Source: a virus. From it: a stretch of 64,000 nt of DNA. The stretch covers positions 1 through 64,000 of the IMG/VR virus record IMGVR_UViG_3300030085_002231, one strand, 5' to 3'. The notes beneath the pieces were generated by a model, which was given only the letters and a program-made list of their open reading frames with translations, made no database searches and was not told where the DNA came from. The position numbers and the translations under genes were made by a program. The first letter of the stretch is position 1. The number at the start of each line of letters is the position of its first letter. Below are positions 1-64,000 of this stretch, piece after piece.

Positions 1-2
1 CA

Positions 3-428
3 ACTACATATCGCTTGTTCTCTACGCATAACGATGATTCAAATACAGAACACTTTATACATGATACGACAACCGATAACGTTGCTGTACCTTTGTATTT
101 CGAAACAAATGCACAAAAGGGATACGGGCATCCAGGTTTAAGACAGTTTTCAAGAAATCAACTGCATGATTATTTACGCAGAGCAGTAAGATACGTTGCA
201 GGTGGTGAAACTAACTACAGACAGTCTTATATAATCGATAGTGGTGCAACTGGAAATATTATGGGTGTTGGCATGGTGAATACGGAGATTGCAAATCCAG
301 TACCGAACTTTCAAATAAGACTTGCAGATCCAGGAGCTGCTGACCCTAATGATTATCGAGGTCAAGAATTTCCTACAGGTACACCTGCTGCAGTTAACAC
401 AATGTACTTAAAATTTGTGAGGCACTAA
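3..428 (+). CDS. C-terminal part of a hypothetical (probably virion-associated) protein, 5'-truncated by the window edge
   Basis: Frame is open from position 3 to the stop at 428; stop overlaps the next ATG (TAATG). Confidence 0.55.
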   Translation, partial: TTYRLFSTHNDDSNTEHFIHDTTTDNVAVPLYFETNAQKGYGHPGLRQFSRNQLHDYLRRAVRYVAGGETNYRQSYIIDSGATGNIMGVGMVNTEIANPVPNFQIRLADPGAADPNDYRGQEFPTGTPAAVNTMYLKFVRH

Positions 429-907
429 TGAAACTACACGACGCATACTTTTTTAACGATGATAGATCAATTGTCAGAACTATATGGCATGACAATGATA
501 GTAAAGAAATTATAAGAGATATACCTGCACAAGAAGATAACGCGCAATATCGTAAGTTCATGGTTGAAATGAATAAAGCAGGTGGAATAGATGCTTTGCA
601 TGAAAGAACGTATGAGTATCTCAAAGATACACAAGAAAATTTTGAAAATCAGGTAGTAGAAATTGCAAAGAGAAAAGGTCTATGGGGTGAGATTATAGAC
701 AACGATAATAGAGTTTTAATGAAACTTGCTGATTTCATTATGTATGATCAAAAGCAAATTGATAATAAATCTTTATTTAAGTTCAAACTAGCACTATTCG
801 AAAAAGATATTGTAAAAAACTCTACTGATAGAAAAGCAAAAGCTGGATTGAGAAAAGCAGAATCATATTATGATGCCATAATTGCATATAGAAAATTTAA
901 AAAATAA
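428..907 (+). CDS. hypothetical protein
   Basis: 159-aa ORF translationally coupled on both sides. Confidence 0.7.
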   Translation: MKLHDAYFFNDDRSIVRTIWHDNDSKEIIRDIPAQEDNAQYRKFMVEMNKAGGIDALHERTYEYLKDTQENFENQVVEIAKRKGLWGEIIDNDNRVLMKLADFIMYDQKQIDNKSLFKFKLALFEKDIVKNSTDRKAKAGLRKAESYYDAIIAYRKFKK

Positions 908-1644
908 TGCCAAAGAATATATTATGTGTCAAGTGGGGTACTAAATACGATGACAACTATGTAGAAAACTTAAAATCACAATTAGAAAAACATTGTTCCT
1001 ATGATTTTAATTTTTATTGTCTGACTGATAATCCACAAAAATCTTATGACTTAGAGCTCCCAACTCATTGGGATACTTATTTCAATTCAAAAACAAATTT
1101 TTTTTGGGCGTATAGAAAATGTTATATGTTCAATGAGGATCTCTTTCCTGAGATTGAAGGAGATGACTTTTTATTTTTAGATTTAGATATTTTAATTCAT
1201 AGATCTATAGACCCTCTATTTGATTTGAAAAATCCAAAGCCTCACATAGTAAGAGGATGGTGGAATGATATTGAAAACTGCAGAAAAAATTTTGGTAAAG
1301 GAAAGTCAACACCTCTAAACTCATCTGTTATAAAATGGAAAAGAGGTCAGCTATTTCCTATATACAATGAGATAGACAAAAACTCTGATTATATTTTCTT
1401 TACATATAAAACAATTGATAATTATTTCAATCAGTGCTGGTATGATGTGCACGATGAAACTAATGGTTTTTTAAGAGGATTCTCTAAAGGTTTAATATAC
1501 TCATGGTACAAAGGTAACATCTATCCAGAAGATATGTATCCTAAAGTTTTAAGAGAAGAATGCATGATTTGCTTATTCAATAACAGCGCATCTGGAATTG
1601 ATGAACATATGAATGAAGTAGAAGAGATTAATGGATTATATTAA
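907..1644 (+). CDS. GT-A fold glycosyltransferase-like protein (nucleotide-diphospho-sugar transferase)
   Basis: N-terminal ILCVKWGTKY..YV..L, FYCLTD, DxD motif (FLDLD), NSSVI.W. Confidence 0.75.
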   Translation: MPKNILCVKWGTKYDDNYVENLKSQLEKHCSYDFNFYCLTDNPQKSYDLELPTHWDTYFNSKTNFFWAYRKCYMFNEDLFPEIEGDDFLFLDLDILIHRSIDPLFDLKNPKPHIVRGWWNDIENCRKNFGKGKSTPLNSSVIKWKRGQLFPIYNEIDKNSDYIFFTYKTIDNYFNQCWYDVHDETNGFLRGFSKGLIYSWYKGNIYPEDMYPKVLREECMICLFNNSASGIDEHMNEVEEINGLY

Positions 1645-2272
1645 ATTTACACCTGATGCATTGGCCAACTTTGCTAGAGCATATCACTTAACAAACAAAC
1701 AAAGAGCATGGGCTTTACCTAGAATAAATGATTCTATGACTAAGTCACAGGTGCAAAGTAAAACTTGGTTATGTGGAGAATTATTAAAAATACAATGTGG
1801 TTTTAATAACGTAGTGGTTGTAGGTGGATGGTTCTGTCATATATTATCGATAATATTGTTTGATGAGTTGAAATCTAAATACGTATGTAACTACGATATA
1901 GATAGAGATGCACAGTTAATTAGTTATCAATTCAATCGCAGGTATAAAGATGCTGAAATATATAACTCTTCTCGTAGAAATATATTTTTAAGAAGATTAG
2001 AAGATACTCAATTACAACGTGGAAATATAGATTTAGTAGTTAACACCTCTTGTGAACATATGTATCACATGCATAAATTAAGAAAAAAACATTTTAATGA
2101 CGGACAGCTTTTTGCACTTCAGTCAACAGATTGTGAAGAATACGATGACCACATCAATTGTGTCTCAGGTCCAGATGAATTAGCAGAACAAGCAGAATTA
2201 GTAGAAGTGTACTATTCAGGAACAAAAGTGTTAGATAACGGGATGAATCGATTTATGGTGATTGGTAGATGA
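1631..2272 (+). CDS. class I SAM-dependent methyltransferase-like protein
   Basis: SKTWL, VVVVGGWF glycine loop, YDID, DLVVNTSCEHM. Confidence 0.7.
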   Translation: MDYIKFTPDALANFARAYHLTNKQRAWALPRINDSMTKSQVQSKTWLCGELLKIQCGFNNVVVVGGWFCHILSIILFDELKSKYVCNYDIDRDAQLISYQFNRRYKDAEIYNSSRRNIFLRRLEDTQLQRGNIDLVVNTSCEHMYHMHKLRKKHFNDGQLFALQSTDCEEYDDHINCVSGPDELAEQAELVEVYYSGTKVLDNGMNRFMVIGR

Positions 2273-3324
2273 ATGATATAGTTTACAGCTCTATGCCTCA
2301 TTTTACAGCACATGAAATGGCTAACGTTTACACTCAACCAAATAGATACTGCAACTATGAATGTTCATATTGTTGGCCAAGTTCACATACGAAAGTAAAA
2401 GACTTTGTCGATGCAGAAAAATTATATAAAACTATTGATGATTTATGTGAAAAATTTTATGATAGAGGAGTTAGACAAATAAACTGGGGATGGTCTGGAG
2501 GTGAAGCTACTTTTCATCCTAACTTTTTAGACTTTCAAAAAAGAATTTTATCGAATGATTACTTATATCATTCTTTTAATATGACTAGTAACTTATCACA
2601 TAATTTATCGTGGTGGAAAAAATTTATAAGAGAAACTGATAAGTTTCTTTATCGTACTATATCAGCATCATTGCACCAAGAGTTTGTTGATACTCCCGCA
2701 AAGGTAGAAAAATTTGAAGAGAAAGTTGTTTATCTAAAATCTAAAATAGGTAGAGTAATAATAAATCAAGTTATGGATATGGATTTATTTGATGATCAAT
2801 TAGAAGTATTAAGAGAAATTCAAGGTAATACTGGTGTAGACGCTAGGCCAAAAGTAAATAGTAGGCAATTAATTCAACATCGCAAGTTCGCTAACATGGA
2901 TGCGTTTGATTCAGATCAAATGAATATAATGAATAACTATTACAGCGAAAGCAACAACACAAAAAGAAATATGGCGCAAGTAGTCCAGTTAACAAATGAT
3001 AATCAAGTAATTTATCTAGATGACCAAGAACAATTGAAATTAAATAATTTTTGGCATGGGTTAAGTGATTGGTTTTGTACTGCTGGTCATTTGAGTATAG
3101 CGATAGATAGAAACGTAATAAAAAGAGGTGTAGGTGCTTGTAGAGATCAGGTTATTGGAACTGTAGGAGAAGATTTTGATTTACATACTGTGCCACAAAA
3201 ATGTGGAATAAAAGAAGATGAAGTATGTTCTTGTGTTGCTGACTTAAAGCTCCCTAAGTGGAAAGAAGGATTTGATATAAAATCGTTCTTAGAAAAAGAA
3301 AAACATGATCCTGTCAGCCGATAA
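2269..3324 (+). CDS. radical SAM protein with C-terminal Cys-rich (SPASM/twitch-like) region
   Basis: CNYECSYC (CxxxCxxC), SGGEATF, TSNLS, C-terminal CTAG...C...C...CSC. Confidence 0.85.
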   Translation: MNDIVYSSMPHFTAHEMANVYTQPNRYCNYECSYCWPSSHTKVKDFVDAEKLYKTIDDLCEKFYDRGVRQINWGWSGGEATFHPNFLDFQKRILSNDYLYHSFNMTSNLSHNLSWWKKFIRETDKFLYRTISASLHQEFVDTPAKVEKFEEKVVYLKSKIGRVIINQVMDMDLFDDQLEVLREIQGNTGVDARPKVNSRQLIQHRKFANMDAFDSDQMNIMNNYYSESNNTKRNMAQVVQLTNDNQVIYLDDQEQLKLNNFWHGLSDWFCTAGHLSIAIDRNVIKRGVGACRDQVIGTVGEDFDLHTVPQKCGIKEDEVCSCVADLKLPKWKEGFDIKSFLEKEKHDPVSR

Positions 3325-4066
3325 TAAAAAAATTAAATTTTTAAATTTCGATACGTCATTATTTAACCGGGCTTTATTAGGTTTATCTGGTGGCACAGAT
3401 TCTGCAATGATATTATATCTATTATGTAAGTTAAAACCCGAATGGAAGATAATATGTCACACAGGAATTGATGAGCCAAAAGATCCATGGGTTGGTGAGT
3501 ATGCTGCAGACATTGTAGACTTTATGAGATCTAAATTTCCACACGTAGATATAATTCATGAAGTTTATAAGTTTAATAGTTTAGATCCTGTGACTTTGTA
3601 CTATGCTACTAAAGAATGGAATGAACAACCTGATAAATCTATACTACCAACAGCACAAGGTTATTCAAAAGCTTTTGCTGCAAGACCCTTAAAACATGAA
3701 ATAAGAAAAAAACATGATATAAAACTTTCTATTCATGGTATTACAGCTAACCCGCCAATAGAAGTTCAAAAAGAACTAGGATTTGATCATGTAGCTGAAC
3801 CAAGAAGAAATCAAATTTATGAAGAGCAGCAATGGAAAGAATCAGGTAATATGCATTACCGTCCTTTTGTTAATATAGATAAAAAATTTATAGCAGACTT
3901 ATATAAACAATTTAATTTGATGGATGATTTATTTCCACTGACAATGTCTTGTATAGGCTTTGCACCTGAAACAAAAAACTTTACTGAACCATGTGGCAAA
4001 TGTTATTGGTGTCACGAAAAGAAATGGGCTTTTGGTTGTTATGATGGTGGAAAAAAATGTCTATAA
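3305..4066 (+). CDS. QueC-like PP-loop ATPase
   Basis: LSGGTDS PP-loop; TMSC...PCGKCYWC zinc motif. Confidence 0.75.
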   Translation: MILSADNKKIKFLNFDTSLFNRALLGLSGGTDSAMILYLLCKLKPEWKIICHTGIDEPKDPWVGEYAADIVDFMRSKFPHVDIIHEVYKFNSLDPVTLYYATKEWNEQPDKSILPTAQGYSKAFAARPLKHEIRKKHDIKLSIHGITANPPIEVQKELGFDHVAEPRRNQIYEEQQWKESGNMHYRPFVNIDKKFIADLYKQFNLMDDLFPLTMSCIGFAPETKNFTEPCGKCYWCHEKKWAFGCYDGGKKCL

Positions 4067-4707
4067 CATTAAGCTATACGTACTATGATAATTTTAAGCA
4101 ACTAAAATATTTAACTAATCTATATAAAAACACTGATTATAAATTTATAGTTGTTGATGATGCATCACCAAAGAGACCATTAGATGCAAATGATGTGCCT
4201 GACAACTGGTCTTTATATAGAGTGACAAAAGATGTTGGTTGGAATTGTGAGGGTTGTAGAAATCTGATAGCAAAAGTGTGCGATACTAAATGGATTGCTT
4301 TTTTTGATATGCATTATGTGTTGATAGACGATATAGATCTTGATGACCATGAAGAAGATTGTATATATTTTTTTGATGACTATAAAAACAATTCTCCTAC
4401 TAGGCTTCCGCCTAAAAATTTTTATCACGATCAGATCTATACTACTAAAGAATACTTTTGGAAATGTGGAGGTTATGATGAAACTCACATAGGTTATTAT
4501 GGTCTTGATGGGTTATTAGTTCGTGCAAATTTTAGATACAATATATCTGAGTTCAGAATAAAAAGTATAAAAAGTATAGACAAAAATTATGAAATAGAAC
4601 AGGCTGAAAGAAAGTACACCTTGGGCAAAGACAATCCTAACATAGTTTTACCAGATTTACCTAAAAGTAATGATAAAATAAGATTCCCTTGGATAAAAAT
4701 TAAATGA
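4057..4707 (+). CDS. glycosyltransferase, GT2/GT7-like
   Basis: IVVDDAS, RNL, GGYDE..IGYYG.D motif. Confidence 0.75.
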   Translation: MSITLSYTYYDNFKQLKYLTNLYKNTDYKFIVVDDASPKRPLDANDVPDNWSLYRVTKDVGWNCEGCRNLIAKVCDTKWIAFFDMHYVLIDDIDLDDHEEDCIYFFDDYKNNSPTRLPPKNFYHDQIYTTKEYFWKCGGYDETHIGYYGLDGLLVRANFRYNISEFRIKSIKSIDKNYEIEQAERKYTLGKDNPNIVLPDLPKSNDKIRFPWIKIK

Positions 4708-5384
4708 GAATTGTAGCAGTTAGGATTGGCGATAGGTACGGTCCTGAGTACGAAGAATATCTTGAATCTAAATTACCTGAATATGATTTTATTTGGGTTA
4801 GAGAACCTATACGCAGTGATGTAAAGCTGCAATGGAATAAAATGTATGGTATGTCACTAGATGTTGATGAACCTGTATGTGTGATGGACATCGATGTACT
4901 TCTAACAAACGACTATAAAAAAATATTTGAGTATCCTATAGAACGTGGCCAGTTTATAGCAATGCCAGGTTGGTGGCGTGATAGCAATCCTGAATACGTG
5001 ATAAATGGTGGGTTCTTTAAATACTACCCAAAAGATTGTAAATACATATATGATGAGTTCATGTCAAACGTAGAATATTGGCAAGAGTATTATATAAAAA
5101 ACGGCATAACTACTGGGCCAGTGAATGGCGAACAATACTTTGTATTTGATCAGGCTAAGAAAAAACTTGATATAAAGTTAATGCCAAAGAGTTGGTTTAC
5201 TAGATGGAAATCAAAGTATGAAGATACTGATAGAAGTTATACTAAATGGCAATACGCTATTACACAAAGATACAAAGAAGTAACTGGCAATGAATACGTA
5301 TGGATGGGTGATTGGCATCCGGATATAAAACTAATTCATTTTACTCATGCTCAAAACAAACCATGTCATCAATATCAGGTTTAG
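4704..5384 (+). CDS. GT-A fold glycosyltransferase-like protein
   Basis: VAVRIGDRYGPEY start, MDID (DxD), NGGFF, GEQYF, LIHFT; resembles 907..1644. Confidence 0.7.
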   Translation: MRIVAVRIGDRYGPEYEEYLESKLPEYDFIWVREPIRSDVKLQWNKMYGMSLDVDEPVCVMDIDVLLTNDYKKIFEYPIERGQFIAMPGWWRDSNPEYVINGGFFKYYPKDCKYIYDEFMSNVEYWQEYYIKNGITTGPVNGEQYFVFDQAKKKLDIKLMPKSWFTRWKSKYEDTDRSYTKWQYAITQRYKEVTGNEYVWMGDWHPDIKLIHFTHAQNKPCHQYQV

Positions 5385-5970
5385 TTTCACCCAAAAGTTT
5401 TGAATGAGTATGAGCATAACCAGCTGACATGACAAGCAAAGGTTGCTCTTTCACAAATGGTAACTCAGGCCAATTTGACTTTTCATCATTTGTCCAACTT
5501 GGAAAACAAAGGGTGTACATTACATCAATATCATTTTCTAAACATAAACCTGTGAATAACATTGACCATAAACCTATTTCTATACATGCAGTCTTTATAT
5601 TACCAGAATTTTTATATGTTTCAGGCCATATAGATTGGTAAAAGTGTCCTTCACCAACCTTTCTTTCTACAAACCCGTTTGCTTCAGCCAACCTTAGTGT
5701 AAATATAAAAACATAAGGAGCAAAACACTGAGTGTTAGCTGCAGTAGGTGTATATTCACCATCAGAAGCGCATTGCGTTAATTTATAAAGTTCATCTTTA
5801 TACTTTAAACAATCTGGGCCAAGTACGTGTATTTTATATGGCATCAAATTTTGCTTTGATGGAACTAAATCGTATGTTTTATTGATTATGCTCATCATTA
5901 AGTCGTAAGGTGGTGCTTTATCTGTAAAGACAGTACACCTTCTTCTTTTTTTAAAAACATCTTCAATCAT
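5341..5970 (-). CDS. nitroreductase-family flavoprotein
   Basis: KKRR..F, PSKQNLMPY, APYVFIF, IEIG..(S)MLF..LCLE; the only long minus-strand gene in the window. Confidence 0.7.
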   Translation of the reverse strand: MIEDVFKKRRRCTVFTDKAPPYDLMMSIINKTYDLVPSKQNLMPYKIHVLGPDCLKYKDELYKLTQCASDGEYTPTAANTQCFAPYVFIFTLRLAEANGFVERKVGEGHFYQSIWPETYKNSGNIKTACIEIGLWSMLFTGLCLENDIDVMYTLCFPSWTNDEKSNWPELPFVKEQPLLVMSAGYAHTHSKLLGETKPDIDDMVCFEHE

Positions 5971-5975
5971 AACTT

Positions 5976-5983
5976 TATTTATA
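5976..5983 (-). promoter_or_regulatory. T4-type late promoter TATAAATA for the nitroreductase (leaderless geometry)
   Basis: tatttata at 5976-5983; 5-nt gap to the ATG at 5970. Confidence 0.6.
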
Positions 5984-5995
5984 AATTGTTTTCGT

Positions 5996-6003
5996 TATAA
6001 ATA
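5996..6003 (+). promoter_or_regulatory. T4-type late promoter TATAAATA
   Basis: Exact consensus, intergenic, upstream of the virion gene block; gp55 late sigma factor is in the window. Confidence 0.75.
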
Positions 6004-6047
6004 AAGCTAACAGAGAATGTTCGAGTTACTTAGTATCGAGTGGTAAA

Positions 6048-6401
6048 ATGGCACAATACGAATTATTCAAGATCGATAAAGGATCTGATGTAGCGATACA
6101 GCTACATTTAGAAGATGAAGACGGCAATCAAAAAAACCTTGACGGTTATTCTATTGCTGCCAAGATGAAAAAGAATTTCAATAGCGATTCCTCAGATACT
6201 CATTCCTTTACTGCTGCTATCAACGCACCTACTAGTGATGGCCTGGTAACTCTTTCCTTAACTAACACTCAAACAGATGCACTCAAAGTCGGTAACTACG
6301 TATATGATGTAGAACTTTCTTTCGTAGATGATAGTGGTGGTGATACCATTATTGAAAGAATACTTGAAGGTAAGATAAGAGTCAGTCCATCGGTGACGTA
6401 A
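6048..6401 (+). CDS. BppU-like baseplate/fibre-attachment protein
   Basis: IDKGSD...NLDGYSIAAKMKK...LSLTNTQT..LK.GNYVYDVE...RILEG.I.VSPSVT. Confidence 0.6.
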   Translation: MAQYELFKIDKGSDVAIQLHLEDEDGNQKNLDGYSIAAKMKKNFNSDSSDTHSFTAAINAPTSDGLVTLSLTNTQTDALKVGNYVYDVELSFVDDSGGDTIIERILEGKIRVSPSVT

Positions 6402-6402
6402 T

Positions 6403-6603
6403 ATGCCAACAGCAAGTACAACACACGTAGCAAAAATTGTAATAGGAACTCCTATACGAAGAGTAGTAGGAGCCAGTGTTCAAGAGCTGAACGATTTATC
6501 GAATGTTACTATCACCAATGCACAAGACGGTGATATACTTCAGTTCGAAGCTGCTTCAAACAAGTTTGTAAATAAAGGTCAACTTAGTGGGGGAACTTAC
6601 TAA
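6403..6603 (+). CDS. small virion structural protein
   Basis: LNDLSNVTITNAQDGDILQF motif typical of phage fibre repeats; ends GGTY. Confidence 0.55.
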   Translation: MPTASTTHVAKIVIGTPIRRVVGASVQELNDLSNVTITNAQDGDILQFEAASNKFVNKGQLSGGTY

Positions 6604-9600
6604 TGGCTTTTCATATTACGATAAAAAATAGTATTACCAATAAAAGACCTAATAATTTAGCTCGAGGCGAACTTGCATACTCGTTTGCAAGTGGTGATTC
6701 AGGTCAAACTCTTTATATAGGTTCAGCTGATTCTGGTATTTCATTTGCCATAGGCGGCGCATTCTTTACCGATATGTTAGATCATACGAAAGGTGTATTA
6801 ACACCCAGTAGTGCGATCATAACAGATGCAAATAATAAGATCGATAAACTGCTTGTTGATAATACAGTTATCGACAGTGGCGATATCAGAACAGATGGTA
6901 ATTTATCATTGCTGCCATCGGGTGGTAGTGTATTAGTAAGTGGTACAGTAAGAACTACTGGGCAGTTTGTAGGTGTGTACGCAGGTTTTGATTCAGACTT
7001 TGGATTAAAAACTACTGACGATTTAACTGAAGGTTCAACCAACCTATATTACACAACTGCAAGGCATGACTCAGATACACTTTCACAAGTCGATTCAGCG
7101 TATATTCGTGCACGCCAACTTACTGATTTCCCATACGTAGATTCCGCTACGGTGTCACGTATGATTGATTCTGCAACCGGTGGAATCGATTCAGCAGTAC
7201 TTACAAGAATTATTAACTTACAAACAATTGATTCTGCACAAGTAGATCAGATGCTTGATAGTGCAATCAATGCTTTTGGTATAGACTCTAATTCTGTCGA
7301 CCAGATGATTGATAGCGCAGTTGGATTCCTGTCTACAAATTCTAGACCTGGTGTACATGGACTGCTCGATTCAACAGATGTAGATCAAATGATTGATAGT
7401 GCTATAGGTGCTTTCCATATCGATTCAGCTTCTGTAGATCAAATGATTGACAGTGCACTGCAGTTTGCATCAACTAATTCAAGGCCTGGCCAGCACGGTC
7501 TGATTGATTCGCAAGACGTGGATCAGATGATCGATAGTGCTGTTTCTAAAACTCATATTGACACATTAGAAATCGATGCTGGCACATTAGATGGTATTAA
7601 CTCATCACAGTTCTTACGTAGTGATGAAGATGACACCATATCTGCTAACCTAACTGTTGATTCAAATTTAGTAATAGGTGGCCAGTTACATGGCCCTGCT
7701 AATTTTATTATCGATCCTGCGACGATTGGTGATAATACCGGTACTGTACAAATACTTGGTAACTTACAAGTACAAGGTACACAAACAACCATCAACTCAA
7801 CAACTGTATCTCTCAACGACAAAAATCTCGTATTAGCAGATAGTGCTGCTGATAGTGCTGCAGCCGACGGGGCTGGACTTACTATCAACGGCGCTGGTGC
7901 TACCTTAACTTACAGCGCATCGCTAGATGACTTTGTATTTAATAAGCCTATTACCGCACCTAACATTAACGTTGATACGATTACAGTTACAGAAACAATC
8001 GTTGGTGGTTACGCTGGATTTGATTCTGACTTTAGCCAAAAATCTACAAGTGACTTGTCAGAAGGCACTAACCTATATCACACTAAAGCAAGAGTACAAA
8101 CACTATTAGATTCAAGTGGACATCTTGATTCGACCGGTGTTGATCAGATGATCGATAGTGCCATAGGCGCTTTTGGTATTGACTCTAATTCTGTCGACCA
8201 GATGTTGGATAGTGCATTCAATGCATTTACTCCAGACACTAGTGCATTCACTGCTAACGCACTGGATTCAAGTAGCGTAAATCAAATGATAGACAGCGCT
8301 ACGAGTTTTATTCAAGGTGCAAGAGTAAGCTTTAACGTAGCTCACAGCGGGTCATCTAACTATCAATTTACTGGAGATGGATTTACTGGTGCAACTGCTA
8401 ACCCTGCACTCTACTTAACTAGAGGTGTTGAATATTATTTCTACTTAGATGTTAGTGGCCACCCATTCTTCATTAATACTACAAACAGTACAGGTACAGG
8501 AAATCAATATACGGACGGTGTAACAAACAACGGTGCGCAAACAGGTCTCCTATCGTTTATTGTACCTATGAATGCACCGAACATACTGCATTATAACTGC
8601 CAATATCATTCTGGTATGAATGGTCCAATCTATATAATGGACCAAAATTCATTCATCGATTCAGATGAAGTGGACCGTATGCTTGACAGCGCATTAACAG
8701 CGCGCGAGGCTTTAATTGATCAAAGGGCTATAGATTCTGCATTAGTAATGCAGATGGTAGATTCTTCAAATGCTAACTTCGGTAACCCAAATAGCTTTGT
8801 TGATTCTACTGGCGTTGATCAAATGATTGATAGTGCCTTTGGAGCATTTACTCCTGTAACATCTACATTTACAGCACATGCACTTGATTCTAATGCTACT
8901 GATCAAATGATCGATAGCGCAATCACTGGTCCAATTAGGTCACATATACAATCATTTGGTTTCTTAGATTCGAATCTAATTGACCAAATGTTCGATAGCC
9001 ATCAGTCTAACGTTACTCACGGCGGCGGTGGCGGCGGAGGTGGCGGAGGCGGTCTCGACTCTAACGCAGTTGATCAAATGTTTGACAGCCACTTATCTAA
9101 TGTTCTGCATAGTGGTGGTGCAGGTGGAGGGTTAGACTCTAATCCTGTACAAAGGATGATAGATTCTTCAGCATTTACTGGAGATTCTGCAGACATTAGA
9201 AGAATGATTGATTCTGATTTAGATAGCGCTATAACAGGGCCAATCAGAACTCATATACAATCATTTGGTTTTGTGGCCAATGCTCTAGACTCTAATTCAG
9301 TCGACCAAATGTTGGATAGTGCCTTTAACGCATTCACACCGGCAACCAGCACATTTACAGCACATGCCCTTGACTCTAATGCGGTGGATCAAATGTTTGA
9401 CAGTCATCTGTCGAATGTTACACACGGTGGTGGAGGTGGTGGCGGCACCGGTGGATTGGATTCCGCAGAAGTACTGCGCATAACACAAGGTACCGCTACA
9501 GCGTTGACCATCACAAACTTCATGGTAACTGCAGACAGTAACCAAGGTGAGTTTACTAGAGATAGTGATGACGTAGCAATATCTATAGATTCAAATCAAT

Positions 9601-11924
9601 TCCAAGTTTACTTAAACGGCCTGTTACTTCCTGAAGATGAATACACATTTACAAATGGCTCTGTAACACTACGCACTGTTACTGACTCAGGTGATCAATT
9701 ACAAATAATTAAAACGAATGCAAACTTATCACCACTCAATCAAACAATATTTGAATATGCAGTTGATAGTGATAACACTACTACGTTTTCAGGTAATGAT
9801 AGAAACGGCAAGCCACTAGCATTCAATAGGTCAGACCAACAAGCGATCTACTTAAATGGTATATTACAGACATCCGAAGACTTTAGTATCAATACAGTTA
9901 CAGATACTTTAACTTTAAATGTTGGTGCCGACTCAGGTGATCTTCTACAAATTGTTAGACTTTCTGGTAATACACTTCAAGGTTTGGATTCAAATGCTGT
10001 CGATCAAATGTTTGACAGTCATGTATCAAACCTAGTTGCTACAACTGCAGGTGTGGATTCTGGTTCAATCCAAAGGATGATTGACTCAAACTTCCACGGC
10101 GATTCAGCTGTAATACGAAGAATGATTGATTCACAAGTCGATTCATCTTTTGTACAAACCAGAACTATGATTGGTCTAAGTGACATTAATTTTGGACCAC
10201 ATAAAATTTTATATGCTAATGTATATGATTCACCTGATCTATTCCCAAGTGCTGCCACTTACCATGGTATGTTTGCTCATGCACATAATACCGGCGCTGG
10301 ATATTTTGCTCATGCAGGAGGATGGATAAGATTAGCAAATCACGGTGATCTTGGTACTGATTCGAATGCTACCGATCAAATGATTGACAGTGCTATAGGA
10401 TTCTTGTCTACTAACTCACGTCCTGGTGTGCATGGTTTATTAGATTCCACTGATATTGACCAGATGTTGGATAGTGCCTTTGGTGCATTTACTCCTTCTA
10501 CTGCAACATTTACAGCGCACGCTCTGGACTCAAATGCAGTCGATCAAATGTTTGACAGCCATATGTCTAACGTCACTCATGGTGGTGGCGGAGGAGGTGG
10601 AGGCCTCGATTCTGCAGCTGTAAGAATCATAGCTGATAGTGCTACTGATCCTGTAGAATTTAAACAAACACAATTCTTCTTTAGAGCTGATAGTGTTGAG
10701 AGAGACTTCTTTGCAGATAGTGACGGCAATGCATTATCGCTAGACTCAGGTGCATTTCAAGTCTACTTGAATGGTTTATTACTACCTGAAGTAGAATACT
10801 ACAACACTAAAACATCTTTCCACTTGAATACAAGTGCAGATTCAGGTGATAACATAAGCTTAATTAAGTTTACTGGTAACAACATTGAGTTAACTAAGCG
10901 TGGTCTAACTGAGACTCGATACTTCTTTACAACTGCTTCACCTACTACGTCTATAACTGGTACAGATGATAATGGTGTAACTCTTGATTATTCAGACGGA
11001 TTGATAGATGTTTACCTAAACGGTATACTACTAAAAGATTCAGATGACTTCACTACTAACATTGGTGGCACGGCAATAACACTTGTTAGTGCAACTGATT
11101 CAAGCGATGTTGTAGCGATCATTAATAAGAAAGGTGTAGTAGTAACACCAAGCTTAAAGAAATTTGAATATACTGCAACAGCCGGACAGACGGTATTTAC
11201 CGGTGCAGACCTACACAGTAACACACTATCGTACGTACCTGGAGCGATACAAGTACATGTCAATGGTATCTTACTCAAAGATATTGACTTCAGCACTAAC
11301 GGTAACGGCACTGCAGTTACTCTAGTAGAATCAGCAAGCTTAAACGACGATGTAGTAATATCTACCTTCGCTGCACCAGGTGCTAACCTTACACTCTTTA
11401 AGTATGTCGCAGACTCAGGTCAAACAGTGTTCACCGGTGCAGATGCTGCTAGTAACACTCTGTCATATATGCCTAGCAACATACAACTCTTTATGAACGG
11501 GTTGTTACTTAACGATTCAGATGACTACACGGCACAAAACGGACAGTCAGTTATATTGAACACTGCAGCTGCGGCACTCGATGAAATTAAGATTGTATCC
11601 TTTGTCAATAACAATAACAACCTTAGAGTCAACGCTTGGTCGGACTATGATTCAACTGCATCGAATGCAGTAGCCGGCGATAAACTCTTTGTCAATACAT
11701 TAAGCGGTGCACATACAATTACACTGCCTGCATCAGCAAACAAAGGTGATGAGATAAGAGTGATAGATGCTGAGGGCAACGCCGCTACAAACAACATTAC
11801 AATAGGAAGAAACAGCCACAGGATTATGGGTGCTGATTCAGACTTTATCATTAACTTAGACAGAGCAGCGATTGGTTTCGTATACTTCAACGATTCAAAC
11901 GGCTGGCTATTATTAGAGAACTAA
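6603..11924 (+). CDS. long tail-fibre/whisker-like protein (1773 aa), DS-repeat rich, with a cupredoxin-like domain and a gp34-like C-terminal repeat
   Basis: LARGELAY N-terminus; TTDDLTEG.NLYYT fibre motifs; QVYLNG.LL repeats; C-terminal LFVNTLSGAHTITLPAS...IDAEGNAATNNITI. Confidence 0.85.
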   Translation: MAFHITIKNSITNKRPNNLARGELAYSFASGDSGQTLYIGSADSGISFAIGGAFFTDMLDHTKGVLTPSSAIITDANNKIDKLLVDNTVIDSGDIRTDGNLSLLPSGGSVLVSGTVRTTGQFVGVYAGFDSDFGLKTTDDLTEGSTNLYYTTARHDSDTLSQVDSAYIRARQLTDFPYVDSATVSRMIDSATGGIDSAVLTRIINLQTIDSAQVDQMLDSAINAFGIDSNSVDQMIDSAVGFLSTNSRPGVHGLLDSTDVDQMIDSAIGAFHIDSASVDQMIDSALQFASTNSRPGQHGLIDSQDVDQMIDSAVSKTHIDTLEIDAGTLDGINSSQFLRSDEDDTISANLTVDSNLVIGGQLHGPANFIIDPATIGDNTGTVQILGNLQVQGTQTTINSTTVSLNDKNLVLADSAADSAAADGAGLTINGAGATLTYSASLDDFVFNKPITAPNINVDTITVTETIVGGYAGFDSDFSQKSTSDLSEGTNLYHTKARVQTLLDSSGHLDSTGVDQMIDSAIGAFGIDSNSVDQMLDSAFNAFTPDTSAFTANALDSSSVNQMIDSATSFIQGARVSFNVAHSGSSNYQFTGDGFTGATANPALYLTRGVEYYFYLDVSGHPFFINTTNSTGTGNQYTDGVTNNGAQTGLLSFIVPMNAPNILHYNCQYHSGMNGPIYIMDQNSFIDSDEVDRMLDSALTAREALIDQRAIDSALVMQMVDSSNANFGNPNSFVDSTGVDQMIDSAFGAFTPVTSTFTAHALDSNATDQMIDSAITGPIRSHIQSFGFLDSNLIDQMFDSHQSNVTHGGGGGGGGGGGLDSNAVDQMFDSHLSNVLHSGGAGGGLDSNPVQRMIDSSAFTGDSADIRRMIDSDLDSAITGPIRTHIQSFGFVANALDSNSVDQMLDSAFNAFTPATSTFTAHALDSNAVDQMFDSHLSNVTHGGGGGGGTGGLDSAEVLRITQGTATALTITNFMVTADSNQGEFTRDSDDVAISIDSNQFQVYLNGLLLPEDEYTFTNGSVTLRTVTDSGDQLQIIKTNANLSPLNQTIFEYAVDSDNTTTFSGNDRNGKPLAFNRSDQQAIYLNGILQTSEDFSINTVTDTLTLNVGADSGDLLQIVRLSGNTLQGLDSNAVDQMFDSHVSNLVATTAGVDSGSIQRMIDSNFHGDSAVIRRMIDSQVDSSFVQTRTMIGLSDINFGPHKILYANVYDSPDLFPSAATYHGMFAHAHNTGAGYFAHAGGWIRLANHGDLGTDSNATDQMIDSAIGFLSTNSRPGVHGLLDSTDIDQMLDSAFGAFTPSTATFTAHALDSNAVDQMFDSHMSNVTHGGGGGGGGLDSAAVRIIADSATDPVEFKQTQFFFRADSVERDFFADSDGNALSLDSGAFQVYLNGLLLPEVEYYNTKTSFHLNTSADSGDNISLIKFTGNNIELTKRGLTETRYFFTTASPTTSITGTDDNGVTLDYSDGLIDVYLNGILLKDSDDFTTNIGGTAITLVSATDSSDVVAIINKKGVVVTPSLKKFEYTATAGQTVFTGADLHSNTLSYVPGAIQVHVNGILLKDIDFSTNGNGTAVTLVESASLNDDVVISTFAAPGANLTLFKYVADSGQTVFTGADAASNTLSYMPSNIQLFMNGLLLNDSDDYTAQNGQSVILNTAAAALDEIKIVSFVNNNNNLRVNAWSDYDSTASNAVAGDKLFVNTLSGAHTITLPASANKGDEIRVIDAEGNAATNNITIGRNSHRIMGADSDFIINLDRAAIGFVYFNDSNGWLLLEN
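7130..10645 (+). repeat. degenerate peptide repeats DSxxVDQM(I/L/F)DS joined by recurring linker blocks
   Basis: More than 20 copies of DSxx(V/T/I)(D/Q)(Q/R)MxDS; recurring blocks STNSRPG(V/Q)HGL, AF(G/N)AFTPxT, AITGPIRxHIQSFGF, HxSNV(T/L)H + Gly run. Confidence 0.9.
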
Positions 11925-11925
11925 G

Positions 11926-13083
11926 ATGGCAAACACACTATCTAAACAGAGAGAAATAGCGATATTAGGTGCCACAGGTGTCAGTAGAATGATTGACTCT
12001 GCAGATGTTGATAATATTGTTGGTAACTCAACATATCTAAATGCTAGAAATCTTCTCCATAATGCTGCTATGTATGTAGATCAAAGAAATGAGGGATCGG
12101 CAGTTACTCCAGCAAACGCTACAATAACTTTCGGACCTGATCGTTGGTTCATGTACAAGAATACAGCAGCAACATTTACAATAGAACAAGATACTGAAGC
12201 ACCTGCCGGTTTTAAATACTCATTGAAAGTAACAAACACTGGAACTGACAGTTCTATATCTGCAACAGATAGAGCTCTTATAATACACAGATTAGAAGGA
12301 CAAGACGTTTATCATTTGGGACTTGGAACTTCAGGTGCTGCTACAGTTACACTATCATTCTATGTACGAAGTTCTATAACAGGCACACACGGCGGTGCAA
12401 TCAGAAACCATGATTCGAATCAACGGAACTTTCCTTTCACATATACTATAAGCTCAGCTAACACGTGGGAAAGAAAATCTATAACTCTTACTTTAGACAC
12501 TAGCGGTACATGGCCATCTGATAACACTTTAGGATTACAAGTTCAATTTGGTCTTGGTGTTGGAACAGACTTTTCTGGAACTGCAGATGCGTGGGCAGAT
12601 GGTGATAAAAATTCTGCGACTGGTGCAACCACTGCCATGCTTTCTACATCTAGTGCAACATGGTATGTAACAGGAATACAGTTAGAACTTGGAAGTATAG
12701 CAACACCATTTGAGCATCTGTCATTTGCTGAATATAAACGAAAATGTCTTAGATATTATTATCGTTACAGAAAAACTATTGCATACGGAATGTTTGTAAC
12801 TACTAGATCATGGAGTACAACCAATGCTGATGGAATTCATTCTTTTCCAACTTCTATGCGTGCCGCTCCAACTTTATCTATCGATAAAACTGTTAATTCT
12901 ACAAATTTTGCGACACAGATAAGTGTCATAGCCATAACAGAAGTTGAAGCCGATTTTAGCAGTGCGGGTATACGTTGTACTGGCGTAGGTTATACAGCAG
13001 GTGGTGGCAACGTTATACAAACCAACGGCGCATCCAGTGCAATAGACTGTTCATTTAATTTTGATGCGGAGATGACAACATGA
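11926..13083 (+). CDS. tail fibre/receptor-binding protein with carbohydrate-binding-like domain
   Basis: RNLLHNAAMYVDQR...DRW, TLSFYVRSS..GT, GIQLELGSIATPFEH...CLRYY. Confidence 0.7.
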   Translation: MANTLSKQREIAILGATGVSRMIDSADVDNIVGNSTYLNARNLLHNAAMYVDQRNEGSAVTPANATITFGPDRWFMYKNTAATFTIEQDTEAPAGFKYSLKVTNTGTDSSISATDRALIIHRLEGQDVYHLGLGTSGAATVTLSFYVRSSITGTHGGAIRNHDSNQRNFPFTYTISSANTWERKSITLTLDTSGTWPSDNTLGLQVQFGLGVGTDFSGTADAWADGDKNSATGATTAMLSTSSATWYVTGIQLELGSIATPFEHLSFAEYKRKCLRYYYRYRKTIAYGMFVTTRSWSTTNADGIHSFPTSMRAAPTLSIDKTVNSTNFATQISVIAITEVEADFSSAGIRCTGVGYTAGGGNVIQTNGASSAIDCSFNFDAEMTT

Positions 13084-13274
13084 GTATGATGACATACAAC
13101 TTTACAAATTTAAAATATCTTGCAGATCAAAATGGAAACAATTGTTCCATACTTTTTAACTGCAATGGACAAACAGAAATGTCCGTTGGAGTAAATTCAG
13201 TAAACAATGTACATTATGATGAAATAATGAGGCAGGTTGCGGCAGGAACTATTACAATCGCAGACGCTGATTAG
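13080..13274 (+). CDS. small tail-fibre partner/chaperone
   Basis: NNVHYDEIMRQVAAGTITIADAD C-terminus; overlaps the fibre stop codon. Confidence 0.6.
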   Translation: MSMMTYNFTNLKYLADQNGNNCSILFNCNGQTEMSVGVNSVNNVHYDEIMRQVAAGTITIADAD

Positions 13275-13283
13275 TAGGAAAAA

Positions 13284-14978
13284 ATGAGTAGAACTAGAGA
13301 CATAGTAGATATTCTGTCAGTGACAGAAAAAGAAAATCCAAACAATAGAGCATTACTCGATAGTAGTGATCTAGGAGTTACGGTTGCTGGCAATCCTCTA
13401 CAGTATTTTGATACTTTAGATTCATTACCTTCTACAAATCTGTCAGCTGGTGATACAGCGTATGTCTCAGCATCTAATAGATTTTATCTTTCAAATGGTA
13501 ATGGCTGGTATAACGTAGCATTAGTTAACGTCACCCCAAGTCTAACTATCAGTCCATCAGGTGCAATAGCGTTGAGTAGTGCCGGCACTGCTACTGTTAT
13601 AACACTCACTGGACAAGACTCTGACAATGCTAACTTAACGTTTAGTGTAGAGTCAGACGGTACATTCTTAGGTCTTGGAACTATTGTTCAGGATTCTAGT
13701 GTATTTACTATTACGCCTTTTAGCGAAGACTCTGCTACACAGACATCATCAACTCTTACCTTTAAGGTTACTGACGGCGTTGGTATAGGTTCAGGTACAA
13801 CTTCACTATCACTTACTTTTGGCATTGACTGGGGAAGTGTAACATATTATAGAACAGAGTTTGGTGGGCCAGACGGAGGATACTACACTAACGAATCAGT
13901 ACATATGACTGATAGTGGTACAAGATGTTTTGCAGGTGGTACTGGTGGTAACGGCGTATTAAACGCTTATGTGTGGCATGATTCGAATAAGACATGGACA
14001 CAAGAAGCTACAATTGTAGCCAGTAATGGAGCTTCTAGCGATCAGTTTGGTCAATCTGTAGACGCTAATCATGACGCTACAAAATTAATAATCGGTGCAC
14101 CTGGACAAGCCTCAAACACTGGGTCAGCATATTACTTTACACGCAGTGGCTCTACTTACACTCAAGTTCAAGAAATTGCTGCGTCAGGAATGTCGGGTTC
14201 AAACACGTATTTTGGTTCAGAAGTTTGCATGAGTCGCGATGGTAACCGTATAGGAATATCAGCACCGAATAACTATAGTCAAAACTATGGAAGCATACAT
14301 ACGTATTACTTAGACGGAGGCACTTATTCAGCAAGTACGTCTTGGACCGGTGCTAGTAATAACTATTATATAGGTCGTTATATGGAGATGGATCATACTG
14401 GTGACAGGATTTTTGCTACATCTCATTCTACGATCGGAGAAAATTACGTTCGTAGATGGAACGGATCGGCGTTTGTTGCAGAGCAAACTATATCAATTTC
14501 AAGTACAAGAGAAATTACTACTAATGGCGACGGAAGTATTCTTGCTATAGGTAATGTTCCTTTAGAAGTTAACATCTATAATAGATCAGGCACTACTTGG
14601 TCTAAAGCTGATTCAATTGGAATGCATGAATTAAACACTGCCGGCACTGCTGTTGCAGGTTTTGGATATAATGTATCATTGAGTGATGACGGCCTGTTAC
14701 TTTATATAGGCTCACAAGATGGAAATCCTGAAATTTCTTATCTCTTAGATAGAGATAGTGTAGGCGCAAGCTTTTCACCAGCCCTTAAAATAGACGAGCA
14801 ACATAGAGATTCAGCAAACGGTTGGAGTGATATGTTTAACAGTTTTGGTCATGGAGCGGTGGCCAAAAATACAAAAGATGCGTTTGGAATAGGAGGTTGG
14901 TATCAAAAAGCTGAAAACGCTTTAGGCACACCTGGTCCAAGTAGCGCTAGAGGTATACTCACACTATATCATACTTAA
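13284..14978 (+). CDS. modular virion fibre paralogue 1 (shared 179-aa N-module + FG-GAP-like beta-propeller)
   Basis: Shared N-terminus; FGQSV...IIGAPG..GSAYYF repeats. Confidence 0.75.
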   Translation: MSRTRDIVDILSVTEKENPNNRALLDSSDLGVTVAGNPLQYFDTLDSLPSTNLSAGDTAYVSASNRFYLSNGNGWYNVALVNVTPSLTISPSGAIALSSAGTATVITLTGQDSDNANLTFSVESDGTFLGLGTIVQDSSVFTITPFSEDSATQTSSTLTFKVTDGVGIGSGTTSLSLTFGIDWGSVTYYRTEFGGPDGGYYTNESVHMTDSGTRCFAGGTGGNGVLNAYVWHDSNKTWTQEATIVASNGASSDQFGQSVDANHDATKLIIGAPGQASNTGSAYYFTRSGSTYTQVQEIAASGMSGSNTYFGSEVCMSRDGNRIGISAPNNYSQNYGSIHTYYLDGGTYSASTSWTGASNNYYIGRYMEMDHTGDRIFATSHSTIGENYVRRWNGSAFVAEQTISISSTREITTNGDGSILAIGNVPLEVNIYNRSGTTWSKADSIGMHELNTAGTAVAGFGYNVSLSDDGLLLYIGSQDGNPEISYLLDRDSVGASFSPALKIDEQHRDSANGWSDMFNSFGHGAVAKNTKDAFGIGGWYQKAENALGTPGPSSARGILTLYHT

Positions 14979-14990
14979 GAGAAAAAAACA

Positions 14991-14998
14991 TATAAATA
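14991..14998 (+). promoter_or_regulatory. T4-type late promoter TATAAATA
   Basis: Exact consensus upstream of gp13. Confidence 0.75.
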
Positions 14999-15031
14999 GT
15001 CAAAAGATTCTTTACTTTGGAGACTATTTCT

Positions 15032-15787
15032 ATGGCAAACCCAACTTCTAGGGATACGCTGATTGATTATTGTAAAAGGCAACTAGGTGATCCAGTACTA
15101 GAAATCAATGTAGATGAAGATCAGGTAGAAGATCGCATTGATGAAGCCCTACAATACTATCAAGAATATCATTCAGATGCCACGATTAGGACATATCTGA
15201 AACACCTCGTTACAGCTGACGACGTGACCAATGAGTATATTCCTATTTCGAGTGACGTACTCTACGTTTCAAGATTGTTTCCAGTATCAAGCGCTTTTAA
15301 TTCTTCATTTAATTTCTTCGACATTAAATATCAGATGATGTTAAATGATATTGCTGATTTGCAAAACTTTGCCGGTGATTTAGCATATTATGAACAGATG
15401 CAGCAATATCTTTCAATTCTCGATATGAAATTAAATGGACACCCTCAGACTACATTTGCTCGTCACCAAGATAGGTTATACATTCACGGCGAGTTTAAGA
15501 GTGAAGATATAAAAGAGGGTGAGTACATCGTAGCAGAAATATATTCAATACTAGATCCAGATTCACACACATCAATTTACAACGACTTGTGGCTAAAAGA
15601 GTATGCAACTGCTCTCATAAAGCGTCAATGGGGTATGAACCTGTTGAAATTCGATGGCGTCCAACTTCCTGGTGGAGTGTTGCTCAATGGACGTCAGCTT
15701 TATGATGATGCCACTGCAGATATAGATAGGTTAAGAGAGAGAATAAGAAGCGAGTTTGAATTACCGGCAGACTTTTTTATGGGTTAG
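15032..15787 (+). CDS. gp13: neck protein gp13
   Basis: MANPTSR..LIDYC.RQLG.PVLEINVDEDQ..DRIDEALQ; QWGMNLLKFDGVQLPGGV.LNG; ATG at 15032 after GGAG. Confidence 0.92.
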   Translation: MANPTSRDTLIDYCKRQLGDPVLEINVDEDQVEDRIDEALQYYQEYHSDATIRTYLKHLVTADDVTNEYIPISSDVLYVSRLFPVSSAFNSSFNFFDIKYQMMLNDIADLQNFAGDLAYYEQMQQYLSILDMKLNGHPQTTFARHQDRLYIHGEFKSEDIKEGEYIVAEIYSILDPDSHTSIYNDLWLKEYATALIKRQWGMNLLKFDGVQLPGGVLLNGRQLYDDATADIDRLRERIRSEFELPADFFMG

Positions 15788-15791
15788 TTAA

Positions 15792-16388
15792 ATGGCTAGA
15801 AACTTTTACTTCTCGGAAAAAGTCAGGTCGGAGATGGACCTGTACGAAGACATTATTATTGAGTCCATGAAGATTTATGGGCAGGATGTTTATTACTTAC
15901 CGAGAACACTCGTAAATGAAGATAAGATACTAGGCGATGATGTTGCTTCATCATTCGATGCCTCATATAAGATTGAGATGTACATTGAAAATGCTGAAGG
16001 TTTTGACGGTGAAGGTGATCTATTTACTAAATTCGGCGTTGAAATAAGAGATGAAGCAACCTTTATTGTAGCCAGGCGTAGGTGGAAGAACACAGTTCGT
16101 CGAGCTGCAAACGCTATACAAGGTGACAGGCCGACTGAAGGTGATTTAATTTACTTGCCTTTATCTAAATCTTTATTTCAAATAAATCATGTGGAACATG
16201 AACAACCTTTCTACGCTATAGAAAACTTACCTACATTTAAGTTAAGATGTCAGCTGTTCGAATATGTTGGCGAAGATCTCGATACCGGCATTGAAACAAT
16301 AGATAATATAGAGAAAGATTATGCTTATAGTTATAATCTAAGACTTAAGTTGCCTAAGCAAGCAACAGGAACTGCGAGTATTTCATAA
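15792..16388 (+). CDS. gp14: neck protein gp14, N-terminal conserved domain
   Basis: IESMKIYGQDVYYLPR, EGFDGEGDLFTKFGVEIRDE, RPTEGDLIYLP, VEHEQPFY. Confidence 0.9.
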   Translation: MARNFYFSEKVRSEMDLYEDIIIESMKIYGQDVYYLPRTLVNEDKILGDDVASSFDASYKIEMYIENAEGFDGEGDLFTKFGVEIRDEATFIVARRRWKNTVRRAANAIQGDRPTEGDLIYLPLSKSLFQINHVEHEQPFYAIENLPTFKLRCQLFEYVGEDLDTGIETIDNIEKDYAYSYNLRLKLPKQATGTASIS

Positions 16389-17206
16389 TGGCTGCGAAAG
16401 GTGTAAAAACTTTAACGATTACTGACAGTGGAGAAAGATTTAGTTTTTCGCCGTATGTAAAGTTTACTTTACCTGATGAAGACTCAAGAAATGCTGGTGG
16501 ATTAATAACACTCGATGACTCTGGCAAAATAGCTTCAATTACAATTACAGATAGCGGCAACTATTATACATCAGCACCGACTGTGACTATTGCAACAGAT
16601 AGTGCTAATGATAGTGCAGCCGTAACTGCACTAATTACACGAGGACAGGTTTCTGGTTTCACCATTACCGATTCAGGTTTTGGCATGGATTCATGCAGAC
16701 TGATAATTACTGCGCCTAATGGTACACCTGGAGATTTTGTTGCACAGGCTAGAACACTAATAGATTCGAGTTCTGAAAAAGTATCACAGCTTATTTTAGT
16801 AGATAGCGGAAACTTTTATTTGAATCCACCTACTATGACAATACACGGCGGTAATAACATAGAAAGCAGCTATGAAAGAGATGATAACATAGAGCAAACT
16901 TTATCAAGTGGAGTAAAGATTAGAGGTGAAGTACTTAATTACTTATTAGATTCTGATGGTGATTCTGCTAGAGTATTAAGAGTTGGTCATGTCGGTGCCG
17001 ATGACGGTAAGTTCCGTGAGTTCGTGGTAAATAGACAAGTAGTAAATACTAGTCAATCTTTTACTAAAGGCCTTGAAGTAATTGGAGTTGATGAAGAGAA
17101 CCGCATGTCAGAAAATGAACAAAATGAATTCTTTACGACATCTGATATCGATGACTTCTTGAACTTTAGTGAAGATAACCCATTTGGTGATCCGGAGAAT
17201 CAGTAA
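16388..17206 (+). CDS. gp14 C-terminal part encoded as a separate ORF, DS-rich
   Basis: Ends with gp14-like tail DDFLNFSEDNPFGDP; ITDSG...APTVT repeats. Confidence 0.7.
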   Translation: MAAKGVKTLTITDSGERFSFSPYVKFTLPDEDSRNAGGLITLDDSGKIASITITDSGNYYTSAPTVTIATDSANDSAAVTALITRGQVSGFTITDSGFGMDSCRLIITAPNGTPGDFVAQARTLIDSSSEKVSQLILVDSGNFYLNPPTMTIHGGNNIESSYERDDNIEQTLSSGVKIRGEVLNYLLDSDGDSARVLRVGHVGADDGKFREFVVNRQVVNTSQSFTKGLEVIGVDEENRMSENEQNEFFTTSDIDDFLNFSEDNPFGDPENQ

Positions 17207-17469
17207 TGGCACATAAAATTTCATTTAGTAGAAAATTACCAGTTGAAAGTCAGCCAGCTGAAACTAATGGCCCTGGTGCAGCTGTGTATAAAAAGTATGA
17301 AAGTGAAAATAAAATTGTTAAATTTTCTATTCAACAATTAACTGATGAATTAGATAATATAGAAATAGTTTTTGATAGCAAAACTAGTGCTGATGATTTT
17401 TTATCAGAAATGGAAGAAATATCAGGTCCTGGTTCTTATGAATCAGAAATTTTAAGAGAAGACGTTTAA
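17206..17469 (+). CDS. hypothetical protein
   Basis: 87-aa AT-rich ORF coupled by TAATG at both ends. Confidence 0.6.
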   Translation: MAHKISFSRKLPVESQPAETNGPGAAVYKKYESENKIVKFSIQQLTDELDNIEIVFDSKTSADDFLSEMEEISGPGSYESEILREDV

Positions 17470-18263
17470 TGTTTGGTGGACATTTTTATCACGAAAGAAT
17501 TAGAAAATCAGTCGCTGTATTTGGCAGACTGTTTAACAACTTATACGTGGTAAGAAAAGATGCTGCAGGTGGTGTATTGAATCAGATGAAAGTTCCGCTA
17601 TCTTACGCGCCAAAGAATAAGTTTTTAGATAGAATAAGAGAGAATCCGAGTTTACAAGATGATACAAGGGTGGCGATTAAGCTACCAAGGATGTCTTTTG
17701 AAATTACAGATATATCATATGATTTAACTCGACAATTGACTAAGGTAAGTAATTTCAATACAGTCGGTAACACTAGAGAAACAAGAAATAAATTCTTTTC
17801 ACCTGTACCATACAATATTGGTTTCTCATTAAATATATTTGCTAAAAGTCAAGAAGACGCCTTGCAATTAGTTGAGCAGATTTTACCTACGTTTAATCCT
17901 CAATATACAATATCGATATTTCCTTTCAAAGATATATACCCAACCTTTGTCGAGGACGTACCGATTGTTATAACGAGTGTTTCATTTAGTGATGACTTCG
18001 AAGGTCAATTAGAAACACGAAGAACTATAATATACACATTAACATTTGAAATGAAAGTTCAATTTTATGGAAACATAGAGAATAAAAATATTATTCGTAA
18101 GTCACAGGCAAACGTATTCGAATCTAAAGCAGGTTTGGGCGGCGATTCAGATGTATACTTAGAAAGAGTAACGGTTACACCTGACCCGATAACAGCAATG
18201 GGTATGCCTGACAGTGACTTTGGTTTCACTGAAGAAATTAAACTAGGAGTGGATAGCGCATAA
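17469..18263 (+). CDS. gp15: tail sheath stabiliser gp15
   Basis: FYHERIRKSVAVFGRLFNN, KVPLSYAPK.KF, LPRMSFE, EQILPTFNP. Confidence 0.92.
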   Translation: MFGGHFYHERIRKSVAVFGRLFNNLYVVRKDAAGGVLNQMKVPLSYAPKNKFLDRIRENPSLQDDTRVAIKLPRMSFEITDISYDLTRQLTKVSNFNTVGNTRETRNKFFSPVPYNIGFSLNIFAKSQEDALQLVEQILPTFNPQYTISIFPFKDIYPTFVEDVPIVITSVSFSDDFEGQLETRRTIIYTLTFEMKVQFYGNIENKNIIRKSQANVFESKAGLGGDSDVYLERVTVTPDPITAMGMPDSDFGFTEEIKLGVDSA

Positions 18264-19345
18264 TGGCACCAAGAAATCATAAAAACTGGTTAAAAAAACC
18301 AAAGGTAGAATACATTAGTAGTGACATTTATTCGTCTTTTGAAATATACGAACAAGAACAAGAAATGATCTTTTCAAAAGTGTGGATACCAATGTGTCAC
18401 AAGTCTGAAATGTCTGAGCCTGGTAGTTTTAGAACAGCAAAGATTGCAGGACAAAACGTTATTGCAATTAATAACGGAGACACAATTAAGTCTTATATCA
18501 ATCCTGGCAAGTTTACTACACCAGCCGGCACAATGACTAAAGTACAATTCTATATGGATGACTATGAGCCACTACACACAGAAGTAAAACACGGTGGTAT
18601 GGTTTGGACAACTCTTAATAAAAATCCAGACATGGACGTAGAACAGTGGACAGCCGGTGCGTTTGATTGTATTGCCGATGCCATTGATACAGAAGAGATG
18701 GAAGTCTTTCACTATCACAAAGCAGTGATAGACACAAACTATAAGTTGTGGCATGATACAAACAGTGAATTCTATCACGACTTCATGCATTACTTTAACA
18801 GAGTGTCAGGATTCAACGATGAGTATTTCGCTAGAAAAAATATTCCTTTTGATAATGGTCATGTTAACGTCAGCAGCTTTACTGTTAACTATGAAGAGTA
18901 TGACGGATTTGAAGATCGCGGGGAACTATCTTTTCCCAATCTGCCGCCCAACCAGTGGTACATGGTCGACCTCTTCCCAGGCTTTAACTTCAACCTTCGT
19001 GGTAGCGCCTATCGTTCAGATGCAGTGACACCGCTAGGTCCAAACAAAGTATTGATTGAGTTCCGTGGATACGGACTCAAAAAAGATACACCACAAGAAA
19101 GACAAACAAGAATCAAACATCATAACTCTATCTGGGGACCTTTTGGTCGTAATCTACACGAAGATTTAATAGGTGTTGCTGGTCAGGGTACTACTATGAG
19201 AGAAGGTACTGAAAGTCGTAACATTCTACATGGTCGTCATGAGAATAGCACGATTCATGATGAAGTAGGTATGAGACATTATTATGCAGAATGGGGTAGG
19301 TTCTTAGAAAGAGATCCAGCGAGGTCATACAAAGAAGTAGCATAA
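18263..19345 (+). CDS. ring-hydroxylating (Rieske) oxygenase alpha-subunit homologue lacking the Rieske cluster motifs
   Basis: IYSS.EIYEQE...IFSKVW, NYKLWHDTNSEFYH..MH, LFPGF, EDL; no CxH or CxxH. Confidence 0.75.
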   Translation: MAPRNHKNWLKKPKVEYISSDIYSSFEIYEQEQEMIFSKVWIPMCHKSEMSEPGSFRTAKIAGQNVIAINNGDTIKSYINPGKFTTPAGTMTKVQFYMDDYEPLHTEVKHGGMVWTTLNKNPDMDVEQWTAGAFDCIADAIDTEEMEVFHYHKAVIDTNYKLWHDTNSEFYHDFMHYFNRVSGFNDEYFARKNIPFDNGHVNVSSFTVNYEEYDGFEDRGELSFPNLPPNQWYMVDLFPGFNFNLRGSAYRSDAVTPLGPNKVLIEFRGYGLKKDTPQERQTRIKHHNSIWGPFGRNLHEDLIGVAGQGTTMREGTESRNILHGRHENSTIHDEVGMRHYYAEWGRFLERDPARSYKEVA

Positions 19346-20652
19346 TGGGTAGAACTGCAGACATAGCAAAAATGCTGGGTAAGACAGCTCTATCTAATCC
19401 AAATAAAATAAAGATATTAGATAGTTCAGACATACCTGTAACTACGCCTGGAGCAAGCGTCGAATATTTTAATACGCTAGATTCATTACCATCGAGTAAT
19501 TTGACATCTGGCGATCAAGCATTTGTACAAGCTAATCAAAGGTTTTATGTATCGAATGGAAACGGCTGGTACAACGTAGCCGTAGTAAACACTGCCCCTA
19601 CATTAAGCATCAGCCCTTCTGGTACTATAGTTCTGAGTACAGAAGAATCTGCTACTACTATAACTCTAACAGGTCAAGACTCAGATAACGCAAACTTAAC
19701 ATTCAGTGTAGAATCTGATGGTAACTTCTTGGGTATAGGTACTATTGTACAAGACTCTAGTGTATTTACAATTACGCCTTTTAGTTCAGATTCTGCGACT
19801 CAAACTACTTCTACCTTGACTTTTAAAGTTACAGATGGTGTAAACGTAGCATCAGGAACTTCTGCTTTATCATTGACTTTCGGTGCAACATACTCAAATA
19901 AACTTAATAGTACAGATTATGCATTAGGTACTACAGGTGGAACTTTTGAAACTAGTATTAAGAAACAAGGAACTCATTCATTTTCCGTAAATGGTAGTGG
20001 TAATACTGTAAGAAATCCTGGTGCGAACAGTGGATCAGCAGTAACATACAATGACTGGACTATTGCAATGTGGTTCTATCTTAAATCTTCTGCGCCTTAT
20101 GGCGGAACAGGACATTTTCATTTATTTACTACAAATGATAAACTAGGTGGTGCTTATTCATTTGGCACTAAAGGTAATAATTTAACACTAAGTGGAAATT
20201 ATTGGTTTGCGACTGATAATTATAATGGAAGTAATTACGGCGGCATGCATGCCAACTTAGGAACAGGTGTATTTGTTCTAGATGCTTGGTATCACCTTGT
20301 ATTTTCAGGAAGTACAACAGGACCTGCTATAGGAGTTTGGATAACAAAAGAAGGACAGTCATTTGGAAATGTACTTAACAGAGAAACATTCGGTGGCTCT
20401 ATCACGGGCTCTCGAGTATCAGCTTTAAAAATTGGTGGTAGTGATGGCTTATATCTACATGGCTCTGCAGGTAACGCAGCTGACGGCGGTTGGGTTTACT
20501 ACGATGATTTTAGAATATATGATGCAAAAGCATCATCAACTCATGCTGAAGCTATATTCGATACTGCTGGTGACGTAACAGACGCTTCAAATCCACTACA
20601 ATCAAACTTAAAATTAGCATATACTTTTGACAATACAGCTAATAGCATTTAA
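19345..20652 (+). CDS. modular virion fibre paralogue 2 (shared N-module + LamG/concanavalin-like domain)
   Basis: Shared N-terminus; WTIAMWF, WYHLVF, YDDFRIY. Confidence 0.75.
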   Translation: MGRTADIAKMLGKTALSNPNKIKILDSSDIPVTTPGASVEYFNTLDSLPSSNLTSGDQAFVQANQRFYVSNGNGWYNVAVVNTAPTLSISPSGTIVLSTEESATTITLTGQDSDNANLTFSVESDGNFLGIGTIVQDSSVFTITPFSSDSATQTTSTLTFKVTDGVNVASGTSALSLTFGATYSNKLNSTDYALGTTGGTFETSIKKQGTHSFSVNGSGNTVRNPGANSGSAVTYNDWTIAMWFYLKSSAPYGGTGHFHLFTTNDKLGGAYSFGTKGNNLTLSGNYWFATDNYNGSNYGGMHANLGTGVFVLDAWYHLVFSGSTTGPAIGVWITKEGQSFGNVLNRETFGGSITGSRVSALKIGGSDGLYLHGSAGNAADGGWVYYDDFRIYDAKASSTHAEAIFDTAGDVTDASNPLQSNLKLAYTFDNTANSI

Positions 20653-20654
20653 GT

Positions 20655-20662
20655 TATAGATA
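20655..20662 (+). promoter_or_regulatory. late promoter variant TATAGATA
   Basis: One mismatch; intergenic region is near-identical to that at 22445-22475. Confidence 0.5.
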
Positions 20663-20678
20663 GTGTAAAGGTAATTTT

Positions 20679-22445
20679 ATGAGTAAGATTAGAGATCTAG
20701 CTACAATACTTAGTAAGACAGCTCTAAGTAACACTAATAAAACTAAATTATTAGATAGCTCTGACTTACCGGTAACTACGCCTGGAACAAGTGTTGAATA
20801 TTTTAATACATTGGATTCATTACCAACGACTAATTTATCTGCTGGTAATCAAGCATTTGTGCAAGCGAGTCAAAGATTTTACATATCAAATGGAAACGGT
20901 TGGTACAACGTAGCATTAGTAAATACGAATCCTAGTCTGACAATAAGTCCATCAGGTGCTATAGCTCTAAATACAGATGGTTCCACTACTACTATAACTT
21001 TAGTTGCAGTTGATTCAGACAATGATAATTTAACTTTTAGTGTAGAATCTGACGGTAGCTTTTTGGGTCTTGGAACTATAGTGCAAGATTCAAGCGTATT
21101 TACTATTACACCTTTTAGTGAAGATTCAGCAACTCAGACCAGTTCTACTCTTACATTTAAAGTAACTGACGGTATAGCAATAGCATCAGGTACAAGTGCA
21201 TTATCATTATCATTTGTTATAGACTGGTCAACTGCTAGTCTTACAGAGACTAATTTACAGGCTTCTGATATTGCAGATGGTGATAATTTTGGTAGGTACA
21301 GTAGTAATTTAAGCGGCGATGGTTTATATCTTATAGCCGGGTCTATGTACGCTGCTTCTGGTGCTGGTAAAGCATATATCTTTTTTTACAATGGTTCAAG
21401 TTGGTCTCAACAACTTAATGTTACAGGTCCAGATGGCGCAAGCGGTACTCCTTATTTCGGTGGTACTGTAGCTATAGACGGTGATGGTGATGTTGCAGTA
21501 ATTGGACAACATAGATATGATTCGTATACAGGGGCTGCTTGGGTATATACCAGATCAGGTACAACATGGACACAAAGAGTAAGACTGGAAGCGTCTGATG
21601 GTGAGCAATATGATATGTTCAGTGGTAGGGATCTAAATTATTCTCAAGGTATTGGAGTTAGTAAAGATGGGACGTATATTATAATTGGAGCTCGGCAAGA
21701 AGATACGGGTGCTAGCAATGCAGGTTCAGCTTACATTTACACAGGATCAGCAGCAAGTTGGACTGAACAAGCAATAATAAGATCACCTGCTGCGACAGCC
21801 AGTGATGATTTTGGTACTTCAGTGCATATTAACTCTGATGGGACATATGCCATTATAGGTGCTAAGGGGGCTGGAGCAGGAACAAACCGTGGTGCTGCTT
21901 ATATTTACACTAGATCCGGATCAACATGGTCATTGCAAGCTACATTAACTGCTTCTGATGGAGCTGATCATGATAACTTTGGTTCATATGTTAAGATTAG
22001 CGGTGATGGTTCATATGCTGTATGTAATGCAAGATATGATGATGACAACTACGATTCAAGTGGATCAGTTTATGTTTTTGTAAGATCCGGCTCATCATGG
22101 TCACAACAACAAAAAATTAATTTAGGTGCAGGTGGTGCAATATACAATTATTTTGGTAGCACTCTTGATATGAATGAAGCGGGTGATTTAATTGTAGTTG
22201 GTTCAGGTGGTCTTGATACTAACCAAATAGGTAAAGCAAGAATCTATAAGAGAACTGGCACTACATGGGCTTTAGTGAAAACAATAGGGGCTTCCGATGA
22301 TGCTGACACTACTGGTGCAAGTGCAATCACAGGATTTGCTAGTAAAGTAGGTATGAGTGGAAATGGAAACGTCGTGGCAGTATCAGCTTACCCGGATACC
22401 AATACTACAACTCGAGGATCAGTATACGTTTATAATGAATCATAA
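20679..22445 (+). CDS. modular virion fibre paralogue 3 (shared N-module + FG-GAP beta-propeller)
   Basis: Repeated ASD...D.FG....S.DG.Y.IIGA...GAAYIYTRSG.TW. Confidence 0.8.
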   Translation: MSKIRDLATILSKTALSNTNKTKLLDSSDLPVTTPGTSVEYFNTLDSLPTTNLSAGNQAFVQASQRFYISNGNGWYNVALVNTNPSLTISPSGAIALNTDGSTTTITLVAVDSDNDNLTFSVESDGSFLGLGTIVQDSSVFTITPFSEDSATQTSSTLTFKVTDGIAIASGTSALSLSFVIDWSTASLTETNLQASDIADGDNFGRYSSNLSGDGLYLIAGSMYAASGAGKAYIFFYNGSSWSQQLNVTGPDGASGTPYFGGTVAIDGDGDVAVIGQHRYDSYTGAAWVYTRSGTTWTQRVRLEASDGEQYDMFSGRDLNYSQGIGVSKDGTYIIIGARQEDTGASNAGSAYIYTGSAASWTEQAIIRSPAATASDDFGTSVHINSDGTYAIIGAKGAGAGTNRGAAYIYTRSGSTWSLQATLTASDGADHDNFGSYVKISGDGSYAVCNARYDDDNYDSSGSVYVFVRSGSSWSQQQKINLGAGGAIYNYFGSTLDMNEAGDLIVVGSGGLDTNQIGKARIYKRTGTTWALVKTIGASDDADTTGASAITGFASKVGMSGNGNVVAVSAYPDTNTTTRGSVYVYNES

Positions 22446-22448
22446 AGT

Positions 22449-22456
22449 TATAAATA
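22449..22456 (+). promoter_or_regulatory. T4-type late promoter TATAAATA
   Basis: Exact consensus, intergenic. Confidence 0.75.
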
Positions 22457-22472
22457 CTGTAAAGGAAATTTT

Positions 22473-25013
22473 ATGGGTAAGATTAGAGATCTAGCTAAAA
22501 TACTTGGTAAGACACAGGCTAATAATCCTGACTTGTCAGCGTTATTGGATAGCGATGCCTTGCCTGTTACTGCAGCCGTTAGTGGAATCTTAGCTTTAAG
22601 TTCTTTAGATTCATTGCCAGGCGCAAGTCTATCTGCTGGTGATACTGCGTATGTTTCTGCCAACAATAGGTTTTACGTTTCAAACGGTAGTGGTTGGTAT
22701 AATGTAGCATTAGTTAATGTAACACCAAGTTTGACAATTTCGCCTGATGGTGCAATTGCACTAAACACGGACGGCACACCTACTACTATTACTTTAACTG
22801 GCCAAGACTCAGACAATGCTAATTTAACGTTTAGTGTAGAGTCAGATGGAAGTTTCTTAGGCTTAGGTACTATTGCACAAGATTCATCAGTATTTACAAT
22901 AACTCCGTTTAGTTCAGATTCTGCTACGCAGTCATCATCAACATTAACATTTAAAGTTACAGATGGTGTTGGAATAGGATCAGGCACAACAGCACTATCA
23001 TTAACTTTCTCAGTAAGCAATTCAAATCAAACAACAGTGTTATTAAAAGCTGATGATGCTGCTACTGATGAACAAGTAGATAGATCTTCAAATACATACT
23101 CAATCACTGAAAATGACAATGGTGGTAGTTCATCTGGGTCAGGCCACGTAGCTTCAAGTGCATTTACACCTTATCATCCTGGTGGTTATAGTACTTTTTT
23201 TGATGGCACTGGTGATTATCTATCAGCACCAGATTCTACAGATTTTGATTTAGGTAGCGGTGATTTTACAGTAGAATTTTGGGTTTATCAAAAAGGAGTA
23301 AATGCTGATGGTACAGGTAGTGTAGTTGGCCAATGGGCTGCATCTGATAGAGGTTGGGTTGTATATGTAAGTTCGAGCTTTATTTTGTTTTCATATTCTA
23401 CTAACGGATCTAACTATGTCAATGTTTCAGATGGTGCTGGAATTTCTTACAACGAATGGACTCATGTTGCTGTAGTAAGAAATGGCAATACAATGCAGAT
23501 GTATAAAAACGGAACTCAAACTTATAATGATGCATTTAATGTCACAATTAACAATAGCGGCAGAATACTAGAAATTGGAGCTAACAGTGGCGGTACCTAT
23601 GGTGATTTTAACGGGTATATTCGTGATCTTAGAATTGTAAAAGGTACGGCTGTTTATACTTCAGCATTTACAGCACCTACTAAAGCTCTAACTGCAATCA
23701 CTAATACAAAACTTCTTGCTTGCCATGCACCTTATATCGGCGATGGCTCGTCTACTGGACACACTATTACAGCAAATGGTAACCCAGAACAAGTAAGATT
23801 TGGTCCATATGATTATTTAGCTTATGATAAATCTACTCACGGAGGTTCTGTGTATTTTGATGGTGATGCTGATTATTTTACAGTCGGCAGCGCATCTGAT
23901 GGTGCATTAACAGGTACATTTACAATTGAATGCTGGTTTATGCTGAAAGAAGCATATGATGCTAAAGTTCATACCCTCATAAGTAACTATGATGGTTCGG
24001 CCAATGGCTGGGGTCTTCAGCTAAGAAATAGTGGAGAATTATGGCTATTTGCTGCCGTTGGTCAACCGCTATCATACAATCTTTCTCCCCTACAAAACGT
24101 TTGGTATCATGTAGCAGTTTCAAACGATGCAGATAACAATACAGGAAAGCTTTTTGTCAATGGTGTACAAGTCGATACTCATAGCGATGCCAACATATAT
24201 GATACTGCAGATATGCAGGCAAATTCTCAGCCAATGACTATAGGTAGGATAGGTAATAACTCGACTCAAGATATGTATGGTTATATAGCTGATTTAAGAA
24301 TTTTATCAGGTACACACTTACGCACTGCTGCGTTTACTCCACCAACAAGTCCACTTACTGCAATAAGCAATACTAAAGTTCTTACTTGCAATAATACGAA
24401 TGATGTTTGGGATCAAGCGAGCGGGCACATTGTACACAAAGGCGCTACAGGAACTGGTGTTGGATTACCTGCAAGTAATGTGCAAAGAAAATGGACAGGT
24501 ACAGGCGTTTCATCTTGGCGTTCAGATATTTTAGCTCATACTATGATGAAACCTCTTGGGCCCGGCGACTTTACTATTGAAGGTTGGGTATATTTTGACA
24601 ATAATAATAATCCACACGGAATATTCCACACCGGTTCAGGGTTCCTAGGTGGAGGTGCAACTTTTAATTATGCTAATATTAACGGGGTTGGTTTTGGTTT
24701 AAATGGTTCCACAGGTTATTATAGATTGTATCATGCTGGAGGTGCTACAAATTCTACTGAGCAAGCGGTTGGAGCAACTTGGACTCATTTTGCGGTAGTT
24801 AGAAATAGTGGAACTATAAAAGTATATATTAATGGAACCGCAACAAGCATAAGTGTATCAAACACTACTGACTTTACTGAACCTGATGTTGTACTTGGCG
24901 CATTTTATGATACCTCGCAATCATTAGCAGGTTATTTACAAGATTTTAGAATTTCATTATATGCTAGATATACATCTAACTTTACAGCACCTACTGCAGC
25001 ATTTGATGGTTAA
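22473..25013 (+). CDS. modular virion fibre paralogue 4 (shared N-module + three LamG domains)
   Basis: FDGTGDYL, GDFTVEFW, WTHVAVVRNG, GYIRDLRI; ARYTSNFTAPT. Confidence 0.8.
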   Translation: MGKIRDLAKILGKTQANNPDLSALLDSDALPVTAAVSGILALSSLDSLPGASLSAGDTAYVSANNRFYVSNGSGWYNVALVNVTPSLTISPDGAIALNTDGTPTTITLTGQDSDNANLTFSVESDGSFLGLGTIAQDSSVFTITPFSSDSATQSSSTLTFKVTDGVGIGSGTTALSLTFSVSNSNQTTVLLKADDAATDEQVDRSSNTYSITENDNGGSSSGSGHVASSAFTPYHPGGYSTFFDGTGDYLSAPDSTDFDLGSGDFTVEFWVYQKGVNADGTGSVVGQWAASDRGWVVYVSSSFILFSYSTNGSNYVNVSDGAGISYNEWTHVAVVRNGNTMQMYKNGTQTYNDAFNVTINNSGRILEIGANSGGTYGDFNGYIRDLRIVKGTAVYTSAFTAPTKALTAITNTKLLACHAPYIGDGSSTGHTITANGNPEQVRFGPYDYLAYDKSTHGGSVYFDGDADYFTVGSASDGALTGTFTIECWFMLKEAYDAKVHTLISNYDGSANGWGLQLRNSGELWLFAAVGQPLSYNLSPLQNVWYHVAVSNDADNNTGKLFVNGVQVDTHSDANIYDTADMQANSQPMTIGRIGNNSTQDMYGYIADLRILSGTHLRTAAFTPPTSPLTAISNTKVLTCNNTNDVWDQASGHIVHKGATGTGVGLPASNVQRKWTGTGVSSWRSDILAHTMMKPLGPGDFTIEGWVYFDNNNNPHGIFHTGSGFLGGGATFNYANINGVGFGLNGSTGYYRLYHAGGATNSTEQAVGATWTHFAVVRNSGTIKVYINGTATSISVSNTTDFTEPDVVLGAFYDTSQSLAGYLQDFRISLYARYTSNFTAPTAAFDG

Positions 25014-25015
25014 TT

Positions 25016-25372
25016 ATGAGTGAAGAAAAAAATATAAAAACAGATTATGATTATTCAAGACAAACTTACTATGATCTCATAGAAAAAGGTAGGGAAGGCC
25101 TAGAAGATATGATAGAGGTTGCGCGTTCCTCTGAACACCCGCGAGCATACGAAGTCTTATCAGGTATGATTAAAAATATATCTGATGTGAATGATAAATT
25201 GATGGATCTCAATAAGAAGCAAAAAGATATAAACAAAGAAGAAGTAAAACAAGTAGGCAACACTACTAACAACGTGTTTCTTGGATCAACTGCAGACTTA
25301 CAGAAACTGCTGCAACAGGATGAAAATATAATAGATGTTACACCAGACAGAGAGCTATCTCGGAAATCCTAA
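25016..25372 (+). CDS. gp16: terminase small subunit gp16
   Basis: DYDYSR..YYDLIEKG, SEHPRAYEV, NNVFLGSTADLQKLL. Confidence 0.92.
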   Translation: MSEEKNIKTDYDYSRQTYYDLIEKGREGLEDMIEVARSSEHPRAYEVLSGMIKNISDVNDKLMDLNKKQKDINKEEVKQVGNTTNNVFLGSTADLQKLLQQDENIIDVTPDRELSRKS

Positions 25373-26969
25373 TGTAAAGCGTGATGGTGTAGTACAACCT
25401 TGGACTGATGAATTAGTTCGAGAGTATGCAAAGTGTATGAAGTCACCATCATACTTTGCACGAAAGTATTGTAAGATTATTTCTTTGGATCAGGGCTTAG
25501 TGCCCTTTGACTTGTATCCTTATCAAGAAAAAATGTTCGAGGCTTTCAGTGAACATAGGTTTAATATTGTATTGGCTTGCAGACAGTCAGGCAAATCAAT
25601 ATCAGCTTGCGCATACTTACTATGGTTCGCTCTCTTCAACTCAGAAAAAACAGTTGCGATTCTTGCGAATAAAGGGGCGACGGCTCGGGAGATGTTATCT
25701 CGCATTACGCTTATGCTCGAGAACATTCCGTTCTTTTTACAACCTGGTACTAAGGCGCTTAACAAAGGGTCTTTGGAATTTTCTAATAACAGTAGGGTCC
25801 TCGCCGCGGCGACTTCTGGTAGCAGTATCCGTGGCTTATCTGTTAGCTTGCTTTACTTGGATGAGTTTGCATTCGTCGAAAGAGCTGCAGAGTTTTATAC
25901 GTCAACATATCCGGTTATTTCATCTGGAACGGACACAAAAATAATAGTCACATCTACTGCAAACGGTATAGGAAACACCTTTCATAAGATATGGGAAGGT
26001 GCAGTGCAAGGCGTTAATCAGTTCAAGTCTTTTCGTGTAGACTGGTGGGATGTGCCTGGCCGTGATGAAGAATGGAAAAACGAGACAATAGCAAACACGA
26101 GTCAATTGCAATTCGATCAGGAGTTTGGTAATACATTTTTTGGAACCGGTGATACGTTGATTAATGCAGAAACGTTATTATCTTTTAGAGCTAAGAACCC
26201 TATAAGAACTCTGGAAGGTGGAGACTTTAAAGTATATAAAGAGCCTATTAAAAATCATGAGTATATCATGACAGTCGATGTGAGCAAGGGAAGAGGACAG
26301 GACTACTCTACATTTAATTTAATCGATATTAGCACTAGGCCTTTTGAGCAGGTGGCTGTATATCGCAACAACACTATCTCTCCAATACTCTTCCCTAATA
26401 TTATATATAAGTACGCGAAAATCTACAATGAATCTTATACAGTAATTGAGTCAAATGATCAGGGTTCCGTAGTATGTAATGGTCTATATCATGATTTAGA
26501 ATATGAAAACGTACATGTTGAATCTGCAATCAAGTCTGATAAGATCGGTATAGAAATTACTCGTAAAACTAAGAGGCTTGGTTGTTCAGCTATTAAAGAT
26601 ATACTTGAATCTAAAAAATTAAATATAGTCGATGAACAAACAGTACTCGAATGTTCCACATTTGAAGCCAAAGGGCAGTCATATGAGGCTTCAGTTGGTA
26701 ACCACGATGACTTAATGATGAATTTAGTACTATTTGGGTACTTTGTTTCTACTCAATATTTTGCTGACCTTACTGATATTAACCTAAAACAGTTACTATT
26801 TGACCAGCGGATGAAAGAAATAGAAGACAACGTAGTACCATTTGGATTTATTGACGATGGGCAAGCGCATATGGAAGTCTTAGAAGGTAGAGAAAAAGAC
26901 CATTGGCAAGTTAAAGAGTTTGATCCAGAACTTGGTGGCCCTGAAGGCATATTTGACAGGGATCTGTAA
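25335..26969 (+). CDS. gp17: terminase large subunit gp17
   Basis: YLGNPNVK, RQSGKS, LDEFAFV, TSTANG, HDDLMM. Confidence 0.95.
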   Translation: MLHQTESYLGNPNVKRDGVVQPWTDELVREYAKCMKSPSYFARKYCKIISLDQGLVPFDLYPYQEKMFEAFSEHRFNIVLACRQSGKSISACAYLLWFALFNSEKTVAILANKGATAREMLSRITLMLENIPFFLQPGTKALNKGSLEFSNNSRVLAAATSGSSIRGLSVSLLYLDEFAFVERAAEFYTSTYPVISSGTDTKIIVTSTANGIGNTFHKIWEGAVQGVNQFKSFRVDWWDVPGRDEEWKNETIANTSQLQFDQEFGNTFFGTGDTLINAETLLSFRAKNPIRTLEGGDFKVYKEPIKNHEYIMTVDVSKGRGQDYSTFNLIDISTRPFEQVAVYRNNTISPILFPNIIYKYAKIYNESYTVIESNDQGSVVCNGLYHDLEYENVHVESAIKSDKIGIEITRKTKRLGCSAIKDILESKKLNIVDEQTVLECSTFEAKGQSYEASVGNHDDLMMNLVLFGYFVSTQYFADLTDINLKQLLFDQRMKEIEDNVVPFGFIDDGQAHMEVLEGREKDHWQVKEFDPELGGPEGIFDRDL

Positions 26970-26972
26970 TAT

Positions 26973-26980
26973 TATAAATA
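26973..26980 (+). promoter_or_regulatory. T4-type late promoter TATAAATA
   Basis: Exact consensus upstream of gp18. Confidence 0.75.
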
Positions 26981-27036
26981 ATAGCATAATTGAAAACAAC
27001 CGTATTATGTTCACATATAATTAAAAGGAAGAAGCA

Positions 27037-28797
27037 ATGGCACTCTTTACACCGTCTGAAAGTCCTGCGGTTGTTGTAAAAGAGATCGATCTGACCGGTG
27101 GTGTACCCAACGTTCAATCGACAACTGGAGCAATAGTAGGAAACTTTCGCTGGGGGCCAGCAGAGCAGAGAGTTCTCGTAGATAACGAGGCCACTCTGGT
27201 AGATACTTTTGCTACGCCAGACTCAGCAAACACGGTTGACTTCCACTCAGCACAGTACTTCTTGCGGTATTCGAGTTCACTGCAAGTTGTGAGGGAAGTA
27301 ACCTCAGCTGCTTTCAATTCAAGGGCCACACTAGGACAAAAGCGTGCAGATAGTGATGAAACACTAAATGCAGAGCTTGTCAAAAATTTGCCTGACTTTG
27401 AAGCACAAAAATCAGCACTCGATTCGGATTCACACACCTTTATCGGTAAGTATCCAGGCTCACTAGGTAACTCACTACAGGTACAAATTTGCCCATCAGA
27501 CTCGGCAAGTTCAATCTTTTCAAGTTGGACATACGTTAATAACTTTGATAAGGCACCAGGTACATCAACTTTTGCATCTAATAACGGCGCAAGAGGAGAT
27601 GAGGTGCACATAGTAGTTGTTGATAAAGATGGCAAGTTCACAGGTACTCGAGGTGAGGTACTCGAAACATTCCCATTCTTATCAGTAGGTAGGAATGCTA
27701 AGAATCCTGATGGCACAAACAACTATGCACCGGACGTGGTTAATGAACGTTCTGAATACGTTTGGATGGTTGAGTTTGACTCTGACCATTTAGGAGCAGG
27801 TGCAAGTACAGACATCGATAATGGTGACGACTTCACCATGACCAATCGTGCAATCAAAACATTTAACTTTAACGGTGGCGTAAATTCAGGCGCTCTAGGA
27901 ACTGCAGAGTTCTTAACAGGCTTTGATCTTTTCGAAGATAAAGACCAAGTTGAAGTTGACTTCTTGATCGCACCTGGCATGACCAGTACAGCCGATCAAA
28001 CAACAATTGTTAACGATCTCGTCGCTACTGCACAGCAGACAAGAAAAGACTGTGTCGTAGTTGCATCACCAGCACGTGATGATATTGTTAACTTGACAAA
28101 TGCAGCAACTATCAATACAAACGTGATTGCTACTGCCAATACATTTACGAATTCATCGTATCTGATTATGGACGGTAACTATCTCAAGACGTATGATAAA
28201 TACAATGACCAGTTCATTAGTATTCCTGCTGCATCATCTACTGCAGGTATCTGCGCAGCTACTGACTTGAATAGAGCCGCTTGGTTCTCACCGGCCGGTT
28301 CACGTAGAGGACAATACCTAGGTATCACCTCTCTGGCATACAGCCCGAACAAGTCACAGCGAGATGCACTGTATAGAGCAGACGTCAACCCGATCGCAAA
28401 TATTCCTGGCCAAGGTACAATACTCTTCGGCGATAAGACAATGCTTGGAAGACCTTCAGCATTCGATCGAATCAACGTGCGTAGATTGTTCCTTATTCTT
28501 GAAAGAGCGATTGGTAGAGCAGCACAGCAAGTAATGTTCGAGTTTAACGATGAGTTTACTCGTGCAGAATTTGTCAATATCATCGAACCGGTACTTCGCG
28601 AAGTCAAAGGTCGTCGTGGTATTACAGACTTTAGAGTAGTCTGTGATGAGACAAATAATACCGCTGCTGTTGTAGATCGAAATGAATTCATCGCAAACAT
28701 CTTCATCAAACCGGCACGTTCAATCAACTACGTAACGCTTAACTTCGTAGCTGTCAGAACAGGTGTTGACTTTGAAGAAGTTGTTGGCACGGTATAA
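27037..28797 (+). CDS. gp18: tail sheath protein gp18
   Basis: SPAVVVKEIDLT, WFSPAG, FDRINVRRLF, FEFNDEFTR, IKPARSINYVTLNF. Confidence 0.95.
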   Translation: MALFTPSESPAVVVKEIDLTGGVPNVQSTTGAIVGNFRWGPAEQRVLVDNEATLVDTFATPDSANTVDFHSAQYFLRYSSSLQVVREVTSAAFNSRATLGQKRADSDETLNAELVKNLPDFEAQKSALDSDSHTFIGKYPGSLGNSLQVQICPSDSASSIFSSWTYVNNFDKAPGTSTFASNNGARGDEVHIVVVDKDGKFTGTRGEVLETFPFLSVGRNAKNPDGTNNYAPDVVNERSEYVWMVEFDSDHLGAGASTDIDNGDDFTMTNRAIKTFNFNGGVNSGALGTAEFLTGFDLFEDKDQVEVDFLIAPGMTSTADQTTIVNDLVATAQQTRKDCVVVASPARDDIVNLTNAATINTNVIATANTFTNSSYLIMDGNYLKTYDKYNDQFISIPAASSTAGICAATDLNRAAWFSPAGSRRGQYLGITSLAYSPNKSQRDALYRADVNPIANIPGQGTILFGDKTMLGRPSAFDRINVRRLFLILERAIGRAAQQVMFEFNDEFTRAEFVNIIEPVLREVKGRRGITDFRVVCDETNNTAAVVDRNEFIANIFIKPARSINYVTLNFVAVRTGVDFEEVVGTV

Positions 28798-28809
28798 GGA
28801 GGTAGGTAA

Positions 28810-29337
28810 ATGGCTGTTCTCGGTGTAGATGACTTTAAGTCAAAACTGAGAGGTGGCGGCGCACGTCCTAACCTCTTTCAAGTAACAATCAACTATCCAG
28901 GATTTGCTGACGGTGATCCGGAACTCACATCGTTCTTATGTGAGGCAGCAACTCTACCTGGGTCAACGTTTGGTATCATACCAGTGTTCTTCCGTGGAAG
29001 GATTCTAAAGATGGCCGGTGACCGTACATTCGCTGAATGGGGCACCACGATCATCAATGATACTGACTTTTCGATTCGTAACGCGATTGAAAGGTGGATG
29101 AACGGTATTAACGCACACTCTGCAAATACTGGTCTTACCGCACCAATCGCTTATGAAGCTGACTTGACAGTTGATCAGTTAGATCGTAACGGTGATAAAC
29201 TCAAAACATACACATTCCGAGGTGCATATCCTCAGGATCTTTCAGAGATTGCAGTGTCATACGCTGACAACGATAACATTGAAAGATTCACGTGTACTTG
29301 GGCATATCAGTACTTCGAGTCTAACACTACAAGCTAA
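28810..29337 (+). CDS. gp19: tail tube protein gp19
   Basis: GGGARPNLFQV, FRGRILKMAGDRTFAEW, NDTDF. Confidence 0.95.
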   Translation: MAVLGVDDFKSKLRGGGARPNLFQVTINYPGFADGDPELTSFLCEAATLPGSTFGIIPVFFRGRILKMAGDRTFAEWGTTIINDTDFSIRNAIERWMNGINAHSANTGLTAPIAYEADLTVDQLDRNGDKLKTYTFRGAYPQDLSEIAVSYADNDNIERFTCTWAYQYFESNTTS

Positions 29338-29346
29338 ATAAATAAA

Positions 29347-29370
29347 GGGAGCCGGCAACGGTTGGCTCCC
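29347..29370 (+). terminator. GC-rich hairpin after gp19 (terminator or stabiliser), preceded by late-promoter variant AATAAATA at 29337-29344
   Basis: GGGAGCCGGC-AACG-GTTGGCTCCC; weak U-tract on + strand. Confidence 0.55.
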
Positions 29371-29392
29371 TATCTCTAACTAAGGAATTGAA

Positions 29393-30919
29393 ATGGCTGA
29401 ATATTCTGGTGCAGGCACCGAAGGCATTAAATTATTTGGTTTTGAAATAAAGAAAGCCAAAAAGAAGGAAGAACAAAAAGCTCCTTCCATTGTTCCGCCG
29501 CGAGATGATGAAGGCGGTAGTTACGCTACTGCGTCTGGTTCACACTATGGCCAGTATCTCAATCTTGGTGATGACGACTCAAAAGATAACTATCAACTTA
29601 TTATGAAGTATCGTGGTAATGCGATGCACCCTGAAGTTGATATGGCGATTGAAGACATTGTTAACGAATCAATCACAGGTTCACAGCTTGAACAAACACT
29701 AGACATCAACTTAGAAGATGTTGATGCACCTGATAGAATTAAGAAAGTAATTAAAGAGGAGTTTGATACGATATATGGTATGCTTAACTTCAAAGAGTTA
29801 GGCCACGATATATTTCGTAGGTGGTACATCGACGGTAGAATGTTCCACCACTTGATTATTAACGAAGCTCAACCAAAAGAAGGTATCGTTGAGATTCGAC
29901 CTATTGACGCTGCCAAGATGCGCAAGGTTAAAAAAGTTAAAAAGAAAAAAGATCCAGCCACTGGCGCTAACGTTGTTGAAAATACAGAAGAGTTTTTTAT
30001 TTACCAAGAAAAACCAGGTTCATCTACCAGTGGCGTAAAAATGACCAGTGATTCTGTAAGCTATGTTACATCCGGATTGCTATCAGAAGATCGAAGAAAG
30101 ATTATATCATTTCTACATAAAGCATTGAAGCCAATTAACCAACTACGTATGATGGAAGACGCACTGGTGATTTATAGGTTAGCTCGTGCACCGGAGCGTA
30201 GAATATTCTATATTGACGTAGGTAACTTGCCTCGAGGCAAAGCTGAACAGTACCTTAAAGACATTATGGCAAAGTATAGAAATAAACTTGTATACGATGC
30301 TAAGACTGGCGACATCAGAGATGATCGTAAACACATGTCTTTACTCGAAGATTTTTGGTTGCCAAGACGTGAAGGTGGTACAGGTACCTCAATTGAAACA
30401 CTACCTGGTGGAGAAAACCTAGGCCAGATTGAAGACGTAATCTTCTTTCAAAAGAAAGTTTATAGGGCACTAAATGTTCCAATCAATAGGCTAGAACAAG
30501 AAGCACAGTTTAGCTTAGGTAGATCTACAGAAGTCAATAGAGACGAACTGAAGTTTCAAAAATTTATTGATAGACTAAGAATGAGGTTTGCACACCTGTT
30601 CTATGGGATATTGAAAAAGCAACTTATATTAAAAGGTATTATCACAGAAGAAGATTGGGAAAATTGGAAGAACGATATTACAGTTGACTACATTCGTGAT
30701 AATCACTTTACAGAATTACGTGATATGGAAGTATTGCGTGAAAGACTACAGACGATGGATATGGTACAACAGTATGTAGGTGAGTATTATTCTAAAGAGT
30801 GGATTCAGAAAAACGTTCTTATGTTATCTGATGAAGATGTAGAAAAAATGAACAAAGAAATACAGGGTGAGAATCCTGATGAACCAGAACAACCGGAAGG
30901 TGGAGATGATAATGAGTGA
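29393..30919 (+). CDS. gp20: portal protein gp20
   Basis: IFRRWYIDGR, YRLARAPERRIFYIDVGNLP, EDFWLPRREGG. Confidence 0.95.
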   Translation: MAEYSGAGTEGIKLFGFEIKKAKKKEEQKAPSIVPPRDDEGGSYATASGSHYGQYLNLGDDDSKDNYQLIMKYRGNAMHPEVDMAIEDIVNESITGSQLEQTLDINLEDVDAPDRIKKVIKEEFDTIYGMLNFKELGHDIFRRWYIDGRMFHHLIINEAQPKEGIVEIRPIDAAKMRKVKKVKKKKDPATGANVVENTEEFFIYQEKPGSSTSGVKMTSDSVSYVTSGLLSEDRRKIISFLHKALKPINQLRMMEDALVIYRLARAPERRIFYIDVGNLPRGKAEQYLKDIMAKYRNKLVYDAKTGDIRDDRKHMSLLEDFWLPRREGGTGTSIETLPGGENLGQIEDVIFFQKKVYRALNVPINRLEQEAQFSLGRSTEVNRDELKFQKFIDRLRMRFAHLFYGILKKQLILKGIITEEDWENWKNDITVDYIRDNHFTELRDMEVLRERLQTMDMVQQYVGEYYSKEWIQKNVLMLSDEDVEKMNKEIQGENPDEPEQPEGGDDNE

Positions 30920-31301
30920 AGAAGCAGTAGCGGAACCTGAAGTAATTGAACCAAGCTTTGAAGTAAAAGACTTGATTCAACACGCTTTGGATCAAGACTA
31001 TAACAAAGCTAATAAAGTATTTGGCGACATGATGGGTGTTAGAATCGGTGATGCACTTGATCAGGAAAAAATTAAATTGGCAGATCAAATCTTTAATGAT
31101 GTAGAACCAGAGGAAGACGATGAAGAAGACGAGGATTATACCCAAGGCGAACTTGACCTTGAAGGAGAAGGCGAGTCTGAATCGGAAGAATCGGGAGATG
31201 AGGAAGAGTATGAAGACGAAGATGAGGAAGAGGACGTAGCTGACGAAGAAGAAGGTGATGTCTATGCCGATGATATTGAAGATGAAGTTCACGAACAGTA
31301 A
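30912..31301 (+). CDS. acidic prohead core protein (gp67-like position)
   Basis: Very Glu/Asp-rich; between gp20 and gp21; ATG at 30912 after GGAG. Confidence 0.6.
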   Translation: MSEEAVAEPEVIEPSFEVKDLIQHALDQDYNKANKVFGDMMGVRIGDALDQEKIKLADQIFNDVEPEEDDEEDEDYTQGELDLEGEGESESEESGDEEEYEDEDEEEDVADEEEGDVYADDIEDEVHEQ

Positions 31302-31329
31302 AAAAATTTCAATTTAAGAAATAAATTTT

Positions 31330-31337
31330 TATAAATA
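31330..31337 (+). promoter_or_regulatory. T4-type late promoter TATAAATA
   Basis: Exact consensus, intergenic. Confidence 0.7.
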
Positions 31338-31347
31338 ATATGGTAAA

Positions 31348-31560
31348 ATGAAAACTTTTACAAATATAAGAGAATTAACTGGACGTAAGCCTGAAGGACA
31401 ATTAGTTGTCAATAAAAAATTAGGCAGAGTTCAGATAATGGTATACAAAGAACGTAACGGTTTTGTCACATACGTAGATGGTGACAGATTAGATCGTTAT
31501 AGAAGTAAAAACGAAGCTGAAAAGGCTGGAACTGCATTTATTAAGGCGCTAAAGAAATGA
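31348..31560 (+). CDS. small prohead-region protein
   Basis: 70 aa, overlaps the gp21 start. Confidence 0.6.
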   Translation: MKTFTNIRELTGRKPEGQLVVNKKLGRVQIMVYKERNGFVTYVDGDRLDRYRSKNEAEKAGTAFIKALKK

Positions 31561-32213
31561 AACTTATTTCTGAATATACTGAAAATAATCTCGAAGTTAT
31601 TATCGAAGCCAATGAAAATGGCAAGAAAAAATATATTATTGAAGGTGTATTCGCGCAAGCAGAAACAAAGAATCGTAACGGTCGTATATATCCAATGCCA
31701 GTTATGGAGAAAGCTGTTGGCAAGTATGTCGGCGATCAAGTATCCAAAGGGCGTGCAGTAGGTGAATTGAATCACCCTGAAGGACCGACCGTTAACTTAG
31801 ACAAAGTTTCTCACAAGATCGAAAGCCTCGATATAAAAGGCAAAGATGTTGTGGGTAGGGCGACTATTTTGGAAACTCCCATGGGGCAAATTGTAAAAGG
31901 TTTACTCGATGGTCAGGTACAATTAGGCGTCTCGACTCGTGGTATGGGAAGTCTGCAGAACAATGGTACCGCTATGGTTGTAAAACCAGACTTTATTCTT
32001 AACGCGGTGGACATCGTGCAAGACCCATCAGCCCCTAGCGCATTTGTTAATGGAGTTATGGAGGGTGTTGAATGGGTTTGGAATAACGGAATCATTGAAC
32101 CACAGGCTATTGAAATGATGGAGACTGAAATCAAGAAAGCTCCAAGAGCTGATCTCTATGAGACTCAGGTTCGTGAGTTTAAGAATTTCCTCTCGTTACT
32201 CAAATCTAAATGA
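31557..32213 (+). CDS. gp21: prohead protease gp21
   Basis: IEGVFAQAE.KNRNGRIYP, GELNHP, GVSTRGMGS, DIVQDPSAP.AFV. Confidence 0.95.
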   Translation: MKLISEYTENNLEVIIEANENGKKKYIIEGVFAQAETKNRNGRIYPMPVMEKAVGKYVGDQVSKGRAVGELNHPEGPTVNLDKVSHKIESLDIKGKDVVGRATILETPMGQIVKGLLDGQVQLGVSTRGMGSLQNNGTAMVVKPDFILNAVDIVQDPSAPSAFVNGVMEGVEWVWNNGIIEPQAIEMMETEIKKAPRADLYETQVREFKNFLSLLKSK

Positions 32214-32229
32214 CAAAGGAGTCAATTAA

Positions 32230-33333
32230 ATGACTGAAGATCAAAACATTGAAGATCAGGACATTGAACTCCTCGATGATGAGAACGAAGACATCGAGGA
32301 AGCAATGGGTCACGATCCTAAAAATGCTGAGGCTCAATCAGTCGCTTCTGTAGACAAAGCAGGTGATGCAACAGGTAGTGCACCAAAGCGTAAAATGGCA
32401 GGCGGAACTGCTGCTGACGCGAGTAATGCAGAACCTATGCCCAAGCTTACTAAGATGGGCATGATCAATGCTATGTACAAAGAAATGAAAAAGATGGATA
32501 AGAAAAAGCTAACTGCTGCTTATGGCGGAATGCAAAAAATCACCGGCATGAAGCAACACATGAATAGTACTTCCGAAGAAGATTTCGAAGGACAGCCTAT
32601 TCTTGATGATTACAAAGTAGATTTTTCTGCAGACATCAATGCTCTTTGCGAATCAGAAGCAACACTATCTGAAGAGTTCAAGCAAAAAGTGGAGACAATC
32701 TTTGAAGCAGCAATTAAGTCTAAGCTGACAGAAGAGATTGACCGACTTGAGGAAAAATACAACGAAGAGTTATCAGAAGCAGTTGAAGAAACTAAAGCTG
32801 ATATCGTTGAAAAAGTCGATTCATATCTTAACTACGTAGTTGAGAGCTGGATGGAAGAAAATAAAGTAGCTGTACAGGCAGGTCTACGTACAGAGATCTC
32901 TGAGAACTTTATGAATAAGTTGAAAGACTTGTTCGAAGAGTCTTATATCGAAGTACCAGAAGGCAAAGTCGATCTTGTGGACGACTTGGCTGGTCAAGTT
33001 GAGGAACTCGAAGAGGCCCTTAACGAGTCCACTGCTGAGAATATTGAGATGACAGAAATGTTAGAAAACTTTGCACGTGACGAAGTCATTCGCGAAGCTT
33101 CAACAGGACTTGCAGAAACTCAATTCGAAAAGCTAAAGAGTTTGGTAGCTGAAGTAGACTTCGAAGACTACGATACTTTTGCACAAAAAGTAGAGACTGT
33201 CAAAGAATCATACTTTACCAAGAAAACAACTGATGCCGCTGATATCGAAGAAGATACTGAAGGTGATGCACCTGAAGTAGCTTCTGACACAATGGCTCAG
33301 TACCTTTCCGCAATCAAGAAAACTAACAAATAA
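32230..33333 (+). CDS. gp22: prohead scaffold protein gp22
   Basis: LSEEFKQK..TIFEAA, VDSYLNYVVESW, LKDLFEESYIEVP. Confidence 0.9.
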   Translation: MTEDQNIEDQDIELLDDENEDIEEAMGHDPKNAEAQSVASVDKAGDATGSAPKRKMAGGTAADASNAEPMPKLTKMGMINAMYKEMKKMDKKKLTAAYGGMQKITGMKQHMNSTSEEDFEGQPILDDYKVDFSADINALCESEATLSEEFKQKVETIFEAAIKSKLTEEIDRLEEKYNEELSEAVEETKADIVEKVDSYLNYVVESWMEENKVAVQAGLRTEISENFMNKLKDLFEESYIEVPEGKVDLVDDLAGQVEELEEALNESTAENIEMTEMLENFARDEVIREASTGLAETQFEKLKSLVAEVDFEDYDTFAQKVETVKESYFTKKTTDAADIEEDTEGDAPEVASDTMAQYLSAIKKTNK

Positions 33334-33347
33334 TTGGGAGTCCAATA

Positions 33348-34678
33348 ATGCAAGACGTAATTTCTTACGACAAGTTGATGGAAAAATGGGCACCGGTACT
33401 GAACGAAGAGTCAGCGGGAGCCATTACCGACAACCACAGGAAAGCAGTTACAGCTGCTATTCTTGAGAACCAAGAGCGGGCATTACGTGAAGAGCAAACT
33501 ATGCTCAATGAAATGCCTACTAATAACACATCACAAGTAGCAAACTGGAACCCAGTTCTGATTGCTCTTGTACGTCGTGCTATGCCTAACCTCATGGCAT
33601 ACGACATTTGCGGTGTTCAGCCAATGTCTGGTCCAACAGGCCTTATCTTTACGATGAAGCACTATTTAACGAAGCAGTGCCAGGATTCTCCGGTGATTCA
33701 TCATCCGGTCCAGTTGCTGGTACAACTCAAAATCGTCTAGACGGTGTAACTGCTGGCCCATCAGGCTTGTCAGGAATCGTTGACTCAGACGCCGACTCTA
33801 CAATTGATGATACTCGTATCGATCCGGCAAACGGAACAACAGGTTTCGCCATGCCATTGTCCGACGGTGAAAACCTCGGTACAACTGGTGATTCACCATT
33901 TGCAGAAATGGGCTTTACCATCGAGAAATCAACTGTTAGTGCTCGGACACGTGCACTGAAGGCAGAATACAGCCTCGAACTTGCTCAGGATCTGAAAGCC
34001 ATTCATGGCCTGGATGCTGAGACTGAGTTGGCAAACATCTTGTCAACTGAGATCATGGCTGAAATCAACCGTGAAGTTGTTCGTACAATTAACTCACAAG
34101 CTAAGACTGGTGCTCTGCAAACTAACACTGCACTAAACGGTGTCTTCAACGTCCAAACAGACGCAGACGGCCGTTGGTCAGTCGAGAAGTTTAAAGGTCT
34201 GATCGTACAGATTGAGCGTGAGTGTAACGTAATCGCAAAAGAAACACGTCGGGGTAAAGGTAACTTCATCATCTGTTCATCAGATGTTGCATCTTCCTTG
34301 TCAGCCTCTGGCATGCTCGATTACACACCTGCAATGTCAACAAACTTGAATGTTGACGATACAGGAAACACCTTTGCTGGTGTCCTTAACGGTCGCACAC
34401 GGGTCTACATCGATCCGTATGCTGTAGCTGACTATATCACAGTCGGTTATAAGGGTACTAACCCATATGACGCAGGTCTCTTCTATTGCCCATACGTACC
34501 ACTAACAATGGTTCGTGCAGTGGGTGAGGATACCTTCCAGCCGAAGATTGGATTTAAGACTCGCTATGGCTTGGCTTCAAACCCATTCGTTGGATCATCT
34601 CCAGCAGACGGCTTGGCTGCGATCAAGACCAACCAATACTATCGTATCTTCCGCGTAGACGATATTCTTGGATCATAA
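33348..34678 (+). CDS. gp23: major capsid protein gp23, broken by a frameshift/short deletion at about 33650
   Basis: Frame 1: KWAPVL...LVRRAMPNLMAYDICGVQPMSGPTGLIF; frame -1: EALFNEA...EMGFTIEK...RALKAEYSLELAQDLKAIHGLDAETELANILSTEI...FQPKIGFKTRYG. Confidence 0.9.
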
Positions 34679-34700
34679 TAAAAAATAACGTGGTTAGACT

Positions 34701-34727
34701 AGAGGGGCCTTCGGGTCCCTCTTTTTT
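34701..34727 (+). terminator. intrinsic terminator with UUCG tetraloop after gp23
   Basis: AGAGGGGCC-TTCG-GGTCCCTCT followed by a T-run. Confidence 0.9.
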
Positions 34728-34738
34728 ATCTAAACTTG

Positions 34739-34746
34739 TATAAATA
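34739..34746 (+). promoter_or_regulatory. T4-type late promoter TATAAATA (leaderless geometry for gp3)
   Basis: Exact consensus; 5-nt gap to the ATG at 34752. Confidence 0.75.
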
Positions 34747-34751
34747 GATGT

Positions 34752-35252
34752 ATGGCGGAACTTACAGAAAATTTTAATTACCTACAACCGACTAGTTTTA
34801 AGTTAGTTATAGATCGACGTAACTATCCTAACCTTGAGTTTTTCTGTCAGAACGTTACGCATCCGGGTATGATAATGAATCCTGTTGAGTTGCCTGTTCG
34901 TAGATTAGCTGGTTTGCCGTTTCCTGGCGATACACTTACATTTAATGAATTATCGACTAATATTCTTTTAGATGAAAATATGAATGCATATACGGAAATG
35001 TTCAATTGGATTCGTAGATTACTTGAAAACAATATGTTTGATAATAACGCCAGTGGAAAAGCTACGCAACCTAACTACGCAGATATTACGTTATCAATAC
35101 TTTCAAGTCACAATAATCAAACGAAGCAAGTAAGATATATAGATTGTGTACCTACATCGCTAGGTGATATAAACTTTGAATCTACGGCTAGTGGTCAAGA
35201 GTTTATCACGTTTGCTGCATCGTTTCGATTCAACTATTTTGAGTTAGTGTAA
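34752..35252 (+). CDS. gp3: tail tube terminator / completion protein gp3
   Basis: NYLQPTSFKL, FFCQNV..PG, PGDTLTF..L....LLDENM..Y.EMFNW. Confidence 0.85.
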   Translation: MAELTENFNYLQPTSFKLVIDRRNYPNLEFFCQNVTHPGMIMNPVELPVRRLAGLPFPGDTLTFNELSTNILLDENMNAYTEMFNWIRRLLENNMFDNNASGKATQPNYADITLSILSSHNNQTKQVRYIDCVPTSLGDINFESTASGQEFITFAASFRFNYFELV

Positions 35253-35539
35253 TGGCAGAATCAAAATCAAGAAATATTAATAAATCTTTTAGTCCGACTG
35301 GCGGCATTGAAGCGACAGCTGTTGTGACTACTACCGGTACTCCGGCATTGCCTTCTACAGGTGCAGCCTTAGATTCTGGATCAGTACAGGGACTTAAACA
35401 CGATATATTTAGAATCAATTCACAAAGATTAAGACAAGACTTTACGATACATGATTCTGACAACGCCAGTACAGTCGGCCCTATCACAGTAGATAGTGGT
35501 GTAACATTAACTATTAACGGGAACTATGTAGTGCTATGA
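35252..35539 (+). CDS. small virion protein
   Basis: IFRINSQ...NASTVGPITVDSGVTLTING motif typical of phage fibre-associated proteins. Confidence 0.6.
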   Translation: MAESKSRNINKSFSPTGGIEATAVVTTTGTPALPSTGAALDSGSVQGLKHDIFRINSQRLRQDFTIHDSDNASTVGPITVDSGVTLTINGNYVVL

Positions 35540-35943
35540 GTACATTAGAGGTAGATAAGATACAAGGTGTGGCTACTGCTGGTTCACTTAACATAACTGG
35601 TGAAGGTAACAGCACTACAACTAATCTTCAACAAGGATTGTCAAAACAGTGGTCTAATAATACTATTAGCACTAATACGCATACTATACAAGATAGTTTT
35701 AACACATCTTCATTAACCGATGACGGAGCAGGTAGAACCGACATGGTCTTTACAAATAATATGAATGCTGTAAGATATTCGATAACTAGTACATGCTCTC
35801 TTAACGGCGGTCATTTGTATTCGCATCTAGGAAATAATACTTTACAAGCTACAAACCATTATAGAATAAACACAGCAGATTATTCCGGAACTGTTTTAGA
35901 TTACGATTGTATGTGCAATAATGTATGTGGAGACCTCGCATGA
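35536..35943 (+). CDS. small virion protein, tandem paralogue A
   Basis: GLSKQW...DSFNTSSLTDDGAGRT...FTNNM. Confidence 0.65.
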   Translation: MSTLEVDKIQGVATAGSLNITGEGNSTTTNLQQGLSKQWSNNTISTNTHTIQDSFNTSSLTDDGAGRTDMVFTNNMNAVRYSITSTCSLNGGHLYSHLGNNTLQATNHYRINTADYSGTVLDYDCMCNNVCGDLA

Positions 35944-36320
35944 CAAGTACGATAAGAACAACAAATGTAGGTCCTGCGCCAACAGGTACAACTACTAATT
36001 TAATAAATGGATTGGCGAAGGCTTGGATAAATTTGAGTGGTGATAGCACTATTTCTACACGAGATAGTTTTAATATATCTGGCACAACTGACCATGATAC
36101 AGGAGAATATATTTTTGCTTGGACTAACGCTATGTCAAACATAAATTACGTTTCTTCTGGAATGGCAGGGCAAAACCATACCGCTTTATTAAATATAAGT
36201 CAGCCAGAGAATGAACATGCGCCTACAACAGCAAACTGTCAGTATAATGTTGCTTATGCAAATTCTAGTAATTTTGACGGAACATATGTTGGTGTAAGCA
36301 TTTACGGAGACTTAGCATGA
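35940..36320 (+). CDS. small virion protein, tandem paralogue B
   Basis: GLAKAW...DSFNISGTTDHDTGEY...TNAM; ATG at 35940 overlaps the previous stop. Confidence 0.65.
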   Translation: MTSTIRTTNVGPAPTGTTTNLINGLAKAWINLSGDSTISTRDSFNISGTTDHDTGEYIFAWTNAMSNINYVSSGMAGQNHTALLNISQPENEHAPTTANCQYNVAYANSSNFDGTYVGVSIYGDLA

Positions 36321-36661
36321 GTGAGATAAGAGTTAACACACTAAAGGATAAGTCTGGTAGAGAAGCTGCTACCTTAAAGGCGTTTTGCCAACTAGATCAA
36401 GGAACTACATTAAATGAAAGTTTAAACGTTAGTGGAATAGTAGACAATGGAGTTGGGAGATATGAAGCAACTTTGTCTAACGCTTTTACCAATGCAAACT
36501 ACGCTTTAAATGTTTCTGCTGGTGCTACATCCGGGAATTGCTCTGTAGATGATTCTCATTACGAAGCAGGAGTAATGTGTGTGAGACTTTATAGAACAGA
36601 CACTTCTGCATACATGGAATCAGATCATTGTGTAATGCAAGCAGCAGGAACTCTAGCATAA
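36317..36661 (+). CDS. small virion protein, tandem paralogue C
   Basis: KAFC...ESLNVSGIVDNGVGRY...SNAF.NANY. Confidence 0.65.
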   Translation: MSEIRVNTLKDKSGREAATLKAFCQLDQGTTLNESLNVSGIVDNGVGRYEATLSNAFTNANYALNVSAGATSGNCSVDDSHYEAGVMCVRLYRTDTSAYMESDHCVMQAAGTLA

Positions 36662-36666
36662 TTTAG

Positions 36667-36695
36667 TTTACTTTTGTAAATAACTGTGGTATAAT
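36667..36695 (+). promoter_or_regulatory. early sigma70-type promoter TTTACT-N17-TATAAT
   Basis: Matches the recurring phage promoter motif; 6 nt to the uvsY ATG. Confidence 0.8.
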
Positions 36696-36701
36696 TATAG
36701 T

Positions 36702-37148
36702 ATGATTGATTTGAAAACTATACACGAAATGTGGTCAAAAGACTGTGAAATAAACTCAAACGAACTCGACAAGTCTTCGCGTGACCAGCCAATCTTACAT
36801 GCCAAATACCTAGAACTCTTATCAACTTACAAGTTACAGTTGAAGCGTGCTGAGTTTGCACAGAAACAATTGTTAAAAGATAAGTGGCTTTGGTACAACG
36901 GTAAGATGTCACACGAAGAAATAGTTGAAAAAGGTTGGGACCCGGATCCTTTCAATGGGCTAAAAGTATTGAAAGGCGAGATGGAATATTATTATGATGC
37001 TGACCCTGAAATCCAAAAGTCTGAAGAAAAGATTCAGTACTTTAAGACAGTTATAGATACATTAACAGAGATTGTAAACAATATTAACTGGCGACATCAG
37101 ACAATATCAAATATTATAAAATGGAAACAATTCGAGTCCGGAAACTAA
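36702..37148 (+). CDS. uvsY: recombination mediator UvsY
   Basis: W..DC.I...ELD..S...P.LHAKYL, YYDADPEI, I.WR...I.NII.W..F. Confidence 0.85.
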   Translation: MIDLKTIHEMWSKDCEINSNELDKSSRDQPILHAKYLELLSTYKLQLKRAEFAQKQLLKDKWLWYNGKMSHEEIVEKGWDPDPFNGLKVLKGEMEYYYDADPEIQKSEEKIQYFKTVIDTLTEIVNNINWRHQTISNIIKWKQFESGN

Positions 37149-38620
37149 ATCATGCAAACCTGCACATAACGTGCGAAAGTGGCACAGCTCAAGAGCTCAA
37201 TGAGTTTTTTAGTTTCTATGTGCCCGGATATAAATTCATGCCCGCGTATAGAAATCGTATGTGGGATGGAAAGATTCGTTTATTCACTGTAATGTCTGGT
37301 GAACTACCGGCCGGTCTATACGAGCATCTTCTACAGTTTGCTGAACAACGTGCTTATGAGATAGAAGTAGATGATTCTAAGTATGGTAAACCTGATGACT
37401 ATAATAAGGTCGATGTAAAAGATCTCTATGAATATATTAAAGGACTAGAACTACCGTTTGATATACGTGATTACCAATTTGATGCAGTTTCTACGGGAAT
37501 CCATAGAAAAAGAGGCATACTCTTATCACCAACAGGATCTGGTAAATCTCTTATCATATACGCTTTAGTGCGTTATTGGTTAGAAAGGCTTACCACAGGG
37601 TATCGCTATCCACACAGCGGTAGGGCTTTAATCATCGTACCTACCACTTCACTCGTAGAACAAATGTATACGGACTTTATAAAGTATGGTTGTGGTGAGC
37701 GAGCCATGCATAGAATATATTCCGGTAAAGATAAGAAGTTTGAATCAGCAATATGTATTAGCACATGGCAATCAATATACAAACTACCGCGTGACTGGTA
37801 CTCACAGTTTGGCATGGTAATAGGTGATGAGTGTCATGGTTTTAAATCAAAATCATTAATGTCAATTATGAACAAGGCCAGTGAAGCTGAATATAGGTTT
37901 GGCACGACTGGTACACTCGACGGGGCCCAAACACATGAACTCGTACTCCAAGGTCTATTCGGTAAGATATACCGCGTTACCACAACGAAAACTTTACAAG
38001 ATAACAATACTCTCGCCAGCCTTGCCATTAAACGAATCGTACTTAAGTACTCAGAAAAGATACGTAAGGAGTTTGGTAAACAACCATATCCGGATGAAAT
38101 CGACTTCATTGTATCCAATGTCAAAAGAAATAAATTCATACGAAATCTGGCCTTAGATCTAAAAGGTAATACACTAATACTTTATAACTATGTTGAGAAA
38201 CATGGTAAGCCACTTTACGATTTGATAGATAATAAAGTAGATGAGAATAGAAAAGTATTTTTTGTATCAGGCGAAACAGCTACCAATGATAGAGAAGCAA
38301 TACGTGGTATTGTTGAAAAACAAAAAGACGCCATTATAGTAGCATCACTTGGTACCTTCTCAACAGGTATAAATATTAGGAACCTTCATAATATTGTTTT
38401 TGCTTCACCGAGTAAGTCACAGATAAGAGTGTTGCAAAGTATTGGTAGAGGTTTACGTAAAACAGAAGATGGAAAAGCTACTACACTATATGATATATCT
38501 GATGATATAAGTTGGAAAACGCGTAAAAATTATTCTTTACTGCATTCGTTTGAAAGATTAAAGATATATCAGAAAGAACAGTTTGAGTATAAAACCATAC
38601 AACTGGAGTTAAAACCATGA
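37121..38620 (+). CDS. uvsW: DNA helicase UvsW
   Basis: WDGKIRLF, SPTGSGKS, IVPTTSLVEQM, DECH, QSIGRGLR. Confidence 0.95.
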   Translation: METIRVRKLNHANLHITCESGTAQELNEFFSFYVPGYKFMPAYRNRMWDGKIRLFTVMSGELPAGLYEHLLQFAEQRAYEIEVDDSKYGKPDDYNKVDVKDLYEYIKGLELPFDIRDYQFDAVSTGIHRKRGILLSPTGSGKSLIIYALVRYWLERLTTGYRYPHSGRALIIVPTTSLVEQMYTDFIKYGCGERAMHRIYSGKDKKFESAICISTWQSIYKLPRDWYSQFGMVIGDECHGFKSKSLMSIMNKASEAEYRFGTTGTLDGAQTHELVLQGLFGKIYRVTTTKTLQDNNTLASLAIKRIVLKYSEKIRKEFGKQPYPDEIDFIVSNVKRNKFIRNLALDLKGNTLILYNYVEKHGKPLYDLIDNKVDENRKVFFVSGETATNDREAIRGIVEKQKDAIIVASLGTFSTGINIRNLHNIVFASPSKSQIRVLQSIGRGLRKTEDGKATTLYDISDDISWKTRKNYSLLHSFERLKIYQKEQFEYKTIQLELKP

Positions 38621-39108
38621 AAGCTATGTATAAACAATTTAAGCTTACTAGTGGCGAAGAACTTATATGTGAGTTGGTCGAAACTAATGATGCAGACGAA
38701 GGTATCACAGACGTTATTATTAGACGCGCTATGAAGATTGTAACTACCGATGATTTAGAAGAAAACACACGTTATTACACGTTTAAACCATACGTTACTT
38801 TTCAAGATGATACTACAGATTTAATAGCTCTTAACTCTGTACACATAGTTAGTGAGTCTACACCTTCAGAAGTTGTAATGACACATTATGCAAGTGCGCT
38901 TTCTGATGCAGATAAATTTAATAAGATACGTAAAGCCACTAATATTTCGCTTTCTGAAGTACAATCTAAACTAAAAGATCTTACAGAACAAGAGATGGAC
39001 GAGTTTCTAGAATCAAAATTAGCAGAAATAAAAGACACTGATTTAGATACTTTAGATTCACAAATGTCTAACGTTATAGAATTTAAGCCACGAGGTACGT
39101 ACCATTGA
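38617..39108 (+). CDS. conserved T4-like protein downstream of uvsW (Sm-like N-terminus)
   Basis: FKLTSGEELICEL; C-terminal NVIEFKP. Confidence 0.6.
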   Translation: MKAMYKQFKLTSGEELICELVETNDADEGITDVIIRRAMKIVTTDDLEENTRYYTFKPYVTFQDDTTDLIALNSVHIVSESTPSEVVMTHYASALSDADKFNKIRKATNISLSEVQSKLKDLTEQEMDEFLESKLAEIKDTDLDTLDSQMSNVIEFKPRGTYH

Positions 39109-39758
39109 GTTTTTTAGTACATCCTCTACCTCCAGAAAATGTATTAGTAAGAAAAGAATATCTCTATGATCTTGAACGCGGTCACGGAGAATACACGCCT
39201 GGCATTTGGATCTCGGTAAAATCAACTCAATACAAAGCGTTATACTTTGAAACGCTACTTACAGAATATGGTGCACTTTATGATAAACTTCCGCTGTCAG
39301 CTTTCGTTTGGAAAACAGATCATGGCGATCTACCTCTTGATGTTCTGCAGTTGTGGGATTGCTTTGATTACGACCTTACTGTAGTTGAAAAACCTATACT
39401 AAGTCGGTGTGAGTTTTTCGGCAAAGACAAGAATATGCACGCAGGTGAGTATATGTTTACTATCGATAATGCACATCGAGATAGATCTACAATAGACATA
39501 AACTTTTCTGAACACGACCCAGAACATAAAAGCTTTAACGTAATACAATTGGATAACGGGCAATTTGCAGCTCAACCTAATAATAGAGTAATATGGCGTG
39601 ATTCGAGTTTAACGCCTGATAAATTAAAACGTCCGGATTTTAAAGTATGTACACAAAACTATCGTGTAGAAACAGAACCAAAATGGTCTGTTGGCCATAC
39701 TGATGAATGGCAATATATGACAGAGGACGAGGTATCTACCCTCCGGAAAGAATCTTAA
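39105..39758 (+). CDS. conserved hypothetical phage protein
   Basis: 217-aa ORF with TTG start overlapping the previous stop. Confidence 0.65.
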   Translation: MSFLVHPLPPENVLVRKEYLYDLERGHGEYTPGIWISVKSTQYKALYFETLLTEYGALYDKLPLSAFVWKTDHGDLPLDVLQLWDCFDYDLTVVEKPILSRCEFFGKDKNMHAGEYMFTIDNAHRDRSTIDINFSEHDPEHKSFNVIQLDNGQFAAQPNNRVIWRDSSLTPDKLKRPDFKVCTQNYRVETEPKWSVGHTDEWQYMTEDEVSTLRKES

Positions 39759-39761
39759 TTT

Positions 39762-39789
39762 ATTATACCACAACGTACGAAAAAGTACA
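39762..39789 (-). promoter_or_regulatory. candidate minus-strand early-type promoter divergent from gp55
   Basis: Minus strand reads GTGTACT...TGTGGTATAAT; 16-nt spacer from TGTACT. Confidence 0.45.
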
Positions 39790-39824
39790 CCATTATTTTT
39801 TACATTCAAAACAAAATTAATCTA

Positions 39825-39853
39825 TTTACAAATATAGCTTACTAGTTTATAAT
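39825..39853 (+). promoter_or_regulatory. early promoter TTTACA-N17-TATAAT
   Basis: Upstream of gp55; AGGAGG RBS follows. Confidence 0.75.
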
Positions 39854-39877
39854 ATACTATATAATGAAGGAGGCGAC

Positions 39878-40471
39878 ATGGCACGCGCACAAAGAAAAAG
39901 TATTCACTATGTCAATAATGCTGAATTCTCACAAGCCGTAGTGGAATATGTCACAAAAGTTCAAGAAGCTAAGAAACAAGAAACAACTCTTCCAATAGTA
40001 CCTGATTATATTGCCAGCTGTTTTCTACGAATAGCTGAGGGTTTGTCTCACAAATCTAATTTTATTCGCTACACATATCGCGAAGAAATGGTAATGGACG
40101 CAGTAGAAAATTGTTTGAAGGCGATTGAGAACTATAACTTAGAAGCGGCTACCAGAACTGGAAAGCCAAACGCTTTTGCGTACTTTACACAGATTACGTG
40201 GTACGCTTTTTTGAGACGTATCGCTAAAGAGAAAAAACAGCAAGATATTAAATTAAAATATTTGACAAAGTCAGGTATCGAAAACTTTATTGACAACGAG
40301 TTAGGTGACGAAACATCGCAGCAAGTTGTTGGCGCTTTCGTTGATACACTACGAGATCGCATTGAGAAAGTAAGATTCACAGATAACATTATTAAAGAGG
40401 AAGTGATAAAAGAAAAGAAGAGGCGCAAGTCAAAGAGTGCTGATTCTGATTTATCAGAGTTTTTAACATGA
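39878..40471 (+). CDS. gp55: late-transcription sigma factor gp55
   Basis: HYVNNAEF, IAEGLSHKSNF..YTYREEMVMDAVENC, NAFAYFTQI...AFLRRI.KEKKQ. Confidence 0.95.
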   Translation: MARAQRKSIHYVNNAEFSQAVVEYVTKVQEAKKQETTLPIVPDYIASCFLRIAEGLSHKSNFIRYTYREEMVMDAVENCLKAIENYNLEAATRTGKPNAFAYFTQITWYAFLRRIAKEKKQQDIKLKYLTKSGIENFIDNELGDETSQQVVGAFVDTLRDRIEKVRFTDNIIKEEVIKEKKRRKSKSADSDLSEFLT

Positions 40472-40587
40472 AAAAAATTATTGAGTTCCTTAAAAGTAAA
40501 GACGATATTGAAATGTTTATGATTACTTGCGTATTAGGTACTATCTTTGCATTCTTTATCTATTGTGGTTGGAGTCTAATTAATTGA
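40468..40587 (+). CDS. small membrane peptide (39 aa), not in the ORF track
   Basis: MKKIIEFLKSKDDIEMFMITCVLGTIFAFFIYCGWSLIN; overlaps the gp55 stop and gp47 start by 4 nt each. Confidence 0.55.
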   Translation: MKKIIEFLKSKDDIEMFMITCVLGTIFAFFIYCGWSLIN

Positions 40588-41645
40588 AGGTAGCAGTATT
40601 AAATGACACACATTGCGGTATACGTAACTCTTCCGAGATCTTCCTCGAAAATGCCAGGGTATTTTACTCAGAGGTCTTCTTTCCTTACTGTAAAGAAAAC
40701 GGGATCGAGCAAATCATACACTTGGGCGACTATTATGACCACAGGAAGTTTGTAAACTTTAAAGCGTTAAATCACAACAGGCAGCATTTTCTTAATCCAT
40801 TACGCGAAAATGGTATGAAGATGGATATTATACCTGGCAATCACGATACGTATTATAAGAACACAAACGATCTTAACTCACTCAAAGAATGTCTTGGTCA
40901 TTTTATGAATGAGATCCATATTATTATGGAACCAAGAGTCATGGAATACGGGTCACTAAAGATGGCCATGTTGCCGTGGATCAATCCAGAAAACTATGAC
41001 GACTCTATGAAGTTCATAGCAGATTGTAAAGCTGACTGGCTTGGGTCACACTTAGAACTCAACGGATTTGAAGTAATGCGTGGTATGACAAGTAAACATG
41101 GCATGGATCCCAAACTGTTTTCTCGATTTGAATTAGTTTTATCAGGTCATTATCACGTGGCATCTCGTAGAGATAACATCTGGTACCTAGGTTCGCAAAT
41201 GGAGTTCTTCTGGTCAGACGCACACGATCCAAAGTATTTCCACGTTATCGATACAGAAACAAGACAGATAGAAAAAGTTAGAAATAATAACACTTTGTTT
41301 GAAAAAATAGTGTACAATGACGACAAAATGGATTATAATAACTATAACATATCAAACTTAGATGGTAAGCTCGTAAAAGTCGTAGTAGTAAATAAAGCTG
41401 ATACGTTTACGTTCGATCGTTTTATCGACAGGTTACAGTCACAAGATATATACGAACTGAAGATAGCAGAAAACTTTCAAGAGTTTTCCGGTGAAAGTAT
41501 TGAGGATGATAAGATTAATTTTGACGACACCCAAGAGATTGTCGACTCGTATATTGACGCGGTCGATACAGATCTTGATAAAAATAAAATCAAAATCCAA
41601 GTAAGAGAACTTATGACTGAAGCACAAACTTTGGAATTTGCATGA
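40584..41645 (+). CDS. gp47: recombination endonuclease subunit gp47 (Mre11/SbcD-like)
   Basis: DTHCG, HLGDYYD, GNHD, SGHYH. Confidence 0.95.
   Translation: MKVAVLNDTHCGIRNSSEIFLENARVFYSEVFFPYCKENGIEQIIHLGDYYDHRKFVNFKALNHNRQHFLNPLRENGMKMDIIPGNHDTYYKNTNDLNSLKECLGHFMNEIHIIMEPRVMEYGSLKMAMLPWINPENYDDSMKFIADCKADWLGSHLELNGFEVMRGMTSKHGMDPKLFSRFELVLSGHYHVASRRDNIWYLGSQMEFFWSDAHDPKYFHVIDTETRQIEKVRNNNTLFEKIVYNDDKMDYNNYNISNLDGKLVKVVVVNKADTFTFDRFIDRLQSQDIYELKIAENFQEFSGESIEDDKINFDDTQEIVDSYIDAVDTDLDKNKIKIQVRELMTEAQTLEFA
41311..41339 (+). promoter_or_regulatory. early-type promoter inside gp47 (TGTACA-N17-TATAAT), possibly for gp46
   Basis: Same motif and spacing as the other promoters. Confidence 0.5.
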
Positions 41646-43381
41646 TAAAATTTAAAACTCTTCGGTATAAGAACTTTCTGTCATCTGGAAATAACTTTAC
41701 TGAAATACAACTTGATAGAAGCAAGTCAACACTCGTTGTCGGCCAGAATGGCGCAGGTAAATCAACTATGTTGGATGCTTTATCTTTCGCTTTGTTTGGC
41801 AAAGCACATCGTAATATTAATAAGACACAACTTATCAACTCTATTAATAATAAGGGTTGCCTAGTAGAAATAGAATTCAGTTTAAGTGGAAACGAGTTTA
41901 AAGTATCAAGAGGAATCAAGCCAAACGTATTTGAGATATGGAAGAATGGCACTATGCTTAACCAGTCATCTCACTCGCGTGAATATCAAAAGATTCTTGA
42001 ACAGAACATACTAAAACTCAACCATAAATCGTTTCACCAGGTAGTTGTATTAGGTAGCTCCTCTTTCATACCTTTCATGCAACTACCTTCACACATTCGT
42101 AGGGAAGTTATTGAAGATCTTCTCGATATTAACGTCTTTTCAAAGATGAACATTATTTTAAAGGAAAAAAATGTACAGTTAAAAGATAAACTCAGACAGA
42201 TAGATTACAACATAGATATTGTGAAAACTAAAATTGAATCTCAAAAGAAGTATATTCGCGATATCGCAGCACTAACTGAAGAGAATCGAAAGGACTATGA
42301 ATCTAGGATACAAGCATCGCAGAATCTCGTCGATGAATTACAGAATGAGAATAGTGAGCTTAGCCTCGGACTCGATGAATCTGTATCAGAAGCCGAACAA
42401 GGGCTCAAACTGTTACAGGATAGGAAGCAGAGTTTACTCCTCCGAGGTCAAGATCGGCAATCGACTATCCGCGACCTCGAGAAGCGGATCACCTTTTTCG
42501 AAGAGAATGAGTCGTGTCCCGTGTGCGACCAAGCCATTTCAGACGGCCATAAACATGCGATTTTATTATCGACACAAGAAGATAGGGATAGGCGGAAGAC
42601 AGAGATTAAGCAAATCGGAACGGAAGGCTTTGCGGTGGAATCGGAGATTGAGCAACAGGCTGGCTTACTTTCAACGCTTCGCGATCGGGTACATAAACTC
42701 ACTGCCAACTCGAAAGAGATTTCGAAACTGCAAGCAACCATATCTGATTATAGGTCGCATATAGAAAAAGAAATCGGTACGGATCTTACTCAGGCTCGTA
42801 CCGACTTACAAAAATTTGAAGATGATAGAAGTAATGAGTTAGAACAAAAATTAAAACTTTCTGATGATTTAAATTATAATTCTGTTATTATCGAAATGTT
42901 AAAAGACACAGGTATTAAGACTAAGATTATTAAACAGTACCTGCCGGTTATGAATAAACTAGTCAACCAATACCTACAAATCTTAGACTTCTTTGTACAC
43001 TTCCACTTGGATGAATCGTTCCAAGAAGTTATAAGATCTAGGCACAGAGACGAATTTACTTATGATTCTTTTAGCGAAGGTGAGAAACAGAGGATTGACC
43101 TAGCACTACTCTTCACCTGGCGGCAAGTGGCAAAGATGAAGAACAGCGTATCGACTAATTTACTTTTACTCGATGAAACGTTTGACTCATCGCTTGACCA
43201 CGACGGTGTAGAAAACTTACTGAAGATTTTATATACACTTGGTGAAGACACAAACGTATTTGTGATATCACATAAAGGTGATATACTCGATGGTAAGTTT
43301 GATAGTAAGATCGAATTTACTAAAGAAAAAAACTTCAGCCAGATGAAAATTGGTGTACAAGCGAATGAACTTGTGGTATAA
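41642..43381 (+). CDS. gp46: recombination ATPase gp46 (Rad50/SbcC-like)
   Basis: GQNGAGKST, CPVC zinc hook, FSEGEKQRIDL, LDETFDSSLD. Confidence 0.95.
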   Translation: MIKFKTLRYKNFLSSGNNFTEIQLDRSKSTLVVGQNGAGKSTMLDALSFALFGKAHRNINKTQLINSINNKGCLVEIEFSLSGNEFKVSRGIKPNVFEIWKNGTMLNQSSHSREYQKILEQNILKLNHKSFHQVVVLGSSSFIPFMQLPSHIRREVIEDLLDINVFSKMNIILKEKNVQLKDKLRQIDYNIDIVKTKIESQKKYIRDIAALTEENRKDYESRIQASQNLVDELQNENSELSLGLDESVSEAEQGLKLLQDRKQSLLLRGQDRQSTIRDLEKRITFFEENESCPVCDQAISDGHKHAILLSTQEDRDRRKTEIKQIGTEGFAVESEIEQQAGLLSTLRDRVHKLTANSKEISKLQATISDYRSHIEKEIGTDLTQARTDLQKFEDDRSNELEQKLKLSDDLNYNSVIIEMLKDTGIKTKIIKQYLPVMNKLVNQYLQILDFFVHFHLDESFQEVIRSRHRDEFTYDSFSEGEKQRIDLALLFTWRQVAKMKNSVSTNLLLLDETFDSSLDHDGVENLLKILYTLGEDTNVFVISHKGDILDGKFDSKIEFTKEKNFSQMKIGVQANELVV

Positions 43382-43382
43382 T
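43354..43382 (+). promoter_or_regulatory. early promoter TGTACA-N17-TATAAT
   Basis: Upstream of gp45; extended -10 TGTGGTATAAT. Confidence 0.7.
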
Positions 43383-43407
43383 ATACATATCTTTTGGAGG
43401 ATATATA

Positions 43408-44085
43408 ATGGAACTAAATGAGAATACTCTCAACGTCTTGAAAAACTTTTCTGGTATCAATCAGAATATGTTGATTCAACAGGGCAGCACAATTAAAACT
43501 ATTTCCGAAGCTCGCAATGTATTGGCCACAGCTGTGGTTGAAGAAGAGTTTCCACAACCTTTTGGCATCTATGATCTCAACGAGTTTATTGGTGTCCTTG
43601 GATTGGTAGATACACCTCGGCTTAAGTTTGCCGAAGAGTATGTTACCATTGGCGACTCAACTGGTCGCTCAAAAGTCAAGTACTTCTTCTCACCAGAAGA
43701 AACATTGACAACCCCACAAAAAGATATTAACATGCCGGAAACGGAAGTTAAGTTTACACTAACAAACGATACTCTCAATAAAATTAAAAGAGCTGCATCC
43801 ACTCTTGGACATGATGAAGTATTGATTACTGGCAAAGACGGTGTACTAAATCTTTCTGTGGTTGAAAGCCAGAACTCAACGTCAAACGCGTTTACAATTG
43901 ATATTGACGGTGAGTTTCCAGCTGAAACAAATTTTAACTTTATCTTGAGTATTTCAAATCTTAAGATTCTTACTGGTGACTATGATGTAGAAATATCGAG
44001 TAAGCTAATCTCTTGTTTCAAGCACAAAGATCTAAATGTCAAGTATTGGATTGCACTTGAAAAAACCTCTTCGTACGGAGTTTAA
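43408..44085 (+). CDS. gp45: sliding clamp gp45
   Basis: LKNFSGINQ, FGIYDLNEFI, YWIALE. Confidence 0.93.
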   Translation: MELNENTLNVLKNFSGINQNMLIQQGSTIKTISEARNVLATAVVEEEFPQPFGIYDLNEFIGVLGLVDTPRLKFAEEYVTIGDSTGRSKVKYFFSPEETLTTPQKDINMPETEVKFTLTNDTLNKIKRAASTLGHDEVLITGKDGVLNLSVVESQNSTSNAFTIDIDGEFPAETNFNFILSISNLKILTGDYDVEISSKLISCFKHKDLNVKYWIALEKTSSYGV

Positions 44086-44086
44086 T

Positions 44087-44311
44087 ATGAATGAAGAAAT
44101 CGAAAATCAAGAACCAGATAAGATGGATCACTTGATGACATTATCTAATCAGGTATCACGTTCGTGTGTTGCCGTGATTGATGCCATGTCACAGCGTGGT
44201 GCAGTCAAGGGTGAAGAAATGTCAACCCTTGGTAAACTACGTGATGATGCTGTACAAATCATCCAACTTGTTGAAACTATCCAACAAGAGAAAGCGATGG
44301 AGGAAGACTAA
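44087..44311 (+). CDS. hypothetical protein
   Basis: ATG at 44087 after GGAG; VIDAMSQRGAVKGEEM. Confidence 0.6.
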   Translation: MNEEIENQEPDKMDHLMTLSNQVSRSCVAVIDAMSQRGAVKGEEMSTLGKLRDDAVQIIQLVETIQQEKAMEED

Positions 44312-44315
44312 GATA

Positions 44316-44344
44316 TTTACTTGCTCAGTGTTTTGTGGTATAAT
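44316..44344 (+). promoter_or_regulatory. early promoter TTTACT-N17-TATAAT
   Basis: Upstream of gp44. Confidence 0.75.
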
Positions 44345-44365
44345 ATTTGTTATGGAGTATAGTAA

Positions 44366-45301
44366 ATGTCTAATAATTTCCTTTGGGTCGAAAAGTATCG
44401 GCCGCGTACAATATCAGAAACTATCCTACCCGATAGTTTAAAGCAAGTCTTTCAAAAGATTGTAGAGTCCGGTGAACTTCCTAATATGTTGTTCACTGGC
44501 TCTGCTGGTCTTGGTAAGACTACAGTTGCCAAAGCTTTATGTAACGAGCTTGGCAATGACTTTATTATTATCAATGGTTCCGAAGAAGGTAACATTGATA
44601 CGCTAAGAACAAAGATCAAACAGTTTGCGTCCACTGTATCGCTACAGGGTGGATATAAAGTTGTGATCCTTGACGAGGCAGATTATCTTAATCCACAGTC
44701 GACTCAACCTGCACTACGTGGATTTATCGAAGAGTTTGCCGATAACTGCAGGTTCATACTTACATGTAACTTTAAGAATCGTATCATTCAACCTCTACAT
44801 TCTCGTTGTGGTGTATATGAATTTAATACGTCTAAGAAAGACATGGCTCAACTTGCTGCTAACTTCATGGAAAGAGTTACGGCAATCTTGGAAGCTGAAC
44901 AAGTTGAGTATGATAAAAGAACAGTTGCCGATTTAATTATGAAGTTTGCCCCTGATTGGAGGAGAGTACTCAATGAACTACAAAGATATTCTGTTTTGGG
45001 GAGTGTGGCTGGGTCTGTTTCTAGTTCTAGTGGTGGATCCTTTGATGAGTTATATGCTCACTTAAAAGCTAAAGACTTTAAGAAAATGCGCGGCTGGGTT
45101 GTCAATAATATAGATACAGATGCAGCTGCAATCTTTCGCGGTCTGTACGATTCTATGTACGACAAAGTCGCACCGCAATCGATACCACAGCTTGTTTTAA
45201 TTCTTGCTGACTACCAATATAAAAATGCATTCGTGGCTGATCACGAACTAAACGTAGTCGCATGTCTTACGGAGGTAATGGCTAATGTCCAATTCAATTA
45301 A
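44366..45301 (+). CDS. gp44: clamp loader large subunit gp44
   Basis: LWVEKYRP, GLGKTT, ILDEAD, PLHSRC. Confidence 0.95.
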   Translation: MSNNFLWVEKYRPRTISETILPDSLKQVFQKIVESGELPNMLFTGSAGLGKTTVAKALCNELGNDFIIINGSEEGNIDTLRTKIKQFASTVSLQGGYKVVILDEADYLNPQSTQPALRGFIEEFADNCRFILTCNFKNRIIQPLHSRCGVYEFNTSKKDMAQLAANFMERVTAILEAEQVEYDKRTVADLIMKFAPDWRRVLNELQRYSVLGSVAGSVSSSSGGSFDELYAHLKAKDFKKMRGWVVNNIDTDAAAIFRGLYDSMYDKVAPQSIPQLVLILADYQYKNAFVADHELNVVACLTEVMANVQFN

Positions 45302-45575
45302 GTTAACCTTATACACTCAACACAATTGCGATTACTGCGATATAATGAAAATGAAATTATCTAGCTGGGGTTATCATTTTGACGTGGTAAACATAAAAGA
45401 AAACGTGCAAGCCATGGCGTTTCTACGTATGAAAAATCATAGGACAGTGCCACAACTCTATTGGAACAATGTACATCTTAACAAAGTTGAAACTCTAGAC
45501 TTTACGCGTGAAATGTTGGAAGAGGAATTAGATTATGAAAGCTATATTGGAGGTCCTACAGAATTTAGGTCCTGA
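45285..45575 (+). CDS. glutaredoxin
   Basis: LYTQHNCDYC, RTVPQL. Confidence 0.85.
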   Translation: MSNSIKLTLYTQHNCDYCDIMKMKLSSWGYHFDVVNIKENVQAMAFLRMKNHRTVPQLYWNNVHLNKVETLDFTREMLEEELDYESYIGGPTEFRS

Positions 45576-45729
45576 TTGGACTGCGTTTATTCTGTCTATG
45601 CAAGTTGCCCTTGTTATGGGATTCTTAGAATATTCTAAGACTACTATGATATTAGTATGTGTAGGCATATATTGTTTTTTAAGATTCGTACAAAGACCAT
45701 GGACTGATTATGACGACAAATCCCTTTGA
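45535..45729 (+). CDS. small membrane protein
   Basis: Two hydrophobic segments; fills the gap between glutaredoxin and gp62. Confidence 0.5.
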   Translation: MKAILEVLQNLGPDWTAFILSMQVALVMGFLEYSKTTMILVCVGIYCFLRFVQRPWTDYDDKSL

Positions 45730-46093
45730 TTACTTAACTGCTATCAATGACACAAAGAAAGATGTTATGATAGATGATATAGCCGAGAAAGGTTACAATG
45801 CTTTCATGGTTAATCGCGGTCTTTCTTACTTCAACGATACAGTTTTATTTGCAAATGAAATGAATTTGAATGCACACTTAGATAATCGTTTACAATTTGA
45901 CTTTCTTATAAATATAGTAAGAAGGCGGAAAAGATTTTCTAAGTGGATGAAACCTGAAACCGCCAGTGACGTGGAAGTTGTCAAGGAATATTATGGCTAC
46001 AGTAATGAAAAAGCCCGCCAAGCCTTGACCCTTCTCACACCTGAACAAATAATAGATATAAAAAAGAAGGTGTATAAAGGTGGAAGAAAATAA
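45710..46093 (+). CDS. gp62: clamp loader small subunit gp62
   Basis: PFDYL.AIN, FMVNRGLS, KRFSKW, VKEYYGYSNEKA. Confidence 0.92.
   Translation: MTTNPFDYLTAINDTKKDVMIDDIAEKGYNAFMVNRGLSYFNDTVLFANEMNLNAHLDNRLQFDFLINIVRRRKRFSKWMKPETASDVEVVKEYYGYSNEKARQALTLLTPEQIIDIKKKVYKGGRK
45907..45914 (+). promoter_or_regulatory. late promoter TATAAATA inside gp62
   Basis: Exact consensus upstream of regA/hsp20; intragenic, so could be chance. Confidence 0.4.
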
Positions 46094-46490
46094 TATTGTA
46101 GAATGGAATCCTACATCTATGCTCGAGATCTCATTAAACGAGCCAGATGATTTTCTAAAAGTTAGAGAAACGCTTACACGAATAGGTGTAGCATCCCGTA
46201 AAGATAAAAAATTATTTCAGTCTTGTCATATATTACATAAGCAAGGCAGGTATTTTATCGTGCACTTCAAAGAGTTATTCTTACTCGATGGTAAGAAATC
46301 GAACTTAGAAGAAAATGATATTGCACGCAGAAATACTATCGCACAGCTAATGAGCGACTGGGGTCTTATCAGTATTGAAACTGCAGATAAGATGAAACCA
46401 CTGGCGCCGATGAGACAGATAAAAATCATTCCGTTCAAAGAAAAAAATGAATGGGAGTTGTGTCCGAAGTATAATATCGGAAACAAGTAA
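46080..46490 (+). CDS. regA: translational repressor RegA
   Basis: DDFLKVRETLTRIG, QSCHILHKQGRYFIVHFKELF. Confidence 0.95.
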   Translation: MEENNIVEWNPTSMLEISLNEPDDFLKVRETLTRIGVASRKDKKLFQSCHILHKQGRYFIVHFKELFLLDGKKSNLEENDIARRNTIAQLMSDWGLISIETADKMKPLAPMRQIKIIPFKEKNEWELCPKYNIGNK

Positions 46491-46503
46491 TATATATAGT
46501 ATT

Positions 46504-46550
46504 GGACATGCCTTTTGGGTGTCCGCTTAACCTTGCTAGTCAATAGGAGG
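46504..46550 (+). promoter_or_regulatory. ROSE-like RNA thermometer in the hsp20 5' UTR
   Basis: Hairpin 1 GGACATGCC-TTTT-GGGTGTCC; hairpin 2 CCTT(G)CTA-GTCAA-TAGGAGG pairs the SD with a bulged G. Confidence 0.7.
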
Positions 46551-46555
46551 AAAAT

Positions 46556-47020
46556 ATGACTGGATCATTCGCATATCCGCGAAACGCATTTCTTGGTTTC
46601 GACCACATCTTTGATCAACTGGAAAATATTCACCAGCACTCAAAGGATACCTATCCACCACACAATGTCATTAAAGACGAAGAGATGAAATACACTCTTG
46701 AAATGGCAGTAGCTGGTTTCAAAGAAGAACATATTGACATTGAAGTTAAAGATCATATTTTAACTATTAGTGGTGATCGACCTCAGCGTCGTGAACAAAG
46801 CGCTTATGTTCATAAAGGTATTAGTGCTCGTAACTGGAAGAAGTCATTTAGACTGTCGGAATATACCGAAGTAACCGGAGCCGATCTTGTAGATGGAATC
46901 TTGACTGTTAGTTTAGAAGTCGTTCTACCTGCAGAGAAGCTGCCTCGTAAAATCACAATTGGAACTTACGAGGGAAAAAATGACAACAATAGTTCTGAAC
47001 TACTCACGGAATCTGCTTGA
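46556..47020 (+). CDS. hsp20: small heat-shock protein Hsp20 (IbpA-like)
   Basis: GFDHIFD, YPPHNV, AVAGF, YVHKGISAR, ADLVDGIL. Confidence 0.93.
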   Translation: MTGSFAYPRNAFLGFDHIFDQLENIHQHSKDTYPPHNVIKDEEMKYTLEMAVAGFKEEHIDIEVKDHILTISGDRPQRREQSAYVHKGISARNWKKSFRLSEYTEVTGADLVDGILTVSLEVVLPAEKLPRKITIGTYEGKNDNNSSELLTESA

Positions 47021-47189
47021 CGTAATTAGAGAATTCTTCTCTGCAATGGGCACAGCTATCATGGTTTCTAGACAAATAGAAACTAATCATAAGCTAGCTC
47101 ATCAGTTACGACATGAGTATCCAAAAGAAAATTATCAAGGCATTGTAGCAATCCTTAATGAAAAAACATTAAAGGAGTTCTACAAATGA
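46980..47189 (+). CDS. hypothetical protein
   Basis: ATG at 46980 after GAGG. Confidence 0.55.
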   Translation: MTTIVLNYSRNLLDVIREFFSAMGTAIMVSRQIETNHKLAHQLRHEYPKENYQGIVAILNEKTLKEFYK

Positions 47190-47237
47190 ATCCGAAAACA
47201 ATCGACATAATTGCTAAAATTATGGGAAGGAAAAACA

Positions 47238-47378
47238 ATGATTAGTTTTTTTAAGAAGATGTTTACAATTGATATTTCTAAAGGAAACCCATTGAAGTAT
47301 CGAGAATCTCAATACACACTCGCAGAACTTGAGCGTAGACTAAACGCAGAAATAAATGGGTTTAGTACAAGATACTAG
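47238..47378 (+). CDS. small hypothetical protein (46 aa), not in the ORF track
   Basis: MISFFKKMFTIDISKGNPLKYRESQYTLAELERRLNAEINGFSTRY, AAGGA upstream. Confidence 0.5.
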   Translation: MISFFKKMFTIDISKGNPLKYRESQYTLAELERRLNAEINGFSTRY

Positions 47379-47380
47379 AA

Positions 47381-47388
47381 TATAAATA
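47381..47388 (+). promoter_or_regulatory. T4-type late promoter TATAAATA (upstream of the lysozyme block)
   Basis: Exact consensus, intergenic. Confidence 0.7.
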
Positions 47389-47417
47389 AAAGGGAACAGC
47401 TAATGTTGTTCCCTTTT
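47388..47417 (+). terminator. intrinsic, possibly bidirectional, terminator
   Basis: AAAAGGGAACAGC-TAAT-GTTGTTCCCTTTT. Confidence 0.75.
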
Positions 47418-47432
47418 AATATAGGAGGTAGC

Positions 47433-47588
47433 ATGATTGGATCACCGCGCTATTGTAAAAACTGTGGTTGTAGATGCCACTGTTTAACAACTGAATGTAA
47501 GACATGCGTTAATGATGTTTGCAATAACTGTGATTGTGAAAATCCAATAAAAGATATGCCTGATAGTTTTACCAAGGAGAATACATAA
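47433..47588 (+). CDS. Cys-rich metallothionein-like peptide (51 aa)
   Basis: 10 Cys + 1 His in CKNCGCRCHCLTTECKTCVNDVCNNCDC; AGGAGG RBS. Confidence 0.65.
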   Translation: MIGSPRYCKNCGCRCHCLTTECKTCVNDVCNNCDCENPIKDMPDSFTKENT

Positions 47589-47812
47589 TGAGACGTACAA
47601 TAAAAGATAGGCTTAAAGACTTAGAAGAGAATCGTAGAAAAAATTATATAAAAGTTCGTATCAGCCAGCTTATGGATGATATGAATAAAGCACATGATCA
47701 GCATGATAAAAACTGGTACAATCGTCTAATTCAAGAACTTAACTGGGTTCAACAGGCAGATAGTAAGCCGGATCGTAACTGTTACATGGAAGTAAAAGGA
47801 GCTACATGGTAA
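47588..47812 (+). CDS. hypothetical protein
   Basis: 74 aa, coupled to its neighbours. Confidence 0.6.
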   Translation: MRRTIKDRLKDLEENRRKNYIKVRISQLMDDMNKAHDQHDKNWYNRLIQELNWVQQADSKPDRNCYMEVKGATW

Positions 47813-48273
47813 TGAATATTGATCAATTAAGAGAAGAATTAAAAGTTGATGAGGGAGTAAAGTATGAAATTTATTTGGATCACCTCGGGCTTCCTACTTT
47901 TGGTATCGGTCATTTGGTTCTCGATACTGACCCAGAACATGGTGAACCGGTTGGAACTTCTGTCTCAGAAGATAGAGTTAACGAGTGCTTCGATCATGAC
48001 GTTGAAATCGTCCTTGGAGATTGTAGAAAACTGTATGAAGACTTCGACGAACTGCCGGAAGAAGTACAACTAATCATTGCAAACATGATGTTCAACATGG
48101 GTCGACCACGCCTATCTAAATTCAAAGGTATGAAACGTGGTGTAGACGCCCGTGATTGGGATGCAGCTGCAGATGAGATGGTTGACTCAAGGTGGTATAG
48201 ACAAGTAACTAATCGCGCTGATCGCTTAGTTGAAAGAATGAGAGCGGTTACAATATCTGAAATTCCTGTCTAA
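47806..48273 (+). CDS. phage lysozyme (GH24, T4 e-like)
   Basis: DEG...IYLDHLGLPTFGIGH, NMMFNMG, AADEMVDSRWYRQ..NRA. Confidence 0.9.
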   Translation: MVMNIDQLREELKVDEGVKYEIYLDHLGLPTFGIGHLVLDTDPEHGEPVGTSVSEDRVNECFDHDVEIVLGDCRKLYEDFDELPEEVQLIIANMMFNMGRPRLSKFKGMKRGVDARDWDAAADEMVDSRWYRQVTNRADRLVERMRAVTISEIPV

Positions 48274-48578
48274 TGATTGAAGTTACAGAAGCCGCAGTCG
48301 ACTATCTTAATAAAGTCAGGGGTGATGACTTTGTAACTCTTGGCGTAAAAGGTGGTGGCTGCTCTGGTTTTCAGTATGTATGGGACTTCAAAGATAAGTG
48401 GCCCGACGTACAATGGAGCGAACCATATAAAGAATGTTTAGTCTTAGATCCTATGGCAGAAATGTATATAGCCGGATGTACTATAGATTATGTAGAAGAA
48501 CTTGGTGGTTCTTATCTTAAGATTATAAATCCAAACGCTACAGCGTCCTGTGGTTGTGGTGAATCTTTCGCAATTTAG
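48273..48578 (+). CDS. iscA: A-type Fe-S cluster carrier (IscA/HesB family)
   Basis: GVKGGGCSGFQY, IDY, NPNATASCGCGESF. Confidence 0.9.
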   Translation: MIEVTEAAVDYLNKVRGDDFVTLGVKGGGCSGFQYVWDFKDKWPDVQWSEPYKECLVLDPMAEMYIAGCTIDYVEELGGSYLKIINPNATASCGCGESFAI

Positions 48579-48581
48579 TTG

Positions 48582-48610
48582 TTTACAAACTCGTAAAAAT
48601 TTGGTATAAT
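48582..48610 (+). promoter_or_regulatory. early promoter GTTTACA-N17-TATAAT (leaderless geometry for gp43)
   Basis: 6 nt (agtact) between the -10 and the gp43 ATG. Confidence 0.8.
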
Positions 48611-48616
48611 AGTACT

Positions 48617-51109
48617 ATGTTTTATACTTCAGTAGTACGTTACGGTAATTCATTTCTGTATCGCGGCTATGACGCTGCCGGCAAACGCGTCTATAAAAAA
48701 GATTCCTTCTCACCAAGATTGTTCGTACCTTCCAAAGCCGAAACATCTTGGCGTGGTCTCGATGGCGCACCCATCGGGCCAGTAGATTTCAAAACAATGC
48801 GTGAATGTCGGCAATGGCTTGACCAATATCGTGAAGTTGGTGGCTTCGATATTTACGGCAATCCTAATATGATCCAACAGTATATCGCTCATAAGTTTCC
48901 AAGAGATATTGAGTTTGATCGTGACATAATCAACGTCACCACAATCGATATTGAAACAGCGTATGAGGATGGATTCCCAGAACCAGAGAAAGCCAACCAA
49001 GAAGTTTTGGCTATCACCATCAAAAATAATATCGATGGCATATATCGTGTATGGGGCATGAAAGATTATGACGTTGGTTCTGCGCTTATACAACCAGTGC
49101 GTTATTATAAATGTAAAGACGAGGTTGACTTACTTCTAAAGTTTCTTGACTTTTGGCATGACCATCGCAACACGCCTGACGTTGTGACAGGTTGGAATGT
49201 AAAGTTTTTTGATATACCTTATCTCGTTAATCGTGTAAACAACGTGCTTGGTGTAGACCAATGTAAAAAGTTCTCGCCTTGGGGTATGGTTGACTATTCA
49301 AAGATTGTCAAACGTGGTCGCGAACAAATCACATACAAACTGCAGGGCATACAAACTTTGGATTACCTTGATCTTTTCCAAAAGTTTGGATATACCTATG
49401 GCACACAAGAATCTTATAAACTGAACCATATTGCGTACGTAGTTCTTGGCGAAAAGAAACTGTCCTTTGCCGAAGAAGGTTCTCTACGTAACCTATACAA
49501 AGAAGACTTCCAAAAGTATATCGACTATAATATGAAAGATGTACAGTTAGTTGATAAGCTCGAAGAAAAGATGGGGCTTATCACTCTGGCTATGACTGTG
49601 GCGTATAAAGGTGGTGTCAATTACCAAGATACATTTGGTGTGGTTGCAATATGGGAATCAATCATATATCGTAAACTCAACTCACAAAAAGTTATGCCAA
49701 AGATCGAGCCTGATGAAATGGGCATACGTGATTTTGAAGGTGGCTACGTTAAAGAACCACAGGTTGGTATGCATGACTGGGTAGTTTCTTTTGATTTGAA
49801 TTCTCTGTATCCTAATATTATTGTGCAGTGGAACATGTCACCAGAAACTTTGAACAAAGATCCACAACTTAACATGCCAAGCGGTGTACAAAACTACTTA
49901 CACAAAGAAGAAAAACAAAACAGTAGTTATACTGTAGCAGCCAATGGTTCTACTTATCGTAAAGACTTTGATGGTGTGGTACCAAATATCATTGTAGATT
50001 ATTACGATGAACGGAAGTCAGTTAAGAACATGATGATCGCTGCAGAAAAAGAATATCAAAAATCTAAAACACCAGAACTTGAAAGAGAAATCAATCGACT
50101 CACAAACCAGCAGATGGCGATTAAAATTCTTATGAACTCTTTGTATGGTGCGATCGGTAACAAACACTTTCGATATTATGATCTACGTATCGCCGAAGGT
50201 ATTACACTTACCGGTCAGCTCGCAATCAAGTGGGCAGAAAATGCTGTTAATGACGAGTTAAATAAAATACTTAAAACAGACGAAGACTATGTTATCGCAA
50301 TGGATACAGATTCACTCTATATCAACTTTGGTCCTATGATTGAAAAGCTACAGCCAAAAGATCCAGTAAAGTTTCTTGATAAGATATGTGTAGAACACTT
50401 TGAACCTGTGCTTGCCAAAGCTTATAATAAACTATTTAATGTAATGAACTGCTACAAGCCACGTATGGAAATGGGCAGGGAAGTTATTGCGGATCGTGGT
50501 ATATGGACAGCAAAGAAAAGATATATCCTCAATGTACATAACTCAGAAGGTGTACAGTACGCACAGCCTAAACTTAAGATCATGGGTATTGAAGCTATCA
50601 AGTCTTCAACACCGGAAGTATGCCGTGATAAATTCAAGCAAATATTCAATGTGATTATTACTGGCTGTGAAAAAGACACGCAGAAGTTTATACAAGATTT
50701 TAAGAATGAGTTTAGGTCACTACCACCTGAACAGGTCGCCTTCCCGCGTTCTGTAACAAACATTACAGATTACAAAGATCGCAAGACGATATATAAGAAA
50801 GGTTCGCCTATTCACGTACGTGGTTCTTTAGTATATAACAAAGCACTCAAAGAATCTGGTATGATGCATAAGTATGAAGCAATCACAAACGGTAGCCGTA
50901 TTAAGTTTGTCTATATGAAAAAGCCTAACCTGGTACGTGAAAACGTAATTGCTTTTCCGGAAGTATTACCCGAAGAGTTCGGTGTAACACGTAACATAGA
51001 CTATGACAAGCAATTCGAAAAAACTTTCTTGGAACCACTCGAGCTTATACTCAACGCGGTTGGTTGGGATGCCGAAGAGAAAGTTACACTGGAAGATTTC
51101 TTTGCATAA
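48617..51109 (+). CDS. gp43: family B DNA polymerase gp43
   Basis: DIET, GWNVKFFD, FDLNSLYP, KILMNSLYG, DTDS, KKRY, C-terminal clamp-binding TLEDFF. Confidence 0.97.
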   Translation: MFYTSVVRYGNSFLYRGYDAAGKRVYKKDSFSPRLFVPSKAETSWRGLDGAPIGPVDFKTMRECRQWLDQYREVGGFDIYGNPNMIQQYIAHKFPRDIEFDRDIINVTTIDIETAYEDGFPEPEKANQEVLAITIKNNIDGIYRVWGMKDYDVGSALIQPVRYYKCKDEVDLLLKFLDFWHDHRNTPDVVTGWNVKFFDIPYLVNRVNNVLGVDQCKKFSPWGMVDYSKIVKRGREQITYKLQGIQTLDYLDLFQKFGYTYGTQESYKLNHIAYVVLGEKKLSFAEEGSLRNLYKEDFQKYIDYNMKDVQLVDKLEEKMGLITLAMTVAYKGGVNYQDTFGVVAIWESIIYRKLNSQKVMPKIEPDEMGIRDFEGGYVKEPQVGMHDWVVSFDLNSLYPNIIVQWNMSPETLNKDPQLNMPSGVQNYLHKEEKQNSSYTVAANGSTYRKDFDGVVPNIIVDYYDERKSVKNMMIAAEKEYQKSKTPELEREINRLTNQQMAIKILMNSLYGAIGNKHFRYYDLRIAEGITLTGQLAIKWAENAVNDELNKILKTDEDYVIAMDTDSLYINFGPMIEKLQPKDPVKFLDKICVEHFEPVLAKAYNKLFNVMNCYKPRMEMGREVIADRGIWTAKKRYILNVHNSEGVQYAQPKLKIMGIEAIKSSTPEVCRDKFKQIFNVIITGCEKDTQKFIQDFKNEFRSLPPEQVAFPRSVTNITDYKDRKTIYKKGSPIHVRGSLVYNKALKESGMMHKYEAITNGSRIKFVYMKKPNLVRENVIAFPEVLPEEFGVTRNIDYDKQFEKTFLEPLELILNAVGWDAEEKVTLEDFFA

Positions 51110-51114
51110 AGTGG

Positions 51115-51143
51115 TTTACTTTTACGATAAAATGGAGTATAAT
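51115..51143 (+). promoter_or_regulatory. early promoter GTTTACT-N17-TATAAT
   Basis: 7 nt to the ATG at 51151. Confidence 0.75.
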
Positions 51144-51150
51144 AGATATT

Positions 51151-51573
51151 ATGAGTAAAGATTGGGTACAAGATATTAGTGACATGCATACCAAGTTTGG
51201 TGTGCGTAAGTGGGTCAATGAACAAATCCAGTTTGGTGAAAAAGAAAAACTCGAAAAGTTTCTCGAGTTTCGTCTTAAATTCTTAGAAGAAGAACTCAAC
51301 GAAACACGAGCTGCAGCAATTGTGGATAAAAATCCAGAAGAAATTGTTGACGGTTTGATTGATCTGTGTGTTGTTGCCATTGGTACACTGGATGCGTTTG
51401 GAGTTGACGCTCACAAAGCATGGGATAAAGTACACAACGCAAACATGGCCAAAGAACCGGGTGTAAAAGAATCGCGCCCTAATCCACTTGGCCTGCCCGA
51501 TCTGATTAAACCAGAAGATTGGAAGGGACCCGATCATCGTGACAACCATGGATATTTCATTCACAGTCTTTAA
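51151..51573 (+). CDS. MazG/PRA-PH-like nucleotide pyrophosphohydrolase (candidate dCTPase/dUTPase)
   Basis: FLEEELNE...EEIVDGLIDLCVVAIG, VHNANMAK, KPEDW; start reassigned to MSKDW. Confidence 0.75.
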   Translation: MSKDWVQDISDMHTKFGVRKWVNEQIQFGEKEKLEKFLEFRLKFLEEELNETRAAAIVDKNPEEIVDGLIDLCVVAIGTLDAFGVDAHKAWDKVHNANMAKEPGVKESRPNPLGLPDLIKPEDWKGPDHRDNHGYFIHSL

Positions 51574-52477
51574 TTCGATATTCGATAACAAGACTGACAA
51601 GCGCATGGACTTTCATGACTTTGATGATTTTGAAAAGTTCTTATATAAACTTTCAAATCAAGAAAAGTCTTCTAAGAAAGATGCAGTACTAATATCTCCT
51701 GCGACATATCAACCCGACACTACACGTGCTAATGCTAATGTTGTAGAATGGTCGGGTTGGTGTGCTGTCGATGTGGACGATTACCAACCAGATGGAGATT
51801 TAAAAGATGACCTATGTTCTCGCTTTTCTAATTTTAGGTTCATTTGTTACAGCACTGCTAGCAGTACGATGGATCAGCCTAAGTTCAGATTGGTGTTCCC
51901 TTTGCGAAGACGAGTTGGAAGTGACAGAATCAGACATTTCTGGTATTCTCTTAACAAAGAGCTCGGAGAACTCAGTGACGCTCAAACTAAAGACTTATCA
52001 CGCATGTACTATATCCCTGCGAAATACGCTGGTGCTAACAACTTTATTTTCAGTCATGATGGCGACACACTTGATCCTCAATCTTTAATGGACAAACATC
52101 CCTATGCAGAAAAAGCAAACCTCAATAACTTCTTCGACAGACTCCCAGATGAGATCCAACGACAAATCATTGAACACAGAAAAGGACAAATGGACAACAC
52201 TAATGTGGTGTGGACGTCCTATCGCGATTGTCCCTTCTTTCCACGCAACCTCGAAGCAGAATACAGAACGATAAGTAATACCGGTTGGTATCACAAGATG
52301 TATCAGATCATGGTTGCTATCGCAGGTAACGCAGTCAAAAAGCATTATCCAATCACAGCACCAGAAATATCAAAGATGTGTAGAGAACTAGATATTGAAA
52401 CTGGCAACTGGTACAAGAATCGTCCATTGGATAAAGAAGCAGATCGTGCTCTCGAATATGTTTATAAAAATATGTAA
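51548..52477 (+). CDS. archaeo-eukaryotic primase (PrimPol-like) protein
   Basis: SPA.Y....RANANV, DVDD, YSTAS....PKFRLVFPL, KDLSRMYYIP. Confidence 0.7.
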   Translation: MDISFTVFNSIFDNKTDKRMDFHDFDDFEKFLYKLSNQEKSSKKDAVLISPATYQPDTTRANANVVEWSGWCAVDVDDYQPDGDLKDDLCSRFSNFRFICYSTASSTMDQPKFRLVFPLRRRVGSDRIRHFWYSLNKELGELSDAQTKDLSRMYYIPAKYAGANNFIFSHDGDTLDPQSLMDKHPYAEKANLNNFFDRLPDEIQRQIIEHRKGQMDNTNVVWTSYRDCPFFPRNLEAEYRTISNTGWYHKMYQIMVAIAGNAVKKHYPITAPEISKMCRELDIETGNWYKNRPLDKEADRALEYVYKNM

Positions 52478-52485
52478 AAAAACTA

Positions 52486-52514
52486 TTTACTTTCAATGAA
52501 AAATGGTGTATAAT
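52486..52514 (+). promoter_or_regulatory. early promoter TTTACT-N17-TATAAT
   Basis: Upstream of the HNH gene and modification locus. Confidence 0.75.
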
Positions 52515-52542
52515 AGATCTATAATTAAAGAGGAGTTTGATT

Positions 52543-52977
52543 ATGAAAATTGATTCTATAAATGGATGTGCAGTTGTTCCTTTAAAGTTTAGAGATAAAG
52601 TATACGTTGACATGTATACAACAGGTGGTCATCATTATTTCTTAGACGAAAATGGAAATCTTTTTAAATTACAAGAAATGTCTGTTGGTGAAAAACGCCC
52701 GTCTGCAAGTATTGATGGTGTGAATGTAACAATTGCTCAAGCTATGTTAGAATCTTGGTACCACTCACGAGATGAGTGGATTCTTACTGACGATGCTAGA
52801 CCAGATAATGTTTCAATTGATGATTGGAGAAATACTCCAGATTCAGTAAAAAAAGCATTAGCTAAAAACGGAGTAGATGTAGACCACAAAAATGGTGATT
52901 CTAGTGATAATAGATTATCTAACCTACAATATTTGTATAGACACGCTAATGTCATGAAAGGTGGCAAAAAGAAATGA
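52543..52977 (+). CDS. free-standing HNH endonuclease
   Basis: DVDHKNGDSSDNRLSNLQYL...N; GAGGAG RBS. Confidence 0.75.
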   Translation: MKIDSINGCAVVPLKFRDKVYVDMYTTGGHHYFLDENGNLFKLQEMSVGEKRPSASIDGVNVTIAQAMLESWYHSRDEWILTDDARPDNVSIDDWRNTPDSVKKALAKNGVDVDHKNGDSSDNRLSNLQYLYRHANVMKGGKKK

Positions 52978-53327
52978 AAGAATCAATAAAAGTATTACAA
53001 GAATGTGCTGAACTACAAGCCAAGAAGTCTGAAGATTATCAGAACGAAGGTTCAAACGTACTGCAAGCCATGCACTATCGTCGTGGCGTAGACAGCTTAC
53101 ACGATATCATTCAAGGTAAGTGTTATCGTGCACAGTCACTACTTGAATCTGGTAGTGATCCAAACCATGAATCACTAGAAGATACGTATAAAGATATTAT
53201 TAACTACTGTTCTTTTGTAGTATCTTACATGCGTGGTAAGATGGAAGGTCAACGACCTGATCGTGATATGTTTAATAAGCCAAAGGTGAAAAAGAATGAA
53301 AGTGGGACTGACGGCGTCGACGTTTGA
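52974..53327 (+). CDS. nucleotide-modification-associated (NMAD1/DUF1599-like) protein
   Basis: ECAELQAKKSEDY, K..RA.SL, ESLEDTYKDIINY. Confidence 0.65.
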   Translation: MKESIKVLQECAELQAKKSEDYQNEGSNVLQAMHYRRGVDSLHDIIQGKCYRAQSLLESGSDPNHESLEDTYKDIINYCSFVVSYMRGKMEGQRPDRDMFNKPKVKKNESGTDGVDV

Positions 53328-53718
53328 TTTACTACACGCCGGTCATATCGTTATGTTGCGTGAAGCAAAATCACAATGTGACTATTTAATATGTGCTTTG
53401 CAAGTTGATCCTACACTTGACCGTGCGACTAAGAACGCACCGGTCCAAAGTATCGTTGAAAGACAAGCACAACTCGCAGCAGTAAGTTACGTTGATGAAG
53501 TAATTATTTATTGTACAGAAGCTGATTTAGTTGATATAATAAACATGTATCCAATTGATGTAAGAATACTCGGTGAAGAATATAGGCAGAAAGATTTTAC
53601 TGGTAAAGATGAATGTCGTAATCGTGGCATACAGTTGTACTTTAACAAACGTGACCACAGATTTTCATCAACAGATTTGAGAAAGAGAGTAGCAGATGCG
53701 AATGACAACCGTAAGTGA
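53296..53718 (+). CDS. TagD-like cytidylyltransferase
   Basis: STFDLLHAGH (HxGH), ER, VDEVI, GEEY, FSST. Confidence 0.85.
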   Translation: MKVGLTASTFDLLHAGHIVMLREAKSQCDYLICALQVDPTLDRATKNAPVQSIVERQAQLAAVSYVDEVIIYCTEADLVDIINMYPIDVRILGEEYRQKDFTGKDECRNRGIQLYFNKRDHRFSSTDLRKRVADANDNRK

Positions 53719-54373
53719 TATTAGAAAACATTTTATTGGAGAACTAAAAGATGAAGCCTTCACCACAGACAAAACTGGACAAAACACAATTGAGTTGCTT
53801 GGCGCTTCATTTCTTGCAGACGAGCCAGCAATCTTTGGAGATCCAAACGATGCGTACATCCGAAGCGAAATTGATTGGTACCTTAGTGGTAGTACTAATA
53901 TCAATGACATTTATCGCTGGCCTGATCACCCTAGTGATAAACAACCCCCAGCTGCTTGGCAGCTTGCTGCAAATGAACATGGCGAAATAAACTCTAACTA
54001 TGGTCGATTGATTTTTAGTGATATATATTATAGACAGTACGATAACGTACTTACAGAGTTGACAAATTGGCCTGACTCTCGTAGAGCGTCAATGATTTAT
54101 CAAAGACCGTCTATATGGATAGAGTATACAGAAAATGGTAAAGGTGATTTCATATGTACTAATGCTGTCACTTATTATATACGCAATGATGAACTACAGT
54201 CAGTGGTCCAAATGCGCTCAAACGATGTCGTGTTCGGATACAAAAATGACTATGCTTGGCAGCAGTATGTTCTAGAACAACTTGCAAACGATCTTAATAT
54301 CAAACCAGGTTTTATAACTTGGCAAGTTCAAAATCTTCACGTTTACGAAAGACACTTCAACCTTGTTAAATAA
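53696..54373 (+). CDS. gp42: dCMP hydroxymethyltransferase (T4 gp42 homologue)
   Basis: DKTG..TIE..GASF.ADEP.IFG, GEINSNYG, PDSRR, DFICTN, MRSNDVVFG..NDYAWQ, LHVY.RHF. Confidence 0.9.
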   Translation: MRMTTVSDIRKHFIGELKDEAFTTDKTGQNTIELLGASFLADEPAIFGDPNDAYIRSEIDWYLSGSTNINDIYRWPDHPSDKQPPAAWQLAANEHGEINSNYGRLIFSDIYYRQYDNVLTELTNWPDSRRASMIYQRPSIWIEYTENGKGDFICTNAVTYYIRNDELQSVVQMRSNDVVFGYKNDYAWQQYVLEQLANDLNIKPGFITWQVQNLHVYERHFNLVK

Positions 54374-54836
54374 ATGGGACATGCGATACCTTGCACTCGC
54401 AGAAGAAGTAGCACAGTGGTCGAAAGATCCATCCACTAAGATTGGTGCTATTGCTGTAGGTAAGAAAGGTCAAGTCTTATCACAGGGTTACAATGGGTTT
54501 CCACGTGGTATCGAAGACAAAGTAGAATACTATCAAGATCGTGAAACAAAATATAAGTACGTAGTACACGCAGAAATGAATGTCATATATAATGCTACAT
54601 ATCATGGTGTTTGTTTAGAAGGCACAACACTATACGTTACAGGTTTACCCGTTTGTTCTGATTGTGCAAAGGGTATCATACAAGTCGGCATTACAAGAGT
54701 AGTAATGAAAGAAAGACTAACACCACAAAAGTGGGTAGACTCATGGAAGACTACATCTAAAATGTTTGACGAAGCAAATGTTAAATGGGAGTTTATCAAT
54801 GTCAGCAACACAGGAATGGTTGAAACAAAAGTTTAG
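54363..54836 (+). CDS. cd: dCMP deaminase
   Basis: SKDPSTKIGA, GYNG, HAEMN, PVCSDC. Confidence 0.92.
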   Translation: MLNKWDMRYLALAEEVAQWSKDPSTKIGAIAVGKKGQVLSQGYNGFPRGIEDKVEYYQDRETKYKYVVHAEMNVIYNATYHGVCLEGTTLYVTGLPVCSDCAKGIIQVGITRVVMKERLTPQKWVDSWKTTSKMFDEANVKWEFINVSNTGMVETKV

Positions 54837-55008
54837 AGAAGACGCTGGTCTAGTAGCTTACAGCAATACTCGATTAACTGAAGAAATAGAAGATCTAAAA
54901 GAAAGATTAAAAAAGGTAGAAACTGACATGGCATATACACAGAAGATTAGATTTGCTCAAAGTCCTGAAGAGCAAAGGATAAATGATATAAGGAACGTAG
55001 TAGATTGA
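54799..55008 (+). CDS. small coiled-coil hypothetical protein
   Basis: ATG at 54799 after GGAG. Confidence 0.5.
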   Translation: MSATQEWLKQKFREDAGLVAYSNTRLTEEIEDLKERLKKVETDMAYTQKIRFAQSPEEQRINDIRNVVD

Positions 55009-55373
55009 TTTTAGTTGTTGGTCATAGTCCTTCTTCTAAAGAGTATTGTCCGAAGAAAGGCAATCCTTCTATCAACCGTCTTAACAGGTGGCTCGATGCA
55101 TGTGGTGTGGATATATACAGCTTTACTAACCTGTGTGCACACCACAGTGAGTCTATCAAAGCAGCAGATATTGATGAAACATTAATAAAAGAATGTGTAA
55201 AACCTTATAATAAAGTAATAGCTTTAGGTAATGAAGTAGCACATTATTTCAAGAAAAAAGGTATCGATTGCTTTCATGCACCTCACCCATCTCCACGTAA
55301 CAGGAAGTTTAACGACAAAAGTTACGAATCAACTGTAATTAATGGTTTACAAAAGTACATACATATGATATAA
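55005..55373 (+). CDS. minimal uracil-DNA glycosylase superfamily protein
   Basis: LVVGHSP, FTNL, VIALG, HPSPRN. Confidence 0.7.
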   Translation: MILVVGHSPSSKEYCPKKGNPSINRLNRWLDACGVDIYSFTNLCAHHSESIKAADIDETLIKECVKPYNKVIALGNEVAHYFKKKGIDCFHAPHPSPRNRKFNDKSYESTVINGLQKYIHMI

Positions 55374-55374
55374 T
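55346..55374 (+). promoter_or_regulatory. early promoter GTTTACA-N17-TATAAT for the agt-epimerase-ugd-MTase unit
   Basis: Same motif and spacing as the other early promoters. Confidence 0.7.
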
Positions 55375-55405
55375 ATACAATATAATAAAGACATAAGGTG
55401 AGACT

Positions 55406-56629
55406 ATGAAAATTGTACATATACTTGGCCGCGGCATTGAAGGTTGCGGCGTAACTCGATTTACACTTGAGTTAAAAGACTGGGCACTAAGCCAAGGTTG
55501 GAATTATACAGTATACGCACCAACCGATAAGAAATGGACACGTGCTTCATCACACTATCTAGATGAAAATATTAAACAATGGAAGTGGGGAAACAAGCCC
55601 GCCCGCGGAGACACACGTTGTGGCACTGAATCGATTATAGAAGATTGTAATAAGTCAGATTTAGTTCTTATTGGTTCACTGCCATCTAAAGGCCACCCAG
55701 ATGATTGTATAGAAAATTTTGGTAAGTTAATTGAAGGAATCAAAACTAAAAAAGTTATGATTCAACACGACCACAAGATGATGTCAATCAGACGCAATGC
55801 ATTGCTAGACGATGTGATTCAATCAGCCGACGTTATCTTTTCGTATTCTACTAAAAGTCCTTTTATGGATTACTGTAAAAAGATTGGTGCCAAAGGAAAC
55901 ATGTTTAACTTCTGCAATGGAGTTAACGTACAAAGAATACGTGATGAATACTGGAAACCTATCGAAGAACAAGACCCTGATCATTTAAAATGGATTGGAC
56001 GGTCTGCATATTGGAAAGGTTTCGATGTACTATTTGATTTACATAAAAGTACTAAAGGTACTAACTTACTATACACACTTGAAGGAATGGAAAAGTCAAT
56101 ACAGTTCGTAGATATACGTAAAGCTTTTGACTTCCACGAAATGGCTGAAGAGTTTGATGTAGAAACAAAGCACGGCGAAAAACCTTATGTCTTTGGTGCG
56201 TTCAAACATAGTGAAATGTTAGAACGTATGTCACGCTGTGGCTTTGGTTTTCAGCTGACAACTCTTCAGCCAGAATATATACAGAACTTTATTGAGTTCA
56301 CACACCTAGAAATCGTAGCGTGTGGTGTAATACCAATTTTTAGAAAAGCTTTTGGTGATCACTGTACACACCTGCAAACTGGCAATAAACTAACTGCCGA
56401 TAAAAACACCGGTACTATATGGGCAGGTGAAGTAGGTACAGATTGGAGTGAAACTATTGAACTCATAAATAAACTTAGATCAGATAATGTAATGCGTAAC
56501 GAATGGCGTGAAATGGCTTATGAATATTATGCATCACACAACGGGCCGGATGTATCGTTTCCTGATATATTCAATAAGATTGATAAACCGGCTGAAGGTC
56601 CATCCGACTTGTCTGAATTCTTTGGTTAG
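55406..56629 (+). CDS. agt: DNA alpha-glycosyltransferase (T4 alpha-glucosyltransferase homologue)
   Basis: RGIEGCGVTRF.LE..DW...DK.WTR.SSH matches the T4 Agt N-terminus; QHDH, WIGR...WKG, EFTHLE..ACG.IPIF; C-terminal LSEFF. Confidence 0.85.
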   Translation: MKIVHILGRGIEGCGVTRFTLELKDWALSQGWNYTVYAPTDKKWTRASSHYLDENIKQWKWGNKPARGDTRCGTESIIEDCNKSDLVLIGSLPSKGHPDDCIENFGKLIEGIKTKKVMIQHDHKMMSIRRNALLDDVIQSADVIFSYSTKSPFMDYCKKIGAKGNMFNFCNGVNVQRIRDEYWKPIEEQDPDHLKWIGRSAYWKGFDVLFDLHKSTKGTNLLYTLEGMEKSIQFVDIRKAFDFHEMAEEFDVETKHGEKPYVFGAFKHSEMLERMSRCGFGFQLTTLQPEYIQNFIEFTHLEIVACGVIPIFRKAFGDHCTHLQTGNKLTADKNTGTIWAGEVGTDWSETIELINKLRSDNVMRNEWREMAYEYYASHNGPDVSFPDIFNKIDKPAEGPSDLSEFFG

Positions 56630-56638
56630 GAGTATAAA

Positions 56639-57589
56639 ATGAAAATATGTATTACAGGTGGCGCAGGTTTTATTGGCTTTCACTTAGCACAGAAATTACG
56701 TAAAGAAGGACACGGGGTATTTGGTTTTGATAACTTCAATAGTTACTATGATGTAGACTTAAAAAGAAAACGTGCTGAAATTCTTGAAAGTCTTGGCATT
56801 CACATTGAGCCATTGGATTTACGTGTTAGAAGTAAATTAATAGAATATTTAGATCAAATCAGACCTGATGTTATAATGCACTTAGCAGCCATGGCTGGTG
56901 TTAGACACTCCATGGATGATCCAACAGCTTACGTTGATAACAATATTCTAGGTACACATAACCTTATCGAAGCCTGTGACCTTGTTGGTATTGAAAAAGT
57001 AGTGTATGCTTCTACGTCTTGTGTTATGGCTGGCAATCCACTTCCGTGGAATGAAGAAGAAAAGTTAGGTGTTGCAAAGAACCCATACGGATATTCTAAA
57101 GCTACTAATGAAGCACAGTTTATTTCTTCTAAAATCGATTCAACAATTGGCTTAAGATTCTTTACTGTCTATGGTCCTTGGGGTAGACCAGATATGGCGC
57201 TGTTCGATTTTACGAAAAGTATTATAGAAGAAAAACCTATTAAGCTTTTTAATAATGGTGATATGGTTCGCGACTTTACTTACGTTGATGATATTGTACA
57301 GGGCGTAGGTCTTGTCATAGATAGAATAAATGAAAAGTCAGACATTAACGAGATTTATAATATTGGCTATGGACAGCAAGTACAACTTATGGAATTTGTA
57401 AAACACATAGAACAAAACTTAGATAGGGAAGCTATCAAAGAATACGTACCTATGCACCCAGCCGATACACATAAAACTTGGTCTGACACAAGTAAAATAA
57501 GACAACTCGGATATTCACCTAAAACTCCAATAGGTAGAGGTGTATACGAGTTTGTTCAATGGTACAAGGATTATTATCATGTCAATTAA
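56639..57589 (+). CDS. NAD-dependent epimerase, UDP-glucuronate 4-epimerase type
   Basis: TGGAGFIG, NSYYDVDLK, HLAAMAGVR.S, YGYSK, RFFTVYGPWGRPDMA. Confidence 0.85.
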   Translation: MKICITGGAGFIGFHLAQKLRKEGHGVFGFDNFNSYYDVDLKRKRAEILESLGIHIEPLDLRVRSKLIEYLDQIRPDVIMHLAAMAGVRHSMDDPTAYVDNNILGTHNLIEACDLVGIEKVVYASTSCVMAGNPLPWNEEEKLGVAKNPYGYSKATNEAQFISSKIDSTIGLRFFTVYGPWGRPDMALFDFTKSIIEEKPIKLFNNGDMVRDFTYVDDIVQGVGLVIDRINEKSDINEIYNIGYGQQVQLMEFVKHIEQNLDREAIKEYVPMHPADTHKTWSDTSKIRQLGYSPKTPIGRGVYEFVQWYKDYYHVN

Positions 57590-58406
57590 TATTGCAATCA
57601 TAGGTCATGGATACGTAGGTAAAGCAGTAGATCATGGCTTCTCTACGAGTCAAGTTTCAAAGTATATTGTAGATCCAATATATGGGTCTCCAACTATCGA
57701 AGATCTCGTTGGTAAGATTCGTTTGCATGCAGCATTTGTTTGTGTACCTACACCATTTGGTGATGATGGAAAGATTGATGCTTCTATAGTTAAAGATTCA
57801 GTACGTAAATTATCTGGTGCAATGTGTCCTATCGTTGTAAAGTCTACTACTACACCTGACGTTATCGAAGAACTTTATTTAGAAAACGAAAACGTAATTT
57901 ACAACCCAGAGTTCTTGACAGAAAAGAATGCTTTACACGATTTTATCAATCCACCAATGCATGTACTTGGTGGTAAGAGGCAGTACACTAATAAAGTATT
58001 AGAACTATATGAAAACTACTCGCAGTGTACACCATGTCCAGCATACCACATGACTGCAAAAGAGGCATCCTTTGTAAAGTATGGAATCAATTCATTCTTA
58101 GCGAGTAAAGTTCTGTGGTTCAACCAATTTAAGGATGTGGTTGAAAAATGGGATGCTAAGTATAACGTAATTGTTAATGCAATAGGTACTGATCCACGTA
58201 TTGGACACAGTCACACACAAGTACCTGGTCCTGATGGACGTAAAGGTTTTGGTGGTGCTTGTTTTCCAAAAGATACGAATGCGTTTTGTGCCTTTTCTGA
58301 TGGAGACCTACCTGTACTTAAAAAGATTATTGAGGAAAACAATAAATACAGAAGTCAATATGAACTCGATGATCGTGAAAAAGAACAGAAAGTAAGTTAT
58401 GAATAA
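57579..58406 (+). CDS. ugd: UDP-glucose 6-dehydrogenase (short form)
   Basis: IIGHGYVG, CVPTP, KST, NPEFL.E, KY..N.FLA.KV, GFGGACFPKD. Confidence 0.85.
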   Translation: MSINIAIIGHGYVGKAVDHGFSTSQVSKYIVDPIYGSPTIEDLVGKIRLHAAFVCVPTPFGDDGKIDASIVKDSVRKLSGAMCPIVVKSTTTPDVIEELYLENENVIYNPEFLTEKNALHDFINPPMHVLGGKRQYTNKVLELYENYSQCTPCPAYHMTAKEASFVKYGINSFLASKVLWFNQFKDVVEKWDAKYNVIVNAIGTDPRIGHSHTQVPGPDGRKGFGGACFPKDTNAFCAFSDGDLPVLKKIIEENNKYRSQYELDDREKEQKVSYE

Positions 58407-59595
58407 TTATGCGAGTATTATACCACTTATTGGCGGTGAAACAATCGCCATGCAAAACGTATTTAAGAAAAAACCGGAGTATATTTTAAGCTATGAACCG
58501 TTTAAAGCAAACGATACTCACCTTGTTGAGTACTATCAACGAAAAGTTCCCTACCATCTGTTGGGAGATAACGGGGTGGACAACCTACCTAGTGTCGATG
58601 TTGTTAATACCGTATGTCCTTGTGCTGGGCTTAGCAGTCTTAGTACTACAGCATCTACTGATTCTGCTGCTAACGATTGGATGCCTACCACAGCTCGTTA
58701 TGTTTTGGGTACACTCCAACCTCGAGTATTCTGGGGCGAAAACGCACCAAGACTCGCTTCAGCAATGGGACGACCTATTGTCGAAAGTCTCCGCGAAATC
58801 GGTAAAGAGTTTGGATACACTTTCAGCATTTTTAAAACGAAGTCTATCCTTCATGGATTGAGTCAAGTCAGGGACAGAACGTTTTATTTCTTTTGGAAAG
58901 GTGATAAAGTACCAGTCTTTGAATATATAAAAAGGGAACACGAAAAAATAGAAGACACGATACGTTCCGTGAAACGTGATCCACAGGATCCAATGAATGT
59001 ACTTACTAATAAACGTGTTCCTACAGAAGACCCGTTCTATCGATACATTTTAGAAGAACTAGAAAATAATATTAGTCATACAGATTTTCAAAATAAGATA
59101 CAAAAATCTTATGATGTCTTGTGGTACATAGAACAACACGTTACCTATGATAAAGTTGCAAAGTGGATGGACAAGAATGGCTTTATAAAAAAAGCTGAAC
59201 GCTGTCGTACAATGTTTGACAAATTAAAAGCTGGCGGTAACGTAATGAGAAGAGGTGTGTACATACCGAAAGATTATATAGGTGCCTTTGTTGGAGCACT
59301 ACCTACAATGTGCACACACCCAGATGAAAATAGATTTTTAACTATTAGAGAATGTTTAAGTATTATGAAATTACCTTCTGATTTTGTATTACAAGGTGGC
59401 CTTAAAAATTTAAATCACATATGTCAAAACGTACCTGTCACTACTGCAATGGATATGGCAGAACACGTATTAAAATATCTTGATGGCAGACTTGATAATA
59501 GGATGATCGATACAGATTACTTAGTACAAGATAATAAGAATATGACATTGAATTACAAAAAAGACAGTGTACAACTTGACGCTTTTATGGTATAA
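58399..59595 (+). CDS. C5 cytosine DNA methyltransferase homologue with atypical SAM-binding motifs
   Basis: PCAGLS (IV), GENAP (VI), QVRDRTF (VIII), RFLTIRE (IX), CQNVP (X); motif I reads IIPLIGG. Confidence 0.75.
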   Translation: MNNYASIIPLIGGETIAMQNVFKKKPEYILSYEPFKANDTHLVEYYQRKVPYHLLGDNGVDNLPSVDVVNTVCPCAGLSSLSTTASTDSAANDWMPTTARYVLGTLQPRVFWGENAPRLASAMGRPIVESLREIGKEFGYTFSIFKTKSILHGLSQVRDRTFYFFWKGDKVPVFEYIKREHEKIEDTIRSVKRDPQDPMNVLTNKRVPTEDPFYRYILEELENNISHTDFQNKIQKSYDVLWYIEQHVTYDKVAKWMDKNGFIKKAERCRTMFDKLKAGGNVMRRGVYIPKDYIGAFVGALPTMCTHPDENRFLTIRECLSIMKLPSDFVLQGGLKNLNHICQNVPVTTAMDMAEHVLKYLDGRLDNRMIDTDYLVQDNKNMTLNYKKDSVQLDAFMV

Positions 59596-59596
59596 T
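59568..59596 (+). promoter_or_regulatory. early promoter TGTACA-N17-TATAAT upstream of uvsX
   Basis: Same motif and spacing. Confidence 0.65.
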
Positions 59597-59597
59597 A

Positions 59598-59762
59598 ATG
59601 GATGAATTGGCGGACAAACTGAAAGTTGTTTTGCAAGAACTTAGTGATGTTATGAAACAACGTAAAGACAAGATTGAAGAAATACGTAATCAAATAACAA
59701 TACTTGAAAATAAAAATGAAGATCTTGATCGCAAGGTCAGTGAAATAATGAGGGACTTTTAA
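59598..59762 (+). CDS. small coiled-coil protein (54 aa), not in the ORF track
   Basis: MDELADKLKVVLQELSDVMKQRKDKIEEIRNQ...IMRDF; TAATG overlap with uvsX. Confidence 0.5.
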   Translation: MDELADKLKVVLQELSDVMKQRKDKIEEIRNQITILENKNEDLDRKVSEIMRDF

Positions 59763-60808
59763 TGTCAATAATGGACAAACTAAAAAAGAATAGTAAGATC
59801 AAAGAAACTTCTATTCTTTCAGATTCTAAATTTTTTACAGAAAAAGATATGGTGCCAACCGACGTACCAATGATGAACGTTGCACTATCTGGTTCTGTTG
59901 ACGGTGGGTTGGCGCCAGGTCTTACTGTGCTTGCCGGTCCATCCAAACATTTTAAAACTTCGTTTGGTCTTATCATGGCCAGCGCTTACTTAAAAAAATA
60001 TAAAGATGCCGTGCTTCTGTTCTATGATTCAGAGTTTGGTTCGCCGCAAGCTTACTTCCAACAGTTCGATATCGATACAGAACGTGTACTACATACACCT
60101 ATCACTAACGTAGAAGAACTAAAGTTTGATATTATCGCGCAGATGGAAGGTCTTGATCGCAATGATAAAGTTATTGTGATGATTGATTCAGTTGGCAACC
60201 TTGCTTCTAAAAAAGAATTAGAAGATGCTATCAACGAAAAGTCAGTTGCTGATATGTCACGTGCTAAAGCACTTAAAGGCTTGTTCCGTATGACTACACC
60301 ATATTTAAATATGAAGAACATTCCGTTGATTGCTGTGAATCATACGTACATGGAGATTGGTTTATTTCCAAAAGCAATCGTATCAGGTGGCACAGGTATT
60401 TACTACTCAGCTGATAACATCTGGATTCTTGGTCGTCAGCAGGACAAGCAAGGCACAGAAATTAAAGGTTATCACTTTGTAATTAACGTGGAGAAATCAA
60501 GGTATGTCAAAGAAAAGTCTAAAATACCTATTAGCGTGTCTTGGGATGGCGGTGTTCAGTCTTACAGCGGCTTACTCGACGTCGGCCTTGCAGGCAATTA
60601 CGTTGCTAAGCCTAGTAACGGTTGGTACTGTCGTGTTGATCGAACTACTGGAGAACTCATCGATCCAAAGGTTCGAGAGAAAGACACCTTGGATGAACAA
60701 TTCTGGTTACCAATCTTTGAGTCCACCGATTTCAAAGATTACATTAAATCCAAATTTGCCATTGGAGGAACGGGAAGCAATGAGCTTGTACTCGAAGATA
60801 CAGCATAA
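59762..60808 (+). CDS. uvsX: RecA-like recombinase UvsX
   Basis: LAGPSKHFKT, YDSEFG, IDSVGNLAS, SGGTGIYYSAD. Confidence 0.95.
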   Translation: MSIMDKLKKNSKIKETSILSDSKFFTEKDMVPTDVPMMNVALSGSVDGGLAPGLTVLAGPSKHFKTSFGLIMASAYLKKYKDAVLLFYDSEFGSPQAYFQQFDIDTERVLHTPITNVEELKFDIIAQMEGLDRNDKVIVMIDSVGNLASKKELEDAINEKSVADMSRAKALKGLFRMTTPYLNMKNIPLIAVNHTYMEIGLFPKAIVSGGTGIYYSADNIWILGRQQDKQGTEIKGYHFVINVEKSRYVKEKSKIPISVSWDGGVQSYSGLLDVGLAGNYVAKPSNGWYCRVDRTTGELIDPKVREKDTLDEQFWLPIFESTDFKDYIKSKFAIGGTGSNELVLEDTA

Positions 60809-61109
60809 AGAAAACGTAACATATTCTCTTGTCCCTGGAGAAGGTGGTGACCAACATTGGTTGGTGAGATTTATTGAAGGACCATTTGCTGAAACTGTAA
60901 TTCAGTATGGTGCCATCAAGCTAGTACCAGAAGATGAAGGTAAAATCTCATTTAACTTTTTTGTTGAGTCATCACCAGATCCCAATCTGACAAGTGAAGA
61001 TGTAGATTTACAACTATGGTCAGGTGATGTACTCGAAGTAATACTTAGACAATCACTTGAAGAAGGATCAGCACAGATATTTGAAGAGCCAGATGCAAGC
61101 AAACCTTGA
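60780..61109 (+). CDS. gp40-like head-assembly chaperone (by position)
   Basis: Between uvsX and gp41 as in T4; start reassigned to ATG 60780. Confidence 0.5.
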   Translation: MSLYSKIQHKENVTYSLVPGEGGDQHWLVRFIEGPFAETVIQYGAIKLVPEDEGKISFNFFVESSPDPNLTSEDVDLQLWSGDVLEVILRQSLEEGSAQIFEEPDASKP

Positions 61110-62469
61110 ACTTACTATATTAAGAAATATATTAACAGACGAAAAGTATATGCGCAAGGTATTACCTTTCGTCAAACCAGATTACTTTGAAGGGATTTAT
61201 CGTATCCTATTTAGAGAGGCTGGTAAGTACGTTGGAAAATACAATAAACTTCCAACTGCAGAATCATTTAAAGTTGAGATCGATCAGTCAGATAGACTTA
61301 GCGGTGAAAACTATACAGTAGCAGTTGACCTAGTGCCACAACTCTTTTCAAAGGAAAAGATCGATGAACAGTGGCTTGTTGACACTACAGAAAAGTGGTG
61401 CCAAGATCGAGCTATATATAATGCTATCATGGAATCTATATCGATAATCGATGGAAAGCATGAAACTCTAACTAAGGGAGCGTTACCTGACCTGCTTTCC
61501 AAAGCATTAGGTGTAGCGTTTGATACAAACGTTGGCCACGACTACATTGAAAACCAAGAAGAACGATACGAATTTTATCACCAACAAGAAGACCGCATTC
61601 CTTTCGACCTGGAATACTTTAACAAGATCACCAAAGGTGGTGTTCCTAATAAAACACTTAATATTGCTTTGGCAGGCACTGGTGTTGGCAAGTCTCTTTT
61701 TATGTGCCATGTTGCTGCTTCGGCTCTTGTACAAGGCAGGGACGTTCTTTATATAACGATGGAAATGGCGGAAGAAAGAATCGCCGAACGTATTGATGCT
61801 AACTTACTTAACACACCTATCGATCAACTTACAAATCTATCGAAAGAAATGCATAAAACCAAAGTTGAAGACATAGCACGTAAGACTACGGGTAAGTTAA
61901 TTATTAAAGAATATCCTACTGGCTCTGCACACACCGGCCACTTCCGTGCATTACTCAATGAGTTAAAACTAAAGAAGCAGTTTGAACCACAGATTATTTT
62001 TATTGATTATCTTAATATATGTGCTTCTTCTCGTATGAAAGGAATGGGTGGTGCAATCAACTCCTATAATTACATTAAAGCAATTGCTGAAGAATTACGT
62101 GGCCTTGCGGTCGAGTTCAACGTACCGCTCTTCTCTGCAACGCAAACGACTCGTTCTGGTTATAGTAACTCGGATGTTGGGCTTGAAGATACGTCCGAGT
62201 CTTTTGGATTACCCGCTACCGCGGACTTAATGTTTGCTATCATATCCACAGAAGAATTACAAAATCGTGGACAGATGATGGTTAAACAATTAAAGAATAG
62301 ATATAATGATCCTGTTGCAAACCGCAGGTTCGTTATTGGTGTTGATCGATCTAAGATGCGTTTATATGACGTAGATGAAAGTGAACAGGATCTTACAGAC
62401 GATACGCCAGTTTTTGAGAAAACACAAGCACACGAAGAAATGTCAAAATTTAAGGATTTTAAGCTATGA
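61093..62469 (+). CDS. gp41: replicative helicase gp41
   Basis: LAGTGVGKS, EMAEERIAERID, IDYLNIC, SATQTTR, SESFGLPATAD, KQLKNRY. Confidence 0.95.
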   Translation: MQANLELTILRNILTDEKYMRKVLPFVKPDYFEGIYRILFREAGKYVGKYNKLPTAESFKVEIDQSDRLSGENYTVAVDLVPQLFSKEKIDEQWLVDTTEKWCQDRAIYNAIMESISIIDGKHETLTKGALPDLLSKALGVAFDTNVGHDYIENQEERYEFYHQQEDRIPFDLEYFNKITKGGVPNKTLNIALAGTGVGKSLFMCHVAASALVQGRDVLYITMEMAEERIAERIDANLLNTPIDQLTNLSKEMHKTKVEDIARKTTGKLIIKEYPTGSAHTGHFRALLNELKLKKQFEPQIIFIDYLNICASSRMKGMGGAINSYNYIKAIAEELRGLAVEFNVPLFSATQTTRSGYSNSDVGLEDTSESFGLPATADLMFAIISTEELQNRGQMMVKQLKNRYNDPVANRRFVIGVDRSKMRLYDVDESEQDLTDDTPVFEKTQAHEEMSKFKDFKL

Positions 62470-62675
62470 TTTATAGAGGACCAGGAATCAGTACGTATTG
62501 GGGAAGCGATGAGTATGAAGATCGCAGAGCTGAAGTTATGAAAAATGAATTAGGCTTTTATATCGATATGTACAGAAAAGATAAGCTCGTTGAATCTAGG
62601 CCTCTATACGAACACAGCCAAATGTATGCAGAAAGTGCTGCAGAAAATTATGTTATGGGAATTCTTAATCCATGA
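62466..62675 (+). CDS. hypothetical protein
   Basis: 69 aa; YAESAAENYVMG. Confidence 0.6.
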   Translation: MIYRGPGISTYWGSDEYEDRRAEVMKNELGFYIDMYRKDKLVESRPLYEHSQMYAESAAENYVMGILNP

Positions 62676-63340
62676 AAGTACGACTTATTAGTTACAGTAA
62701 ACCACCGGAGGAACTCTATGTTGGTGACAACGTCCAAGAACTCATTGCGTATACAGCCCGTGTCTCGAACCCATCGAACCAAGACAACACCGAAACGTCA
62801 GAAAGATTACTACGATACCTCATTAGAGAAAAACACTGGTCGCCATTTGAAATGGTTAGCGCTTGCTTGGAAGTAGAAACTACCCGTGATATCGCAAGGC
62901 AGCTTTTGAGACATAGATCATTCTCTTTTCAAGAGTTTAGTCAGAGATATGCTGACCCTACACAAGATCTTAAGTTTCAATTGAAAGATGCACGTCTACA
63001 AGACACAAAGAATAGACAGAATAGTATAAATGTAAAAGATCCAGACTTACAACTAGAATGGTTAAAACAACAATCGGAGGCAGTCAATGCAGCAAAAAAA
63101 TCTTACAGCTGGGCAATCGAAAATGGTATTGCTAAAGAACAAGCTCGTGCAGTTTTACCGGAAGGTATCATGGAATCTCGATTGTATGTCAACGGCACCA
63201 TTAGGTCCTGGATACATTACGTCGGATTACGTTCAGGTCATGGGACGCAAAAAGAACACATACAACTCGCAGTAGAATGTGCGAAAGCTTTAGAACCTAT
63301 CTTTCCTATGATTATGGAGTTTTGTAATGAAGAAGATTAA
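62672..63340 (+). CDS. thyX: flavin-dependent thymidylate synthase ThyX
   Basis: HWSPFE, RQLLRHRSFSFQEFSQRY, EQARAVLP, TQKEH. Confidence 0.95.
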   Translation: MKVRLISYSKPPEELYVGDNVQELIAYTARVSNPSNQDNTETSERLLRYLIREKHWSPFEMVSACLEVETTRDIARQLLRHRSFSFQEFSQRYADPTQDLKFQLKDARLQDTKNRQNSINVKDPDLQLEWLKQQSEAVNAAKKSYSWAIENGIAKEQARAVLPEGIMESRLYVNGTIRSWIHYVGLRSGHGTQKEHIQLAVECAKALEPIFPMIMEFCNEED

Positions 63341-63629
63341 CTATAAATTTAATGAGAAAGAACTAATTAAAGAGTTTCAAGAATACATTGATTCGACGTA
63401 TAGCGCTCACTACTCAAAAGATAACTTTCAAGCTACTGAGTTTATTATTGATGGCGGCCATGGCACTGGATTTTGCATTGGTAATGTATTAAAGTACGCA
63501 CAAAGATATGGTAAAAAAGGTATGGCTTCAGATGCTAGAAAAGATTTAATGAAAGTCTTACACTATGCTTTGATTCAATTATACGTTCATGATGTTGAAG
63601 AAGACTTACCTTTGTTTGATAGACGCTGA
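63327..63629 (+). CDS. DUF3310-like protein
   Basis: TYSAHY, GFCIGNVLKYAQRYGKK...DLMKVLHY. Confidence 0.7.
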   Translation: MKKINYKFNEKELIKEFQEYIDSTYSAHYSKDNFQATEFIIDGGHGTGFCIGNVLKYAQRYGKKGMASDARKDLMKVLHYALIQLYVHDVEEDLPLFDRR

Positions 63630-63778
63630 CATTCAACCTTGAAGTTTTCCCAAGTAGTATCCATAAAGGTTTCGTATATTCGTTCTCTATGATATTCACA
63701 TGTCTTTAAGTCTTTGTAAGACAAGTGATCAAAGTTATAAACAGTAGCTCCTATTTGGATGAGAATCGCATATAACAT
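63587..63778 (-). CDS. small hypothetical protein
   Basis: 63 aa, convergent with the + strand block. Confidence 0.45.
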   Translation of the reverse strand: MLYAILIQIGATVYNFDHLSYKDLKTCEYHRERIYETFMDTTWENFKVECQRLSNKGKSSSTS

Positions 63779-63954
63779 AACTTATACCTGTCTTTTAAGT
63801 CAGAACATTTTTCTTCTAGTCTCGTAGGTTTATAAGGAACGTCAAATCTATCAACTACCTCATAGGCATAACCAGCAAAAACTAGTAAACCTATGAGATA
63901 AGTTAATGCTATAAAGAAAAGATAAATCATACTGCACCAGATACTGCGAACCAA
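63751..63954 (-). CDS. small membrane protein
   Basis: Hydrophobic N-terminal helix. Confidence 0.4.
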   Translation of the reverse strand: MVRSIWCSMIYLFFIALTYLIGLLVFAGYAYEVVDRFDVPYKPTRLEEKCSDLKDRYKLCYMRFSSK

Positions 63955-64000
63955 ATGGCAAATATACCAAATATCAAAGCACCAATTACAATAGCACCTA

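Follow-up and report, generated by a model that had tools for sequence, protein, structure and literature searches.

A Candidate Uronosyl-Hydroxymethylcytosine Pathway in an Uncultured Marine T4-like Phage

Introduction

Which sugar does a phage place on its DNA when a T4-type DNA sugar transferase is encoded beside enzymes for an acidic donor? The donor of T4 Agt is UDP-Glc. We addressed this question at a locus from an uncultured marine T4-like phage, using a 64,000-nucleotide stretch (hereafter the window; positions 1 to 64,000 of IMG/VR record IMGVR_UViG_3300030085_002231). In this locus, hydroxymethylcytosine (hmC) genes and a T4-type DNA sugar transferase are joined to acidic-donor enzymes, so the phage DNA probably carries a sugar acid. 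Judged from gene content, uronosyl-hmC is our best reading, and we give it about even weight. If true, a widespread marine T4-like phage group would have cytosine bearing a negatively charged sugar, and its genomes would look different to restriction enzymes, type IV nucleases, CRISPR effectors, and sequencing chemistries. The earlier suggestion that such a base could escape GmrSD or PvuRts1I is speculative. The features of the locus are collected in Table 1.

Table 1. Features of the modification locus, in window coordinates
Feature	Coordinates	Strand	Basis
MazG/PRA-PH-like nucleotide pyrophosphohydrolase	51064..51573 (start codon uncertain)	+	phrog_671 4e-23; Pfam PRA-PH 6.6e-10
DUF1599 / nucleotide-modification-associated domain 1 protein	52974..53327	+	Pfam PF07659 3.2e-07
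Cytidylyltransferase-like nucleotidyltransferase, 140 aa, HxGH motif	53296..53718	+	Pfam CTP_transf_like 1.2e-12; phrog_7878 2e-33
gp42-type dCMP hydroxymethylase	53696..54373	+	PDB 1B49/1B5E (T4 enzyme) E=4e-67, residues 4-224
dCMP deaminase	54363..54836	+	Pfam dCMP_cyt_deam_1 6.6e-20; phrog_174 1.7e-44
UDG-superfamily-like protein, 122 aa	55005..55373	+	Pfam UDG 1.6e-4, under cut-off
Sigma-70-like promoter, extended -10	55346..55374	+	Upstream of agt; 11/12 positions match
Agt-family (T4 alpha-glucosyltransferase-like) retaining GT-B DNA glycosyltransferase	55406..56629	+	Pfam AGT 1.4e-54
UDP-glucuronate 4-epimerase-family SDR (epi)	56639..57589	+	PDB 5U4Q 8e-79; BcUGAepi 6ZL6 3.5e-48; MoeE5 9e-35
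Two-domain Ugd-like sugar 6-dehydrogenase (mini-Ugd), 275 aa	57579..58406	+	PF03721 + PF00984 only
C5-cytosine methyltransferase-fold protein, last gene of the unit	58399..59595	+	Pfam DNA_methylase 8e-17
ThyX flavin-dependent thymidylate synthase	62672..63340	+	Pfam Thy1 7.2e-42

Results and Discussion

Hydroxymethylcytosine supply

An earlier note on this DNA had reported a gp42 homologue with a catalytic Cys in DFICTN and an Asp in NDYAWQ, together with a separate ThyX, and both genes are present as described. Alignment establishes the first as gp42: DFICTN corresponds to DFMCTN in T4 (Cys148), and the cytosine-specifying Asp is present at the T4 D179 site, in KNDYAWQ. Asn at the position of E. 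coli ThyA D169 marks a 5-hydroxy-dCMP synthase (PMC13326640). At this 5hoC-diagnostic site, the phage enzyme has Asp, not Asn (SND; RSNDVVFG aligned with T4). The MazG/PRA-PH-like protein is a candidate for the gp56 dCTPase role, and a DUF1599 protein accompanies gp42 in relatives. At the sequence level, a gp42-based route to hmC is well supported.

We propose that the locus encodes a two-stage cytosine hypermodification module. The first stage, placed before replication by its close homology to T4, would begin with the MazG-like pyrophosphatase clearing dCTP, while gp42 would turn dCMP into 5-hydroxymethyl-dCMP; DNA would therefore be made with hmC. The dCMP deaminase and ThyX would supply dTMP. 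The T-even glucosyl-hmC system of T4 shares the gp42 catalytic and specificity residues, the dCMP deaminase, and a dCTPase-type pyrophosphatase (a candidate here), whereas ThyX replaces ThyA in this phage.

The transferase and its transcription unit

The Agt homologue, also named in the earlier note, is identified by a full-length match to PDB 1Y6F (6e-65, residues 1-392) and a PF11440 profile score of 185.9 bits (cut-off 25), and its AF2 model has a pLDDT of 86. The window and T4 proteins are homologous over their full length and share QHDH and E-x7-E-type loops; identity to T4-type Agts is only ~34%. Among the loops conserved in the family, GRG.EGCGVT, QHDH, WIGR..WKG, and E.THLE are all kept; in a second clade of phage Agts (clade B), NVDH and ENCHAE replace QHDH and E.THLE. 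The gene is under strongly purifying selection (dN/dS 0.05). In the second stage, this retaining transferase would add a sugar to the hydroxymethyl group on DNA, drawing its donor from two genes co-transcribed with agt.

The agt, epi, ugd, and C5-methyltransferase-fold genes are closely packed in a single unit downstream of the top-ranked promoter-like site, with spacings of 9 nt (agt-epi), -11 nt (epi-ugd), and -8 nt (ugd to the next gene at 58399). This site (TTTACA-17-TATAAT with TG) ranks first among 46 in the 50.8-61.2 kb interval. No strong plus-strand terminator was found from there to 60850; the single candidate, at 56230 within agt, was a weak match of 5 pairs. The proposal that agt, the epimerase, and the dehydrogenase lie in one unit behind this promoter thus gains one further gene. 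RNA-library contigs from two studies span the agt-epi junction, and the junction of ugd with the next gene is spanned by one; these contigs are weak evidence because DNA carry-over is not excluded. T4 relies on UDP-Glc from its host and encodes no enzymes for sugar nucleotides, whereas here agt is co-transcribed with epi and a Ugd-like gene in a unit that also includes the C5-methyltransferase-fold gene.

The transferase might nonetheless take host UDP-glucose as in T4, leaving the DNA with plain alpha-glucosyl-hmC and epi and mini-Ugd serving something else, an explanation that we regard as possible but on the unlikely side. One argument for it lies in the catalytic loops: IQHDHK and IEFTHLE are identical in the window Agt clade, in a sister clade that is 66-69% identical and lacks the cassette, and in T4 Agt. 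Only one column, K116, holds a residue common to all cassette-bearing Agts and missing from all others. It lies at the far end of its strand, and other clade pairs give 0-4 such clade-specific columns, so the K116 signal is at chance level. With host UDP-glucose as donor, epi and mini-Ugd would share the hyperplastic region upstream of uvsX with agt but could act for a second transferase elsewhere, for virion or host-envelope glycans, or in control of the host UDP-sugar pool. The 91-kb contig is only ~52% complete, so transferases may exist beyond the Agt and TAGT types that were looked for in it. Gene overlap and a common promoter within the unit argue against this explanation.

Enzymes for the sugar donor

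The sequence of epi supports its placement in the UDP-GlcA 4-epimerase family. The protein bears the previously reported epimerase signature FFTVYGPWGRPDMA, its NAD motif GxxGxxG reads GGAGFIG, and its YxxxK reads YGYSK. Its matches to UGAepi (6ZL6 and MoeE5, Table 1) stand above those to GalE-type chains (about 1e-24 to 1e-32). The top match, 5U4Q, is labelled a dTDP-glucose dehydratase by its depositors; we take it to be Klebsiella UGAepi. In B. cereus numbering, epi keeps T126, S127, Y149, K153, T178, and R185, with Cys in place of S128. In the UGAepi subfamily, the Thr/Ser cluster, T178, and R185 bind the carboxylate; for R185, an Arg, this role is described with UDP-GalA (PMC12338863). 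The gene is likewise under strong purifying selection (dN/dS 0.11).

Identification of the next gene as a UDP-glucose dehydrogenase held in part. A Ugd-like gene does end at 58406, most likely starting at ATG 57579 (MSINIAIIGHGYVG), which gives 275 aa, and its product keeps all catalytic residues; GHGYVG, NPEFLTE, K..N, and GGACFPKD are invariant across the family. The C-terminal UDP-binding domain PF03720, however, was not found in the protein or anywhere in the contig, and it is absent from all 120 family members listed (229-293 aa). We therefore file the protein as Ugd-like rather than as a canonical UDP-glucose dehydrogenase; that it acts on UDP-glucose is an assumption. Bacterial UDP-glucose 6-dehydrogenases (PDB 4A7P, 3VTF, 1DLJ) have the NAD-binding and central helical domains in common with mini-Ugd, as well as the catalytic Cys, Lys, Asn, Asp, and Glu motifs, but mini-Ugd lacks all of the ~120 residues that make up their C-terminal UDP-sugar-binding domain, and its N-terminal domain is ~30 residues shorter. 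Strong purifying selection acts on the gene (dN/dS 0.014-0.02). The family is huge in marine phages, and this two-domain form of putative dehydrogenase has thousands of members.

In the uronosyl-hmC pathway, mini-Ugd would use Cys thioester chemistry to oxidize a nucleotide-glucose at C6, yielding the acid, and epi would make UDP-GalA from UDP-GlcA. Transfer by Agt would then yield alpha-galacturonosyl-hmC (or glucuronosyl-hmC). We infer the Agt donor, the mini-Ugd substrate, and the final base from this combination of genes.

The truncated dehydrogenase and the 140-aa nucleotidyltransferase encoded just upstream of gp42 also suggest another route to an acidic or altered sugar. The phrog_7878 family is of the heptose 1-phosphate adenylyltransferase type, and its member here probably activates a sugar 1-phosphate. 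This enzyme could make an ADP- or CDP-hexose or heptose that mini-Ugd oxidizes, or the acid could be an intermediate processed before or after transfer. We consider such a route improbable. Besides the missing UDP-binding domain, it draws on the many relatives that group the nucleotidyltransferase with ugd/epi in one sugar module; in some it adjoins a phosphomannomutase, and L076-type loci have the order phosphomannomutase, nucleotidyltransferase, ugd. A phage cytidylyltransferase with a GT-B enzyme has yielded heptosyl-5hmC (bioRxiv 10.1101/2023.12.21.572611). Against it, epi is related to UDP-GlcA 4-epimerases over its full length, and no kinase or mutase lies near the module in the window.

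Mini-Ugd could instead act after Agt has added glucose, oxidizing the sugar while bound to DNA. Mini-Ugd retains every catalytic residue while lacking the UDP-binding domain, and its gene is very strongly constrained; these two facts would suit this order of events. It would leave a UDP-GlcA epimerase without a substrate, however, mini-Ugd is frequent where no transferase adjoins, and we know of no enzyme that oxidizes a DNA-bound sugar this way. We find it very improbable.

The last gene of the unit permits a further speculation. Its C5-methyltransferase-fold product has invariant PCAGLS, GENAP, Q.R.R, and QNVP motifs and a degenerate motif I (PLIGG); in gp42-bearing relatives, the gene adjoins the transferase. 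In a scheme that we think quite improbable, mini-Ugd would be a new enzyme class lacking the UDP handle and acting on a non-UDP nucleotide sugar (from the small nucleotidyltransferase) or a DNA-bound sugar, every hmC in members of this abundant marine phage group would carry an acidic sugar made by an unprecedented route, and the C5-methyltransferase-fold enzyme would then tailor the modified cytosine.

Synteny in relatives

The gp42-agt-epimerase-ugd synteny that the earlier note proposed to check proved stronger than it had asked, with agt-epi-ugd conserved in two deep Agt clades (epi-ugd follows Agt in 11/11 clade-B and 9/9 window-clade Agts) and other DNA glycosyltransferase (GT) families replacing Agt. 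A sample seeded with mini-Ugd rather than Agt gave 23 epi-ugd pairs whose upstream neighbor could be seen, and in 16 of them a GT lies directly upstream (Agt 8, TAGT 5, GT4-like 3). Across relatives, the gene just 5' of epi-ugd encodes unrelated DNA-type GTs: two Agt clades, TAGT/JGT-like, GT4-like, and a BGT-like fold. The last is seen at loci L042 and L043, where the model of the protein in the Agt slot best matches T4 beta-glucosyltransferase (1QKJ 1.5e-7, TM 0.51-0.58). Chance co-location of the cassette with transferases, as use of host UDP-glucose would imply, explains this pattern poorly. Unrelated DNA glycosyltransferases swapped before one conserved donor cassette also form a ready enzyme set for testing donor specificity.

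Other loci favor the host UDP-glucose explanation. Mini-Ugd has no adjacent GT in 26/29 loci with ugd only and in all 11 ugd-epi loci, and in many phages it is near-constant directly upstream of uvsX with no transferase, epimerase, or gp42 beside it. One Agt phage carries mini-Ugd 53 kb away, adjoining radical SAM genes. In phage C48C1, the epi-ugd pair is present while Agt, gp42, and TAGT are all missing; elsewhere this phage encodes a TET/JBP dioxygenase together with a UDP-galactopyranose mutase.

Relation to known DNA modification systems

The earlier note took the predicted base to be undescribed, which does not hold: when expressed in E. coli, a phage JGT/TAGT-like GT57 with its partner epimerase yielded hexuronic-acid-5hmC (433 amu), and GTs of this kind depended on the epimerase (bioRxiv 10.1101/2023.12.21.572611). 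The predicted uronosyl-hmC is a variant of known chemistry and no new base class. The precedent of a GT that needs its partner epimerase and gives a hexuronic acid product also speaks against the host UDP-glucose explanation. If uronosyl-hmC is indeed the product, acidic-sugar cytosine, so far obtained only by heterologous expression, would exist in nature via a pre-replicative gp42 route.

In the subclass II clusters of that preprint, a DNA GT adjoins a sugar epimerase, as agt and epi do here. TAGT-epi-ugd occurs in relatives of the window, where the epimerase is 57-63% identical to the window epi; the likeness to the preprint enzymes is drawn from their description. The clusters rely on a C5-methyltransferase and a TET-like dioxygenase to generate 5hmC post-replicatively at GpC sites, whereas gp42 acts before replication here; a profile search of the contig gave no match to Tet_JBP. 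They also pair GT-A (JGT-like) transferases with host UDP-GlcA, in contrast to an Agt-type GT-B enzyme and the phage's own dehydrogenase.

The arabinose of RB69, offered earlier as an example of another attached sugar, is now known to be part of arabosyl-5-hydroxycytosine, not of a modified hmC (PMC13326640). The RB69/DLP3 system resembles this locus in being T4-like and in clustering donor-synthesis genes with a thymidylate-synthase homologue and DNA glycosyltransferases. Its homologue has Asn at E. coli ThyA D169 and makes 5-hydroxy-dCMP, whereas the window enzyme keeps Asp like T4 gp42, and its sugar route, from ribulose-5-P to UDP-arabinofuranose, differs from the one proposed here (PMC13326640). 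Bacillus phage SP-15 encodes a UDP-glucose dehydrogenase homologue, ~28% identical to mini-Ugd, and its DNA has a glucuronate-derived group in a uronate-containing hypermodified thymine; the modified base is dihydroxypentyl-uracil, not hmC (PMC5977210).

A UDG-superfamily-like protein is encoded upstream of agt, and its homologues precede a DNA glycosyltransferase at loci L002-L004, L021, L043, L045, L059, L063, and L067.

Locus organization

The source contig (91,449 bp, approximately 52% complete, with the window as its first 64 kb) belongs to a T4-like phage. Its replication module encodes, in order, gp43 polymerase, a MazG-like pyrophosphatase, primase, HNH, DUF1599, a small nucleotidyltransferase, gp42, dCMP deaminase, two small ORFs, the T4 α-glucosyltransferase-like Agt, an SDR epimerase (epi), a Ugd-like gene (mini-Ugd), a C5-methyltransferase-fold gene (C5MT-like), UvsX, gp41 helicase, and ThyX. 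Every element that an earlier note had listed as a route to uronic-acid hypermodified DNA is present, with corrections described below. Marine and seawater metagenomes from several studies (2014–2025) hold DNA near-identical to the window. A DNA search with the 5.9-kb locus returned no match among GenBank phages, and protein searches found the module in no deposited phage; close homologues of both epi and ugd occurred only in Phage C48C1.

The promoter proposed upstream of agt corresponds to a promoter-like site. The intergenic gaps in the four-gene unit agt-epi-ugd-C5MT-like are 9, −11, and −8 nt, and no strong plus-strand terminator lies between the promoter-like site and 60850, where the only match is a weak 5-pair one at 56230, inside agt. 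Marine RNA libraries from two studies contain contigs that span parts of gp42, agt, epi, and the C5MT-like gene; the agt-epi junction is bridged by such contigs, and the ugd-C5MT-like junction by one. This is a weak hint of expression, because DNA carry-over in RNA libraries is possible. Single RNA-library contigs also join 53339 to 59762 and 58383 to 59761. As the sides of these joins are short (24–35 nt), they only weakly hint at relatives from which the entire gp42-to-C5MT block, or just the C5MT-like gene, is missing.

Coordinates of features in the window and in loci or contigs of relatives (L-numbers)
Feature	Location	Remarks
Primase, adjoining gp43	51539–52477	phrog_9765 match; no Pfam family
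gp42, thymidylate-synthase homologue	53696–54373	
122-aa UDG-like protein	55005–55373	UDG-superfamily match below threshold
Promoter-like site	55346–55374	top-scoring within 10 kb
Agt	55406–56629	
SDR epimerase (epi)	56639–57589	
mini-Ugd	57579–58406, from an ATG	275 residues
C5MT-like gene	58399–59595	counterparts in L008, L012, L014, L021, L022, L027, L031, L043, L045, L063, L091, L107
363-aa protein	L043:3975–5066	phrog_14998; between UDG-like gene and epimerase; also in L042
Phosphomannomutase, 140-aa nucleotidyltransferase, mini-Ugd	L076:4896–6807	phosphomannomutase PF03332, 3e-23; also in L069, L075, L080–L083, L112
mini-Ugd, then directly two radical SAM genes	L132:1498–3711 (contig of L026)	mini-Ugd 244 aa
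C48C1 three-gene cluster	L130:5584–9031 = OQ984149.1 49583–53030	dioxygenase 472 aa; all three annotated hypothetical

Predicted base and sugar-donor enzymes

The thymidylate-synthase homologue aligns over its whole length with T4 dCMP hydroxymethylase (E=4e-67), and both motifs that the earlier note had seen in it are there, DFICTN with the catalytic Cys and KNDYAWQ with the cytosine-selecting Asp. RB69-type enzymes making 5-hydroxy-dCMP carry Asn at the position of E. coli ThyA D169 (2026 paper, PMC13326640). The window gp42 has Asp at this position (RSNDVVFG), like T4 gp42, and hmC is therefore the expected product; assignment as a 5-hydroxy-dCMP synthase was rejected by the same rule.

The signature FFTVYGPWGRPDMA, which the earlier note had given for the SDR, is present. 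Its nearest solved relatives are 5U4Q, a Klebsiella protein (8e-79), the B. cereus UDP-glucuronic acid 4-epimerase (3.5e-48), and MoeE5 (9e-35), with GalE and dehydratases scoring well below these three. In B. cereus numbering, the enzyme keeps T126, S127, Y149, K153, T178, and R185, and S128 is replaced by Cys. R185 holds the carboxylate of UDP-GalA, and its loss yields a decarboxylase (PMC12338863). Since R185 is kept, a decarboxylase or an arabinose route is unlikely; with 4-epimerases also the best relatives, a UDP-xylose synthase or ArnA-type decarboxylase that would feed such a route was rejected.

The main correction to the earlier note concerns its UDP-glucose dehydrogenase: the gene and its catalytic residues are present, but the UDP-binding domain is not. 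Profile matches of mini-Ugd are confined to the NAD-binding and central domains of nucleotide-sugar dehydrogenases (profile positions 78–296 of 413); neither the protein nor any other part of the contig contains the C-terminal UDP-binding domain. All seven aligned relatives (7/7) end at the same place, with GHGYVG, NPEFLTE, the Lys/Asn pair, and GGACFPKD invariant, and the best 120 of 7,318 database relatives (E≤1e-10) are all 229–293 aa with the same two domains. Against close relatives, dN/dS is 0.014–0.02. We rejected a truncated pseudogene or split gene on the family-wide length and invariant catalytic residues, and equally on the low dN/dS and the lack of a C-terminal domain elsewhere in the contig. 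The invariant motifs, the family-wide length, and the low dN/dS give good support to a predicted two-step oxidation in which a primary alcohol becomes an acid; they give no such support to a particular nucleotide handle on the substrate. Mini-Ugd proteins (~275 aa, without the UDP-binding domain) form a very large marine phage family, found in at least 591 IMG/VR contigs, usually directly upstream of uvsX and often alone.

Linkage of the cassette to DNA-type transferases

We examined synteny in an Agt-seeded sample of 35 viral contigs. The order agt-epi-ugd-C5MT-like was kept in all contigs with an Agt 76–96% identical to that of the window, and also in a distant lineage at 33–35% identity; where Agt was 66–69% or 41% identical, agt was followed directly by the C5MT-like gene, without the cassette (epi plus ugd). 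On the Agt tree, the cassette occurs in 9/9 members of the window's clade A and 11/11 of the deep clade B, and sister clade A′, the T4-type, and other clades all lack it. The gp42-agt-epimerase-ugd synteny that the earlier note had singled out is thus borne out, with agt-epi-ugd kept in both clades. Identities across the locus are mosaic. L002–L004 share 96% in Agt, 98% in mini-Ugd, and only 83% in the epimerase with the window, and L005–L011 share 84–85% in Agt and 51–58% in epi, ugd, and the C5MT-like gene, which suggests that the transferase gene has recently been exchanged between backgrounds.

A second sample was seeded with mini-Ugd (at least 591 contigs, of which the best 80 were kept). 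Among these 80, mini-Ugd lay almost always just upstream of uvsX, in many contexts. A glycosyltransferase stood directly upstream in 16 of the 23 epi-ugd loci with a visible upstream gene: Agt in eight, TAGT (PF20691, up to 5e-48) in five, and a GT4-like 406-aa protein in three. A recognized transferase adjoined none of the 11 loci with the reverse order, ugd-epi, and only 3 of the 29 with ugd only. In the gp42-bearing loci L042 and L043, the Agt slot holds a 363-aa protein of a large uncharacterized family, with no Pfam domain among 483 database relatives. Its AlphaFold model (pLDDT 85.8) matched T4 β-glucosyltransferase best (1QKJ, 1.5e-7; TM up to 0.58), and this protein probably represents an unrecognized DNA glycosyltransferase family. 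A single donor-type cassette thus follows DNA-type transferases of four or five unrelated kinds. This is the best evidence that the adjoining transferase uses what the epimerase makes.

Agt and the probable identity of the sugar

Agt aligns end-to-end with the solved T4 enzyme (6e-65). In a column-by-column comparison of cassette-bearing and cassette-less Agts for a donor-pocket signature, K116 was the sole column at which every cassette-bearing Agt had one and the same residue and no other Agt had it. With 0–4 such columns in other non-sister clade pairs, a single column is no more than chance would give. An acidic residue or Ala at position 83 occurs only in cassette-less Agts. In the Agt model, K116 starts strand 116–120 and K83 follows helix 74–82, both at the N-terminal edge of the sheet, on the side opposite the catalytic loops. 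The proposed signature was rejected as evidence either way.

The loops IQHDHK and IEFTHLE are identical in clade A Agts, their cassette-less sisters, and T4 Agt, as would be expected if the DNA carried plain glucosyl-hmC and the cassette served another purpose. Mini-Ugd also occurs away from transferases: in one phage it lies 53 kb from a cassette-less Agt, adjoining radical SAM genes, and the complete genome of C48C1 has mini-Ugd but lacks Agt, gp42, and TAGT. C48C1 at first appeared to be a clean counter-example; its weight is reduced by three consecutive genes for a TET/JBP dioxygenase, an uncharacterized 344-aa protein, and a UDP-galactopyranose mutase. C48C1 is probably also a DNA-sugar phage, and in this deposited Kyanoviridae genome the row probably forms a second cluster for DNA sugar modification. 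Plain glucosyl-hmC is opposed by the position of glycosyltransferases of unrelated types directly 5′ of epi-ugd, and we consider it unlikely, though not negligible.

A hexuronic acid on hmC, most likely galacturonic acid, is the best single reading of these genes, and we hold it with about even confidence. The uronosyl-hmC interpretation of the earlier note gains from the linkage to several DNA-type transferases, the identity of the UDP-GlcA epimerase, and the hmC route; it is weakened by the shared clade A loops and the missing UDP-binding domain. The remaining probability is spread over other ways of arriving at an altered sugar.

The earlier note regarded such a base as undescribed. In the literature on uronosyl-, glucuronosyl-, and galacturonosyl-hmC, we found no native phage with it, but the class has already been made by reconstitution in E. 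coli: GT57 (GT-A, JGT-like) with its partner epimerase gave a hexuronic-acid-modified cytosine of 433 amu, GT91 alone gave the same mass, and most transferases of this class depended on their own epimerase (bioRxiv 10.1101/2023.12.21.572611). That system uses a methyltransferase/TET route and host UDP-GlcA, whereas the genes of the window predict hmC made by gp42, a GT-B transferase of the Agt type, and a dehydrogenase supplied by the phage itself. The window offers a putative natural variant of the reconstituted system.

Other members of the module

The C5MT-like gene is the most constant neighbor of the transferase in gp42-bearing loci and is seldom found where gp42 is not visible. Its product keeps PCAGLS, GENAP, Q.R.R, and QNVP, with PLIGG as motif I; motifs IV, VI, VIII, and X are invariant, and solved relatives reach at best E ~2e-3. 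In many relatives that bear gp42, the gene for the 122-aa UDG-like protein immediately precedes that of the transferase, whether or not the cassette is present.

Upstream of gp42, a 140-aa cytidylyltransferase-like protein (phrog_7878) is of the heptose 1-phosphate adenylyltransferase type. It adjoins ugd or epi in many relatives, preceded in some by a phosphomannomutase, and these neighbors suggest a sugar-activation step, leaving room for a non-UDP donor. The phosphomannomutase-nucleotidyltransferase-mini-Ugd row looks like a self-contained route from hexose phosphate to nucleotide-hexuronate. In L076, L080, and L083, an uncharacterized 286-aa protein lies between mini-Ugd and uvsX.
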